Source of the DNA: Nitrospirota bacterium
GTDB lineage: Bacteria > Nitrospirota > UBA9217
Direction of reading: 5' to 3'
Length of the DNA stretch: 64,000 bases
NCBI GenBank assembly: GCA_963790205.1
Contig: CAWBNQ010000002.1
Coordinates: 32,001 to 96,000, forward strand
A program made the position numbers and the translations under genes. This document shows, in pieces, positions 1 to 64,000 of this stretch. The notes beneath the pieces were generated by a model. The model saw only the letters and a program-made list of their open reading frames with translations. It was not told the origin of the DNA and searched no databases. Position 1 is the stretch's first letter. Each line of letters starts with the position of its first letter.

Positions 1-1
1 T

Positions 2-73
2 TATAAAAAGGAAGAAACCGAAGATATCTACAGCGATTCCATCCACCTGCCGGTCACGGCCTGTCACTCCTGA
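2..73 (+). CDS. probable 3' end of a gene entering from outside the window
   Basis: Open frame YKKEETEDIYSDSIHLPVTACHS* from the window edge to TGA at 71-73. Confidence 0.4.
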   Translation, partial: YKKEETEDIYSDSIHLPVTACHS

Positions 74-259
74 AAGCCGGTATGGTAAACCGTCCGGTCG
101 GACGGCAAAAGAACCATACATTCATCGCGCAGATGACGCATCCAACTGTTCTTTTCCCTGACGCCGTTCGATATTCTTCGGGAATCATTTACTGCGGATA
201 GCAGCTGCGAGGCGTCTGCCCGAATCGTTCTCTGCAGTTGCTGCTTCCCCGGTCATCGT

Positions 260-2203
260 TTATCGTTCGGCATCCAGGACCTCCCGTATTTTCAACAGAA
301 GGGTCGTGGGCGAGGCAGGTTTCGGGAGGAAGAAGCGCCCCGGCTCCATGACACCCTTTTGGCTGACGAAATCGGCGGTATACCCGCTGGTAAAAAGGAC
401 CATGATCTCCGGCGCCATCTTTTTGATCTCATCGTAGGCATCCTTGCCGTTTTTCCTGGGCATGATCACATCGAGGACAAGAAGCCGGATGTCATCCTTA
501 TGGTCCCTGAACAGGCGTACCGCTTCCTCTCCGTCCCGGGCGACAATGACCCGGTATCCGTACTCCTCGAGCACCGCCCGGTTCAGCCTTCTCAGATACT
601 CATCGTCCTCGGCCATCAGGATCGTCTCAGACCCTTTTTTCGCGGGCATTACAACGGCAGGCTCGACCTCATCGGCGGGCGACAGGATCAGGGGAAGATA
701 GATGTTGAACCTCGCGCCTTTGCCGGGCTCGCTGATGCAGTCGACATAGCCGTTGTTCTGCTTCACGATCCCGTACACGATGGACAGGCCCAGCCCGGTC
801 CCCTTGCCCGTCTCCTTGGTGGTGAAAAAGGGCTCGAAGATCCGCTCCCGGGTATGCCTCTCCATGCCGGTGCCGGTATCGGTCACCGCTATGACCGCGT
901 ACGGCCCCGGCTTCCCGTAGCCGTGAAGTCTCAAAAAGGCATCGTCGATGATCGTTGACTTCGTCCGGATCGTCAGCGCGCCGCCTTCCGGCATGGCATC
1001 GCGGGCGTTTGTTGCCAGGTTGAGGAGCACCTGTTCCATCTGCCCGCGGTCCGCCATGACCGTCAATTTTTCCTCGGCATAGGAGGTCTTGAACTCGATG
1101 TCCTCCCCGATGACCCGCAGCAGCAGTTTCTCGATGTTCCCGATCACGTCGTTCAGGACGAGCGGCTTGGGATCGATGATCTGCTTCCGGCTGAACGCGA
1201 GGAGGCTTTTGGTGAGGTTCGCGGCCCGGTTCGCCGCGGCAAGGACTTCGATCGTGTAATGGCTGAGTTGCGCGTCGCTGCCGGTCTTTTCCCTGATCAG
1301 CGATCCGTATCCGATAATGGCCGAGAGGATGTTGTTGAAATCGTGGGCGATACCGCCGGCGAGGAGCCCCACCGCTTCCATTTTCTGAGAGTGGAGCAGT
1401 TGCTCTTCGAGCTTCTTTTTCTCGGTAACGTTATTAATGATCTCGATGGCCGCGGTCACGGCCCCCGACGCGTCCCGCAGGGGAAAGCTCCTGGTCTCCA
1501 CATTGAGCGGCTCGCCCTTGCTGTTCCGGTGAACATGGACCTCCGCGTGCGGCCCGCCCGTTTCGAACGTGCGCTTTACCGCGCAGGCGTGATCTGTACT
1601 ATCTCCCGCGAAACAGGGCAGGGGGCTGGAGTGGGAGACCTCGTGGCACTTCCTGCCGAGGATATCATCATGGCTGATCCCCACCTGGGCACAGTATGCC
1701 TTGTTCGCGGAGATGATCTGGTAGTCGCGGTCGATGACGATGAACCCCTCATCTATGGTCTCGAGGATGTTCCGGATGAAGGCCTCGGCGTTCTTCCGCT
1801 TGGTGATGTCCCGGAAGGTCCCGTAGATCACCCGCTTCCCGTGCAGGCTGAGCTCCTGGTCGTAGAGCTCCACCGGGACCTCGGCGCCGTCGGAGCGCAG
1901 CACGACGGATTCCACGGGAGGGCCGCTGTTCTGCGTGGCTGCCCTCTCGATGTGTTCGAGGAACCTGTCATCGAACCCTTGCTTCAACCGCGGAGAATGC
2001 AGCTGCTTCTGATGGAGCCCGATGATGCGTTCGCGCGGCATGAGCAAAAGCCGGCTTGCCGCCGGATTGGCGTCGATAATGACGCCCGTCTCGGCGTCGA
2101 TGAGGAAAGCCGCGTCAAGAGCGCTCGCAAACAGGGCACGGAACCGTTCCTCGCTCTCCTGCAGCGAGAGCTCAACAGCATGAAGTCGCTCGTTCACGTT
2201 CAT
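260..2203 (-). CDS. PAS-PAS hybrid sensor histidine kinase/response regulator
   Basis: Two PAS-like domains, H-box [12 protein letters not shown]-box [11 protein letters not shown]-boxes DTGTGM and GTGLGL, C-terminal receiver ([11 protein letters not shown]). Confidence 0.95.
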
Positions 2204-2479
2204 ATGATGGATATGACTTTCAATGGGCTATGATAGTGCATGTGATAGTGATGACAACAATCCATGACAGATTGGTGTGGACCCTAAGCTATACTACCAA
2301 AATAGTATAAAAAAATCCAACAAAATTTTGCACAAAACAACCGTTTTGTGATTAGTTTACAAGTTTTAAATGTGTGCAACAAGGTCATGGTGAAAGGAAA
2401 AGGTGAGAGTATTGCTCGCTGATGTAATCGTCGAACAACGTTGCTTTTGATGTGGTCCGGTCCAGAACCGGTTGCCGGG

Positions 2480-3802
2480 TTATACTTTTATATTCAGCAT
2501 CGGCAGGCCCAAACGCTGTCTTTTGTTTTCTCCCGTAAATAAACTTTCCCTTCTCGCCGGAACATCGCCGCGCCCGCCCTCGTGCTGGGCCTGCAGTTTC
2601 ACGGGCAGGCTTGCGGCATGCTGGACCGCGTGTTTGCCGAACTTCCCGGACAGCTCGTCCACACAGTCATAGATCCTGGCCATCTTTTCGATCTTCGCCG
2701 TGTCGTCGAACAGGGAGTACTGCATGCCTGCCTCGGGCACGATGCCCGCGAGCACGACCCCCGTTTGGCGGTAGAGCGTGCGGGGCAGGAAGAGCTGTTG
2801 AAAGCCTTCCCGACGCGGGCCGAAGAGCTCTCCGGGATAGGCAGTTGGACGGCTGAGTTTTATCTCGACGCCGCTGCCCGTAAAATCCTGCTTTCGTAAA
2901 AAGACCACGAGCCGCGAGGCGGCCAGCTTGTAGCGCCGCGCCTTGAAGCAGGCATTCTCGAGGTTCTTCGAGACCTGGGCGAATAGAAAGGTCTCGTCCT
3001 GCGAGGGAGGGGTGAAGGTCTTTGCCTTGCTGATGGACTGGTAGGTGTTCTTCGATTCAACGACAACGGGGTACATGCTCCTGCCGTTCAACTCGTGCCA
3101 GATCTCGCGGTACGGCTTGGAAAGGTTCTGTTCGATGAACCGTTCATCCTTGCGCGCGAACTGCAGGGCGGTCCTGATCCCGTGCTTATCGAGGAAGGCT
3201 GCCGTGTTCGGACCGATGCCCCAGACCTTTTCCACGGGAAGTTTTTCGAGATAGAGATGGATGTCCAGGCCCGGGATCACGGTGAGGCCGTTCGGCTTTT
3301 TGTGCTTGGAGCCGATCTTGGCAAGGACCTTGGAGAGGCTCACCCCGGCGGACACGGTGATCCCCAGCTCGGTCTCGATGGTCCTGCGCATCTTCTCAGC
3401 GATCATGGAGTAGGGTCCGTGAAAGCACCGCCTGAGGCCCGTGAGATCGACAAAGGCCTCGTCAATGGAGTATTCTTCCACGTCCGGAGAGAAGCGCCTG
3501 AGGATCTCGAACATGCGGACCGAAAAGAGGCTGTAGGTCTCGTAATCCGAGGGGAGGATGACGGCGTCGGGACAGATCCTCTTCACGTCCGAGAGCCTCA
3601 CCCCGCGCGAGACGCCGCGGGCCTTGGCCTCGTAGCTCGCCGCGGCCACGATCCCGCGCTCCTTGCCGCAGATTACCGGTCTGCCCTTGAGCTCGGGATG
3701 GATCGCCTGTTCGCAGGACGCGAAGAACGCGTCGGCGTCGATGTGGAGGATGGCCTGGGGCCAGGAAGAGATCGTCAAAGGCTGAGTGTTCATGTGGTTC
3801 AC
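2480..3802 (-). CDS. dinB: Y-family DNA polymerase IV (DinB/UmuC-like)
   Basis: HIDADAFFASCEQ, AASYEAKARGV, YSIDEAF and VWGIGP motifs. Start may be 3793. Confidence 0.92.
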   Translation of the reverse strand: MNHMNTQPLTISSWPQAILHIDADAFFASCEQAIHPELKGRPVICGKERGIVAAASYEAKARGVSRGVRLSDVKRICPDAVILPSDYETYSLFSVRMFEILRRFSPDVEEYSIDEAFVDLTGLRRCFHGPYSMIAEKMRRTIETELGITVSAGVSLSKVLAKIGSKHKKPNGLTVIPGLDIHLYLEKLPVEKVWGIGPNTAAFLDKHGIRTALQFARKDERFIEQNLSKPYREIWHELNGRSMYPVVVESKNTYQSISKAKTFTPPSQDETFLFAQVSKNLENACFKARRYKLAASRLVVFLRKQDFTGSGVEIKLSRPTAYPGELFGPRREGFQQLFLPRTLYRQTGVVLAGIVPEAGMQYSLFDDTAKIEKMARIYDCVDELSGKFGKHAVQHAASLPVKLQAQHEGGRGDVPARRESLFTGENKRQRLGLPMLNIKV

Positions 3803-3865
3803 ACGGAGATACGAAGAAGGTCAGGTTATGCACGGTGCATTCGCAGCTTTTTTACAGTTTTTTTC

Positions 3866-3903
3866 GTCATTCCTGCCCCGGCCTCAATCATGCTGGGGCA
3901 GGC
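3866..3903. repeat. REP-like palindrome, left flank of IS630
   Basis: GTCATT followed by hairpin CCTGCCCCGG-N-CTGGGGCAGG; same GTCATTCC head as the repeat at 5043. Confidence 0.5.
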
Positions 3904-3919
3904 TTAAGTAAACGCCGTA

Positions 3920-5030
3920 TACTAATACAAACGCACTAAGTAATGTTACAAAGTCGCCTGACTTTGTGCTTTGACCACGAGTCAAGCGTCCTTTGGACCG
4001 TTGCCCAGATTGCGTCAAGGTTATCGAACCACCGGTTGGTAGTTGATTCATAGCGAATCTGGCGCCATATGCGTTCCTGCATATTCAAGGCAGGCTGATA
4101 TGGTGGTAAGTACACAATCCGGAGTCGTTTATGCTTTCTGAGAAACTCCCGGATTGGGTCACCCCTATGCCAACGAGCTCGGTCAACATACAGCCAGATA
4201 GTGTAGCCACGAAGCTGGCTATAAAGGTGCCGCAGCACTTTGAGAAAACCTTCTCGGTTGCCACGTTCCGTTTGGATGACGCCGGCACGAGCCAGAAGAG
4301 GAGCCACCCAGCCGGAAACATTCAAACGTTTCTGATGCTGGCTGGTTGTCGGCACTTTCAACCGTTTCCCGATGAGCGCCCAGCCGCGGCCAAGCCGAGG
4401 GTGCAGAGTAAAACCGCATTCGTCCTGAAAAACCACAGTTTCTTTAGGACCCAGCGTTTTGAGTTTTTTTTAGGCTCCTGGCAAACTTCTTCGCGTCTTC
4501 TGCCTTTGCCTGGAGATAAACGTGATTGGCTCGCTTTAACCGATACCCAAGTTGATGCATCCAGTATTGGGCCTGACGGACTTTCAGCTTTATCCCGAAC
4601 TGGCGCTGTAAATGAGTTGCCAAAGTGGGGCCATCCCATCGAATACGATTTAAGCCGAACTTCTGGGGCGATTCCTCCAGTTGAAGCTCTAGCTGAGCTA
4701 CGATCTTAGGAGTCATCCGAACTGGACGGCCTGACTGCTTTTTCGGGACAAGGGCTTCTACTCCGTCCTTGTTTACCGCCCGCGTCCAGCGGTTTACGTT
4801 CATCCGGGTCTGGCCTAGGACTTCTGAGATCCACCCCGGTCGTTGACCCTCCATTACCAAGAGGAGGGTAGCTATCTTTATGCCGATCCAAGCTCCTGGC
4901 ACCTTCTCTGCGAGGGCCAGCAATTGCTCTTTGGACACCTTTATTGGGCTTGCAGGGGATGTTTTCATGCCCCCAGAATAACATAAAGTATGGTTAAAGT
5001 GTAACAATATTTACTGCGTTTGTATTAGTA
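3920..5030 (-). mobile_element. IS630-family insertion sequence (about 1.1 kb)
   Basis: 31-bp terminal inverted repeats including TA (3920-3950 TACTAATACAAACGCACTAAGTAATGTTACA versus 5000-5030, 3 mismatches), TA at both ends, split HTH + DDE transposase. Confidence 0.93.
3936..4968 (-). CDS. IS630 transposase in two frames joined by a +1 shift at an A8 run
   Basis: OrfA 4968-4444 is the HTH region (WDGPTL, LGYRLKR). OrfB has FQDE, VDRARWH and LPPYQPALNMQE. A8 run at 4464-4471 (T8 on +). Confidence 0.88.
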
Positions 5031-5042
5031 ATGCCTTATGCC

Positions 5043-5115
5043 GTCATTCCGGACTTGATCCGGAATCCAGCGCCTTTTTATGCAAATTCTGGATTCCTGC
5101 CTTCGCAGGAATGAC
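5043..5115. repeat. REP-like inverted doublet
   Basis: GTCATTCCGGACTTGATCCGGAATCCAG ... CTGGATTCCTGCCTTCGCAGGAATGAC: two hairpins in inverted orientation. Confidence 0.75.
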
Positions 5116-5170
5116 ATACGTGAAGGTGTACAGATTATTATGAGACCAGTGATAACATGCAGGCTGAGCG

Positions 5171-5512
5171 TTATTCCTGCCGATCTTGGAGCCGGTCAAG
5201 CCGGTCCTGATAGAAAGAACGGCAGTCTTCGTTCAGCTCTTCGATCTTCAATATTCCTCCTGCCAGGGCAAGCATGACCGCCATGTCCGGGTCGCCGGTC
5301 GCATATTGTTTATACAGCTCTCTCGCCGTACCGTTATGATACTCATGGATGCGCTCGTCAAGATCGAAGGGACCCATCCCGCCTTGTTTCCATTTTTGGA
5401 ACGACGCGAGCAGCTTGTCCAGGGCCGCGGCCAGCTCCCGTCCGTACGCCACGCCCGCCATTTCCCGGATGTGTTTTTTTTGCTTCTTCGTCAGTTCATC
5501 CCAATGGCGCAT
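5171..5512 (-). CDS. hypothetical protein (113 aa)
   Basis: Clean ORF directly downstream of the SWIM gene, same strand. Confidence 0.75.
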   Translation of the reverse strand: MRHWDELTKKQKKHIREMAGVAYGRELAAALDKLLASFQKWKQGGMGPFDLDERIHEYHNGTARELYKQYATGDPDMAVMLALAGGILKIEELNEDCRSFYQDRLDRLQDRQE

Positions 5513-5533
5513 AGGACGGCCCCGGTGCTTAGA

Positions 5534-7267
5534 TCATTTTATTCTGTCGAGCAGTTTTATGAGATTCCTCTTCTGCTTGTGCGCTACTCGCACTCCGAGC
5601 AGATAGTCAGCGAACTCTTTGTCCTGTTTCAAACGATTCATCAGGCCCTGTATCTTCCGGAGCAGCGTTGCCGCTTCTTCGTAGGCCCGGTTGTCTTTCC
5701 TGTTGACGATGGGGTCGATCCGTTTCCGGTAAACCTCGATTGCCTCAGCAGGATGGTCCTTTTCCCTGCCCGCGGCAAGCTTCATCCAGAGCCGCTCGGA
5801 ACAGCCGCCCTCTTTTGCCTCGCGCCATGCGGCATCAGGGTCCTTCTCCCACAGAAAAATCTCGACCAGAAGGGAATGGTCAGGCGCGAAGGCCCAGGAT
5901 TTTGAGGCGCGCTTCTGTTTTTCCTTCGCGATCGCTACCCTGATAAAAGAGATCGCCTTTTCCCGCCACGCGGGCCATTGGCCGGGCCGGTCCGCGTGAC
6001 TCTTCAGGTCGCGGTAGGTTTCCAAAACGGCATGTTCCGCGAAGTTCAGCCATATGAGTTTCATGGCATCGTCGTGACGTTTTCCCCGGTGATACTCGGA
6101 AGCCAGGAAGTCCCGAAGACGGGAATCCGTTCGCGTGGGAAAGGCCTTCAGTCCCGCCTCGGCCCATTCCAGTGCTTTATCATGCTTGCCTGACTTCTTG
6201 TACAGCTCGGCAATCTGGAGATAATGGTAAGCATAAGAGAGGTCCTTTTCCCTGACCTCCACCATGGCCTCAACGTCGCCGGTCAACTCCGCAAGGGTCT
6301 CCATGATATGGGTGATGTTGAAACGGCGATGAGAACGCTCTCCCTCCTCCTTTCCCGGGCCGAGCTGTTTGAGCTTTTTCCATTTCTCCTCCGCCAAGTC
6401 GCGATAAACAGCCAGCCCTTTTTCGCCGAGCAGGGAAGCATACGTCTTGGCCGCGCCGTAAAACGCCTCCCAGTCGCTGTTCACTTCTTTTTCGAACAGC
6501 CGCTTTGCCAGCTGTACCGGATCGGGCCTAGCCTTGCTGCAGGCGGCAAGATGGAGCTCGTGCAGCCGATAGAGGATATCGCCCATCTCGCCGTTCGAAT
6601 CATCAACCGATTGGAGCGCGGCCTCAACTCCCTCGATGGCGTATTCGGCAAGCTCGATGACGTCCGCTGCCTGACCGTCTTTTATCATGCTTTCCAGCGT
6701 GTCAAGGACGTTGTCGACATTCCCTGCGTACTCCCGCATGGAGTAGTAGTCGATGAAGCCTCCGGGATCGATCGCGTTCGCGATGATTTTTTTTATTGCA
6801 TGGAGGTTTCGTCCGCCTTGCATCTTTTTCGCGGCCTGCATGAACAGCTTTTCACGCAGAAGGTCGTCATCCTGCGCCCGCTGCATGATCATGTTGATGA
6901 GCGTGTCCTTGTCAAGGGATTCGAGATGGCCCTTCACGTCTTTCATTGACACTTCAGCAGGAGAGCCCTTTCGCTTTATTGTTCCCTTGCTGTTGTTCCC
7001 CGTTTCGAGCCACGCAAGCCCGACCGCCACGCAGTGTTTGCAGAATATGTCTTCATCGCCCATCGGACAGGTGCAGGAGTGTTCGAGCGCGCCATCGTTC
7101 TGCCGGAGTTTAACACTATACGTATGGGTCCCCTTGACCTTAGCCGTGATCGTTCCCTCGTACTCGGACAGAGACCGGACCAGTCCACGGGTGAAATACT
7201 GTTCGCCGCGGTCAAAGGACCGCGGATCGGCGAGACGGCGGAGGGTAGTAAGGGTAATCGATTTCAT
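5534..7267 (-). CDS. SWIM zinc-finger protein with helical/TPR-like C-terminus
   Basis: CTCP-x6-CKHCVAV SWIM motif, followed by long helical repeats. Confidence 0.88.
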   Translation of the reverse strand: MKSITLTTLRRLADPRSFDRGEQYFTRGLVRSLSEYEGTITAKVKGTHTYSVKLRQNDGALEHSCTCPMGDEDIFCKHCVAVGLAWLETGNNSKGTIKRKGSPAEVSMKDVKGHLESLDKDTLINMIMQRAQDDDLLREKLFMQAAKKMQGGRNLHAIKKIIANAIDPGGFIDYYSMREYAGNVDNVLDTLESMIKDGQAADVIELAEYAIEGVEAALQSVDDSNGEMGDILYRLHELHLAACSKARPDPVQLAKRLFEKEVNSDWEAFYGAAKTYASLLGEKGLAVYRDLAEEKWKKLKQLGPGKEEGERSHRRFNITHIMETLAELTGDVEAMVEVREKDLSYAYHYLQIAELYKKSGKHDKALEWAEAGLKAFPTRTDSRLRDFLASEYHRGKRHDDAMKLIWLNFAEHAVLETYRDLKSHADRPGQWPAWREKAISFIRVAIAKEKQKRASKSWAFAPDHSLLVEIFLWEKDPDAAWREAKEGGCSERLWMKLAAGREKDHPAEAIEVYRKRIDPIVNRKDNRAYEEAATLLRKIQGLMNRLKQDKEFADYLLGVRVAHKQKRNLIKLLDRIK

Positions 7268-7301
7268 GAAATTCCTTTAACGGGCAAGGGGATAAGCCAA
7301 A

Positions 7302-7361
7302 GATTAACACGCGGCTGACGCGCCGCCTTCTGGCGCGTCGCTGTCGAGCCGCAGGTTGAAA
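7302..7361 (-). other. integron attC recombination site (60 bp)
   Basis: Minus strand reads TTTCAAC-CTGCG-GCTCGAC...GTCAGC-CGCGT-GTTAATC: R'' AAC, R' GTT, L''/L' pairing with one extrahelical base, central hairpin. Begins immediately after the stop codon at 7362. Confidence 0.85.
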
Positions 7362-8420
7362 TCACTTTTTGGGAACTCCTTCAGGGTAGTCAAGGAGCAG
7401 TAAGGCGATATTGCAAATACTGAATAGCAAGTAACGTATTTCATGGACATCCGGTGATGATTTGCCGTGACCTGCTTCGTCTCCGCGATGTGCCGATAGC
7501 TTTATCATCGTGTCATGAATGGTCGGATGAAGTAAAGAATAATATTTTTTTAGAAAAGTTCTATCAAATTTAAAATTACTATCTCCCGTCAATGCTCGTG
7601 CTATTTCTTCAAGACTTTTAAACGCCGATATAAAAACGCTATCTAAGCTGTCACCAGTTAACGTTCTATGATAAGAATCTACGAGTTCTGTTGCCCGTTC
7701 TGGATACAACTTATAGAGACGAGGCAAGAGATTATTGATTACGGCATCGCGTAATAACGGCTCTTCCATCGGAATAATCTCAGGTGGCATTCCTTGTATG
7801 TCTAGAAGAAGGCTCGCCTCAGCAAAAAAACGCCTGATGTCACTTATGAGATCGGCAACCCATTCTGAATGGTTTAGCGATATTAGTATTGATTCAAGGA
7901 CTGTTAGACGGTCTCTATAAATTTCAGAATAATACAAGTGTGCTCTTTTTTGGGTAACGTCTTTTAATTCTGTCTCTGCATCTCGAACGTTTTGATCTAA
8001 TTCGTTTAGTTCGTCGTCTTTATTTTTAGCCGTACGTGCGATATTGAATTTCAGCATTTTTTGTGAGCTTATCAACTGATTGAACTTTGTTTGGGCATCC
8101 TTTATTGCTTTGTCGCTCTGTAATTGAGTTGAGCATTCATTAATGATTGCATTTTTCGCAAAGTATATTTTAAGTTGCAATGCCAAGCCTAGTTTTCTTT
8201 CATGACGAAACCGCTGAAAACTTTTTGTTTCCAGCATATCCCCATAGTGCATCAAATTCGCGAGGCCCGATTCGTATAGAAAAAATCGCTCAAGCCGTTG
8301 TGAAACGCGATCAAAAAATAGTGTGAAGTCGCCGAGTATGTTGATTTCCTTATTACGCAGAAACCACGGAACATAATTTCCCCAGCGTGGATCTGTTAAG
8401 TCGATTCTTTGTTCATTCAT
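7362..8420 (-). CDS. low-GC gene-cassette protein: coiled coil plus putative C-terminal HEPN/Abi-like domain
   Basis: Visibly AT-rich relative to its flanks. C-terminal pattern AFKSLEEIARAL...RGDEAGHG (R-x5-H). Followed by attC. Confidence 0.75.
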   Translation of the reverse strand: MNEQRIDLTDPRWGNYVPWFLRNKEINILGDFTLFFDRVSQRLERFFLYESGLANLMHYGDMLETKSFQRFRHERKLGLALQLKIYFAKNAIINECSTQLQSDKAIKDAQTKFNQLISSQKMLKFNIARTAKNKDDELNELDQNVRDAETELKDVTQKRAHLYYSEIYRDRLTVLESILISLNHSEWVADLISDIRRFFAEASLLLDIQGMPPEIIPMEEPLLRDAVINNLLPRLYKLYPERATELVDSYHRTLTGDSLDSVFISAFKSLEEIARALTGDSNFKFDRTFLKKYYSLLHPTIHDTMIKLSAHRGDEAGHGKSSPDVHEIRYLLFSICNIALLLLDYPEGVPKK

Positions 8421-8490
8421 GGTTATGCACCCGATAGTTGATCATAATTACTTTTCGAACCAACAAGTTATTGACTAGACGGAAACTGCT

Positions 8491-8607
8491 ATCTACATAT
8501 ATATAGAAATATCTACCGCTATATACATCCATCTACCCGTAGATATCTGCGATATATCTACGGGTAGATGGTTTTTCAGTTTATCAGGAACTCTGCGACA
8601 TATCTAC
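8491..8607. repeat. ATCTAC/GTAGAT repeat array with an 18-bp perfect inverted repeat
   Basis: ATCTAC-like hexamers at 8491, 8501 (ATATAG), 8511, 8521 (ATATAC), 8531, 8556 and 8602. Inverted repeat 8529-8546 / 8554-8571. Confidence 0.85.
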
Positions 8608-8940
8608 CTGTATATGCTTTTCCAGTGGCGTGCCCGCGATTTTTCCGTATTTCACGAACCAGAGTTTCTTCTCAGGATTCCATCTGCCGCCTGCCGCTTT
8701 GGCCTGGAACCGCATCGGCATGTCGGAGGCATCGATGCGCAGGGACACAAGCGTGTCCGCGGTATAGTGCGAAGGGGGCGGCGTCCAGTCGGCCCTTTCG
8801 ACGACCAGCTCGACCGTTTTGAGCCGCTGCCGCAGCTTCTCGTCATACCGGAAGCGGACGCACAACAGGGCGTCACCATACTTCTTCTCCAGGCTTTTCG
8901 TACCAGGCCGCCCCGGTTTTAGGATCAGTCGTGTTTTCAC
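8584..8940 (-). CDS. small basic hypothetical protein (118 aa)
   Basis: GTG start with GGAGG RBS; MKTRLILKPGRPGTKSL...CVRFRYD...KTVELVVE...GGRWNPEKKLW. Confidence 0.8.
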   Translation of the reverse strand: MKTRLILKPGRPGTKSLEKKYGDALLCVRFRYDEKLRQRLKTVELVVERADWTPPPSHYTADTLVSLRIDASDMPMRFQAKAAGGRWNPEKKLWFVKYGKIAGTPLEKHIQVDMSQSS

Positions 8941-8981
8941 CGTGCCTCCGCCGCTATCGTGTTCGCTTCACGCTCGCGCAG

Positions 8982-9296
8982 CTACTTCGCTTGCCCCGTT
9001 TGCACAATAACGCATGCCGATTCGATTATTCTCCGGAAATTCTCCTGTGTCTCCGCCCAGTCCACGATATCCACCTTGAACGGCAGATCGGATTCTCTGA
9101 AGGCATCCTTTAAATCTGCCAGTATCGAGGCGGGCATGGATTCGCTGCCCATGACTGCGAGGTCCAGGTCGGAGAAGGGTTTGACCTTTCCGGCTACCCG
9201 GGAGCCGAAGGCCCGTACTTCCCGGTCGGGAATATAACGGCGGAGGATTGCCTGGACCTCTTTCAGATCAGCGGGTTTTATGTTGAGCTCAGGCAC
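8982..9296 (-). CDS. minimal nucleotidyltransferase (MNT antitoxin, HI0073-like)
   Basis: FGSR...SDLDLAV with intact DxD, plus KVDIVD. GTG start overlaps the end of the HEPN gene. Confidence 0.9.
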   Translation of the reverse strand: MPELNIKPADLKEVQAILRRYIPDREVRAFGSRVAGKVKPFSDLDLAVMGSESMPASILADLKDAFRESDLPFKVDIVDWAETQENFRRIIESACVIVQTGQAK

Positions 9297-9708
9297 GGTT
9301 GCGTCGCTCCAGTTCCGCCAGCAGCTGGCGGACATCGTTCCGAAAATCCTTCAGAACGCTCACAATCTGTTCGGCTTTTGCCTGATCGTAGGTGTGGCTG
9401 GTGATGTTGCGTTTCTCCCGATAGTCCCGGTACCGCGCGATGTCCGCGATCAATCCGGCTTCCGCGCCGGTCCTGATCACGTCCATATAGCCCATGGTAT
9501 CTATGGCCGCCGGGTCGGCGGACATTTGTTCGAGCTGTCGTTTCAGCATTTTGAACGCCAATTCGTGGGTGAATTCGAAGGCCTGGATCGCGGCGGCGCG
9601 GAATTGCTCGCGCAGATCAGGGTCCTTTGCCAGGTCCGATGCGAGAAATTTCAAGCTCTTTTCCAGGGCTGTCAGTGCATTGCGCAAGGATGATACATCA
9701 AGCGTCAT
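9289..9708 (-). CDS. HEPN toxin / nucleotidyltransferase substrate-binding protein (HI0074-like)
   Basis: IQAFEFTHELAFK and RNITSHTY (intact R-x4-H). Confidence 0.9.
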   Translation of the reverse strand: MTLDVSSLRNALTALEKSLKFLASDLAKDPDLREQFRAAAIQAFEFTHELAFKMLKRQLEQMSADPAAIDTMGYMDVIRTGAEAGLIADIARYRDYREKRNITSHTYDQAKAEQIVSVLKDFRNDVRQLLAELERRNRA

Positions 9709-9884
9709 AGGTATTCCTCCAGGTGAAGGTCGTGAGGGGGAGAATGCGTTTTTTGAGCCGCGTCCGCATCGTAATCAGCTTATCATCGTTCAATCTTTTC
9801 CGCAAGATGGAACTTTTCATTTCCGGTTAAAACAAAAATGAAGCGTCTCGCGCAAAGCCGTATCAAGAACAAAATCTTATATTC

Positions 9885-10377
9885 TCACACGAAGGCACGA
9901 AGCCACGAAGAGGGGAAGTGCTTTTTCCCCGGTCCTATTTGACCTGTCCATTCAAAACGCGGGATATACCATCTTTCATCATGCCTTTACCAAAATTAAG
10001 GAGGTATCCTAGTTTTTTCCCAGTTAATTTCAGATAAGTAAGAACTTGCTTCTTGTGCGCCTTGTTGGCACTTTCAACCGCCTTCACCTCCAGAATGACC
10101 TTGTCTTCCACGATGATATCTGCGCGGAAACCTTCGTCGAATTGAATTCCATGGAATTGTACAGGGATGGGGATCTGTCTCTCGACTTTCAAGCCGGCTT
10201 CTTGAAGCAAATGCGCAAGAAGTACCTCATATACGGTTTCAAGCAGTCCCGGTCCCAGTTCCATGTGAAGGCGCACTGCACAGTCCACAATGATTTTGCC
10301 GATCTCATTCTCGGTCATTTCTTGTTGTGATGTCATTTGGCATCCGCCTTTCTTTGTGGCTTTGTGGCTTCGTGTGA
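9885..10377. repeat. 26-bp inverted repeats of 8-bp tandem units bracketing the GxxExxY gene
   Basis: 9885-9910 TCACACGAAGGCACGAAGCCACGAAG versus reverse complement of 10352-10377 (3 mismatches). Confidence 0.85.
9935..10336 (-). CDS. GxxExxY protein (PD-(D/E)XK-like)
   Basis: LGPGLLETVYE, FRADIIVEDKVILEVK, QVLTYLK and GYLLNFG motifs. Confidence 0.93.
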   Translation of the reverse strand: MTSQQEMTENEIGKIIVDCAVRLHMELGPGLLETVYEVLLAHLLQEAGLKVERQIPIPVQFHGIQFDEGFRADIIVEDKVILEVKAVESANKAHKKQVLTYLKLTGKKLGYLLNFGKGMMKDGISRVLNGQVK

Positions 10378-10400
10378 AGACCGTTGTTGTCTTGCTCTTC

Positions 10401-10995
10401 TTATGTATATTTCCTCACCACCGCCGTCACCACTCCGGCGATCTTGAGCTCGCTCTTCGGTTTAATGGGCTTATACTTGGGGTTCGCCGGCAGGAGCGTG
10501 ACGTTGTCGCCCCGTTTCCGCAGGTATTTCATGGTCCACTGGCCGTCCACCTCGGCGATGACGATGTCTCCGCTCCTGGGCGTTTGCCCCTTGTCCACGA
10601 TCACCATGTCTCCGGGGAGGATGCCCGCGCCGGACATGGAATCGCCGGACACTTTGAGCAGGAACGTGGCCTCGCGGTTCTGGATCAAAAGATCGTCGAG
10701 AGACAGGGTGTCGATCAGCTCTTCCTCCGCAGGGCTCGGGAACCCGGCCTCGACAATGCCGAGGACCCGCACGGGGGACGCGATGGAGCCGGGGACGAGC
10801 CTGCCTTTTTTGTCCCGGCCGAGGACTTTGAGCTTTTCGAGCCTGCCGACAAGCTTGGATACGGCGTTCTTCGACTTGAGGCCCGTCATTGCTCCGATCT
10901 CGGAAAAGCTCGGCATCCTGGCGTTTTTTTTTAAAGAACTGAGCAATGTCTCTGGTCCGGGATTGCAGCTTATCTTCCGATAGGTCTCGTGCCAT
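10401..10995 (-). CDS. lexA: LexA/UmuD-like S24 repressor, frameshifted at an A9 run
   Basis: N-terminus MARDLSEDK...QFFKK from ATG 10995 joins NARMPSFSEIG (wHTH) if one A is removed from A9 (10924-10932). Cleavage site VEAG|FP, catalytic GDSM and TMK. Confidence 0.85.
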
Positions 10996-11001
10996 GGCCC
11001 C

Positions 11002-11030
11002 ATTATAGGTGAACGTTCGTTCACTATCAA
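11002..11030 (-). promoter_or_regulatory. sigma70 promoter with a GAAC-N4-GTTC palindromic operator in the spacer; leaderless transcript
   Basis: TTGATA-N17-TATAAT, then 6 nt to the ATG at 10995. Spacer holds GTGAAC-N4-GTTCAC (11009-11024). Confidence 0.85.
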
Positions 11031-11464
11031 GAGGGATCTCCTCCTCTCAGACAAGCACCGCTATGATGTGTGTCATGGCAGGTTGAGCATGACTGGTCCT
11101 ATACTCGTACCAGGACCGTGATACGCTATATATAGAAGAGGATGTGCAGCCGGAGAAGCGGATAAACCGGAGATGCGAAATGAAACCACACCCTGCACTC
11201 GCGCCGAGCACTCGTAAACGCCGGGTGCGGGCAGAGACACGGAAGAATTCCTGGTTAATACATGAACGTATTATTTTGATTTTCCAATAAGATTCTCCGT
11301 GCTCTCAAGGAAAAAAGCGACGAGAAATAAATAAAGACGGCTGGTAACATGAGGGCACAGAGTGGGAGGATGATCAAGGATGCATTTTGCCTTTAAAATT
11401 CAGAATCTCTCTGCGTGCTTTGTGGTTAATATTGACATTACGACAAGCGGAGAGAGGAGGCGCC

Positions 11465-11686
11465 ATGAAAGAACTGGACGTTACGACCATTGCACCGAAG
11501 GACAGGCACCCGCTGATCTTCAGGACCTTTGACGAACTTAAGAAAGGCGAGGTGTTTGTCCTGGTCAACGACCACGACCCGAAGCCGCTTTATTACAGCT
11601 TTTTGCACGAGCGGGAAGGTCGGTTTGACTGGGAATACATTGAGCAGGGACCGACGACGTGGAAAGTAAAGATATCAAAAAAATGA
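11465..11686 (+). CDS. DUF2249 domain protein
   Basis: LDVTTIAPKDRHPLIF...LVNDHDPKPLYY...GPTTWKVKI; GGAGG RBS. Confidence 0.85.
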   Translation: MKELDVTTIAPKDRHPLIFRTFDELKKGEVFVLVNDHDPKPLYYSFLHEREGRFDWEYIEQGPTTWKVKISKK

Positions 11687-11742
11687 GCCGGGATCGATCT
11701 GAAGATAAGGGGGCAAGAAGCCCTTCAAAAGCGAGGAGTGTT

Positions 11743-11928
11743 ATGTTCCTGAATATTGATTACAGCCTGTGCCAGGGATGCGGCGGGTGCGCCGAGGCCT
11801 ATCCTCAGTTCTTCGAGATGCGCGATGACAAGGCCTGGGTCATCAATGCCGAAAAGTTCAAGACGGAAGAGCACAAGGACATCCTCCTGGTTTGTCCCTA
11901 TTATGCTATATCGATAGAACAGGGGTGA
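11743..11928 (+). CDS. monocluster ferredoxin
   Basis: CQGCGGC plus distal CP..AI; GAGGAG RBS. Confidence 0.85.
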   Translation: MFLNIDYSLCQGCGGCAEAYPQFFEMRDDKAWVINAEKFKTEEHKDILLVCPYYAISIEQG

Positions 11929-11953
11929 GCGGTAGAGCGTCCCTTCCCTCGTC

Positions 11954-13324
11954 CTAGTCGGTCTTCATGCGCATATTACCGCTCCGTTTTTTCACGTCCC
12001 GCGGCGGGGTAACGGTATCGAGCAGCTTTAAAAAAAGCCCCCGTGCCTCTTCGCTCGATAGGGAACCGAGGTGCGTCTCGTTCAGTCCGAAAATCTTGAC
12101 GGCGTCCGCTTGCACCCAGGGCGGAAGCTGGGAGCGCAGCGTGACGGTTCCGTCGCTGCTCTCACCCAGTTTGAACGTTGACGGATCATTGTAGGTGAAG
12201 AAGAGGTAGAAAGGCAGCGTGTTCGGGAACTGCCGGCGGGCGAGGTCCTGGAGAAAAACGCTTCCCGCCGCGAGGTCTCGCCATACGGGTACGACGACGG
12301 GAGCGCCCTCTGCGCCAATCCGGGCGTCCTCACTGCCGGCGTAGGGAGTCGAAAAAGAGCAGTACATTTTCAGGGATGCGGGGAAGCCCTCTGCAGAGAG
12401 TTTGTTGATCGCCGATAACGCAACAAGGCCTCCCATGCTGTGGGCCGCCAGCACGATCTTATGCCCGCTGTTCTTCGAATACTTGTCGATGGTTTCAATC
12501 ATCTCCGCGAGCAAGGCCCCCATTTTGTCCAGCGGCAGACCGGACGGATAAAAAAAGAAGAACGGCTGAAAGCGGCTTCGGTCCAGACCCTCCACCATAT
12601 ACTTCCAGTCCCTCGGCGTTCCCGAAATGCCGTGGACAAAGAGGACGGTGGTCTTTTCCTCGTTGTAATTCTCGATGCCGAAGAAGAAGCCCTGTGTATG
12701 GGCTATTAACTCCGTAGGATTGTAGAGACCCATGGTGCCGTATTTCGGGTCGAAAAACCCGTCATCGAGGGACTTATAGACGTAGCTGGTGGGTCGAACG
12801 GTTTCGCTCAGATGGAAGTCTACCTTGCCGGGATGATCGAAATTCACGGTGATCGGCGGGCCCTCAACAATCGCTCCGTCTTTGGAATGTTGGGCGTTGA
12901 CGGTCACCTTCGCCCGGCCGATAAGCTCATTCCCCTCGAAGTCCCCGTTCTTATCCAGGTCCGCGAAAATAAAAAGCTCGTAATCTCCCCTGGGGAGGAA
13001 CGCCATGTAGTAGGTATCCATCTGAAGTTGCACGACCGCAACTTTCTCGTTCTGCTGATATCGCTGGCTGACTGCCACGAGCAGCAGGGGCTTCTCCCTC
13101 TGCTGAAGCTTGATGACGGGTCCGGCAAGGATGAGGGAGTCCTCGGGCGCGAATTTGTTCAACGCCGACATGCTGGGTATGTACCGGAAGGTCTGGCGCC
13201 AGTGCGTCTGGCGAGCATAGAAGCCGCCGTAGCTGCAGCCGGACAGGATCAGAGCGATGGATAGAAAAAGGGGAATGATGATCGGACCATGGATGAGCCG
13301 CAAGCGGAGATCACGCTGAACCAT
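11954..13324 (-). CDS. alpha/beta-hydrolase, probable lipoprotein
   Basis: Lipobox LSGC, FVHGISG and AHSMGG nucleophile elbow. Confidence 0.8.
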   Translation of the reverse strand: MVQRDLRLRLIHGPIIIPLFLSIALILSGCSYGGFYARQTHWRQTFRYIPSMSALNKFAPEDSLILAGPVIKLQQREKPLLLVAVSQRYQQNEKVAVVQLQMDTYYMAFLPRGDYELFIFADLDKNGDFEGNELIGRAKVTVNAQHSKDGAIVEGPPITVNFDHPGKVDFHLSETVRPTSYVYKSLDDGFFDPKYGTMGLYNPTELIAHTQGFFFGIENYNEEKTTVLFVHGISGTPRDWKYMVEGLDRSRFQPFFFFYPSGLPLDKMGALLAEMIETIDKYSKNSGHKIVLAAHSMGGLVALSAINKLSAEGFPASLKMYCSFSTPYAGSEDARIGAEGAPVVVPVWRDLAAGSVFLQDLARRQFPNTLPFYLFFTYNDPSTFKLGESSDGTVTLRSQLPPWVQADAVKIFGLNETHLGSLSSEEARGLFLKLLDTVTPPRDVKKRSGNMRMKTD

Positions 13325-13377
13325 AGGGTATCCATTCTCCTTTATCAGGGCGATAGGGGGGCTTAATCAGATCCGGT

Positions 13378-15492
13378 TTACCGGTAAAATGTTTTTCCTT
13401 GTAGTGCCATCTCGACCAACAGGGGAGGAGGGGTGAAGCGGTCTCCCTGTTTTTTTGCGTACCCTTCGAGCTTCCCGACAATGACCTTGATGCCGGTCGT
13501 GTCCGCGTACTTGAGCAGACCGCCGCGAAAAGGAGGAAAGCCGATGCCGAAGATGAGGGCCGCATCGAGCAGGTCCGGTCTTTCGACGATCTTCTCTTCG
13601 AGACAGAGCGCAGCCTCTTTTACCATGAGCAGGACAGTCCGGTCCACGATCTCTTCGGGAAGAACCTTTTTTTTGCTCCCGGCAGCGATCTTTCCGTAGA
13701 TCGAACTGTCCGGCCCTCCCCGTTTTTTACCGTGATAGAGGTAAAACCCCTTCCTGTTCTTCTTGCCGTAGTATCCTTCCCGGTATAAGGCGCCGAGCAG
13801 CGGCGACGGTTTTACGCGCGCGCCCAAACCCTGGTAAATGATCTCCGAGACCTTATGCGCGATGTCGATGCCGGTTTCGTCGAGAAGAATAAAAGCGCCC
13901 ATGGGCATGCCGAACTGAAGGAGTGTCCGGTCGATCTCGTCGATCGTTCCGCCCTCCTCGAGCAGGGCGACCGCTTCGCCGAGGTAAGGCATCAGGATGC
14001 GGTTCACGAGAAAACCGGGTCCATCGTTCACAACCACCGGAAGCTTGCCTATTTTACGCGAGAGCGTTGAGATTGCCGCGACGGTTTCCTCCGAGGTTTT
14101 TCCGCCGCGTACGATCTCAACGAGCGGCATCTTCTCCACGGGATTAAAAAAATGCATGCCGACGACCCTGCCCGGACGGCTCGACGCTGTTGCCATCTCG
14201 GTGATCGAGAGGGACGATGTATTCGATGCGAAGATCGCGTTTTCGCCGGCCTCGGTCTCAAAATCCCGGAGCACGGATTTTTTGACGTCCATGTTCTCGA
14301 CCACGGCCTCGACGGCCACGTCGGCTTTCCTGAAGCCTGAATAATCCGTGGTGCCGGTGATCCGGTCAAAGCCGTCCCGCGCCTGGATCGCTGTCAGGAC
14401 CCCCTTTTTTGCTCTCTTGCTGAAAATGTCCCAGGCTTCCCTGAGTCCTGCTCCGACGGCCCTGGTATTGATGTCTTTTACTCTGACCGTGATGCCCCTC
14501 TCGGCAAAGAGCTGGGCAATGCCGCCGCCCATGACGCCGGCGCCGAGCACTCCGGCATTGACGATCTTCACAGGCGAGGGGCGGGGATCTTTTCTCAGCG
14601 CTTCGTTCAAATAAAAGACGGAGATCAGGTTCTTCGACACCTCGGTCGGTGCGAGCCGGCCAAGAAGCCTTGCTTCGTTTGCAAATCCTGCCTCTCTGCT
14701 GTAGGTCATTCCAGAGCGTACGGACTCCAGTGCCGCGAGCGGTGCGGGATAGTTGCCGTGCGTTTCTTTGAGGATGTTCTTTTTCGCTGTCCGATATATG
14801 AGGGTCCTCGTGAGTGGATTTCCTTCTATCAGCTTGATGATGAGCGGTCTTTTTGCCCGGATAGCTGTTTTTTTCGGCTTTCCGATCGCTGTCTTTGCCA
14901 TGACAAGGGCCCTTTGCACGAGGATTTCTTTATAGGTCACCTCGTCGGCGAGGCCGATCTTTCGTGCTTTCCTGGCGTAGACGGACTTGCCGGTGAGGAT
15001 CATGTCGAGGGCGTTCGTGAGCCCAATCAGGCGCGGCAGACGCTGCGTGCCGCCAAAGCCGGGAATGATGCCGAGTTTTACTTCGGGAAGGGCGAGGGCT
15101 GTTTTCTGGTCGTTGCTGATGATCCGATAAGCGCAGGCCAGGGCAAGCTCCATTCCGCCGCCCATGCAGGGACCGTGGATGGCGGCCACGGTGGGAAAGG
15201 GCAGGGACTCGAGCTTGCTGAAGACCGCCTGACCCTTGCGGGCGAGCTGCTCGCCGGCTTCAGGGTCCGTGATGTTCCTTATTTCAGCGATGTCCGCGCC
15301 GACAATGAAGTTTGCGTCCTTGCCGCTCCTGAACACGAGCGCTTTGATCTCCTTTTTGGCCCCAAGTTCATCGAGCAACGCGCTGAACTCTTCCATAACG
15401 GATGTTGTGAGCTTGTTTACCTTTTCACCGGGCAGGTCGAAGGTAAGAATCGCGATGCCGTCTTGCCCGATTTCATATGTGAACGCCGCCAT
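13378..15492 (-). CDS. fadJ: fatty-acid oxidation complex alpha subunit (enoyl-CoA hydratase/3-hydroxyacyl-CoA dehydrogenase)
   Basis: FIVGADI, GGGMELALAC, GAGVMGGGIA, ASNTSSL and GMHFFNPV motifs. Confidence 0.92.
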   Translation of the reverse strand: MAAFTYEIGQDGIAILTFDLPGEKVNKLTTSVMEEFSALLDELGAKKEIKALVFRSGKDANFIVGADIAEIRNITDPEAGEQLARKGQAVFSKLESLPFPTVAAIHGPCMGGGMELALACAYRIISNDQKTALALPEVKLGIIPGFGGTQRLPRLIGLTNALDMILTGKSVYARKARKIGLADEVTYKEILVQRALVMAKTAIGKPKKTAIRAKRPLIIKLIEGNPLTRTLIYRTAKKNILKETHGNYPAPLAALESVRSGMTYSREAGFANEARLLGRLAPTEVSKNLISVFYLNEALRKDPRPSPVKIVNAGVLGAGVMGGGIAQLFAERGITVRVKDINTRAVGAGLREAWDIFSKRAKKGVLTAIQARDGFDRITGTTDYSGFRKADVAVEAVVENMDVKKSVLRDFETEAGENAIFASNTSSLSITEMATASSRPGRVVGMHFFNPVEKMPLVEIVRGGKTSEETVAAISTLSRKIGKLPVVVNDGPGFLVNRILMPYLGEAVALLEEGGTIDEIDRTLLQFGMPMGAFILLDETGIDIAHKVSEIIYQGLGARVKPSPLLGALYREGYYGKKNRKGFYLYHGKKRGGPDSSIYGKIAAGSKKKVLPEEIVDRTVLLMVKEAALCLEEKIVERPDLLDAALIFGIGFPPFRGGLLKYADTTGIKVIVGKLEGYAKKQGDRFTPPPLLVEMALQGKTFYR

Positions 15493-15618
15493 GTGTTGTC
15501 TCCGCTGGAAATCCCAAAATACAAATACCAAATTTCAATGACGCAACGACGCAACGTTTTGAATTTTGCGCATTGGCGCTTGGAGGTTGTTTGTCATTTA
15601 GTGCCTGATATCTGGTAT

Positions 15619-16902
15619 TTATCTTCTCTCCACGATCACGGCCCCGCCCTGGCCGCCGCCGATGCAAAGGGTCGCAAGGCCGGTGGAGAGTCCGCGCCGC
15701 TCCATCTCTTTAAGGAGCGTGATCACGATCCTGATGCCCGATGATCCCACGGGATGGCCGACCGCAATGGCGCCGCCGTTCACGTTCATGATGTCCCGCC
15801 TGAACTCGCCGATCGGCTCCTCGCCGGGGAGGTGTTTTGCAAAGTATTCCTTCGATACCGCGGCCCGTTCGACAGCGATGATCTGGGCCGCAAAAGCCTC
15901 GTTCAATTCGACCAACTCGATATCTTTCATCTTCATACCGGCAAGCTTAAGCGCCTTGTGAGACGCGTAGAGCGGACTGATGCCCATGCGCGAAGGGTCG
16001 AATCCGGCAAAGGCGACCGTTTTCATAAAGCCGAGGGGCTTAAGCCCGAGTTTGTTCGCCTTTTCAGCGCTCATCACGAGCGCCGCTGCGGCGCCGTCGG
16101 TGATGGGCGACGAATTCCCGGCCGTCACGGTCCCGTACCGTTTATCAAAGTAAGGGCGCAATTTTTCGAGCGCTTCCATGGTCTGGTTTTTACGCGGTCC
16201 GCTGTCCTCTTCCACGGCATCGAGCTTTGGCGGCACGTAGAACGGTATTATTTCGTTCTTGAACTTGCCGGCCTCGTTCGCAGCGGCCCAGCGGCGGTGG
16301 CTCGCGAGCGCCAGCTCGTCCTGCTCGCGGCGGGTGATGCCGAAGTCGCGCACGAGCACTTCGGCGGTCTCGCCCATGATCAGGCCGGAGATCGGATCGG
16401 TGAGCCCTTGAATGAGGCCCGCCACCGGGAGGAAGTCACGCGGCCGGAGAGAGAGAATCGCTTTGACCTTGGCGCCGAAAGCCTTTGATCGCCGGACCGC
16501 CGTAATGGCACTCTGGAGCTTCTTCGACATCAGGAAGCCGTAGTTCGACATGGATTCCACGCCGCCGACGAGCACCACTTCGCTCATACCTGCCAGGATC
16601 TGCGTGTACGCGCTCGCCGCTGCCTGCATGCCGGAGGCGCAGTTCCGCTGTACGCTGTACGCCGGGATATGCTCCGGGAGGCCCGCACGGAGCGCGATGA
16701 CGCGGGCGATGTTTGCGGCTTCCGCCGGCATGCCGGCGTTGCCGACGATCACCTCATCGATGAGATCCTTGTCGATGCCGGTGCGTGCGATGAGCTCTTT
16801 CACCACGGCAGCGCCAAGGTCTACGGCAGGCACATCCTTGAAGGCCGTGCCTGCCTTGGCGTAGGGGGTGCGAAAACCGTCTATGATGACGACATCTTTC
16901 AT
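15619..16902 (-). CDS. fadI: acetyl-CoA C-acyltransferase (thiolase)
   Basis: NCASG, NEAFA, GHPVG and CIGGGQG motifs; adjacent to the alpha subunit gene. Confidence 0.92.
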   Translation of the reverse strand: MKDVVIIDGFRTPYAKAGTAFKDVPAVDLGAAVVKELIARTGIDKDLIDEVIVGNAGMPAEAANIARVIALRAGLPEHIPAYSVQRNCASGMQAAASAYTQILAGMSEVVLVGGVESMSNYGFLMSKKLQSAITAVRRSKAFGAKVKAILSLRPRDFLPVAGLIQGLTDPISGLIMGETAEVLVRDFGITRREQDELALASHRRWAAANEAGKFKNEIIPFYVPPKLDAVEEDSGPRKNQTMEALEKLRPYFDKRYGTVTAGNSSPITDGAAAALVMSAEKANKLGLKPLGFMKTVAFAGFDPSRMGISPLYASHKALKLAGMKMKDIELVELNEAFAAQIIAVERAAVSKEYFAKHLPGEEPIGEFRRDIMNVNGGAIAVGHPVGSSGIRIVITLLKEMERRGLSTGLATLCIGGGQGGAVIVERR

Positions 16903-17013
16903 GATTCCCTCAAATGGCGGTACCTGTTCGAAGTACGAATATCTAAATCCGAAATAAACTCGGATCGCTCAATTTAAAACTTGAATTGCCGGCGTTTCGA
17001 TATGGTTTAGAGC

Positions 17014-18723
17014 TTAGGATTTAGGATTTTGAGTCCGTTCCTTCTTCATCTCCTCGTCCCTGAGCACTCTTCTCAGCACCTTGCCCACGAGCGTCTTCGG
17101 CAGCTCCTTGCGGAACTCGACCTCCTTCGGCACCTTGAACTTGGAGAGCTGCTCCCGGCAGAACTGGATGATCTCCGCGGCGGTCGCGGTCTCGCCCTCC
17201 TTGAGCACTATGTACGCCTTGATCTCCTCGCCCAGAAATTCCTGGGGAATGCCGACGACGACGGCATCCTTCACCTTGGGGTGCATGAACAGCACTTCCT
17301 CGACTTCGCGCGGATAGACGTTCTCGCCCACGGTCTTGATCATGTCCTTGATCCTGTCTACGATATAGAAATAGCCGTCTTCGTCCATTTTTGCGATATC
17401 GCCGGTATGGAGCCATCCGCCGCGCAAAGCATGGGCCGTCTCCCGGGGCTTGTTCCAGTATTCCTTCATTACTTGGGGGCCTTTGACCACCAGTTCTCCG
17501 GCTTCGCCCACGGGAAGTACCTTTTCGCCAGTCTCGATGTCCACGATTCGCGCTTCGGTGTCCGGCCAGGGAAGTCCGATGCTGCCGACCTTGCGCTTGC
17601 CGAAGATGGGGTTGGCGTGGGTTACCGGCGATGCCTCGGACAGGCCGTAGCCCTCGACGATCCGCGCCGCGGTCAGGTGCTCGAACCGCTCCTGTACCTC
17701 GTGCATGAGCGGGCCCGCGCCGCTGATCGCGACCTTGAGCGATGTCAGGTCGTACTTATTGATCTTCGAATAGTTGCCGATTGCGAGGTACATTGCCTGG
17801 ATGCCGGGGAATATTTCCGCCCGGTATTTCTGGATGGAATGGAGGACCTCTTTCGTATGAAACTTCGGAAGGAGGACCAGCGACGCTCCGATAAGGACCC
17901 CGAGGTTCATGGCCGTGGTCATGCCGTATACATGGAAGAAGGGGATGACCGCAAGGATGACCGCTTCTCCTTCATTCCTCAGGGTGAGCCAGGTTTTGCA
18001 CTGCACCGCATTCACCACGAGGTTGCGGTGGGTCAGGACCGCTCCCTTGGGTATGCCCGTCGTACCGCCGGTGTACTGCAGGAGGGCGACGTCGTCGGCT
18101 GAAACGGACAGGTCAGCCGGAGCGGGCGACTCTTGCTTGATGAGATCAAGAAAATCGTATATCGGCGGCACGCGTTTGACGCTTACCCACTGCTTCTCGA
18201 TCTTCGCCTTGAGGGGGTAGAGAAGGTTTTTCGGGAACGGCAGAAAGTCCTTGATGCCGCAAAGGATCAGGTTCCTGACGTCCGTCCGGGGAAGAACGCG
18301 GGAGATGACGGGATAGAACATATCCACGGCCACGAGCGTCTCAGCTCCGCTGTCCTTGAGCTGTATCTCCAGTTCGTGCTCATGGTAGAGAGGGTTGGTC
18401 GGCACGGCAACGGCGCCGGACCGAAGCGTTCCGTAGTAGGCGATGACCATCTGCGGGATGTTCGGAAGCATGAGCGCCACACGATCGCCTTTTTCGACCC
18501 CGAGACCGGTGAGGGCGCGGGCGAACTGGTTCGCCAGGCGATCGAGTTCGCCATAGGTTATCTTCTTTCCGTAAAACAGGAGCGCGGAATGGTCGGAGAA
18601 CTTCGATGCGGTCTGGGACAGGACTCCTCCCAGCGTGCTATCAGGATAGTTCACGCCGGCGGGAACGCCGGCTTCGTAGAACTTGGTCCAGGGATGCTCG
18701 GTATATGACAGGACAGCGTCCAT
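17014..18723 (-). CDS. fadD: long-chain fatty acid-CoA ligase
   Basis: YTGGTTGIPKG, EGYGLSE, LHTGD and VGKVLRR motifs. Confidence 0.93.
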   Translation of the reverse strand: MDAVLSYTEHPWTKFYEAGVPAGVNYPDSTLGGVLSQTASKFSDHSALLFYGKKITYGELDRLANQFARALTGLGVEKGDRVALMLPNIPQMVIAYYGTLRSGAVAVPTNPLYHEHELEIQLKDSGAETLVAVDMFYPVISRVLPRTDVRNLILCGIKDFLPFPKNLLYPLKAKIEKQWVSVKRVPPIYDFLDLIKQESPAPADLSVSADDVALLQYTGGTTGIPKGAVLTHRNLVVNAVQCKTWLTLRNEGEAVILAVIPFFHVYGMTTAMNLGVLIGASLVLLPKFHTKEVLHSIQKYRAEIFPGIQAMYLAIGNYSKINKYDLTSLKVAISGAGPLMHEVQERFEHLTAARIVEGYGLSEASPVTHANPIFGKRKVGSIGLPWPDTEARIVDIETGEKVLPVGEAGELVVKGPQVMKEYWNKPRETAHALRGGWLHTGDIAKMDEDGYFYIVDRIKDMIKTVGENVYPREVEEVLFMHPKVKDAVVVGIPQEFLGEEIKAYIVLKEGETATAAEIIQFCREQLSKFKVPKEVEFRKELPKTLVGKVLRRVLRDEEMKKERTQNPKS

Positions 18724-18974
18724 AAAATGCCTTCCGAAGAGGACAGCATAGAATAATAATTAATTCCCGGCTTCTCGTCAACAGCCGGAGAAGTATTTAA
18801 GACATAAATTGTCCTCGATACTTCTTAATTCAATTATACCACATCCCTAGTACTCCGGTATGACGGGTTATTCTTCCGGAACGCTTCGCGTACACTCACG
18901 GTTCCTGTCACGAACCGATCAATTACGAGACGCAGTTATCATTTGGCGAGTCGCCTTGTTATTATGAATGAAAT

Positions 18975-20225
18975 TTATCGTTTCACGCGGGAGCGGAAAC
19001 GGCTTTTGTCCTGACTGGGGTGGCGGAGGGCAAGGCGCTCTTTGTCGCTTCGTTGTTTTTCTTCGTGAGTTCTCCGGATTTCCCGGACATACATGCTTTC
19101 TTCGGCCCATGCGACAGGGATCTTCTGGCCGATATATTTTTCTATCTCTTCGAGCGAATAAACGTATTCCTCATCGGCCAGCGAAATGGCCTTGCCGGCT
19201 GCGCCGGCGCGGCCCGTGCGGCCGATGCGGTGCACATAGTCTTCGGCGTCCTGCGGCAGGTCCAGGTTGATGACGTGGGTCACGCCCTCGACATGAATGC
19301 CGCGGCTGGCGACGTCGGTGGCCACCAGGATCGGGAGTTTGCCATCCTTGAAATCCGCGAGGATCCGGAGCCGCTTTTTCTGAATGATGTCGCCGGTGAT
19401 GGCCTCCACTTTCCATCCGTTTCGATTCAGGCGTTCGACCACCATGTCGGCGGCGCGGCGCGTGTTCACGAAGATGAGGGCGCGCTCCGGGGCTTCCCGC
19501 TTGAGGAGGCCGAGCAGAAGCGGGATCTTCTCGTGCTTCCCCACATGGTAGAGGACCTGCTCGACCTGCTCGACGGTGACCTTCTCGGGCGTGATCGAAA
19601 TCTTTTCCGGCAGGTTCATGTGCTCGTAGGCAAGTTCCATCACGCGATAGGAGAGCGTGGCGGAAAAGAGCATGGACTGGCGTTTGGAATAAGGCGGCAT
19701 CTTCTTGATGAGGTAGCGAAGGTCGTCGATGAACCCCATGTCGAACATGCGGTCCGCCTCGTCGATGATCAGATACCGGGTTTTCTTGAGGCTGTACACG
19801 TGCTGCTTGTAGTAGTCGATGAGCCTGCCGGGCGTCCCGATAAGAACATCGACGCCTTTTTGCAGCGTGTCCATTTGTTTCTGATAGTCGACGCCGCCGT
19901 ATACGGCGAGAAACCGGAAGCCCGTGAACTTGCCGAGCCGTTCAGCCTCGTGGTAAATCTGGTCCGCGAGTTCGCGCGTAGGCGCTATGATCAATGCCTG
20001 CGGCGAGTTCTCGCAATCCTGGGCCGGGACCCGTATCATTCTCGTAAAGAGCGAAATGAGGAAGGCAGCCGTCTTGCCGGTGCCGGTCTGCGCCTGCGCT
20101 GCAACATCTTCGCCGCGAACAGCACGCGGGATAACCGCTTCCTGAACCGGCGTGCAGGCCGTGAAGCCAACATGCTCGATGCCCTGCTGTACTTCGTAGG
20201 GAAGGTCTAGTTCACTAAAGTTCAT
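18975..20225 (-). CDS. rhlB: DEAD-box RNA helicase, RhlB-like
   Basis: AQTGTGKT, PTREL, DEADRMFDMGFI, SAT and HRIGRTGRAG motifs. Confidence 0.88.
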   Translation of the reverse strand: MNFSELDLPYEVQQGIEHVGFTACTPVQEAVIPRAVRGEDVAAQAQTGTGKTAAFLISLFTRMIRVPAQDCENSPQALIIAPTRELADQIYHEAERLGKFTGFRFLAVYGGVDYQKQMDTLQKGVDVLIGTPGRLIDYYKQHVYSLKKTRYLIIDEADRMFDMGFIDDLRYLIKKMPPYSKRQSMLFSATLSYRVMELAYEHMNLPEKISITPEKVTVEQVEQVLYHVGKHEKIPLLLGLLKREAPERALIFVNTRRAADMVVERLNRNGWKVEAITGDIIQKKRLRILADFKDGKLPILVATDVASRGIHVEGVTHVINLDLPQDAEDYVHRIGRTGRAGAAGKAISLADEEYVYSLEEIEKYIGQKIPVAWAEESMYVREIRRTHEEKQRSDKERLALRHPSQDKSRFRSRVKR

Positions 20226-20700
20226 ACATCTCCGATCGTTGTTGAAGACATTACGTCAACAAATTATTTTATGTAGTATACCATAACTGCACTCATGAGA
20301 GAAGGGGAAAATTCAGGCAGTTCGACGATTGCCGCGCCGCCGAGGCAAGAGGATTGACTTTTTAGACTCACGCAAAAGAGAAAAAAATCAGACATCGAGA
20401 GCGCTTCACGGTGTTATGGGATTCCGTTCATGGATTCGTTCGAAGAAGGCGAGAGGCCGCTTCGAAATATTTCCTCTGTTTGTGCGGAATTTCGAGTCAA
20501 AAAGCAATTTATGATGTCACCCTATATTTTTAACGCGGTTCTCGCCGGATTTTAAGGCGCTTCTTAGCGGAGAATGTTATAACAATAAAATTGGTAAAAA
20601 TGTAATTTAACCATTATTTTTTGTACTTTTTTTGTTTGTGCAAAAAACGGTGTTGATAAATTGTCTAACATACGGAAAACTAATTTCTTAATCTTTTTTG

Positions 20701-20749
20701 TTGACAAAACGTACACTCTTGTTGTATATTTGTCTACGAGGTGAACAAA
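20701..20749 (+). promoter_or_regulatory. sigma70-like promoter with an overlapping imperfect palindromic operator
   Basis: TTGACA-N18-TATATT; TTTGTCTAC-GAG-GTGAACAAA at 20729-20749, just before the GTG start. Confidence 0.6.
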
Positions 20750-20751
20750 AC

Positions 20752-21318
20752 GTGCTGACAAAACTCTTCTCTTCCACGAGAGCGGAGCTTTTAGGCCTGT
20801 TCTTTAACAATCCGGATGACAAGTTCTACTTGAGAGAGATCGCACGCCACATCGGAAAAGATGCAGCGGGGATCAAGCGGGAGCTTGACAATCTGGTTAG
20901 GATAGGGCTCCTGGCAAAAGAGAAACGGGGTGTACAAAAATACTACTTCGCGAACAAAAACTCCCCCATCTTCTCGGAAATGAAAGGTCTCATATTCAAG
21001 ACCACGGGAGCGCAGGGGGCGATGAAGGCATCGCTCTCCCGGCTGAAAGGGGTCCAGGCGGCCTTCATATACGGGTCCTATGCCAAGGGCACCGAAAAAG
21101 AGGACAGCAACATCAACCTCATGGTCATCGGCCAGGCGAACATCACGGAACTGAACGACATGGTGATGAACCTGGAGGAGAAGCTGCAGCGGGAGATCGA
21201 TTATCTGGTCTTCGACGAGCAGGAATACCGGAAGCGCAAAGAATCGAAGGACCCGTTCATCCGGGAGTTGCTGAAAGGCAAGAAGATATTTCTGGTAGGC
21301 AAGGAAGATGAATTATAG
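20752..21318 (+). CDS. wHTH-MNT nucleotidyltransferase-fold protein with catalytic DxD replaced by NxN
   Basis: N-terminal wHTH (YLREIAR...KRELDNL...GLL); FIYGSYAKG...EDSNINLMVIG. Confidence 0.88.
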   Translation: MLTKLFSSTRAELLGLFFNNPDDKFYLREIARHIGKDAAGIKRELDNLVRIGLLAKEKRGVQKYYFANKNSPIFSEMKGLIFKTTGAQGAMKASLSRLKGVQAAFIYGSYAKGTEKEDSNINLMVIGQANITELNDMVMNLEEKLQREIDYLVFDEQEYRKRKESKDPFIRELLKGKKIFLVGKEDEL

Positions 21319-21793
21319 TGCGCTCAAAGAAATGGGGATCGTCGAGGAGCGGACCGCGGAAATTGCCGAGGTCATCGCGCTGGTGACCAGGGCGGAACGG
21401 GACCTCTCGACGAGCAAACTTCTGCAGGATAAAGATGAAGAGTGGGCGTTTGCCGCGGCCTACCAGGCGATGGCCCGTTCGGCAAGGGCGCTTATCCTCT
21501 CCGAAGGGTTCCGGCCCAAGGGGGTCCGCGGCAGGGACACCCATAAGACGGTGGTCACGGCATCGGGCATCATCCTCGGTGAACAGTATAAGAGCATGAT
21601 CAATAAGTTCGACCGTATGCGGAGAAAATATCAGAACTTCATGGAAGAGGCCGGCAGGATCATCTCCCGCTACGAGGCGGACCAGGCCAACAAGGACGCA
21701 GAAGAGTTTCTGAAGATCGTGAACGGCAGGATCCGGGAGAAGTACTCGCAGATGTCACTGCTGAATGATGTTCCTCAGCTTGTTTCAAGATAA
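21308..21793 (+). CDS. HEPN-fold protein lacking the catalytic R-x4-H
   Basis: AERDL...AYQAM..SARAL...GFRP...HKT HEPN pattern; active-site segment reads DRMRRKYQNF. Overlaps the MNT stop. Confidence 0.85.
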   Translation: MNYSALKEMGIVEERTAEIAEVIALVTRAERDLSTSKLLQDKDEEWAFAAAYQAMARSARALILSEGFRPKGVRGRDTHKTVVTASGIILGEQYKSMINKFDRMRRKYQNFMEEAGRIISRYEADQANKDAEEFLKIVNGRIREKYSQMSLLNDVPQLVSR

Positions 21794-21840
21794 GGCCGCT
21801 TAGGTCCGAACGCGGTATGCCGAAAGGGGGTGGACAACTA

Positions 21841-21897
21841 ATGGCAGCCAAGAAGAAGGCCAAGAAGAAGGCGAAGAAGAAAGCCAAAAAGAAGTAG
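21841..21897 (+). CDS. lysine-rich micropeptide MAAKKKAKKKAKKKAKKK (18 aa)
   Basis: GAAAGGGGGTG Shine-Dalgarno upstream, mixed AAG/AAA and GCC/GCG codons, GC hairpin downstream. Confidence 0.65.
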   Translation: MAAKKKAKKKAKKKAKKK

Positions 21898-22073
21898 TTT
21901 TGTAAGGTGTCCCCGGAGTGGGGCCCGCCGGGGGCTTGAATGCCCCCGGCGTATTTCATCGGATTAATCGGGTACGTTCCCTCTCCGGGACGAAATTCAT
22001 GCAATCCGGCATTTCGGCTTTATACGCGCATCATGACGAATCAATCCTATGATGAAAGGGGGTGAAGATTATA

Positions 22074-22130
22074 ATGGCGACCAAGAAAGCCCCGGCAAAA
22101 AAAGCGAAAAAGACCACGAAAAAGAAATAA
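22074..22130 (+). CDS. lysine-rich micropeptide MATKKAPAKKAKKTTKKK (18 aa)
   Basis: Same GAAAGGGGGTG upstream motif and same length as the ORF at 21841; followed by a hairpin and U-tract near 22178-22208. Confidence 0.65.
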   Translation: MATKKAPAKKAKKTTKKK

Positions 22131-22280
22131 CTCATTCAGCCATGGGATATTTCTCTATCCATAGCCATGAATCTCTACCACGAAGAAGATCTTCGTGGTT
22201 TTGTTTTTAGCCACCCGTTAGGCGGCAGGCAAGGCATATCCTCAGGCAGGACGGGTCCCCGGGCCGGAGTAGTGTGCATC

Positions 22281-22607
22281 ATGCGTAAACGAAACTATAT
22301 GAAGGTTGACCGGAGTTCCAATGCAGCGCGCTGGAAGAAAGTGTTTCTCGGAATCGGCTTTCTTCTCGGGATGTACTTTCTCGCGTCGTTCACGCTGGGA
22401 GAAATGGGACTGGTAAAGTATTTTCGCATGAAGGCGCAATATCATGCCCTCATCGAAGAGATCGCGCAACTGAAGCAGGACAATGCAAAGCTTACGCAGG
22501 ACGTTCATTCCCTCAGATCCGACCCTGCCTGCATCGAACGGATTGCACGGGACAAACTGGGGCTTGCGCGTCCGGGCGAGATAGTGTACTATTATGGAAA
22601 ACCCTGA
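22281..22607 (+). CDS. ftsB: septum formation initiator (FtsB/DivIC family)
   Basis: One TM helix, coiled coil, IERIARDKLGLARPGEIVY. Confidence 0.85.
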   Translation: MRKRNYMKVDRSSNAARWKKVFLGIGFLLGMYFLASFTLGEMGLVKYFRMKAQYHALIEEIAQLKQDNAKLTQDVHSLRSDPACIERIARDKLGLARPGEIVYYYGKP

Positions 22608-22745
22608 CGAATCAAGCCTGAAATTCTGAATCCTCAAGTCTCAACAGGAGCAAAACAAGAAATTCAAATGTTCAAAACAGTTTTCTGTTTCGATCAGAGA
22701 ATTTTTTGAGTGTTGAGCCTGGGATTTGATTTTATCCTTCTATAC

Positions 22746-24975
22746 ATGGCCGACCAACCCCTGTACATAGCCTTTGTCTGGCACATGCACCAGCCCTATT
22801 ATAAGGACGATATCACGGGCTCTTACATCCTTCCCTGGGTACGGATGCACGGGATCAAGGACTACTACGACATGCCCGCGCTCCTGACCGATTTCCCCGA
22901 CATCCACCAGACATTCAATCTCGTGCCTTCCCTCCTGAAGCAGATACAGGATTACGTGGAGAACGGCGCCACGGACAAGTTTCTAGCCCTCACGCTGAAG
23001 CCCGCCGCCGAGCTCGACCAGGAAGACAAACTGTTCCTGCTCAAGAACTCCTTTATGGCGAACTGGGACACCATGATCAAGCCCTACCCTGCCTATTGGC
23101 AATTGCTCGACCGCAGGGGCTACAGTGTTTCTCCCAACGACCTGCAGAACGCGACGCGTTACTATACTACGCAGGACTATCTCGATCTTCAGGTCTGGTT
23201 CAACCTGACCTGGTTCGATCCGCTCTTTAAGAATAACGATCCCTTTCTCAAAGGGCTCATCCGGAAAGGATCGGGATTTACCGAGAACGAGAAGACGCTC
23301 CTCGATTCAGAAGCAGCGCGAGGTGATGGCGCTTATCATCCCTGAGTACCGGAAGCTTTCCGAGATGGGCAGGATCGAACTCACGACCACGCCCTTTTAC
23401 CATCCGATCCTGCCGCTTCTCTACGACACGGACCTCGCCAAGGTGGCCTCGCCGGATATCCATCTGCCGTCCAACCGTTTTGCTCATCCCGAAGATGCCA
23501 GGGCCCAGATCGGGAGGGCCGTCGAATATCACGAAAAGCTGTTCGGTTCGCGCCCCGCCGGCATGTGGCCGGCCGAGGGTTCGGTGGCCGAGGAGATCAT
23601 CCCGCTTATCGCCGACGCCGGCATCAAGTGGATCGGTACGGACGAGGGCGTGCTTGCCCGGTCGCTCGGCATTCACATCGAGCGCGACTTCGCCGGGGTG
23701 ATGAAGAACCCCGAGGTGCTCTATAAACCCTACCTGGCCGGCAAGAACGACAAACGAGTGTCCGTCGTGTTCCGTGACCATACGCTCTCGGACCTCGTCG
23801 GTTTCGTGTACTCCAAATGGGATTATAAGAACGCCGTGCATGACCTCATCGACCGGCTTCACCGGGTGCGCCGGAGCGTCGTTGACGGGTCCCATCTGGT
23901 CTCGATCATCCTGGACGGAGAGAACGCCTGGGAGTATTACCAGAACGACGGCAGGGATTTTTTCCTTTATCTCTATGAAAAACTGAGCCGGGAGCAGGGG
24001 CTCAAATGCGTGTCCGTCGGCGAGTATCTGAAAGAGCATCCGGCACAGACGCCGATCGAACGGCTTCACGCGGGTTCGTGGATCAACGCGAATTACCGGA
24101 TTTGGATCGGGCATGAGGAGGACAACCGGGCCTGGGACCTCCTCGCGCAGACGCGCGACGCGCTCGTCGAATACGCGTCGAGGAACGGCGATCCGGAAAA
24201 GACCTCGGCGAGCTCAGTCGAGGCGCTCGCCAAGGCCTGGGAAGAGATCTACATCGCCGAAGGGAGCGACTGGTGCTGGTGGTACGGCGACGACCACTTT
24301 TCCGAGAACGACGAGGAATTCGACCTCCTGTTCCGGACGCACCTCATGAATGTTTACCGCATCATCGGCCTCGACGTGCCGGACGAACTCCAGATTTCCA
24401 TTCTTCGCGAAGACCGCCAGGCGTTGCCGACGGTCGAGCTCACGGCCTTCATCACGCCGGTGATCGACGGCCAGGTGACGAATTATTTCGAGTGGCTTCC
24501 CGCCGGGTTCTACGACGTGAGCCAGGGTGGCGGCGCCATGCATCGCAGCGCCACCATCATCACGCACATCTACTATGGGTTCGACCTGAAGAACCTGTTC
24601 ATCCGCCTCGACCCGAGCGGAAGTCTCAAGGACGAGAAGGTCGCGGACCTCGCTTTTTTCATTAATTTCTTGAATCCCAAGGGTCTGGATGTGGAGATTC
24701 GCGTCCTGCCCCAGGAACGGCGCGTGAGCGCGGCCCTCTTCCGGGGAGAGAACGGCGCGAGGACGCAGGCGGGGGAGATCAATACCGTGGCTGCGAATGA
24801 GATCATCGAGCTTGCGGTCCCCTTCGACCTGCTCGGCGTTAAACCGAACGACGAGGTGCAGATATTCGTGACGGTGGAGCGCTCGGGCTCGGAGGTCGAA
24901 AAATGGCCCTACCGCGGCTATATCCAGTTCAAGGTCCCCACCGACGACTTCGAGGCAATGATGTGGCAGGTGTAA
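22746..24975 (+). pseudogene. GH57 glycoside hydrolase (amylopullulanase-like), split by a 1-nt insertion
   Basis: WHMHQPYY in the first frame; TPFYHPILPLL, WPAEG, LDGENAWE and EGSDWCWW in the second. Frame change at about 23304-23307 (GATTCAG). Could be a sequencing error. Confidence 0.8.
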
Positions 24976-25083
24976 TGCAGACCCTGTCGGGCTGGCCATT
25001 TTAATCCGTTCCGAAGCTCTTTTTCTCCTCGCTTCATAATTATATTTTATGCCTCTATTATCAGAATAAAATCCGATATTTTC

Positions 25084-25111
25084 TTGACAACATAAGGGTT
25101 TTTTGTATAAT
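25084..25111 (+). promoter_or_regulatory. consensus sigma70 promoter of glyQ
   Basis: TTGACA-N16-TATAAT. Confidence 0.7.
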
Positions 25112-25160
25112 AGCACTCTATTTTTCTATCTTTCCGGGCTTTTCCATGCAGGGGTAATCA

Positions 25161-26054
<894 letters not shown>

Positions 26055-26172
26055 ACAGGGGAAAAACGAAATCGTACCAACGGATGATCACAGAATAAAG
26101 TAAAACAAGCTCGCGATTTAATCCGTGTTTATCCGTGTTCATCTGTGGTTAATCTAGTTTTAGGAGTTTTGT

Positions 26173-28263
26173 TTGGCTAAAGAATTCTTATTAGAGATCG
26201 GCACTGAAGAGATCCCGTCGAGCTTTATCAATCCGGCGCTTGAGAAGATGAAGGAGCTCTTTGCCGCGCTCGCGGCTTCGGGCCGTGTCGCAATCGAGGA
26301 CGGGCAGGTCCAGGCCTTCGGCACGCCGCGGCGGCTTGTTCTCTTTGCTCCCCAGCTCGCCGAGCAACAGCAGGACATTTCAAAAGAGGTCGTCGGTCCG
26401 CCGAAGAAGGTCTCTTTCGACTCCGAAGGCAAGCCGACCAAAGCGGCCTTGGTCTTTGCGGAGAAGAATGGCGTGTCCGTTGACGCGCTCACCATGAGGT
26501 CCACGGACAAGGGCGAATACGTGGTCGCCCGGATCGATGAAAAAGGCGGCGATACCGTTGACTGGCTCAGACAGGCGCTGCCGGGGTTCATCCTTTCCAT
26601 CCCGTTCCAGAAGACCATGCGCTGGATGGACAAGGACATCCGATTTGCCCGCCCCATTCACTGGCTCCTGGCGCTCTGGGGCGGCTCGGTGGTGGATTTT
26701 GAGTTGAACGGCATCAGGAGCGGAAACCTCTCGCGCGGACACCGGTTTATGAGCCCCGGGGCGTTCATGGTAAAGGACTTCAAGTCCTATATTCAGCAGG
26801 CGGAGCCGAACAGCGTCATCATCGATCCCCAGGCGCGAAAGCAGCGGATCGAGAAGCAGATTAGGGAACTGGCGCAGGCGAAAGGCGGCGTTGTGCTCGA
26901 CGACCCGGGCCTGGTGGAGGAAGTGGCGAATCTCGTTGAATATCCGGTCGCGGTGATGGGGTCCTTTGACAAGGATTATCTCCGCGTGCCGAAAGAGGTC
27001 CTGATCACTGCCATGCGCGAGCACCAGCGGTACTTCAGCGTGGTGGGAGCCGACGGCGGGCTTTTGCCCTGTTTCATCACCATCAGCAACACCCGCGCCG
27101 AGGACATGAACGTGGTCCGCGGCGGCAATGAGCGCGTGCTCGCGGCGCGACTTGCGGATGCGGCCTATTTCTTCGATCATGACGTGAAGGTCCCCCTGGC
27201 GGAGCGGGTAGCGGGGCTTAAGAAAGTCACGTACCAGGAAAAGCTCGGCACGGTCTATGATAAGCTTGAGAGGGTGAAGACGCTTGCGGTCGCCCTCGCC
27301 GGCATTCTCAAGGCCGATACGAAGACCGTCGAGCGGGCGGCGTATCTTTGCAAGGCGGACCTGATCACGGGTGTCGTGGGCGAGTTTCCCAAGCTCCAGG
27401 GAGTGATGGGCAGGCACTATGCGCTTATTTCCGGCGAGGACCCGAAGGTCGCGGACGCTATTGTCGAACATTACCTGCCGCGCTTTGCCGGTGACAAACT
27501 GCCCGTTTCGCTCGAGGGTATGTGCGTGGGGATCGCCGACCGGATCGACACGATCACCGGATGTTTCTACGCGGGACTCATCCCGAGCGGGTCCGAGGAC
27601 CCCTACGGCCTGCGCCGGCAGTCCATGGCCATCCTGAACATGCTGATCGAGCGCGGCCAGCGGCTGTCACTTGCGGAGCTTATCGCCGAGACCTGTAAAG
27701 GATACGGCATCAAGAAGAATGACAAGATGAAGGTCGGGAGCGACACGCTCGATTTCTTCCGCCAGCGGCTTGCAGGGATACTCGCATCCGACGGCTTCCG
27801 CTCCGACATTGTTGATGCCGCGCTGTCCGTCGATTTTGACGATCCGCTCATCGCACGAGAGAAGGTACGGGCGCTCGAGGCCCTGAGGACGTCGGAAGAT
27901 TATCAGCCGCTCGTTACGGCGCTCAAACGGGCCGGAAACATTCTGCCGAAGCAGTTCGAGGGAACGGTCAAAAAGGGCCTTCTCAAGGAGGATGCGGAAA
28001 AGGCGCTCTATACGGCGTATAGCGAGATCAAGGACCGGGCGGTAGAAAAGACCGCGAAGCTCGACTTCCGCGGCGCGCTCGCCGACATCGCATCGCTCAG
28101 GAAACCGGTTGACGCCTTCTTCGATACGGTCATGGTTATGGATAAGGATGAGGAGGTAAAGAGCAATCGCCTGTCGCTCCTGGCGGGAATCACCGGGCTC
28201 TTCTCCCGGATCGCGGATTTCTCGCGGCTGGTGCTGGGTATGGAGAGCGAACTGAAGAACTGA
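26173..28263 (+). CDS. glyS: glycine-tRNA ligase beta subunit
   Basis: LLEIGTEEIP, TPRRL, EFPKLQG and SEDPYGLRR motifs. Confidence 0.97.
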   Translation: MAKEFLLEIGTEEIPSSFINPALEKMKELFAALAASGRVAIEDGQVQAFGTPRRLVLFAPQLAEQQQDISKEVVGPPKKVSFDSEGKPTKAALVFAEKNGVSVDALTMRSTDKGEYVVARIDEKGGDTVDWLRQALPGFILSIPFQKTMRWMDKDIRFARPIHWLLALWGGSVVDFELNGIRSGNLSRGHRFMSPGAFMVKDFKSYIQQAEPNSVIIDPQARKQRIEKQIRELAQAKGGVVLDDPGLVEEVANLVEYPVAVMGSFDKDYLRVPKEVLITAMREHQRYFSVVGADGGLLPCFITISNTRAEDMNVVRGGNERVLAARLADAAYFFDHDVKVPLAERVAGLKKVTYQEKLGTVYDKLERVKTLAVALAGILKADTKTVERAAYLCKADLITGVVGEFPKLQGVMGRHYALISGEDPKVADAIVEHYLPRFAGDKLPVSLEGMCVGIADRIDTITGCFYAGLIPSGSEDPYGLRRQSMAILNMLIERGQRLSLAELIAETCKGYGIKKNDKMKVGSDTLDFFRQRLAGILASDGFRSDIVDAALSVDFDDPLIAREKVRALEALRTSEDYQPLVTALKRAGNILPKQFEGTVKKGLLKEDAEKALYTAYSEIKDRAVEKTAKLDFRGALADIASLRKPVDAFFDTVMVMDKDEEVKSNRLSLLAGITGLFSRIADFSRLVLGMESELKN

Positions 28264-28368
28264 AACGGTGAAACGGAGAAACGGCGAATCGGAGAAGAGG
28301 AGGTTGTTCCCGATCCGGGCATTTCCGGTTCATAAATTTCCTTTTCAAAAAAATGGGAGGATAGTCAC

Positions 28369-31053
<2,685 letters not shown>

Positions 31054-31073
31054 CCTTTGATCCAACTTTGACG

Positions 31074-31097
31074 AGGGCGGCGAAAGCCGCCCTTTTT
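31074..31097 (+). terminator. rho-independent terminator
   Basis: AGGGCGGC-GAAA-GCCGCCCT followed by a T run. Confidence 0.85.
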
Positions 31098-31203
31098 GTC
31101 GGTGTCCGCTTTTTAAAAAATATCTATAGCGACATGAGGTCAAGAACTTTATCCAGACGTCTTATCGCATGATGGGCGGGGAGGGACTCTCGTTTTACAA
31201 GGA

Positions 31204-31611
31204 TTATTTTGTCTGCACAATGGACCCGCCGCTCTTTTTAAGAGAATCGAGAATCGTGTCGACGACGACCGTGGGGTCTTTTAACGGCCCCGAGCCCGCG
31301 AGTTTTTCCTGGATGCTCTGCTCTTCATCCGGGGAAAGGGGCGCGAACTTGATCCCTCCCCGGTACTTGTTCCCGAGCTGCTTGCTCCACATGAGCAAAC
31401 CGCCTTTTCGGCCGCAAACCGTGTCGAAAAACCATACGAAACCGGGGTCTATTCGACTCTCCGCCTCGACCCCGGCCCCCTGGGGGCTCATGTCGACGAC
31501 ACTCACGACAAAGTCTGTCCAGTCCAGTCGTTTGAAGCTGATCACGCTCATCGAATAGTCTTTTTTATCCATGACGGGCTGCCTCGGCATAAGTCTCATT
31601 TCGGTCATCAT
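31204..31611 (-). CDS. PilZ-like domain protein
   Basis: RxxxR (RLMPR) and DxSxxG (DMSPQG) motifs, then GIKF. Confidence 0.6.
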   Translation of the reverse strand: MMTEMRLMPRQPVMDKKDYSMSVISFKRLDWTDFVVSVVDMSPQGAGVEAESRIDPGFVWFFDTVCGRKGGLLMWSKQLGNKYRGGIKFAPLSPDEEQSIQEKLAGSGPLKDPTVVVDTILDSLKKSGGSIVQTK

Positions 31612-31933
31612 GATGTCACCTCTGGTTGTTAGAAGATCGGCTAACCTCTTCTTTTAGTTTATCGCATTAACAGCGGAAGTAAAAACGCATCTTTTGCATT
31701 AAACTGTTTCTCCGCCTTAAGCATGATAACCGTGCATGAATACAGCGTCCCGGTACGATCAGTAAACTCCGTTAGGCCGTGCTTGGTCCGACTAACAGTG
31801 TGAACCCTAATCTCAAGAACAATGATGCCTTTGCCCGCGGGAACCGGCGGCTTTTTTCATGGAGTAAAGATACTATTGCCATGCGGGGTCATCTTTGCTA
31901 TATTCTCCTATCCGTGGGTTGGACGGAAGACGT

Positions 31934-33031
31934 ATGAATGATCTTGACATAAAATATATGCGTATGGCGCTTCGGCTGGCGTCGAAGGCCAGAGGGCGGA
32001 CGAGTCCCAACCCCATGGTCGGCGCCGTCGTTGTAAAGGGCGGGGAAATCATCGGACGGGGGTATCATCGGCGCGCCGGCGAGCCGCATGCCGAAGCGAT
32101 CGCGCTCAAGAAGGCGGGCAGGGCCGCAAAAGGGGCCACGCTCTACGTGACGCTGGAGCCTTGCTCCCATACGGACAAACGAACGCCTCCCTGCACACCG
32201 CTTGTCATGCAGAGCGGGGTGCAGAGAGTTGTCGTGGCCATGATCGACCCCAATCCCCGCGTTTCCGGCAGAGGCATCAAAGCGCTGAGCTCGGCAGGGA
32301 TCGCGGTGGCGACCGGCGTTTTGGATGCTGAAGCAAAAAAAATAAACGAGGCTTTCATCAAACATATCACCAGAGGCGTGCCTTTCGTGACGCTCAAGAT
32401 AGCCCAGACCCTGGACGGGAAGATCGCGACGTCATCGGGAGCGTCAAAGTGGATCACGGGAGAGAAGGCGCGCGAAGAAGCGCACCGGCTTCGTGATTCT
32501 CATGACGCCATCCTCGCCGGCATCAACACGGTCCTCATGGATAATCCGTCGCTTACCACAAGGATCCCCGGGGGCAGAGACCCGGTCCGCGTGATCGTTG
32601 ACGGCAGATTGCGGCTCCCCGTCAACGCGAAGGTTGTGACTCAGAGCTCCCCGGCAAGAACGATGGTCGCAACGCTGAAGGGCGTGCCGAAAAGGAAAAT
32701 CAAAAAACTTCAGGACGCCGGCGTGGAAGTGCTCACGATCAAGAGCACGCATGGCCGGGTGGATTTGCGGGACCTCATGAAGGAACTCGGGAAGAGGGAT
32801 ATCATGTCCGTGCTTATCGAAGGCGGCGCGGAAATAAACGCATCGGCTTTGAAGGCAGGGCTGGTGGATAAGGTCGTGATGTTTCTCGCCCCCTTGCTCA
32901 TGACCGGCACGGATTCGCTCTGCTCGATCGGCGGGTCATCACCGGCCAGGCTCAGCCAGGCGCTCAAACTGCAGGATGTAACGGCAGAGTTTATCGGGAA
33001 GGATTTGATGGTCAAAGGGTATATAAGGTAA
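31934..33031 (+). CDS. ribD: riboflavin biosynthesis deaminase/reductase
   Basis: PNPMVGAV, HAE, TLEPC...PPC, TLDGKIA and IEGG motifs. Confidence 0.96.
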   Translation: MNDLDIKYMRMALRLASKARGRTSPNPMVGAVVVKGGEIIGRGYHRRAGEPHAEAIALKKAGRAAKGATLYVTLEPCSHTDKRTPPCTPLVMQSGVQRVVVAMIDPNPRVSGRGIKALSSAGIAVATGVLDAEAKKINEAFIKHITRGVPFVTLKIAQTLDGKIATSSGASKWITGEKAREEAHRLRDSHDAILAGINTVLMDNPSLTTRIPGGRDPVRVIVDGRLRLPVNAKVVTQSSPARTMVATLKGVPKRKIKKLQDAGVEVLTIKSTHGRVDLRDLMKELGKRDIMSVLIEGGAEINASALKAGLVDKVVMFLAPLLMTGTDSLCSIGGSSPARLSQALKLQDVTAEFIGKDLMVKGYIR

Positions 33032-33053
33032 TTTCCCCGCTTTGAATCCCCGA

Positions 33054-33641
33054 TCATTTCCCCATCAGCGTGAATATCCCGGTCCTCATCATCTTCACGG
33101 CAAAGGCCGCCAGGATCAGTGATATGACCTTGGCAAAGGCGCGCGAACCGCTGATTCCGATGATGCTGATGATTCGCTCCGCCTGCGCCAGAATGAGCCA
33201 GGCGAGCAGCAGGTTTACGATGAGGGCAAGGAAGACGGGGAAGTAACCGTGGTTGCCGACCAGGACCAGGGCGGTCGTAATCATGGCAGGCCCGGCAATG
33301 AGCGGCGTACCCATCGGCACCACGCCGAATTCGGCGCTCCGCGGCATTTTCTTCTCGCCGGCCTGGAGAATGTCGTTGATGGCGATGATCAGGAGGATCA
33401 CGCCGCCGGCGATCATGAAGTCCTCGACCAGGATGCCGAGGGCCTTGAATACGGCCCTCCCCAGCAGGACAAAGCCGACGGTCACCAGAAACGCCGTCAG
33501 AATGGACTGGCGGACGACCTTCCGGCGCTCCTGCTTTTTCATCCCCTCGGTCATTCCCACATAGAGCGGCAGGGTACCCGGCGCATCCAGCGCGACCATG
33601 ATGGGGATCAAACTCATTAGAAACGATTGCAGGCTGTCCAT
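33054..33641 (-). CDS. MarC family membrane protein
   Basis: Six hydrophobic segments; VPMGTPLIAGP. Confidence 0.88.
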   Translation of the reverse strand: MDSLQSFLMSLIPIMVALDAPGTLPLYVGMTEGMKKQERRKVVRQSILTAFLVTVGFVLLGRAVFKALGILVEDFMIAGGVILLIIAINDILQAGEKKMPRSAEFGVVPMGTPLIAGPAMITTALVLVGNHGYFPVFLALIVNLLLAWLILAQAERIISIIGISGSRAFAKVISLILAAFAVKMMRTGIFTLMGK

Positions 33642-33863
33642 ATGCGTTTCTCCCGAGAAAAGTATAGTCGATATCCACCGGCATGTCCAGCCTTAAGTAT
33701 CTTGCCTTGAGCGGCGGATGAACACAAGGAAGATATCAAAAGATGTGCAGGACACAAATGCAGCCTGATCTTTGCCGACAGCAGCGGCGGATTCTTTGAG
33801 GTTGTTCCGCGAATACCGGAAGTCTGCTCTGATTCCGGCACGTCGGCATCATGCTCTTCTAAA

Positions 33864-33900
33864 CGAAAGAGAGGCGTCCCTGCAGGACGCCTCTCTTTCG
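33864..33900. terminator. stem-loop terminator after the cytochrome cluster
   Basis: CGAAAGAGAGGCGTCC-CTGCA-GGACGCCTCTCTTTCG, perfect 16-bp stem. Confidence 0.8.
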
Positions 33901-33937
33901 TTGTTTATTGATCAGGGACATCAAATATCGATGGTCA

Positions 33938-34570
33938 TCACGGCGGCCAGGAATGACAGGTGCCATTGCAGTGGGGACCGCTCAGACCGTTCCATACGTC
34001 GACGGTCAGCGAGGGCAGCCCGTGGCAATAACCATTCTGACACAGGAGCGTTCCGTTGGCAGCAGCGTAGGCCATACTGGGATCGTCGACAGAGGAGCCG
34101 GTGCCCCACGAAAGGATATGAACACTCGTCGGGCCCTCCATGTGACAATTAATGCAGGCGATATGGGAGCCGCCCCCCAGGTAGTCGGCGCCGTGACATT
34201 TTGCGCAGTTGGTCCCCGAAAGAAAATCAGTCTTGTGATAGGGGGCGGTTGATGTCGCCGAGAGCGGCACCACCCATCCGGGATTCGGATGGTTCAGCCC
34301 CGGGCCGTTATGGCAATCGTAGCAGGAAACCACGGCGATACCGTTGCGGTAGTTCTGGCCGTGGCACTCTTTGCAGACGCTGAAATCCTGCTCGGCAACG
34401 ACCCCGTGTACGATCGGCGACCCCGACATCCAGTTCGCGGCATGTTTTCCCGTGTCGGGATCGATCAATGAATCCGAATTCGGACTGCTGCAGCCGAAGA
34501 GAACTATGCATGCCCCAAGCGAAACGTTCAGGAGGGCCATCTTCTTAGTTATCGGTGACATACTTTGCAC
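33938..34570 (-). CDS. multiheme c-type cytochrome lipoprotein (up to 6 hemes; ExtD-like)
   Basis: Lipobox LFGC; four CxxCH plus CQNGYCH and CNGTCH. Confidence 0.85.
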   Translation of the reverse strand: MQSMSPITKKMALLNVSLGACIVLFGCSSPNSDSLIDPDTGKHAANWMSGSPIVHGVVAEQDFSVCKECHGQNYRNGIAVVSCYDCHNGPGLNHPNPGWVVPLSATSTAPYHKTDFLSGTNCAKCHGADYLGGGSHIACINCHMEGPTSVHILSWGTGSSVDDPSMAYAAANGTLLCQNGYCHGLPSLTVDVWNGLSGPHCNGTCHSWPP

Positions 34571-34995
34571 CTCTCATTGTTCTGACGGCCGTGGCAGGGA
34601 AAGCATGAGGCGGGGTTGAGCCTGCCGTCGATCTTGTGCTGGGTGATGTAGTCCCCCCGGTGGGGCATGGCCATCTCAGGGGAATCCTTATACTTGTCGC
34701 TCGGCTTGAGCTCTTCCTTGTTCGCGTGGCAATCGGCGCAGAAGGATTCCTGGTGGCAGAGCAGGCACGTTTGTCTCCTTTGAGAAGCGTAGAACCGGTG
34801 ACGCGTGCCGTAGTCCGCGGTATGACTGAGCGCCGAGCGCCAGTCCGTATGGCAGTTGCTGCAGAGAGGCATTTTCCCCACTTCCACCGGATGCTTTGTC
34901 GCCATGCTCGCCGTCTGAGCGCAGGCGAAGATCGCGAGACTGAACGCGCCTGCGAGCAGGACCAGTGCAAGGAGCTTATGATAGCCGTTGTTCAT
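34549..34995 (-). CDS. pentaheme c-type cytochrome lipoprotein (ExtC-like)
   Basis: Lipobox IFAC; CSNCH, CLLCH, CADCH, CFPCH and CKVCH. Confidence 0.9.
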   Translation of the reverse strand: MNNGYHKLLALVLLAGAFSLAIFACAQTASMATKHPVEVGKMPLCSNCHTDWRSALSHTADYGTRHRFYASQRRQTCLLCHQESFCADCHANKEELKPSDKYKDSPEMAMPHRGDYITQHKIDGRLNPASCFPCHGRQNNERCKVCHR

Positions 34996-36263
34996 GGTTT
35001 GTTCCCTCCCGCGGCCGGGGGCAGATAGTCGAAATTGTAGACAAGCTTCACGAGCCCCCGCACGTCCTTGGTGAAATAAGGATCCTTCAAATACTCCACA
35101 TCAGCGCCGATCTTGAGCTTCCTCGTCAGAGAATAGCCACCGGCGAACGAAGCTGAGTATGCGTTCTTTACGTCGTTTATCTCGGCATCGTAGGTAACGG
35201 TGAGAAGGTCGACGGCAACATCGGTTTTCTCGAATTTTTTATAGGCATACGCCCGGTACTCATAGTACCGCAACTTGTCCGTCTGGCCGTCCATGCGGTG
35301 GGCCGCGGCGCCGGCGCCCACGCCGGATGAGCCGGCATAGGCAAGCCTGCCGCCGTAATAGTCGGCATCGCCTTCGATAAGGTAACGGTACTTCTTGTAG
35401 TCCGCTGAAAAAACGAGCGCGCCGAAAGCGAGCGAGGCCTCTTCGCCGATGGTGGTGAGCTTGTCATTCGGATCAACGGGCCCCCCCGGTTGGAGCTGGA
35501 AGGCGCTCACGGTGGGTGACGTGAAGAAATCCTTGTACTGTATTTTCGTAAACTCGGTGCGAAGCGTGAGTATGCCGAAAGGACCGAGAATGAGATTGTA
35601 AGCGTGCCGCGCGACCGAGGAGGTGGTCGCATTGTAGAGCGTTGTCCCGATCAGTTCGACCTTGTCCAGGGGCCGGAACCAGAGGTCGAGCCCCTCTTCC
35701 TTTCTGAAGTCCGTTCTGTCGTTTCGCTCCCGAAGGTACGACACTCCGATGCAGTATATGCCGTACGCTCCCTGGCTGATTCGTCCTCCGTATACGGAAT
35801 CGCCGGTCCGCGTGTCGAACGCGGTCTCGACGGGGACGCCTCCGAAGGCCGATATGCCGAACCCGTATTTGAGGTCCATGCCCGCGGACGCGCCGTCCAC
35901 CTGTTCGAATGCGACGCCCTGGTTCACCGCCACCCTGCCGAGATTGAGGAACGCATTGGCAATGTCCGCGCGGTAGCCGAGGTATGCATACTGAAGGTCG
36001 CCCGTCGATTTGGTGCCGAAGCTCTCGTTCTTAAGATCGTGCCGGTACCAGCCGCCGAAATGGAAAGACAGGTTCTTGCTGCCGAGGTCGTCGGCATTGA
36101 AGTTGAGGTACTCGAAGAGCGGCATGAGCCGCGTCGAGTCGAATTCCTGGCGGGACTGGAGATACGTGGCGGATTGCCCCGATACGTCGAGGGCCAGTGC
36201 CTCCGTCGAAAAACAGGGCAGGAGCATCGCAAACACCGGGAGAGTTAGTCGGAAGATTCGCAT
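34992..36263 (-). CDS. outer-membrane beta-barrel, porin of a porin-cytochrome complex (ExtB-like)
   Basis: Signal peptide, Tyr/Gly-rich alternating beta strands, near-terminal YNF; translationally coupled to the cytochrome genes. Confidence 0.75.
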   Translation of the reverse strand: MRIFRLTLPVFAMLLPCFSTEALALDVSGQSATYLQSRQEFDSTRLMPLFEYLNFNADDLGSKNLSFHFGGWYRHDLKNESFGTKSTGDLQYAYLGYRADIANAFLNLGRVAVNQGVAFEQVDGASAGMDLKYGFGISAFGGVPVETAFDTRTGDSVYGGRISQGAYGIYCIGVSYLRERNDRTDFRKEEGLDLWFRPLDKVELIGTTLYNATTSSVARHAYNLILGPFGILTLRTEFTKIQYKDFFTSPTVSAFQLQPGGPVDPNDKLTTIGEEASLAFGALVFSADYKKYRYLIEGDADYYGGRLAYAGSSGVGAGAAAHRMDGQTDKLRYYEYRAYAYKKFEKTDVAVDLLTVTYDAEINDVKNAYSASFAGGYSLTRKLKIGADVEYLKDPYFTKDVRGLVKLVYNFDYLPPAAGGNKP

Positions 36264-36480
36264 GAAGGTCTCCTTGGCCAGGAATTGGTGAAAAGTCTTG
36301 CTGGATTTAACTACTATGCTTGGAGTGCTGAAAATGAAAAAAGGTACTGTGATTTTTACTGCAGTGAGAACTTACCCCGTTGCTCTTTCGGATCAGGTTT
36401 TTTCGAGTACGCGATGGCCACGAAAAACTGCGTCAGTTATATCATAGCAAGGAGATCTCCTGCGGGCAGGAGAAAACCTG

Positions 36481-37941
36481 CTAGGACTCTATCTGGTCCA
36501 GCACCTTCGTTATCCGGTGGAGCTCCTTCCAGCGCTGGTACCGTTTTTCCGCGCCTGCATTCTGCCTCGGCGTAACAATCTCGACGGGCAGCGCCATCCT
36601 TTTGATGTCCGCCGGGGTCCATGCGCCCTGCGACAGGCCCGCGAGCAGCGCCGCGCCGAGGGCCGAGACTTCCTGTTCAGCGCCTGCCAGCAGTTCCTTG
36701 CCGAGGATGTCGGCTTGTATTTGCGCCAGATAGCTGAGCGAGGAGAGGCCCCCGGAAATCGCAAAAGAAGCGGGCTCGAATCCCGCGGCCCGGATCTCGT
36801 CCGCGATGTCTTTCATGAAGAACGCAATGTTTTCCACGGTTCCGCGGATGATATCTCCGAACGTGCTTGCCGCCGTCAGGCCGTGGAGAGAGGTCGAGAT
36901 CGCGCTCTCCCAGTGCGGCGCGCCGGTGCCGTTCAACCCGATGAACGCCACGACGTCGGTGCTCGCCTCCCAGCAGAGATCGTCAAGTTCGGCGTAATCT
37001 GAAAAGAGGCGTATTTTATTCCTGAGCCACTCGAACGCGTCACCGACTGCGTTCACGCTTCCCTCGAGCAGATAATGCCGTGCCGTCTCGGTAGAATAGT
37101 GCAGGGACGCCATTAACCCCTTCGCAGGCGAGAGCCTTGGCCCCGTGTTCACCATGAGGAACCCGCCGGTGCCGTAGTTGATGCCGCCGTCGCCCTGTGC
37201 CACGACGCCGCGGCCGAGCATCGCGGCCTGCTGGTCGCCGATACAAGCCAGGAGGGGCACCTCGCCTGCCGCGGTTTGAACGACGCCGAAATTCATCGCC
37301 GTCGGACGGAGTTCGGGAAGCCTGATGCCGGAAAGTCCGAAGAGCTCCAGGAGCTTCGGGTCCCAGTCGAGCGAACGGATGTTCATGAGCTGCGTGCGCG
37401 CGGCGTTGGTATGGTCGATCGTTGCGCGGCGGCTTCCGGTAACACGCTGCGTCAGGAAACTGCTGAGCGTGCCGAATACGACCGGGGCTGTTCGCGCTTC
37501 GGGAACAGTGTCCTTGAGCCAGCGGAACTTCGATGCCGAATAGTAGGGGGTGAGCGGGAGGCCCGTGGCCTCGAAAACGGCTGCCGCGTCCGAGGCCCGC
37601 TGCTGCACGAGCTCGAGCCCCCGCGTGTCCCGCCAGCTTAAGACCGGGGACAGCGGCTCGCCGGTGGCTTCGTTCCAGATAAGACAGGAGGAACGCTGAC
37701 AGGACAGCCCCATGCCGCGGGGAGTGAAGCCCGACGCTTGCAGGGACAGGACAGCTTCGTTCAGCGCGTCCTGGACGCTCTTCAGGATCTCAAGAGGGTC
37801 ATGCTCGATGCGGGCCCCGTCCCGGATCGGGGAGAGGAGCGCTTTTTTTGTCCGGAACAGGACCTGTCCCTCCGTGCTCATGACGAGCGCCTTGGTCGAG
37901 CTGCTGCCCTGGTCAATGCCTATAAAGCAATCATCGGACAT
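36481..37941 (-). CDS. FGGY-family carbohydrate kinase (glycerol kinase-like)
   Basis: IDQGSSSTKA, TNAARTQLMN, GDQQAA, NYGTGGF and GAPHW motifs. Confidence 0.9.
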   Translation of the reverse strand: MSDDCFIGIDQGSSSTKALVMSTEGQVLFRTKKALLSPIRDGARIEHDPLEILKSVQDALNEAVLSLQASGFTPRGMGLSCQRSSCLIWNEATGEPLSPVLSWRDTRGLELVQQRASDAAAVFEATGLPLTPYYSASKFRWLKDTVPEARTAPVVFGTLSSFLTQRVTGSRRATIDHTNAARTQLMNIRSLDWDPKLLELFGLSGIRLPELRPTAMNFGVVQTAAGEVPLLACIGDQQAAMLGRGVVAQGDGGINYGTGGFLMVNTGPRLSPAKGLMASLHYSTETARHYLLEGSVNAVGDAFEWLRNKIRLFSDYAELDDLCWEASTDVVAFIGLNGTGAPHWESAISTSLHGLTAASTFGDIIRGTVENIAFFMKDIADEIRAAGFEPASFAISGGLSSLSYLAQIQADILGKELLAGAEQEVSALGAALLAGLSQGAWTPADIKRMALPVEIVTPRQNAGAEKRYQRWKELHRITKVLDQIES

Positions 37942-38253
37942 CGTTTCACCTGTCTGTTCTTCACTCGATCCGTCTGAACGGGCGGGCATGAAAGCCAATG
38001 CTTATAGTGTACACGCTCGCCTGGCTGACGTCAAATACCGGACCGCAGGGGCGGGACAATTGCTGTTCTGTCTGATAGAATATTCCTATCTATCCCGTTT
38101 GACCCCATTGTTATTAGCAATTTGACTCACTTCACGGTACGCGGTATTCTCTGAAAAAAGGGAACGACCAGGGCCGGTCAGGCAAGCGCGTTTGCGCCTG
38201 TGCCCGGCCCGGACCAGAGCAAATACGAAAAAACGAAGCAGGAGGAGATGTTC

Positions 38254-39306
38254 ATGGCAGGAGAAAAAGAATTGCGGGAGGGTTTCAAGCTGACATCGAT
38301 GAGCCACGGCGCCGGCTGAGCCTGCAAGCTGGGGCCAAAGGTTTTGGCCCAAATCCTCGAGTCGCTGCCCGCCATAACCGATCCCCGGGTGCTGACCGGG
38401 ACCGAAGACGATGCCGGGGTCTACAAGCTCACCGACGATATTGCCATGGTGCAGACCGTGGATTTTTTTACTCCCATTGTCGATGATCCGTACGACTTCG
38501 GGGCAATTGCGGCGGCAAACGCTCTGTCCGACATTTACGCTATGGGCGCCAAACCCCTGACTGCCTTGAACCTCGTGGCTTTTCCCAAGGACGGGCCCAT
38601 CGAATTCCTGGGTGAGATCATGCGCGGCGGTGCGGAAAAGGCGCGGGAAGCGGGCGTGAGCATCATCGGCGGGCACTCGATCGACGACAGGGAACCCAAG
38701 TACGGGATGGCCGTGACCGGCATCATCCATCCCGACAAAATCGTGCAGAAGAACGGCGCGCGGGCCGGCAACGCGCTTGTACTGACCAAGCCGCTCGGAA
38801 CCGGCATCATCTCGACCGCGATCAAGATGGGCAGGGCCTCTAACGAAATGATCGCGATCGCGACGGGCGCCATGAAGACCCTGAACAAAGGGGCCTCCGA
38901 TGCCATGGCCGAGGCCGGGGTCAGGGGCGCGACGGACATTACCGGGTTCGGCCTGCTGGGCCACCTGCACGAGATGCTCCATCGAAGTTGCGTGAGCGGA
39001 CGCCTGAAATTGTCGGAGGTCCCCTTTATTCCCGGCGTGCGCGAGCTGGCACAATTCAGCGTTCCCGGCGGCACGAGGGCGAACCTCAGGCACGTGAACG
39101 ATAAGGCGGTCTGGGGCGAGGGGATCACCGAGGACGATAAGCTGATGCTCAGCGACGCGCAGACCTCGGGCGGACTCCTGATCGCCGTTTCTCCGGACAA
39201 ACTCGACGCGCTCCTGGCAGGGCTCAAAGCGCATGGCGTGGAGACCCGGGCAGTGATCGGCGAAGTCATTGCGGGCGAGGCCGGCAAGATCTTCGTCGAA
39301 CGATAG
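38254..39306 (+). CDS. selD: selenide, water dikinase; selenoprotein with in-frame UGA (Sec22)
   Basis: ATG 38254 with GGAGGAG RBS; reads HGAG-U-ACK with TGA at 38317-38319; DDAGVY, TVDFF, NALSDIYAMG, DITGFGLLGH and DAQTSGGLL motifs. Confidence 0.95.
38332..38350 (+). promoter_or_regulatory. bacterial SECIS-like hairpin
   Basis: GGGCCAAA-GGT-TTTGGCCC starting 12 nt after the UGA, with G in the apical loop. Confidence 0.75.
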
Positions 39307-39586
39307 GGGTATTCGGAACGACAGGGAACACAAAAAAATACAGGATCATGAACTTGCAAAAAGACGTATCAGGAAACCAGGGATACTTTTCTTTTTCCGC
39401 ACCGCCGCTTACAGGTCCCCGTGCAGGCATGCCACTGAGGTCCATTCCGAATATCGAATCTCTCAATACGAAGTTTGTTTAGGATTTCGTTATTTGGATC
39501 TGCGGTCTGATCGGGATGCAGGGGGGCTGGGGGGAAAATACTGGATCTTGAATCGAGGAGCAAGGCGGCAGCCGTTCCGAATGAGG

Positions 39587-40330
39587 TTACAGGTCCTTCT
39601 TCCTGGCTTTGAGGTTCTTGATCTGGCGGTTGGAGGGATTGTCGGTAAAAAGCAGCGCGCCGTCTGCGCCGTAACCCATGTAGATGGTATATCGCGGGAC
39701 GAACGACCCGTTCCCGTTGTTGTAAATCCTCAATATCCGCTTTACGTAGTTCTGCGTTTCCTTGAAGGGCGGGACCGTGCCCCACCGTTTGACCGCTGTC
39801 TCGCCCGAGTTGTATGCCGCCAGCGCGAGGGACAGGTTGCCCTCGTACCGGTCGATCAAATACCGCAGATATTTGACCCCGCCGTCGATGTTCTCGGCAG
39901 GATTGAACGAATTTTTGATGTTCATGTTCACCGCGGTCTGCGGCATGAGCTGCATCAAACCCTTGGCGCCTTTCCGGGACAGGGCATAGGGGTTAAAGTC
40001 CGACTCCACCTTGACGATGGCGTGCACGAGGGAGGGATCAATGCCGTGGCGATTGCAGGCGCTGTTGATGATGTCGAGGTAGGCAGCGGGGATGTTCATC
40101 GAGGATGACGGGGCGGACGCCGCCGGTGCGGCCTTCGGCAGAGCCGCGGCTTCGCGGTGTCTCTCCGGCTCCGGGCTGACCCGCTTGTGGTTTTTGCCGC
40201 CGACGTTCACATTGGTGAAGTGCAGCACGCCGTTCTCGTCGATGTACTGGTAGATGTCCGCCTTGGCAGGCAGAACGGGAACGCAAACGAACAGAGCAAG
40301 CGCCAGAATAATCGTTATTTCGCGTTTCAT
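39587..40330 (-). CDS. lytic transglycosylase (SLT) with DUF4124-like N-terminus
   Basis: IKVES-type catalytic Glu (VKVESDF), GAKGLMQLMP, AAYNSG and ETQNYV. Confidence 0.92.
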   Translation of the reverse strand: MKREITIILALALFVCVPVLPAKADIYQYIDENGVLHFTNVNVGGKNHKRVSPEPERHREAAALPKAAPAASAPSSSMNIPAAYLDIINSACNRHGIDPSLVHAIVKVESDFNPYALSRKGAKGLMQLMPQTAVNMNIKNSFNPAENIDGGVKYLRYLIDRYEGNLSLALAAYNSGETAVKRWGTVPPFKETQNYVKRILRIYNNGNGSFVPRYTIYMGYGADGALLFTDNPSNRQIKNLKARKKDL

Positions 40331-40539
40331 TCACGACCTCGCGGGCTTTCCAGCATATCCTCTGAAACCTTAGTATAAGTATATATTAATTAAAAAGACC
40401 TTGTCAACAGAAGATTGATTTTCGACGCGCCTGGGGGAAAAGACCGCCTGACCCACAAAAGAATAAGTATTGACAGGAATAGGCTGTTCTGCTACTCTCT
40501 AGCTTCGTATATCTCTGTGAAATCAAGGGGGAATATTCA

Positions 40540-42009
40540 ATGGTACGTCGCACCGCGCTTATTCTAGCAGTCATTTTATGTTTACCGACAGGTTTCGCAT
40601 TGTCCGCTGTCAAGAAAACAAGCGGCCACCCGAAGAGGGCAGCCGTTGATAGGCGGCCTCCCGTGGTGGACGTCAGCTCCAGCCTGGTTCCGGCGAACGG
40701 AGGCCTGATAAATAACTCTAGGCCGGCGATCTCCGCCGAGTATGTGGATGAGGGCATCGGCGTCAGCACGACGGATACCAAATTGTATGTTGACGAGCAG
40801 GATGTCTCCTCATCCGCGCAGATCACGTCAAGCAAGATTATATATACCCCGGCCAACCCGCTCGCGGACGGCACACACAAGATCAAGCTCAATGTGACGG
40901 ACAAGGCGGGCAACGCATCGACGATCCAGTGGTCCTTCACCATCCGCACCCAGCCTCCGCAGGTAAAGATCACGTCGCACAAGCCGAACCAGTTTGTGAA
41001 CAAATCGCCGGTTGTGGTCAGCGGTACGGTAAACGATCCGCGGGCCCGCATCGTGGTGAACGGCATCAACGCCTCCGTTTCCGGGGGCGCCTTTACCGCC
41101 CGGGTCAACCTTGTTGAAGGCAATAACGTGATCACGGCAACCGCTACCGACGTATTCGGCAACACGGGCACTGACGCGGTCACGATCATTGTGGATACCA
41201 AGCCGCCGATGGTGGACATCACCTCGCCCTCGGCGGGCAGCCTCCTCAACACCAGACTGGTGACGGTCACCGGTCTTACCGACAAGAACACGGGGTCGGT
41301 AGTGGTCAGCACGCGGGGAGGGGAGAGCACGACGGCCGTCTTAAACGCCGGCAGCTTTACCGCCAAGGACGTTAAACTCCAGGAAGGCCCGAACATCATC
41401 ACCGTGCGGGCACTGAGCCAGGCCGGCAACGCGGGCACGGCATTGGTCAGGGTGACGGTGGACTCTGTTGCGCCGAAGCTCGCGATCACGGCGCCCAGGG
41501 ACATGACGGTCACGAACAAAAAGATGATTGCCGTGAGCGGCAGGGTGGACAAGCCGTCGGCCCTCGTAAAGGTCAACAACACGCCGGTACATGTATCAAG
41601 GGGCCTATTCACGCTTTCGAGCCTGAACCTGTCCGAGGGGAACAATACCATCACGGTGACCGCCGTTGACCGCGCCGGAAACGAGGCGAAACAGGCCGTC
41701 GTTACGGTGGTGCTCGATACCACGCCGCCTGCGCCGCCTTCCCTGGCCCCGCTGCCGCCGCTTACGAGGAATTCTCCGGTAACTGTTTCGGGCAGCACTG
41801 AACCAGGCGCAAAGGTGGAGATTTTCGTGAACAGCACGGTACAGGGGTCGCTCAAGGCCGATGAAAAGGGCGCTTTCTCATACAAGATCGGCCTGACCGA
41901 GGGCAACAATGCGATATCGGCAGTGGCCTACGATGCGCCAGGCAACGCCAGCGCCTCGTCAGCGGTCGTGAACGTGTTTTTGGATACGAAGCCGCCGAGG
42001 ATTCTCTAG
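40540..42009 (+). CDS. secreted protein with tandem Ig-like domains
   Basis: Signal peptide; repeated L.EG.N.I.V.A.D.AGN...V.LDT.PP units. Confidence 0.85.
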   Translation: MVRRTALILAVILCLPTGFALSAVKKTSGHPKRAAVDRRPPVVDVSSSLVPANGGLINNSRPAISAEYVDEGIGVSTTDTKLYVDEQDVSSSAQITSSKIIYTPANPLADGTHKIKLNVTDKAGNASTIQWSFTIRTQPPQVKITSHKPNQFVNKSPVVVSGTVNDPRARIVVNGINASVSGGAFTARVNLVEGNNVITATATDVFGNTGTDAVTIIVDTKPPMVDITSPSAGSLLNTRLVTVTGLTDKNTGSVVVSTRGGESTTAVLNAGSFTAKDVKLQEGPNIITVRALSQAGNAGTALVRVTVDSVAPKLAITAPRDMTVTNKKMIAVSGRVDKPSALVKVNNTPVHVSRGLFTLSSLNLSEGNNTITVTAVDRAGNEAKQAVVTVVLDTTPPAPPSLAPLPPLTRNSPVTVSGSTEPGAKVEIFVNSTVQGSLKADEKGAFSYKIGLTEGNNAISAVAYDAPGNASASSAVVNVFLDTKPPRIL

Positions 42010-42026
42010 GAACGAGGAAAATTTCC

Positions 42027-42055
42027 TTGACATCGGGGTGGTTGTGCTTTAGTAT
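42027..42055 (+). promoter_or_regulatory. tRNA promoter
   Basis: TTGACA-N17-TAGTAT just upstream of the tRNA. Confidence 0.7.
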
Positions 42056-42066
42056 GCATTTCTCAT

Positions 42067-42143
<77 letters not shown>

Positions 42144-42152
42144 ACCTACTCC

Positions 42153-42184
42153 AAGGGGCTGCAGACAAACTGCAGCCCCTTTTT
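42153..42184 (+). terminator. rho-independent terminator
   Basis: AAGGGGCTGCAG-loop-CTGCAGCCCCTT followed by T run. Confidence 0.85.
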
Positions 42185-42267
42185 CTATTTCTCTGGTTCC
42201 CGGGCGCGTTCCTGGGCAGGGGAGCGGCATGGTTGCCGACATTCCAGGCAGGACGAGGAGCAGGAGC

Positions 42268-42900
42268 ATGGACCTTTTCGAGGCCATTCAAACCAGGAAA
42301 AGCATTCGCCGGTATAAACAGACATCGGTGCCGGATGAAGATATAAGAACAATCCTCGATGCGGGCAGATGGGCGCCCTCCGCAAACAACACCCAGCCGT
42401 GGAGCTTCATCGTCATCAAGGACCGCGAACTACTGAAGGGTATGGCCGCTGCTGTGCGGGAAATGATCGACCGGATGGTGCCCTATGCCGAGAGCGAGAA
42501 GCAGGCCCAGCGGCTCGCGGCATACAAGAACAACTACTACACCTTCTTCGAGCATGCTCCGGTCGCGATCGCCGTTTGCATGGAGGCCTATGACGCGGGC
42601 ATGGACCGCTTGCTTGCGAAGATGGGATATTCGGCGGAGGATATCAAAAGGCTCAGGCCCCTGCCCGGACTCCAGAGCGTCGCTGCGGCGATCCAGAACA
42701 TGCTCCTGGCAATACACTCCCTGGGCTACGGCTCCTGCTGGATGACCGGGCCCCTTGTGGCGCAGGAGGCGTTCGGGAAGCTCCTGGGTTTTGGAAAAGA
42801 AAAGTCCATTGCCGCGCTCCTGCCTGTCGGCGTGCCCGATGAAAATCCTCCGTTGAGGCCGAGGAAGCCGGTAGAGGAGACGATGAGAATCGTAGAGTGA
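42268..42900 (+). CDS. nitroreductase family protein
   Basis: RKSIRRY, APSANNTQPW and QNMLLAIHSLGYGSCW motifs. Confidence 0.92.
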   Translation: MDLFEAIQTRKSIRRYKQTSVPDEDIRTILDAGRWAPSANNTQPWSFIVIKDRELLKGMAAAVREMIDRMVPYAESEKQAQRLAAYKNNYYTFFEHAPVAIAVCMEAYDAGMDRLLAKMGYSAEDIKRLRPLPGLQSVAAAIQNMLLAIHSLGYGSCWMTGPLVAQEAFGKLLGFGKEKSIAALLPVGVPDENPPLRPRKPVEETMRIVE

Positions 42901-42988
42901 AAAAACAAGTAAGAAGCAGGAAGGAAGAATAAAAAAGCAGCCCCTCTTAATTCATACTTCTTACCTTAGCTCTTAGAGAGGTCCAGGG

Positions 42989-43135
42989 ATGATCGTGAAA
43001 AAAGAAACTGACAGGAACGAGGGAAAACAAGAACCAGGGCAAGACAATCTCTGGCTGAATATCGGGAAGACGATTTTTCTCATCGTGGTGCTGGTCGCCG
43101 CGTGGTTTATTCTGGAAAAGTTGATAGGAAAATAG
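42989..43135 (+). CDS. small single-pass membrane protein (48 aa), not in the ORF track
   Basis: MIVKKETDRNEGKQEPGQDNLWLNIGKTIFLIVVLVAAWFILEKLIGK; GAGAGG upstream. Confidence 0.55.
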   Translation: MIVKKETDRNEGKQEPGQDNLWLNIGKTIFLIVVLVAAWFILEKLIGK

Positions 43136-43207
43136 TCAAAAACAATCAGAAGCAGGAAGGTAGAAGGAAGAAATAAAGGCTTGCCTTCTTAATTCTAGCT
43201 TCTTAAC

Positions 43208-44755
43208 TTGTGTCTAACCTCTTCCTTGAATCTTAATTCTAACTTGGCAGAGCTTCCCGATATACCGCCCGCGTCCCCGCGCGAGGTCAAGATTGTTTTT
43301 GCCGGCCTGATGCTGGCGCTCATGCTGGCGTCGCTCGACCAGAACATCGTCGGCGTCGCGCTGCCCCGGATCGTGGGCGACCTGGGCGGCCTTAACCATT
43401 TGTCATGGGTCGTCACGTCGTTTATGCTCACCTCAACGGCAACCACGCCGCTCTACGGGAAGCTGAGCGACCTGTACGGTCGGAAGCCGCTCTTTATCGC
43501 GGCCATTCTCATATTCCTCGTCGGCTCCAGCCTCTGCGGGCTGTCCGGCTCCATGACCCAGCTCGTTCTTTTTCGCGGCATCCAGGGGCTCGGCGCGGGC
43601 GGTCTCATGACGCTTGCGATGACGACCGTGGCCGACCTCGTCGCGCCGCGTGAGCGCGGCCGCTATCAGGGCTATTTCGGCGCGGTCTTCGCCTTCTCCA
43701 GCATCGCGGGACCGCTTTTGGGCGGGTTCATTACCGACGCCCTGTCCTGGCGCTGGATCTTCTACATCAATCTGCCGGTCGGCGCTCTCGCCCTTGTTTT
43801 TTTCATTTTCGGATTTCACCGCCCCCATCGCGTCGTTGTTCACCGGATCGACTACGCGGGAGCGCTCCTGCTCGCCGCTGTTACGGTCGCGCTGCTTTTG
43901 GTGCTGACGTGGGGCGGGGTGCAGTACGCCTGGTCGTCGCCGCTCATTACGGGCCTGGCCGCATCGGCCATCGTCCTGTGCGCGCTCCTGGTGCATACGG
44001 AGCGTCGTTCCGCGGAGCCCGTGCTCGCCCCGCACATCCTTCACAACCGGGTCTTCCTGATATCCACGGGCGTCATGTTCCTTACGTTCATGGGCCTGTT
44101 CGGAGCGTCAATCTTCCTGCCGCTCTTTTTTCAGCTGGTTCTCGGGTATGCGCCGGCGCAGGCCGGGCTCATGCTCGCGCCCATGACCGGAGGAGTGGTT
44201 GTTGCGTCATTTATCGGAGGACGCCTCGTGACCCGCACCGGACGGTATAAGATCTTCCCGGTTCTGGGCCTGGCCGCGGCAACGCTTGCCTTTCTCGCGG
44301 TCATGTGGGCGACCGCAGCGAGAGTGAGCATCGGGTTTCTCGAGGCCTCGCTCATCATCTTCGGCATGGGCTTCGGCCTCGTCATGCCGAACCTCATGGT
44401 CGCCATTCAGAACGCCGTTCTTCCCGTGGAGCTGGGCTCCGCAACTGCGGCCACTGCCTACTTCCGTTCGCTCGGCGGCACCTTCGGCGTCGCGGTCTCC
44501 GGCGCTATCATGACGGCGCAACTGCAGGCGCTGCATGCGGAGAAGTGGACGGGAATGGCGAGGGGGGCCCGGTCTCTGCTCGAACAGGGGATCCAGCAGA
44601 TCAAGCAACTGCCCGCGGCGCAGAAAGACATCGTCATCGGAGCATACCGGCATGCGATCGGCACCACGTTCCTGCTCGGCTCGATCGTCATCGCGCTCGC
44701 GTTCGTCCTGGTGCTCTTTCTCCCCGAGCATCCGCTCAGGACCTCGAACAAGTAA
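43208..44755 (+). CDS. MFS drug:H+ antiporter (DHA2, 14 TMS)
   Basis: LASLDQNIV, GKLSDLYGRK, GPLLGG and WRWIFYINLP motifs. True start probably near 43244. Confidence 0.92.
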   Translation: MCLTSSLNLNSNLAELPDIPPASPREVKIVFAGLMLALMLASLDQNIVGVALPRIVGDLGGLNHLSWVVTSFMLTSTATTPLYGKLSDLYGRKPLFIAAILIFLVGSSLCGLSGSMTQLVLFRGIQGLGAGGLMTLAMTTVADLVAPRERGRYQGYFGAVFAFSSIAGPLLGGFITDALSWRWIFYINLPVGALALVFFIFGFHRPHRVVVHRIDYAGALLLAAVTVALLLVLTWGGVQYAWSSPLITGLAASAIVLCALLVHTERRSAEPVLAPHILHNRVFLISTGVMFLTFMGLFGASIFLPLFFQLVLGYAPAQAGLMLAPMTGGVVVASFIGGRLVTRTGRYKIFPVLGLAAATLAFLAVMWATAARVSIGFLEASLIIFGMGFGLVMPNLMVAIQNAVLPVELGSATAATAYFRSLGGTFGVAVSGAIMTAQLQALHAEKWTGMARGARSLLEQGIQQIKQLPAAQKDIVIGAYRHAIGTTFLLGSIVIALAFVLVLFLPEHPLRTSNK

Positions 44756-44888
44756 GAAGAAAGAAGTAAGAAAAAACAAGTAAGGAGTTAAGAATTAAGT
44801 AAGGATGGAATAAAGGCCGGGGGAAAAGGTACTTTCTCAGTCCCCCTTTTTTTTCATACATACTTCTTAATTCTTACTTGTTTTATCT

Positions 44889-45566
44889 TCACTTCATTTT
44901 ATTGATTGCAGCCTCGATCGCCGTCTTGACAGCGGGCTCGATGTTCGTAAACCTGATGCCGTAGAGATACATATCGGTCCGGGCGGCGACCCGGGCGGCC
45001 CGTGTAATTTCACCGTAGCCGCTGGCGTGTGTGCCGTCGGTGAGAAAGAACGAGAAAAAAATCCCGTCGCCTTTCGCAAGAGGTTCCTCAGACCTGATGA
45101 GCATCCCCTTGGCGCTGATATTTTCCGTAGTGAACGGACGCGGCTTATCCTTGAATTTGCCCTGAATGGCCACGGCCAGCGCGGCGCGGTAGGATCTCCG
45201 GGGCGCAACGTTCAGAAACTGCCGCATCTTGTTTTGAAGCAGAATGTCATCGACGGGCATGGTGAAGACCGCGTTGGCGCGGCACCGCTTGTATTGTTCG
45301 CGGTGGGCAAGCGTGTCCTCGCAGATGATGATGGTGGAAACCCGGCGCAGCTCCTCGCTTTCCCGGATCGTCTCAAAGAATTCTTCGCCCTTCATGTCGG
45401 GCATGTTGAGCTCTGTAACGATGAGGTCGACCCCTTCCTTCCGGTGAATCTTCAGCATCCGAGCGTAGGTGTATGCGGTGTATACCGCAATGTCTGCACG
45501 CTCAAGAAAACCGCCTTTCCCGGCGAAAAGGGCCTTCAGGTTATCAGCCAGCAGTACTTTTTTCAT
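44889..45566 (-). CDS. pseudo-receiver + PilZ protein
   Basis: REC fold with Glu at the phosphoacceptor position (LIVTELNMP); PilZ motifs RRSYR and NISAKG. Confidence 0.8.
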   Translation of the reverse strand: MKKVLLADNLKALFAGKGGFLERADIAVYTAYTYARMLKIHRKEGVDLIVTELNMPDMKGEEFFETIRESEELRRVSTIIICEDTLAHREQYKRCRANAVFTMPVDDILLQNKMRQFLNVAPRRSYRAALAVAIQGKFKDKPRPFTTENISAKGMLIRSEEPLAKGDGIFFSFFLTDGTHASGYGEITRAARVAARTDMYLYGIRFTNIEPAVKTAIEAAINKMK

Positions 45567-45986
45567 AATCTGCCTCGTTTCCGTCGTTGCAACAGCGTTG
45601 GAGGTCCCCACTCCGCATTTTGAACTCTTACTACTTAATTATTTACAGGATGTTTTAATATCAGCCTATATTATTATATCAGGTCAAGCGGAATAAAGAA
45701 AAAAATAGAAGAGCCGCCTGTACCGTGCGGCCTGTATCCTGAATCTGGAATCCTGCGTCCCGCAGTACCATTCCGCACTCGCCACGCCGCACTCTAATCG
45801 TTTCCCCGTCTGGTTTCACCCATTCCGCATTTGGTGAAAATCCCCCGTCTCTTTTTATTGCCATTTACCATCGGCTTGTAGTACTGTCTTCCATGTATAT
45901 ATATTATTATATAGAACCGTATATAATATAATCATCTTTTTTACTTCTTACTTTTTCCTTCTAATTTTGTGATGCGGAGGACCGGC

Positions 45987-46724
45987 ATGTACAAAATATA
46001 CCTCTCCACCATGCTTCTTTTCATGCCGTCCACAATGTCAGCGAACGCGGAGGAGCGGTTCCAATCCGACGTGATCGGGACACCGGCGGGCGACTTGAAG
46101 ATCATGTTCATCGGCCACGCATCGCTCATCTTCTTCTTTAACAACAAAACATTCTATGCCGATCCGTACAGCAAGCTCGCGGATTATTCATTGCTCCCGA
46201 AAGCCGATGCTATCGTCATCACCCATGAGCACCGGGACCACCTTGATCTTGCCGCGATCAAGAAGGTCCGGACGGAAAAGACAGGGGTTGTGCTGACCGA
46301 GGCCGGCGCAAGGCAGCTCTTGGGCGGCATTGTCATGAAGAACGGAGACGTGCAGATCGTCGAAGGCGTCACGATCGAGGCCGTGCCGGCCTACAATATC
46401 GTCCACAAACGCGACACCGGGGAGTCTTTTCATCCCAAGGGCGCGGGGAACGGGTACATCATGACCTTCGGCGACAAGCGGGTGTATGTGGCAGGGGACA
46501 CGGAGAACATCCCCGAGATGGCGGGGCTCAAGAACATAGACATCGCGTTCCTGCCGATGAACCTGCCGTACACCATGACCCCGGAAATGACCGCCGCCGC
46601 CGCGAAGATGGTCCAGCCGAAGATCCTTTACCCTTACCATTACGGGTCCACCGATACGTCCCTGCTCACGGCGCTGCTAAAGGACCAGAAGGGGATCGAG
46701 GTGCGTATTCGGAAGATGGAATAG
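45987..46724 (+). CDS. MBL-fold metallo-hydrolase
   Basis: GHAS, THEHRDH, AGDT and PYHY motifs. Confidence 0.9.
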   Translation: MYKIYLSTMLLFMPSTMSANAEERFQSDVIGTPAGDLKIMFIGHASLIFFFNNKTFYADPYSKLADYSLLPKADAIVITHEHRDHLDLAAIKKVRTEKTGVVLTEAGARQLLGGIVMKNGDVQIVEGVTIEAVPAYNIVHKRDTGESFHPKGAGNGYIMTFGDKRVYVAGDTENIPEMAGLKNIDIAFLPMNLPYTMTPEMTAAAAKMVQPKILYPYHYGSTDTSLLTALLKDQKGIEVRIRKME

Positions 46725-46751
46725 TGCGGCGAAGTAAGAAGGAAAAAGGCA

Positions 46752-47145
46752 AACCGGTCACAATTTGTGACCGGTTCAAAGAAGAATTCGACAATTTGGA
46801 GTGCTATTTTGAAACATCAAGTCGGGGCGGGAAGCGGCGAATGTCGAGAGAAAAGCCTGACTCTATGGAGCGCTTGACCTTTCCTTGATAATTGCGGAGA
46901 ATACATGAACTCTCTCGTACTAATCGAAGTAATTGAGAAAAAGATATTATTGATCGGCGGTCAGAAGGCCATGCTGGACAGCGACCTTGCAGCTCTTTAC
47001 GGCGTGACTACCAAACGGCTGAACGAACAGGTCCGCCATAATTTGAAGCGATTTCCATAGATTTCATGTACCAGCTGTCTCAAGAGGAAATTGAATCTTT
47101 GAAGTCGCATTTTGCGATTTCAAGTTTGTGGGGCGGCAGACGGAG
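46752..47145 (+). pseudogene. ORF6N (KilA-N-like) pseudogene plus upstream ORF6N fragments
   Basis: ATG 46905: MNSLVLIEVIEKKILLIGGQKAMLDSDLAALYGVTTKRLNEQVRHNLKRFP*, then shifted DFMYQLSQEEIESLKSHFAISSLWGGRR. Related fragments at 46752-46840. Confidence 0.8.
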
Positions 47146-47307
47146 CCTGAAGCCGGAGTGAAAGGGGCATTGGAAGGGGCATAACTCAATTTTTGAGTCT
47201 GGTTAGAAATGTGGTACCCGGGCGTTTAAGTCAGGAGATTTGATGAAATCGATCATATCGACAGCGCAAATAACTATCAGGAAGAACGACTTGACCTTAC
47301 AGGTCTG

Positions 47308-48879
47308 CTAAAGGTTCCCGGATTTTACTTCAGTGCTCCGCGTGGTCTTTGTTCTCACCACAACGGTCTCGGCCACCATATCGCCTAACCGCTGCCACTT
47401 GAGCGTCCCCGCCATGCAGACCGCGCCTACCAGATAATAGAAGAACGCATCAACGATCCGAAGCAGATTCCGGAGAAATCCGGCAGCGACGCTGCAGGGC
47501 GTGAAGTCCTGCTTCAGGACCCGTATGCCGCAGATCCTCTTTCCCAGGGTCGCGCCGTACAGGCCTTCGAGCAGGGACTGGTAGAGGAAGCCGCCGACAA
47601 AATAAAAAACGAACGTGGCGAGGACCATGAGCACAACAGGGAGGGGGTTCCGGGGAAAACCTTCCACGACCACGAACAGAGCGACCACGACCGAGGGCGG
47701 GATGATGAGGAACAAATTATCGAGGAGGTACGCGATGAACCTCCTGAACAGGCTGGCAAACTCATACTGCGTCTCGCCCGCTGTCCAGTGACGGTCCTTG
47801 AAATGACGGAAGAGCGCCGAGAGGCCGAAGATGGAAAGGAATAACGCGAGGTTCATGCCGAGCACGATCGCGGACATGCTTCCCAGCATGCGGGCCGGGC
47901 TGAACGCGGAGTCGAGACGGACGGGGTTTGCGAGTGTCCCCTTCTCTATGGTGTAGAGCGTCCGTGAAAGGCCCTGCTGCACGAGGAGCATGGGTTTTCC
48001 CTTCTGCATGAAGACGTCCCAGTCATGAAACCCGTTCAAGACCGGAAGACGCGTTGGTCCGGTCCATTCGTTGTTCTCGAACACATACAGGCTGAGCATG
48101 CGGTTGTTGCCGGAGCCTTCTCGGTGGAAGAAATAGAGCCGGTCTCCGCCGGCAATGACCTGAAAGCCGCCGGAGAGCGGCGACATTGCCGCGGGCAGCC
48201 AGGACGAGCCGTTCCAGATGGTCCAGGATATGGCGTTGTCCCCGGGCCAGAACAGGCAGAGCCGTCCCTGGTACCAGGCGAGCTGCGTGCAATGGCACGA
48301 ACTCTCCTTCCAGTCGCGGAGGAACTGCTCCGGTAGGGGAAGGGACGTGACGGTCGTGTCCGTGATGCGGTTCAGGCGCGCCGTGTCGCCAAAGCCGCTC
48401 ACGACGTATAGGCCGTCGGGCGTTATGAGCCCGGTGGGCTCATGACCGATGCCGTCCGTTTTTACCACGGTCCATCCGGTCCCGTCAAAGGAGCGGTACA
48501 TGCCGTCGCTGAAAAGGACAATGCGGTTGTTCGAGCCGCTGACGGAGTCATGGGGCGGTATCTCCTGGGGTGTCGACAGTTTCGTCCCTTCCAGGACGGC
48601 GAGGAAGTGCTTTTCCCGGGGCTCCTGCTTCTCTTTGAATGAAAGTTTGCTCAGGTCGGCCGTCCGGGTAAGAAGATAGGTCCGGTTGCCGTCGGAGAGG
48701 GCCGCCGTGGTGAAGGATTGCGCCGGCATCATGCCGAAGAACAGGCCGGGCTTCAGGAGCATGACGAGGAAGAACAGAACATAAAAGGCGCCGAACGCTC
48801 CCACGCCAAGCACGCCTACGCCGATGGCAAGCTGCTGATTGGTCTTCTTCCGTTTTTCGAGGTCAACAGCTTCGCTCAT
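47308..48879 (-). CDS. RDD-family membrane protein with a large extracytoplasmic beta-rich domain
   Basis: RRFIAYLLD, GATLGK, RNLLRIVD and QRLGDMVAETVVV motifs. Confidence 0.85.
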   Translation of the reverse strand: MSEAVDLEKRKKTNQQLAIGVGVLGVGAFGAFYVLFFLVMLLKPGLFFGMMPAQSFTTAALSDGNRTYLLTRTADLSKLSFKEKQEPREKHFLAVLEGTKLSTPQEIPPHDSVSGSNNRIVLFSDGMYRSFDGTGWTVVKTDGIGHEPTGLITPDGLYVVSGFGDTARLNRITDTTVTSLPLPEQFLRDWKESSCHCTQLAWYQGRLCLFWPGDNAISWTIWNGSSWLPAAMSPLSGGFQVIAGGDRLYFFHREGSGNNRMLSLYVFENNEWTGPTRLPVLNGFHDWDVFMQKGKPMLLVQQGLSRTLYTIEKGTLANPVRLDSAFSPARMLGSMSAIVLGMNLALFLSIFGLSALFRHFKDRHWTAGETQYEFASLFRRFIAYLLDNLFLIIPPSVVVALFVVVEGFPRNPLPVVLMVLATFVFYFVGGFLYQSLLEGLYGATLGKRICGIRVLKQDFTPCSVAAGFLRNLLRIVDAFFYYLVGAVCMAGTLKWQRLGDMVAETVVVRTKTTRSTEVKSGNL

Positions 48880-49243
48880 GACCGTTCCTCCGGGGCAATG
48901 CGTTCCGTGCATTGTTTTGTTAGAGTATATAGACAGGCCGTTCTTTGTCAAGAAATTTGAGGCCGGGAACATCCGGGGGCCTGAAAAAAAGTCTGCCAAA
49001 GGGGAGGCCGTTCTCCTGTTGAAGCTGTTCTTCAAGGGCCGCGGTAATTAAATCTCGGAATGTGGATTCGTAAAAGCGGGAGCAGGGGACCCGGGGGGGC
49101 GGGTCAGTCTCTATCCGTACCAGCTGAGAACCTCTTAGACATAATGGTTGACAGTTGAAAATCAAGTGACCTGCCCCTTGCAACGTGGGTTATACTTGGG
49201 AACCCGGTTCCCAAATACAGAGCCACAACCAAGGAGGCAGGTC

Positions 49244-50353
49244 ATGAAACATTCTATCATTTTTGTCGGACTCGATGTACATAAAGATTCTATTGATATC
49301 GCCCTGGCCGATGACGGCAGAAACGGAGAGATCAGATTCTACGGCACCATCGGTGGCGATCTGACGTCGCTCGACAAGGCGATCCGTAAATTCCGCCGTT
49401 CTGGTACTGAGCTTCGCTTCGTCTATGAAGCAGGCCCCTGTGGCTATGAGATCTATCGACATCTGACCGCTCAAGGGTTCCGCTGCGATGTTATCGCGCC
49501 TTCGATGACACCGAAGAAGAGCGGCGATCGTATCAAAACCGACCGACGGGATGCATTGTCCCTGGCCCGACTCTACCGGGCGGGCGAATTGACGCCAGTT
49601 TACGTTCCCCGCGAGGATGACGAAGCCATGCGTGATCTCGTTCGTGGCCGGGGGGACGCCGTAAACGCAACACGGAAGGCCCGGCAACGCTTGAGCGCTT
49701 TCATTCTCCGCCATGGCTTCCGATATTCGGGCAGAAATGCCTGGAGCGTAGTCCATCTGCGGTGGCTTGCGGATATCAAGATGCCGCATCCGGCCCAGCA
49801 AATCACGCTTCAGGAGTACATCAACAGCATCGAAGAGAGTTCTGAGCGTGTTGACCGCTTGACCGATCAGATATTGAACCTGATTCCGGCATGGCGCATG
49901 GCACCGGTCGTGGCTGCTCTCCAATCTCTTCGGGGCGTGGCACCCATCGTTGCAACAACTATGGTGGTCGAGATCGGAGACCTCCGACGATTCGATAATC
50001 CCCGGCAGCTCATGGCCTATCTGGGATTGGTACCCTCAGAAAACTCCAGCGGCCAGACCACCAAGCGGGGCGGCATCACGAAAACGGGCAATAGCCATGC
50101 TCGGCGAGCCTTGATCGAAGCAGCACAGACATATAGTTTCCCTGCCAAGGTCAGCAGGGTGCTCCTCAAGCGTCAAGAAGGCTTGCCACGCGAGATTAAG
50201 GAGATCTCCTGGAAAGCCCAAGTGCGGCTCTGTGGACGATTCCGCAAACTCATGGCCAAGGGAAAAAGCAGAAACGGGACCATAACCGCGATCGCGCGAG
50301 AACTTTCCGGGTTTATGTGGGCCATTGCCAAGGAAGTACCCATGCCTGCATAA
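49244..50353 (+). CDS. IS110-family recombinase/transposase (DEDD RuvC + Tnp20)
   Basis: VGLDVHK, YEAG, KTDRRDA, LGLVPSENSSG (catalytic Ser) and ITKTGN motifs. Confidence 0.96.
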   Translation: MKHSIIFVGLDVHKDSIDIALADDGRNGEIRFYGTIGGDLTSLDKAIRKFRRSGTELRFVYEAGPCGYEIYRHLTAQGFRCDVIAPSMTPKKSGDRIKTDRRDALSLARLYRAGELTPVYVPREDDEAMRDLVRGRGDAVNATRKARQRLSAFILRHGFRYSGRNAWSVVHLRWLADIKMPHPAQQITLQEYINSIEESSERVDRLTDQILNLIPAWRMAPVVAALQSLRGVAPIVATTMVVEIGDLRRFDNPRQLMAYLGLVPSENSSGQTTKRGGITKTGNSHARRALIEAAQTYSFPAKVSRVLLKRQEGLPREIKEISWKAQVRLCGRFRKLMAKGKSRNGTITAIARELSGFMWAIAKEVPMPA

Positions 50354-50418
50354 GACCAGAAACACTTTCAAAGAACGTGACAGCTATTAAGGAGAACTGA
50401 CAAGATCAGATACAACTA

Positions 50419-50607
50419 TCTAGAGCATCACCAGAGACGCGACCACGATCAGGAGAACTCTCGTTGACCCTATGGAATAAGGCCTAGCCGAACTTCCGCT
50501 CTTAGAGCGAGACAGCTCCGCGATGCAGACAAGTCATGCGGTCAAATCCGCGAATATCAGAGTGATCAATCGTCGCCGATAGGTCCCGTCTCTGGTTATG
50601 CCCTAGA
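50419..50607 (+). ncRNA. putative bridge/seek RNA of the IS110 element
   Basis: Long closing stem 50419-50444 / 50582-50607; internal segments match the reconstructed target and donor junctions. Confidence 0.8.
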
Positions 50608-50929
50608 GCAATAACTAACATCATCCTTTTACACAAAGGGGCGGGGAAACTGTTTTCTCCTTGACAACTGTCAACCATATCAGGGTCAGGGCGTTCATTT
50701 TGACATTTTCCCTTTCCCCCGGCTCGCGGAGTCCCTGAGAGGGGACAGGCTGCGTTTCTGACAGCACGGCTATTGCGCCGTCTTTTGGATAGCAGGGTTT
50801 TTGCGAACGCGGCATGCATCGCCACGGCTGTGTTTGTGCTATTGTATAAGTATGCACCCAAGCAACACGAATATCTCAGGGTCATGGTGCTGCTGTTGCC
50901 CCCCCGCTTTAAACGGGATGAATTTACCT

Positions 50930-51343
50930 ATGATCGTTGCAAGATACAGGGTCCGTCGTATCAGAATGGCTATCGGCATTCTGCTGGCAATTGCCGCTGC
51001 AGGCTGCGCCGCGGGCATCACCCGTGCGGAGCTCCTGGAGCAGATGCAGGCGGGAAATCCGCCTCTGATCGTTGACGTCCGGTCCCAGGGCGAGTATGAT
51101 CGGGACCATGTGCCGGGGGCGGTGCACATTCCCTTTTATGCGATCGGCTCCGGTTTGAATGCATTGGGATTTTCGAAACGGGCGCCTGTCGTGCTCTATT
51201 GCGAACACGGCCCGCGGGCGAGTATCGCCGGATTCGCGCTGTTCCTGTCGGGGTACGACAAGGTGTATTCCCTTGAGGGCCACATGAAGGGCTGGAGAAA
51301 TAACGGATTCCCCCTTGAAATAATTTCATCACCGCGAAAGTGA
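50930..51343 (+). CDS. rhodanese-like protein, probable lipoprotein
   Basis: IVDVRS..EY...HVPGA, YCEHGPRA and LEGHMKGW motifs; AAGC lipobox. Start uncertain (50930 or 50966). Confidence 0.85.
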   Translation: MIVARYRVRRIRMAIGILLAIAAAGCAAGITRAELLEQMQAGNPPLIVDVRSQGEYDRDHVPGAVHIPFYAIGSGLNALGFSKRAPVVLYCEHGPRASIAGFALFLSGYDKVYSLEGHMKGWRNNGFPLEIISSPRK

Positions 51344-51782
51344 ATGCATGTACAGTGCAACGGCGGCGGTCCGGTTCCCCGAAAATTTCGGGGACATTGA
51401 TACCCAGCGGACTGACCGGGGGCGTTGCTGTTGAAATTGTGTGAAGAGAAAAAATCGGGAGGAAAATATGTTTTTTCCTCCTCAGGAAAGCAAGCTCCGC
51501 GGGCTTTTCCGCATACACCCTGTTAGGGCGCTGACCTGGCTGCTGCTCCGTGCTTCCCGCCAACCTTGGCGATCATCACCAAAGCAACGTTACCCTCCAC
51601 AGAACAATTAATACCCCATGGCACTCACCATACAGACTCGATAAATTGAGCAGTTGTGTTGTATGGTAACTTGCAGGATCTTTTTGTGCGGTTCTTAACC
51701 GGGGTTGCCGCTGCAGGAGATGCTACTATCCAAAAAAAGCCCGGGAGACAAATCCTGGGCCTCTTTTCAAGACCGATCCGGG

Positions 51783-51977
51783 TTAATTCAGGATGCAGGT
51801 AGCCGCGACTATTGCGTGGGCTTCTTGCTTGCTCATATCGTCCGTCTGATAATAGATATAGTCATCAACCATATCGCAAAGCTCTTTGCGGGGAATATCC
51901 GGCATCAATTCGCGGACTTCCTCTTGAAATAACTTCGCAGCGTCGGAAGCTGTTTCTTTCTTCTCTATCCTGTTCAT
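51783..51977 (-). CDS. small hypothetical protein (64 aa)
   Basis: GGGAGG RBS, ATG at 51977, terminator-like hairpin downstream. Confidence 0.6.
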   Translation of the reverse strand: MNRIEKKETASDAAKLFQEEVRELMPDIPRKELCDMVDDYIYYQTDDMSKQEAHAIVAATCILN

Positions 51978-52339
51978 AATGCCTCCCTTCTGGCCCGGAG
52001 ACCGGGTGTCTGCGAGACCCCTTGCGGGCTCTCTGAGGGAAAGAGGTCTATTCCTGTCTTCATTATACCACAATATCACACTTCCCGTTATCTTCTTCCG
52101 GGACGTAACAGGGAAGCGAACCTCAAGCACGGCGCAGATGAAAAAACAGCATTAAGAAAGATTTTCTGATTACCTCTGATATGCTTAAAAAAGCATCGGC
52201 GTCGCAGCCTGGATAACGCCGGGGCGGTTTCCTGAGAAGGAGGTATTATTGTGCTCGCAGGCGGCATCGTGCTGCCGGGTTATGGGAAGCAAGAAAGGCT
52301 AAAGGGAGGCAAACAACGATGTGTGAAAGAGGCAACAAA

Positions 52340-53000
52340 ATGAAAAAGTTGTTTTTCGGAACATTGCTTTTGGCGTTGGTAATTGCAGCTCCTATTCCAA
52401 CGATGGCAGGGGTAGATGTAAACATCAGTATTGGCCTGCCGCCGCCCATCGTATTTCCCACACCACCGGAGTTGATAGTGCTGCCTGAGACGTACGTCTT
52501 GACGCAGACGTGGACATTTTCTTCTACAATGGTTGGTGGTGGCGTCCGTGGGAAGGACGCTGGTATCGCTCGCGGTACTACGACTCAGGTTGGGCCTATT
52601 ATTCTATTATTATAGAAGCGTTCCGTATTTTTATACACGGATACCCTCAGGCTGGAGGAATGACTACAGGGAGCATCGTTGGAAAGGGCATCAGTGGAAC
52701 TATCAACGAATACCTCACCAACAAGTTCAAAGGAACTGGAGAGACTGGGAAAAGAGCAGGCATTGGGAGAAGCAACGAACGTGGGGTGTCCAGGGTCTGC
52801 AACCCAGAACACGATCACAACAACCGTCTCGAGAGGCGCAACCACGACAGTCCCGACCGCAATTAAGAGAGGTCAAACCGGAGCGGTCACGACAGCGCCG
52901 GGAGGCAGGTCCACTATTCCGGGACGGCCAACCACGGCACCCACGGAAACAAAAAGGCGAGCATGAAAGAGGGGAAGGAGAAAAACAGGATAGAAGATAA
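52340..53000 (+). pseudogene. secreted Trp/Tyr/Arg-rich protein split over three frames
   Basis: Signal peptide + VDVNISIGLPPP; then DIFFYNGWWWRPWEGRWY; then YRSVPYFY...RHWEKQRTW. The second break coincides with a CTATTATT tandem duplication. Confidence 0.7.
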
Positions 53001-53113
53001 GAAGGAGTGGGGAAAAATAAGAGTGCAGAGTTCGAAGGGGGAAGCAAAAGGGCGGCTCTTTAAAAAAAGGCAGAACGGATGAACCGTCCTGCCCGGTTTG
53101 AGGAGTTGTCGAA

Positions 53114-54802
53114 CTACGCGGTCACTTCGGTTGCCTCAACGCATTCCGCTTTGGTCTTGGACCAGCAGGGGCCGAGAATTTCCTCAAGGTCGGCCTCCGG
53201 CGTTGATGCGATCGGCTTGATGCTGAAATTCTTCACGAGCACATCGAGCACATTCGGCGTGATGAACGCCGGGAGCGACGGTCCGAGACGGATGTCCTTG
53301 ATCCCGAGATGGAGCAGCGAGAGCAGGATGGCAACGGCCTTCTGCTCGTACCAGGAGAGGACCAGCGAGAGAGGCAGATCGTTCACGCCCACATTGAACG
53401 CCTTGGACAAGGCAACGGCGATCTGGACCGCCGAATAAGCATCGTTGCACTGGCCGATGTCGAGCAGCCTCGGGATGCCGCCGATGTCTCCCAGCTCCTT
53501 GTCAAAGAACCGGAACTTGCCGCAGGCAAGGGTCAGCACCACCGTGTCCTTGGGCGCCTTTTCCACGAACTCGGTATAGTAGTTTCTGCCGGGTTTTGCG
53601 CCGTCGCAGCCGCCCACGAGAAAGAAGTGACGGATCTTTCCCGCCTTGACCGCAGCGATCACCTTATCGGCCACGCCGAGCACCGTATTTCGCCCAAAGC
53701 CCGCAAAGACTTCCTTCCCCGGCATATCTTCGGCGAATCCCGGAAGGGCAAGCGCCCTGTCGATTGCCGGCGTGAAGTCGCTGCCAACGATGTGCTTCAC
53801 ATCGGGCCAGCCCACGAGCCCGCAGGTGAAGATGTTCGCCTTATACGACTCGTGCGGTTTCTGGATGCAGTTCGTGGTCATCACGATTGCGCCCGGGAAA
53901 TGCGCGAATTCCTTGTGCTGGTTCTGCCAGGCCGTGCCGTAATGTCCGTAGAAGTGCGCGTACTTCTTGAGGTTCGGATAACCGTGGGCAGGCAGCATTT
54001 CCCCATGGGTGTAGACGTTGATTCCCTTGCCCTCGGTCTGCTTCAGGATTGTTTCGAGGTCCTTCAGATCGTGCCCGGACACCAGGAGCGCTTTGCCCTT
54101 TTTCGCGCCCAGCGGGACCTTGGTCGGGATGGGGTGGCCGTAGGCGCCGGTGTTGCCCGCGTCAAGGAGTTCCATGGTTTTGAGGTTGACCTCCCCGCAC
54201 TTCAGGACAAGACCGATCCAGTCTTCGAGGCCGCGCTCCGTCCCGGTCATGGAAGCCAGGGCTTCGCTCATGAACGCATACACGGAATCATCGGTTTTCC
54301 CGAGGATCTGCGCGTGATCTGCATACGCGGCAACGCCTTTCAGTCCGAAGAGCAGAATATCCTGGAGCGATTGAACGTCGGGGTTGACCACCACGTCGGG
54401 GACGTGCTCACGGACCGCTCTTCCCTGCTTGACGAGACCCTCGATCGTGGACTCCGGTCTAAAAGAAGCGCTCGCGTGGGCAAAATCCGTTTTGCCGTCC
54501 GACTGGCGTATTTTTGCGCCGAGCTGGTCGCGAAGTTCCACGCTCTTTTTGATCAGCTTTTCGAACCGCTTGGGATCGAAATCGACATTGGTGAGCGTTG
54601 AAAAAAGCGCCTTCGTCAAAAAAACGTTCACGTCCTGGTCCTTGACGCCGACCTTTCTTCCCTCCACGGCATAGAGCGACAGCCCCTTTAAGCTGTAGAT
54701 CAAAAGGTCCTGCAAAGCAGCAACCTCCGGGTCCTTGCCGCATACGCCGATCCTGGTGCAGCCCTTTCCATTGGCTGCCTGCTCGCATTGATAACAAAAC
54801 AT
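53114..54802 (-). CDS. hcp: hybrid cluster protein (hydroxylamine reductase)
   Basis: MFCYQCEQ...GC...GVCGK, SGHDL, YTHGEM, GGCDG, GQCND and SWYEQKA motifs. Confidence 0.97.
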   Translation of the reverse strand: MFCYQCEQAANGKGCTRIGVCGKDPEVAALQDLLIYSLKGLSLYAVEGRKVGVKDQDVNVFLTKALFSTLTNVDFDPKRFEKLIKKSVELRDQLGAKIRQSDGKTDFAHASASFRPESTIEGLVKQGRAVREHVPDVVVNPDVQSLQDILLFGLKGVAAYADHAQILGKTDDSVYAFMSEALASMTGTERGLEDWIGLVLKCGEVNLKTMELLDAGNTGAYGHPIPTKVPLGAKKGKALLVSGHDLKDLETILKQTEGKGINVYTHGEMLPAHGYPNLKKYAHFYGHYGTAWQNQHKEFAHFPGAIVMTTNCIQKPHESYKANIFTCGLVGWPDVKHIVGSDFTPAIDRALALPGFAEDMPGKEVFAGFGRNTVLGVADKVIAAVKAGKIRHFFLVGGCDGAKPGRNYYTEFVEKAPKDTVVLTLACGKFRFFDKELGDIGGIPRLLDIGQCNDAYSAVQIAVALSKAFNVGVNDLPLSLVLSWYEQKAVAILLSLLHLGIKDIRLGPSLPAFITPNVLDVLVKNFSIKPIASTPEADLEEILGPCWSKTKAECVEATEVTA

Positions 54803-54858
54803 GGTGTATCCTCCTTGTAAGATAAAGAAATGTGGGTCGTCATCATTAACGTGCGCCG

Positions 54859-54901
54859 ATTATACCTGACTCAAGGCAGAGCGCATATGATGGGGATCAT
54901 A
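54859..54901 (-). promoter_or_regulatory. class II CRP/FNR-family-type promoter of hcp
   Basis: TATAAT at 54864-54859 and palindrome TATGAT-N4-ATCATA (54886-54901), centred at about -41.5. Confidence 0.7.
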
Positions 54902-54959
54902 AGAGCATCGCAGGGTATTTTATTTTGACATTTCTTCTTTTCTCTGCTAACGTCCCTGC

Positions 54960-55092
54960 ATGCCACCCCCCTCCGCATAAAGTACGCCGGTATTGTCAAT
55001 CACATTACCTCTTTGCGTGCTATCATCTTCTTATTGAGACCCCGGACGGCAACCTTGTCCTCGTTATGAGGCAGCTGAACGATGTCTACGCA
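54960..55092 (+). pseudogene. remnant of a REP-associated tyrosine (Y1/RAYT-like) transposase
   Basis: Fragments PLRIKYAG and YHLLIETPDGNL..MRQLNDVY (degenerate HUH region). Confidence 0.7.
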
Positions 55093-55166
55093 ATAGTAAA
55101 GACCTTAATGGTCTTCTTAAGGTTCTTGAAGCAGTGTATCGTTGAGACAACCTCCCCGTTCGAGGA

Positions 55167-56669
55167 GTGTACGTCGTGGAAGACTTGCCGCTTGATCAGG
55201 AACTGCACCACGAGATCTTCGGTTCCATCCTGGACAGGACCGAAATGACGCCCTTTCTGCTCCTGCCCGCACGGGACTATGCCGCTGCCCTCAAACAGGC
55301 GGCCAGGATGATGGCCAACCGCGGCTTCGACACGCTTGAAGGCGACGGGCTGGGAGAGAGCGAGCGCGAGCGCGCAGGGCACTACATCCGGCGCGCATAC
55401 GTCACTATTTTCGGCGGACTCTTCCCGTTTGTGACGAAGCAGCTGGAAGGGCTTGTTGCCCTGCGGTCTTCGAACGCAGGCCTCTACCAGAACTGCCTGC
55501 GCGCTCTCGCCGAGGCGCAAGCGGTGCTGCAGGACCCGGCCTTCCAACGCATCGTGGACGAGGACCCCCGCCACCTCTTTCTGCTTGCCTCCTCCCGGAA
55601 ATACCCCCGTGTCTTTTCCGGGTATCAGGGGAAATCGCTTGACGTGCCCTCAACCTGGCAGCAGGCCGCCTGCTGCCTCCTCAAGATGGTGCATCTGATA
55701 AAATCCGTGGAAGAGGACAGCCAGGACATCAACGACTACGTCCAACTGGGCTTTTTTCTGGAACAGCAGGGCCAGCGCCTCGATGAGCTCTTCCAGTACG
55801 ACTGGGAGCACCCGGCGCACATCCCGGACAATGAGCCCGCTCAGCGGGCTTTTGTAAAGATCTCCGCGTTCTTTCGCCGGCTGCGGGAGTCGCTGGTCTT
55901 TGACCGATCAAAAGGATGTCTCGTCTTCAACAGCGGGGACGGCGTGGACGTCGACATCGCCGAGATCAAGGCGCGGCTCAAGAGTCCGGAAAGTATGGTC
56001 ACCAAGCTGGGCAAGAATGTGGAAGGGGAAGCCTACGACATCAGGGACATCCTCGCGATCACGTTCATCCTCACGAACATCGATGACACGCTGAAGCTGT
56101 TCCATGCCCTCCAGAAGCGGGGAGTGATCCTCCAGGAGAACACGGCTTCGCACTCCATCACCCAGACGCTCTTTGGCGGGCCGGAGGACATGAAAGAGGC
56201 GATACGCAGGCTGATGATCAGCCTCTCCCGAAGCGGGGGAGGCAATGCCATGCCCCGGGAAGAGCAGCTGCTCGCGCACGCGAGGACCTTCTATGAGGCG
56301 CTGGGGATGAACACGGACAAAAACGTCCATTCCTCCCGGGGACACAGGAAGTTCCAGTGCAAGATCGCCTTTTCCCTGCCGATCCATCGCGCCTTGGAAA
56401 CGAACGAGATCATGATCCCCGGCACGCCGCTTTACGAGAGCAGGGACAAGGTCAGCAAGAAGACGGAGCAGCACACGCTGGGGGTTGAGCTGCGCATCTC
56501 CGACGTGGAGAGTTGGCGGACCTCCGAGCGCACCGGTGATTCACACCATGATGCATACAAATTCCGCCAGCTGGTCTTTGTGATGAACCGGGTCTTCAAA
56601 AACGTATTCCACTTTCCGGAAGAGGGCTTTCCTCAGCTCCGAAAGGATCAGACCGCCCTCTTCCCGTAA
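55167..56669 (+). CDS. RelA/SpoT synthetase-like protein with a long helical N-terminus
   Basis: KARLKSPESMVTKL, DIRDILAITFI and ELRISD...HHDAYK parallel the RSH synthetase motifs; GAGGAG RBS with GTG start. Confidence 0.65.
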   Translation: MYVVEDLPLDQELHHEIFGSILDRTEMTPFLLLPARDYAAALKQAARMMANRGFDTLEGDGLGESERERAGHYIRRAYVTIFGGLFPFVTKQLEGLVALRSSNAGLYQNCLRALAEAQAVLQDPAFQRIVDEDPRHLFLLASSRKYPRVFSGYQGKSLDVPSTWQQAACCLLKMVHLIKSVEEDSQDINDYVQLGFFLEQQGQRLDELFQYDWEHPAHIPDNEPAQRAFVKISAFFRRLRESLVFDRSKGCLVFNSGDGVDVDIAEIKARLKSPESMVTKLGKNVEGEAYDIRDILAITFILTNIDDTLKLFHALQKRGVILQENTASHSITQTLFGGPEDMKEAIRRLMISLSRSGGGNAMPREEQLLAHARTFYEALGMNTDKNVHSSRGHRKFQCKIAFSLPIHRALETNEIMIPGTPLYESRDKVSKKTEQHTLGVELRISDVESWRTSERTGDSHHDAYKFRQLVFVMNRVFKNVFHFPEEGFPQLRKDQTALFP

Positions 56670-56864
56670 GATCGGGGGAGACCGGGAGGGTCTTTTCCGT
56701 TGTCGTTTCCTCTTATAAAGGCATTCGCGGCATTGTACTGCTGGTCCAGGGATATGTAAGGAATGGTTATACGCAGAAGTACGAAAACTGCCAGCGTGGC
56801 GGAAAGCACGGAAATGGATTACACCGCGAAAGACGGAAGTACGCGCTTTCAGAAGGAAGGAACC

Positions 56865-57089
56865 ATGAGAACCCGATTTTTGAAAAGAGCCGATTTGATC
56901 GTCGTGATGCTCCTGCTGACAGCTTGTTCTGGTTGCACTGCCCGGACCGCCTATGAGAGCCTTCACTATAATCGGGAATTGGATTGCCAGAAAATGCTCG
57001 GGACTGCTGACAGGGAAGAGTGCTTAAAAAGGTCCGGAATGAGTTATGATGAATATCAACATCGGTTAAACAAGGACCGGAACAAGTGA
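56865..57089 (+). CDS. small lipoprotein
   Basis: Lipobox LTAC/SGC; AAGGAAGG RBS. Confidence 0.7.
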   Translation: MRTRFLKRADLIVVMLLLTACSGCTARTAYESLHYNRELDCQKMLGTADREECLKRSGMSYDEYQHRLNKDRNK

Positions 57090-57117
57090 CGATGGCCGGG
57101 CAGTGACCTTATCAGAA

Positions 57118-57183
57118 ATGAAGATCCGAGAGAGAGAAGCAAAAAGCATCCTGGCAAAGGCACAGATTTATGATTATGCCCTG
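57118..57183 (+). pseudogene. possible N-terminal remnant of an SPL-like radical SAM gene
   Basis: MKIREREAKSILAKAQIYDYAL resembles that family's N-terminus, but the Cx3Cx2C motif never follows. Confidence 0.45.
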
Positions 57184-57406
57184 CCGTTTCCCTGCCCGGA
57201 GCAAGAGCGGCATGCCCCGGCCGCAGATGCGCTATACTTGAAGCATTCCCGCGTCACGGGGGCCTTACCGCTCGACCCGGCTGTCTCGGTCGTCGAGCCG
57301 AACTCGGGGGAGGATAGCCCCGAGACCTCGAAGGTCCATTCCTTCAAGGAGCACGATCCGGAGAACCTCAGGGCCCCCGCGTCGTGATAGATTACAAGAG
57401 GCGACC

Positions 57407-59185
57407 ATGCACGACGACAAGACAGACGGCAACCGCTGGGTCGAACTGGCAAGCCGGGCCATGCCGTTTCGAAAGTGGTGGCCTGAAGTAACGAAACGAA
57501 ATTTCCGGTCGGACCTGGTCGCAGGCCTGACCGGCGCGATCATTGTTTTGCCGCAGGGCGTCGCGTTCGCCATGATCGCCGGCCTGCCGCCAGAATACGG
57601 GCTCTATACCGCGATCGTTCCGGCGATCATCGCTGCCCTGTTCGGATCGTCGCACCACCTCGTTTCCGGTCCTACGACCGCGATCTCCATCGTGCTGTTT
57701 ACGACGATCAGTCCTCTTACGCCGCCTGGCACCTTTGCGTATGTCGAGATGGTCCTGGCGCTCACGTTTATGGCCGGCCTGTTTCAGTTCGCCCTCGGCA
57801 TGGCCAGGCTCGGGGCATTGGTCAACTTTGTTTCCCATTCCGTGGTCGTGGGGTTCACCGCAGGCGCTGCCGTGCTGATCGGCACGAGCCAGATGAACAA
57901 CCTGCTCGGCATAGCGGGCTCGAAACGCCACGCATTCATTCACGTGTGGACGGATCTGCTGCACAATATCACCAGCACCAACCTCATCGTGGTCGTCATC
58001 GCCCTGGTCACGTTGATCGTCGCCCTCGTGATCAGGACCTATGCGCCGAAACTCCCCGGTCTGCTGATCGCCATGATCGCGGGGGGAGTCCTCTCCCTGG
58101 CAATGCACGGCAAGGAGCACGGGGTACGGCTTGTCGGAGCCCTGCCCGCGCATCTGCCGCCGCTCTCGGTTCCCGATCTGTCCACCGCGAATATCCGTGA
58201 CCTTGCGCCGGCTGCGCTCGCGGTCGCGATGCTGGGGCTTGCCGAGGCAGTGTCCATTGCCCGGGCGGTAGCCACGCGATCGCTCCAGCGCATCGACAGC
58301 AACCAGGAGTTCATCGGCCAGGGCCTGGCCAACATGATCGGCAGCTTCTTTTCGAGTTATGCGTCTTCAGGCTCGTTCACGCGCACGGGCGTGAATTACG
58401 ATGCAGGCGCCCGGACGCCTCTCGCCGCCGTGGTCGCGGCAGTCGCGCTCGCGCTCATCCTGCTCTTGATCGCGCCGCTCACCGCATATCTTCCGATCCC
58501 GGCCATGGCGGGTATCCTGCTTTTGGTCGCCTGGAACCTTGTCGATTTTCATCATATCAGGACCATTATCAGAACCAGCCGCCAGGAAGCAGCGGTGTTG
58601 GCGATCACGTTTCTTGCGACCCTGCTGGTGGAGCTGGAGTTCGCAATTTACGTCGGAGTGATGCTCTCGTTGCTGCTGTACCTGAACAGGACGTCGCATC
58701 CCGGATTCGTGACCCTGGTTGCCGATCATGAAGGATTGCATCAGCGGTTCATAAATGTCGAAAAAAAGGACCTTCCCGAGTGCCCGCAGCTCAAGATCCT
58801 GCGTGTGGACGGGTCTCTTTTCTTCGGTGCGGTGAACCATTTTGCGGAAGAGTTGAGCGCGATCACGCGCCACAGCCCCGAACAGGCCCATATTCTGATC
58901 GTCGGCGGAGGGATCAACTTCATCGATGTCGCGGGCGCGGAGACCCTGGCAAACGAGGCGCACCGGCTGCACCGAGAGGGCAGGAAGCTGTATTTGTGCT
59001 CCTTGAAAGGCGACGTTGTGGAGACGCTGCATCGCGGCGGTTACACTGAGCGCATCGGTGAGGAAAATATCCTGGGATCGAAAACAGCGGCGATCCGGAA
59101 ACTGGTCCCGCGGCTCGATCCGGAACGCTGCAGAGTCTGCATACTCAGGGTCTTCGATGAGTGCTCGCTGATGCCGGGCGCGTGA
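57407..59185 (+). CDS. SulP-family anion transporter with STAS domain
   Basis: DLVAGL, PQGVAFAMIAGLPPEYGLY, NQEFIGQG and DGSLFFG motifs. Confidence 0.95.
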   Translation: MHDDKTDGNRWVELASRAMPFRKWWPEVTKRNFRSDLVAGLTGAIIVLPQGVAFAMIAGLPPEYGLYTAIVPAIIAALFGSSHHLVSGPTTAISIVLFTTISPLTPPGTFAYVEMVLALTFMAGLFQFALGMARLGALVNFVSHSVVVGFTAGAAVLIGTSQMNNLLGIAGSKRHAFIHVWTDLLHNITSTNLIVVVIALVTLIVALVIRTYAPKLPGLLIAMIAGGVLSLAMHGKEHGVRLVGALPAHLPPLSVPDLSTANIRDLAPAALAVAMLGLAEAVSIARAVATRSLQRIDSNQEFIGQGLANMIGSFFSSYASSGSFTRTGVNYDAGARTPLAAVVAAVALALILLLIAPLTAYLPIPAMAGILLLVAWNLVDFHHIRTIIRTSRQEAAVLAITFLATLLVELEFAIYVGVMLSLLLYLNRTSHPGFVTLVADHEGLHQRFINVEKKDLPECPQLKILRVDGSLFFGAVNHFAEELSAITRHSPEQAHILIVGGGINFIDVAGAETLANEAHRLHREGRKLYLCSLKGDVVETLHRGGYTERIGEENILGSKTAAIRKLVPRLDPERCRVCILRVFDECSLMPGA

Positions 59186-59624
59186 ACCGTCCTTTGTTCA
59201 GGCTTCTGAGCCCTTCCCGTCTAAAAGCTGCCGCGAGTTTGAATGCTTTTTTCTCGCCATATTTGTTTACCGAGAAAGATTTCACACTATGTCTGTATTT
59301 CCGGGGATAGTATGTGCCGACGTAGAATTTATTCCGGGAACCGTCCTTGTAAGTCTTTATCACATAATGAACGCCAACAATGCCTGTCCGGCTCTTTATG
59401 GACGGATTTTTGTGATGCCCTTTCGGTTTTCGGCCGATGGGAAGCCCCTTTCGGGCGCGGTCGCGCAGGCAGGCGTCCCTGAATTTTATTGCCGCCTTAA
59501 GCGATTTCGCTTTTGAACCATGGGCAATATCGCTGAATGCTTTTTGTATTTCGGCGAACCGGAGTCTTACCCACCAGCCGTGGCTAGACCGGTAATGCAA
59601 TCGCGTTATATATTTGATCTTCAT
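59145..59624 (-). CDS. tandem AP2-like DNA-binding protein
   Basis: Two AP2-like units: GWWVR...KAFSD..HG...SLKAAIKFRD and GIVGV...KSFSVNKYGEKKAFKLA. Very basic. Confidence 0.7.
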   Translation of the reverse strand: MKIKYITRLHYRSSHGWWVRLRFAEIQKAFSDIAHGSKAKSLKAAIKFRDACLRDRARKGLPIGRKPKGHHKNPSIKSRTGIVGVHYVIKTYKDGSRNKFYVGTYYPRKYRHSVKSFSVNKYGEKKAFKLAAAFRREGLRSLNKGRFTRPASASTHRRP

Positions 59625-59727
59625 CCGGATCTCCGGCGGGTTGAGATAGAGCGGCGCTTGATGATTTTCTGGGTCAGGTCCCGCCCCGCGTTTCGTTCAG
59701 AGAGCGCTTCGCCCGGTTTTTCAGGGC

Positions 59728-60804
59728 TCAACCCCGGGGCCTGGCCCGTTCGTACTGGATCGGCCAGGGGATCTCCGCTCTCAGCGCCCGCGCAGCCATC
59801 AAGGGCCAGTAAGGATCTCGCAGCAGCTCCCGCGCCAGGATGACCGCGTCGGCAAGGCCCGTGGCAACGATCTGCTCCGCCTGCGCCGGCTCGGTGATGA
59901 ACCCCACCGTTGCCGTTGCCATGTCCGTCTTTTGGCGGATCGCCGTGGCAAAAGGCGTCTGGTAGCCCGGCCCCGCGGGGATGGCGGTCTCAGGCAGCAC
60001 AACCAAGCCCCCGCTCGAACAGTCGATGAGGTCGATGCCGATGTCCTTCAACCGAAGACAGAGCTCCACGGACTGGTCCAGGCCCCAGCCTCCCTCCGCC
60101 CAGTCGGTCGCCGAAATGCGCACGAAGACCGGCCATTTCGCGGGCCAGATTTCCCGGACCGTCCGGGCCACGGCAAGAGGAAAGCGCATTCGGTTCTCGA
60201 GGCTCCCGCCGTATTCGTCGGTCCTCTTGTTCGCGAGGGGCGACAGGAACTCGTGCAACAGATAGCCGTGGGCCATGTGGATCTCCGCCACTTCGAAGCC
60301 CGCCATGAGCGCCCGTGCGGCCCCGCCGCGGAACTGCTTGAGGATACGTTCCCGGTCTTCGGCCGTGGCTTCGCGCGGCACGGGATGGGCCGGAGAAAAC
60401 GGCGCGGCGCTCGGCGCGATCGGCGTCCATCCCCGCTTGTCCGGCCCCAGGGGCCCGCCCCCGCGCCAGGGGAGATCGGTAGAAGCCTTGCGGCCCGCGT
60501 GGGCCAGCTGAATGCCCGCGACGGCTCCCTGCCCGCGGATGAACCGAGTGATCCGTTCAAAGGCCTCCGCATGGCCGTCGCTCCAGATGCCGCTGTCGTC
60601 GGGGCTGATCCTGCCTTCGGGACTGACGGCAGTAGCCTCGACCATGACCAGGCCCGCACCGCCCACGGCCCTGCTTCCCAGGTGCACCAGGTGCCAGTCC
60701 GTAGGCATGCCGTCCTGGCTCGAATACTGGCACATGGGTGAAACGAAAATACGGTTTCGGAAGGTCAGGTCGCGCAATTTCAAGGGGGAGAACAAACGAC
60801 TCAT
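59728..60804 (-). CDS. NADH:flavin oxidoreductase (old yellow enzyme, YqjM/NamA-like)
   Basis: SPMCQYS, QLAHAGRK, HMAHGYL, RTDEYGGS and RISATDW motifs. Confidence 0.93.
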   Translation of the reverse strand: MSRLFSPLKLRDLTFRNRIFVSPMCQYSSQDGMPTDWHLVHLGSRAVGGAGLVMVEATAVSPEGRISPDDSGIWSDGHAEAFERITRFIRGQGAVAGIQLAHAGRKASTDLPWRGGGPLGPDKRGWTPIAPSAAPFSPAHPVPREATAEDRERILKQFRGGAARALMAGFEVAEIHMAHGYLLHEFLSPLANKRTDEYGGSLENRMRFPLAVARTVREIWPAKWPVFVRISATDWAEGGWGLDQSVELCLRLKDIGIDLIDCSSGGLVVLPETAIPAGPGYQTPFATAIRQKTDMATATVGFITEPAQAEQIVATGLADAVILARELLRDPYWPLMAARALRAEIPWPIQYERARPRG

Positions 60805-60881
60805 GGATGACTTCCTCCTTTAATATAGATAGACGGATCAGTTTTCGCAGCTTTTAGTCCCTCGTTCTTAGTTTTCAGTTC

Positions 60882-62159
60882 TCAGTTCGGCAACCGCTTT
60901 TTAAAAGTGAGCATGAGCAGCCCGGCAAGGACCAGGGAACAGGCCAGATAGAGCCACGCGCCGGTGAACGAGCCCGTTCTCTCCTTGATGAAGCCGGTGA
61001 TGGAGGGGCCGACAAACCCTCCCACGTTGCCGAAGGAGTTGATCAGGCCGATCGCGCCCGCGGCGGCCGTTCCCGAGAGGAACGTCGTGGGATAGGACCA
61101 CCAGACGCCGAAGGGAGCGTAGACGCCCACCGCGGCGAGGATCACGAAAAAGAAGGCGGCCCAGGGGTCCTTCATCACCACGCCTGCGCCCAGGCCGATC
61201 GCGCCGATGAACAGTCCAACGGCCCCGTGCCACCGTATCTCGTTCCGTTTCGACGAAGAATGGCCGATGGCGAGCATGGCGATAAGAGAGGCCGTCATGG
61301 GGACAGCCGTGAGCAAGCCGATGGCCAGGTTGGACCAGCCTGAGAGGGCCTTGAGGACCTGCGGCATCCAGTAGTTGAAACCCCAGAAACCGCTGATCCA
61401 GAGAAAATAGGCGGCGCAGAGTTTGAGCACTTCGGGCTCCCGGAAGGCTTCCAGGACGGTGTAACGCTGTACCGCTGTTTTCGCGCTCACCTCTTTTTGA
61501 TACTGATCGTCCAGGAAATCCTTCTCTTCTTCGGTGAGCCAGGCAGCATCCGCCGGCCGGTCCGCCATCCACCATACAATGACGAAGGCGAACAGGAGCG
61601 CCGGGGCCGCCTCAAGGAGGAAAAGGCCCCGCCACCCCCGAAGCCCGAAAAGCGGCACGCCGAGCATCCAGCCCGCCAGGGGCGCGCCCACGATGCCGGA
61701 AACCTGGAGCGAGGTCAGGAGGAGGGCGATCGCCCGGGCCCGGTCCTTCGCGCCGAACCAGCGCGGTATGCAGGTAGCGTAGATGACGGGATAGAGGCTC
61801 GCCTCGGCCGCGCCCAGAAGAAAGCGCAGCACGTAGAAGTGCCACGTCGTGGTCATGAAGGCCATGAGACCGGAGACGAGGCCCCACGTGAGCATGATCC
61901 GCGCGAGCCAGATTTTTGCGCTGTATCGTTCCGCGATCAACGCCCCGGGAATCTCGAACAGAATATAGCCGGCGAAAAAAATGCCCGCCCCCAGGCCGAA
62001 CATCCGGGCTGAAAGTCCGAGATCGTCGTTCATGGTCAGCGCCGCGTACCCGATATTCACCCGGTCGAGATAGGCGATGACGGAGGTGAAGAACAACGGC
62101 AGCACGATGTTCAGATAGGCCTTGCGTTTCGCGCTGCGCGCAACAGCGTATGGGTCCAT
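60882..62159 (-). CDS. MFS transporter (anion:cation symporter family)
   Basis: YLDRVN, GIFFAGYILFEIP, RFLLGAAEA and GLINSFGNVGGFVGP motifs. Confidence 0.9.
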   Translation of the reverse strand: MDPYAVARSAKRKAYLNIVLPLFFTSVIAYLDRVNIGYAALTMNDDLGLSARMFGLGAGIFFAGYILFEIPGALIAERYSAKIWLARIMLTWGLVSGLMAFMTTTWHFYVLRFLLGAAEASLYPVIYATCIPRWFGAKDRARAIALLLTSLQVSGIVGAPLAGWMLGVPLFGLRGWRGLFLLEAAPALLFAFVIVWWMADRPADAAWLTEEEKDFLDDQYQKEVSAKTAVQRYTVLEAFREPEVLKLCAAYFLWISGFWGFNYWMPQVLKALSGWSNLAIGLLTAVPMTASLIAMLAIGHSSSKRNEIRWHGAVGLFIGAIGLGAGVVMKDPWAAFFFVILAAVGVYAPFGVWWSYPTTFLSGTAAAGAIGLINSFGNVGGFVGPSITGFIKERTGSFTGAWLYLACSLVLAGLLMLTFKKRLPN

Positions 62160-62562
62160 CGCCCTGTCTCCTGGATAGAAATCGAAGTCGGTCCGTGCGA
62201 CCATCCTGAGCGTATCACAATGAAGGCGCGATGTCCAGAGTGGGTACGAGAAAGCGGGTGCAAGCAGCCGAGCTGCTCGATTCATCACCTGACGCTGAGG
62301 ACCGGCACCATGTCTATGTATAATCAATTATGGAAATCAGGCGAAAGAGTCAATCTGACGAAAGGATGATGGCAGACACAAGCAAGTGGCATCAACTCTG
62401 AGTTCTTAGGCCGTAGTTTTTAGCTCAATTCAAACAATCTTTCTCGCCGAGCTGTTACGTTATTTATGGTCTTTCCAACCGCCTCTGTTATAATCTAACG
62501 TAGGAACGATTGTTAAACTATGGGTCATGACCAACACTATAAGCATAAGCGCGAGGCGACGC

Positions 62563-63519
62563 ATGAAGATACGTAAACTGGGAAATTCCGATCTATCCAT
62601 CACTCCCGTCGGGTACGGGGCCTGGGCCATCGGCGGCGCGGGATGGGAATACGGCTGGGGAGTGCAGAAGGACGAGGATTCCATCTCCGCGATTATGAAG
62701 GCGCTTGAACTGGGGGTGAACTGGATCGATACGGCCGCTGTCTACGGTCTCGGCCATTCCGAGGCGGTCGTGGCTCGGGCGATCGCGGACTGGCCGGGGC
62801 ACCGACCATACGTTTTTACCAAATGCGGGCTTCGCTGGGACGCGGAGGGGAAGGTCCGCCGCGTGCTCACCGCGGACTCGATACGCCGTGAATGCGAAGA
62901 AAGCCTGCACAGACTCAAGGTCGATGCCATCGACCTCTATCAGGTCCACTGGCCGCCGGAGAATGACGGCGTCGAGCTTGAAGAAGGGTGGGCCGCCATG
63001 GCCACCCTCCAGCGGGAAGGAAAGGCGCGCTGGATCGGCGTGTCGAACTTCAACGCGGCGCAGATTGAGCGCGCCCGGGTCATCGCGCCCGTTACCTCGC
63101 TCCAGCCTCCTTACTCGCTTATCCGGCGCGATATCGAATCCGGGGTCCTTCCTTTTTGCCGGCAGGCGGGGATCGGCGTGATCGCGTACGCGCCGATGGC
63201 GTTGGGACTGCTCACCGGCGCCATGACGCGGGAGCGCGCGGCTCGTCTTCCGGCTGACGATTGGCGTAGCCGCAGCCCCGAGTTCAACGAGCCCAACCTT
63301 TCCCGGAACCTCGCCCTGGTCGAGCGGCTCCGGGTGGTGGGCAAACGCCACGGCCGCTCAGCCGGAGAAGTCGCAGTCGCCTGGACGCTCAGGCACCCGG
63401 CGGTGACCGGCGCCATCGTCGGCGCGCGGAACGCGGCCCAGGCGGAAGGCGTGATGGGAGCAGGAGAATTCACGCTGAGCGCGGAGGACATCGCCGAGAT
63501 CGAGGGGCGGGCCGAATAA
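62563..63519 (+). CDS. aldo/keto reductase
   Basis: IDTAAVYG, IDLYQVHWP, IGVSNF and QPPYSL motifs. Confidence 0.94.
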   Translation: MKIRKLGNSDLSITPVGYGAWAIGGAGWEYGWGVQKDEDSISAIMKALELGVNWIDTAAVYGLGHSEAVVARAIADWPGHRPYVFTKCGLRWDAEGKVRRVLTADSIRRECEESLHRLKVDAIDLYQVHWPPENDGVELEEGWAAMATLQREGKARWIGVSNFNAAQIERARVIAPVTSLQPPYSLIRRDIESGVLPFCRQAGIGVIAYAPMALGLLTGAMTRERAARLPADDWRSRSPEFNEPNLSRNLALVERLRVVGKRHGRSAGEVAVAWTLRHPAVTGAIVGARNAAQAEGVMGAGEFTLSAEDIAEIEGRAE

Positions 63520-63586
63520 AGCTGAGGCGTTCGGTCGTAATCCCTCAGAGACGCCTTCTGAGCGGGAAGCCGGGAAGGATATCTTA

Positions 63587-63775
63587 ATGCTGGAAGCGAA
63601 AGATTTTGTTATAGGTTGCCTGTCGATACTATTATGCGCAGTTTTAGTCCCCCTCTTTTTTCTGGTCTTCAAGTTGACCCTTTTTCTTGCTGTCTTCCTT
63701 GCAATCATTACCGGCATTATCTTAGGGATAACTGTTTTAGGGAGAATAGTGAGACTCTTTTTCACGGGGAAATGA
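63587..63775 (+). CDS. small membrane protein (62 aa)
   Basis: Two hydrophobic segments; GAAGGA RBS. Confidence 0.6.
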   Translation: MLEAKDFVIGCLSILLCAVLVPLFFLVFKLTLFLAVFLAIITGIILGITVLGRIVRLFFTGK

Positions 63776-64000
63776 TCACGGGACTTTAAACATCCCGGGA
63801 GCAGTCCATACTGTTTGGCTTTCCCCATGACCTTCCCGGTTGTTGTCATACAGGCTCTGGAACTATCGTGGTTGATATCAGTTCAGCGTTCGGAGTTCGA
63901 AGTCAAAGCATTCGTACAGCCAGATCGAGCAATTCTGAGCAATGCTGCAGAAAGACCGGGGAATGCGTACGTGAGGCGATGCAGGTGTTGTATAATAGAA

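Follow-up and report, generated by a model that had tools for sequence, protein, structure and literature searches.

A gene pair at 20752..21793 of the window, the whole 64,000-nucleotide stretch of Nitrospirota DNA analysed here, encodes a winged-helix protein with a degenerate nucleotidyltransferase domain (MNT*) and a degenerate HEPN protein (HEPN*), and this degenerate pair is maintained as a conserved single-copy module in two phyla. We regard domestication of the pair and loss of its canonical sites as highly probable, and both proteins are predicted from their sequences to be catalytically dead. The role that we favour, with moderate confidence, is that the dead class II pair serves as an autorepressor that would set the dose of co-transcribed, histone-H1-like micropeptides encoded immediately downstream. 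We infer the inactivity, DNA binding, co-transcription and clamp binding that enter into this reading, as well as the translation and role of the peptides. The features concerned are as follows.

20652..20668, no strand assigned: box O1, predicted upstream operator, an imperfect palindrome GTTGATA-AAT-TGTCTAA
20700-20716, + strand: box O2, covering the -35; predicted autoregulatory operator
20701 (TTGACA) and 20725-20730 (TATATT), + strand: sigma70-type promoter, spacer 18, within the inverted repeat 20700..20737
20721-20737, + strand: box O3, predicted autoregulatory operator
20752..21318, + strand: MNT*, wHTH-pseudo-nucleotidyltransferase, 188 aa, GTG start
21308..21793, + strand: HEPN*, pseudo-HEPN of class II / HEPN-T, 161 aa, PF05168
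21749..21763, + strand: Q148-M-S-L-L152, a beta-clamp-binding-like motif near the HEPN* C-terminus
21795..21816, + strand: short stem GCCGC...GCGGT with variable loop, just 5' of the peptide ribosome-binding site
21841..21897, + strand: micro-ORF 1, 18 aa, MAAKKKAKKKAKKKAKKK, Shine-Dalgarno GGGGGTG, histone-H1-tail-like
21926..21951, + strand: intrinsic-terminator-like hairpin, 10-bp GC, between micro-ORFs 1 and 2
22074..22130, + strand: micro-ORF 2, 18 aa, MATKKAPAKKAKKTTKKK, with its own GGGGGTG Shine-Dalgarno

Active-site replacement and distribution of the pair

An earlier note on this DNA had described two full-length, overlapping ORFs among core genes (rhlB, ftsB-like), and this description holds: the ORFs overlap by 11 nt, and Pfam places an rhlB-type DEAD helicase upstream and a DivIC/FtsB protein downstream. 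MNT* combines an ArsR-like winged helix (residues ~1-85, with the helix GIKRELD) with a Pol-beta fold (~90-188). Its Pfam matches are to Polbeta/NTP_transf_2, with weak HTH matches in addition, and Foldseek aligns its structure model (pLDDT 88) with MNT antitoxins as well as with ArsR repressors. The motif residues are G108-S109-x10-N120-I-N122 and D150. Both metal-binding aspartates had been reported as asparagines with AAC codons at 21109 and 21115; the sequence bears this out, and N120 and N122 are present in 30 of 30 family loci, with AAC and AAT codons both in use. Among 120 close database homologues, NxN occurs in 107, 11 carry S/G/D or K variants and two were unparsed, so that N120 is not strictly invariant. 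DxD is found in 136 of 150 distant wHTH-MNT representatives, while the third acidic position, D150 in the window, is Asn in 125 of these 150 parental proteins, which makes the parent itself non-canonical. The wide wHTH-MNT family (P0121-P0270) thus combines DxD with Asn at the third site, and the window's family shows the reverse, NxN with Asp. In MntA, a change from DxD to ExE is enough to abolish adenylylation (PMC7641770).

The best fold match of HEPN* is AF0298 (2hsb, E 1.4e-3). RRKYQNF had been taken to stand where the RNase motif R-x4-H should be, which was the wrong motif, since this HEPN class lacks R-x4-H: pairs with a PF05168 HEPN fall in class II, where RX4HXY is absent (PMC7641770), and AF0298-type HEPN-T proteins instead carry a His upstream (PMC3710099). 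Because intact kin carry R-H-x3-Y, the lost motif is instead Y108-QNFM-E113, three residues later than RRKYQNF. In the intact-kin set, defined as the 120 best homologues of an intact relative, H79 and R108 are each present in 120, and H109 and Y113 each in 119; the 93 distinct clade HEPNs retain H79 in 14, R108 in 10, H109 in one and Y113 in none. The site is degenerate, though in another register than the one proposed, and the window copy retains H79. R105 persists in 92 of the 93, the window copy included, and the basic RMRRK face is retained in HEPN* as well. As the parent has Asn at its third site and class II pairs were without biochemistry as of PMC7641770, 'loss of activity' is a term without a measured baseline.

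MNT* was matched in 34 of 36 family genomes (one match being a contig-edge fragment and two frameshifted), with full-length copies at 81-94% identity and HEPN adjacent. The class I pair near 9 kb in the same window served as a control: intact, with SDLDL as stated earlier and also R-NITS-H-T-Y, it matches 4 of 22 family genomes. It lies at 8982-9708 on the - strand, and its neighbours encode a LexA-like S24 peptidase and a PD-(D/E)XK protein. Measured against the window copy, dN/dS has a median of 0.053 for MNT* and 0.086 for HEPN* (28 of 29 comparisons valid for each). In the phylum, 110 of 251 genomes match a divergent orthologue, almost always with a single hit; they cover 17 of 27 Nitrospirota families, and MNT* is single-copy in most genomes of those 17; an alignment-based scan recovered the clade in Methylomirabilota as well. 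The 131 clade loci comprise 30 family loci, 9 further loci, 47 from the phylum search and 45 of the 79 loci from the alignment-based scan. This count excludes duplicates, another 32 Nitrospirota loci that are mostly redundant, and six outgroup paralogues. The paralogues were first separated by motifs and low identity; five were then placed outside the clade by the tree, and the sixth, L043, is itself degenerate and absent from the tree. The L043 locus (4215-4740) is a separate, solo wHTH-MNT type whose degenerate site (GD, IxD) is possibly an independent inactivation, and a palindrome GAGTAAT-GTT-ATTACTC lies upstream of it.

GS together with DxD was found in 0 of the 131 clade loci, and no close orthologue was seen to combine DxD with an intact RNase motif. 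The nucleotidyltransferase states of the clade are GS/NxN/D (33 loci), GP/TxD, GS/DxN, SM/PxL and GT/PxR, with the replacements depending on lineage. On a 70-row tree (quick search, midpoint root), a branch with SH-aLRT 97 separates the 33 degenerate rows from the rest, and an intact WOR-1 pair, L169, lies just outside them. HEPN is present in 84 of the 131 loci and absent in about 47; 12 HEPN-less rows are nested within the degenerate clade (SH-aLRT 95), beside HEPN-bearing Thermodesulfovibrionia, and the loss of HEPN is probably one evolutionary event rather than a set of independent tests. Conservation of MNT* across the clade is higher in the N-terminal part (mean identity 0.70) than in the nucleotidyltransferase part (0.54), and G40, K42, R43, E44, L45 and D46 of the recognition helix are each present at 95% or more. 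A further protein, P0246, consists of two tandem copies of the clade's winged helix and is without a nucleotidyltransferase domain.

The domestication without decay that had been suggested is supported by dN/dS far below 1 for both genes, NxN in 30 of 30 family orthologues, single-copy occurrence, near-universality in its lineages and membership of one clade. Host-like codon usage had been listed with the same suggestion; the usage is indeed host-like (49th and 67th percentile), but as evidence of domestication it fails, since the 9-kb pair is equally host-like (35th and 54th percentile) and codon usage does not discriminate between the two.

Predicted operators and lysine-rich micro-ORFs

The promoter ahead of the pair, with an accompanying operator, had been noted before; the promoter was found, and the boxes around it are operator-like in sequence. 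Three 17-bp boxes are conserved in 30 of 30 family loci, with an O1-O2 distance of exactly 31 bp in all 30, and we infer that they are operators. O1 is the best genome-wide match to the position weight matrix (PWM) and was not seen outside the window's family. O2 and O3 together form the inverted repeat GTTGACAA-N22-TTGTCTAC, with a consensus right arm TTGTCYAC, an N22 arrangement that occurs nowhere else in the genome. Among 84 HEPN-bearing loci, 58 have repeat arms that match at 6 or more of 8 positions (53 of them with a gap of 22), against 0 among 46 HEPN-less loci, so the promoter-spanning repeat is gone where HEPN was lost; its left arm includes the -35 consensus, which is expected of a promoter anyway. 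This pattern would fit a HEPN* dimer that spaces two winged helices ~30 bp apart, a reading that rests on one HEPN-loss event. Features of an autoregulatory wHTH repressor, namely the conserved helix and palindromes in its own promoter, are present in HEPN-bearing lineages, and L169, with the same recognition helix, has GTTGA-type palindromes over its promoter. The suggestion that the pair is a DNA-binding transcription regulator gains from the recognition helix being the best-conserved part and from the operator-like boxes over the promoter. A genome-wide regulon was considered and rejected: a genome PWM scan with the three boxes gave 11 matches above 13 bits, three of which were its own sites, and none of the 8 others, for example before kdp-like and nuoA-like genes, scored above its own O1/O2.

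The likely regulatory target was overlooked in the earlier note. Micro-ORFs rich in Lys and Ala lie downstream of the pair in all 125 loci whose downstream sequence extends for 200 nt or more (detected automatically in 122 and by eye in the remaining three), and behind outgroup paralogues in 0 of 6. In total, 205 micro-ORFs have lengths of 12-150 aa (median 19), a composition of 52% K, 29% A, 10% T and 4% P, and start codons ATG (170), GTG (29) and TTG (6). A strong Shine-Dalgarno match precedes 196 of the 205, but the detector required at least 25% Lys and a Shine-Dalgarno-like word, so that the figures for Lys-richness and Shine-Dalgarno matches are partly built in. Ala and Thr use all four codons. 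Micro-ORF 2 is present in 28 of 30 family loci, and the two others end at contig ends. In most Nitrospirota lineages, the MNT* cassette is convergent with lpxC; in the window's family lpxC has moved off, and the peptides stay with the pair when lpxC synteny breaks.

The stem GCCGC...GCGGT was seen in 32 of 32 family loci inspected (24 of 32 by strict regular expression). A universal RNA hairpin before the peptide was rejected as a candidate, as z falls below -2 in 28 of 124 loci with a median of -0.65, and the stem is treated as a minor feature. A terminator-like hairpin follows the last peptide in 79 of 122 loci. RNA reads from four of 20 runs, none of the 20 with more than 0.20 of the sequence words and the four consisting entirely of contigs, cover MNT*, HEPN* and peptide stretches of relatives. 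An 883-nt contig spans MNT* into HEPN*, a 358-nt contig spans the end of HEPN* to peptide 2, and summed depth peaks over 21758-21919 in all four runs. We rejected these reads as evidence of expression level or of a single transcript: contigs do not allow genes to be ranked, DNA may be present in the libraries, and Lys-rich repeats of other organisms map to the same stretch.

Similar peptides also occur in other contexts. Among seven metagenome matches to the peptide pattern, six stand alone in other contexts, which indicates that the micro-ORFs do not need such a regulator. The loci L246-L251 have stand-alone Lys/Ala micro-ORFs of 14-15 aa with strong Shine-Dalgarno sequences in two other genomic contexts, and they suggest that the peptide class reaches beyond Nitrospirota and Methylomirabilota. 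Two longer ORFs of G000 carry comparable tails: one (C3:340510-341110, +) has a long Lys/Ala-rich H1-like tail and an N-terminus that we take to be GroES-like, and the other (C2:179006-179354, +) has a short, Cys-containing zinc-ribbon-like head followed by a long Lys/Ala-rich tail. Further along the window, at 22710-24975, a GH57 glycoside hydrolase gene carries a frameshift that breaks it into ORFs of 211 and 550 aa, where five relatives have one 734-aa ORF; the frameshift is possibly an assembly error.

We also looked at genomes without MNT*. In two of five such genomes, the same peptide is convergent on lpxC behind a gene for a coiled-coil and HARE-HTH protein, and in the other three no peptide was found beside lpxC. 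The HARE-HTH gene matches 63 of 251 phylum genomes; these belong to four families, all of them devoid of MNT*, and the best 30 HARE-HTH loci (all one family) have the same peptide and lpxC downstream in 30 of 30. The gene (L211:2653-3165 on the - strand, L214 and L216-L245) is uncharacterised and single-copy in the four families, and a Lys-rich ORF of 12-34 aa with a TTG start comes after it. The HARE-HTH protein was rejected as an MNT* homologue, having no significant BLASTP match, and its promoter is covered by a different repeat, AAGCAATGCT / AAGCAAGCATGCTT. The occurrence of two unrelated winged-helix proteins in one slot points to winged helix plus peptide, rather than the enzyme folds, as the function. 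The replacement is probably a single swap and not a series of independent tests.

Proposed autorepressor, clamp-like motif and alternative readings

Under the reading that we favour, the MNT* winged helix would bind GTNGAYAA half-sites covering its own -35 and -10/+1 region, and the dead nucleotidyltransferase domain together with the HEPN* dimer would act as a scaffold that holds two winged helices ~30 bp (three helical turns) apart. MNT*, HEPN* and the micropeptides would share one transcript, the Lys/Ala-rich peptides would behave like H1-tail proteins in binding DNA (or polyphosphate), and negative feedback would hold these polycationic peptides at a tolerable level. Against this proposal stand the terminator between peptides 1 and 2, with an internal promoter or processing site as a possibility, and the absence of the spaced inverted repeat from HEPN-less lineages.

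The HEPN* tail may additionally dock on the beta sliding clamp. Within the C-terminal 22 aa, the pattern Q[LM]x[LF][FLI] is found in 75 of the 93 HEPNs of the clade, as against 6 of the 120 intact kin and 5 of 2604 long ORFs from the genome, and a looser clamp pattern occurs in 87 clade HEPNs, 44 intact kin and 53 background ORFs. The S, L and L codons of QMSLL show synonymous variation, and MutS uses QMSLL. When HEPN* residues 122-161 were modelled in complex with the organism's own DnaN, the score was 0.46 against 0.00 for the best control, with contact agreement of at least 88% and partner pLDDT of at least 56. Of 157 solved complexes 116 reach the mark for this score, as do 2 of 215 mismatches, but only 18 of the 157 reach it at 0.60 or less, along with both mismatches; clamp-peptide complexes have already been solved, and resemblance to them may account for the pass. 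Intact kin likewise conserve Q148 and L151 (116 and 92 of 120), and the helix of the HEPN* monomer model runs through residue 153, across the motif, so the motif may be structural. The modelling thus gives weak support to docking of the HEPN* C-terminus on the beta clamp. In a more speculative extension, which we think possible though doubtful, HEPN* on the clamp would titrate the MNT*-HEPN* repressor off its operator in step with the number of DNA-loaded clamps and so tune a hitherto unrecognised class of nucleoid-condensing, histone-H1-like peptides of 12-26 residues. If true, this would be a replication-coupled chromatin governor, with other Nitrospirota meeting the same task via the unrelated HARE-HTH protein.

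An alternative is that the winged-helix protein and the peptide constitute one nucleoid-wide chromatin or transcription factor on separate chains, in effect a split H1. The sharing of one slot before the same peptide by two unrelated winged-helix proteins would fit this, as would the family identity of 81-94%, which is very high for a mere autorepressor, and a peptide composition like that of the H1-tail-type domain of AlgP (PMC9239181). The promoter of each winged-helix type is nevertheless covered by a conserved repeat peculiar to that type, and the peptides are also found alone, so we consider this alternative unlikely.

The earlier note's own version, a non-catalytic regulator of unlinked genes that senses nucleotides or RNA, appears less likely again. 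A pocket of GS plus N-N-D, retained in 33 of 33 loci of the window's family, could bind nucleotide without metal, and the conserved R105 and basic RMRRK face of HEPN* would suit such a role. However, the nucleotidyltransferase part as a whole is 90% conserved within the family, so the conservation of NxN is not special, and in other lineages the GS loop and both acidic positions have been replaced in many ways, so nucleotide sensing cannot be the general function. RNA sensing by HEPN likewise cannot be essential, since about 47 of the 131 loci do without HEPN, and the PWM scan gave no convincing regulon.

A toxin-antitoxin pair that still works by non-canonical chemistry (sequestration or an alternative HEPN site), with the peptides as unrelated neighbours, is very unlikely. 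It would draw on the view that HEPN-T proteins may use an upstream His and a basic residue (PMC3710099), for which the window has H79 and R105, and on the MntA D39E/D41E variant, which still binds its toxin (PMC7641770). Against this, H79 is present in only 14 of 93 clade HEPNs, the 'toxin' has been lost while the 'antitoxin' persists as a single-copy gene, the distribution is vertical rather than patchy and the peptide link holds in 125 of 125 loci. Lastly, recent decay or chance is extremely improbable given dN/dS of 0.05-0.09, full-length ORFs in two phyla and the use of both Asn codons.

Relation to known systems

If this interpretation is correct, the pair would be a clear example of a toxin-antitoxin module that lost both enzyme activities and turned into a core regulator inherited vertically in two phyla, and the tree would show the successive stages: intact pair, dead pair, loss of the toxin gene. 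It would also bring to light a class of H1-tail-like ORFs so small that they are readily overlooked, conserved in most Nitrospirota families sampled and in Methylomirabilota; these are candidate nucleoid proteins in organisms with little-studied chromatin. Domestication of MNT-HEPN modules is itself a known idea (PMC3710099), and our literature search, with most subscription papers outside its scope, found no paper on the MNT*-HEPN* module or its micro-ORFs.

The closest relatives are class II HEPN/MNT pairs (PF05168 with a PF01909/PF18765 MNT), which have the same domains, gene order, overlap and fold. The window pair belongs to their wHTH-fused subfamily, and the closest intact example is L169 from candidate division WOR-1, an intact class II pair that also has the recognition helix, the GTTGA-type promoter palindromes and a C-terminal Q-x-x-L. 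Compared with class II, the window clade has lost DxD (so that GSX10DXD is absent) as well as the H and R-H-x3-Y; it is single-copy and vertical rather than patchy or mobile (34 of 36 against 4 of 22 family genomes), it is followed by Lys/Ala micro-ORFs, and a large sub-clade does without HEPN. The type VII pairs of class I, HepT/MntA (Shewanella SO_3166/SO_3165 and the Legionella pair), share the two folds and the GS-x10 spacing, and the patchy 9-kb pair of the window is of this class. In contrast to class I, the window pair is without RX4HXY, DxD and the acceptor Tyr (0 of 93), its HEPN belongs to PF05168 and not to PF01934/PF08780, and its MNT* has an added winged helix.

GlnD/GlnE-type nucleotidyltransferase-HEPN fusions, kanamycin nucleotidyltransferase and MtlR share MNT-HEPN or HEPN ancestry, and their HEPN is inactive and regulatory; the described fusions retain an active nucleotidyltransferase, and MtlR does not bind its operator (PMC3710099). 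The window clade differs from these domesticated HEPNs in having lost both sites, with the DNA-binding helix as its conserved part. Among beta-clamp binders, for which the consensus is QL[S/D]LF or QxxLF (PMC12309361), HEPN* shares the C-terminal pentapeptide Q-x-x-L-[LF], although its position 5 is usually Leu and not Phe. In composition and in AKK/PAKK repeats, the micro-ORFs are like the AlgP/PhaF tails of Pseudomonas and apparently Hc1/Hc2 of Chlamydia, and KPAA peptides from the H1-tail-like domain of AlgP bind DNA (PMC9239181). The longer clade peptides (60-150 aa) resemble tails of the AlgP/PhaF/Hc1/Hc2 type, whereas most are free peptides of 12-26 aa encoded behind a winged-helix gene, and their likeness to H1-like proteins is compositional.
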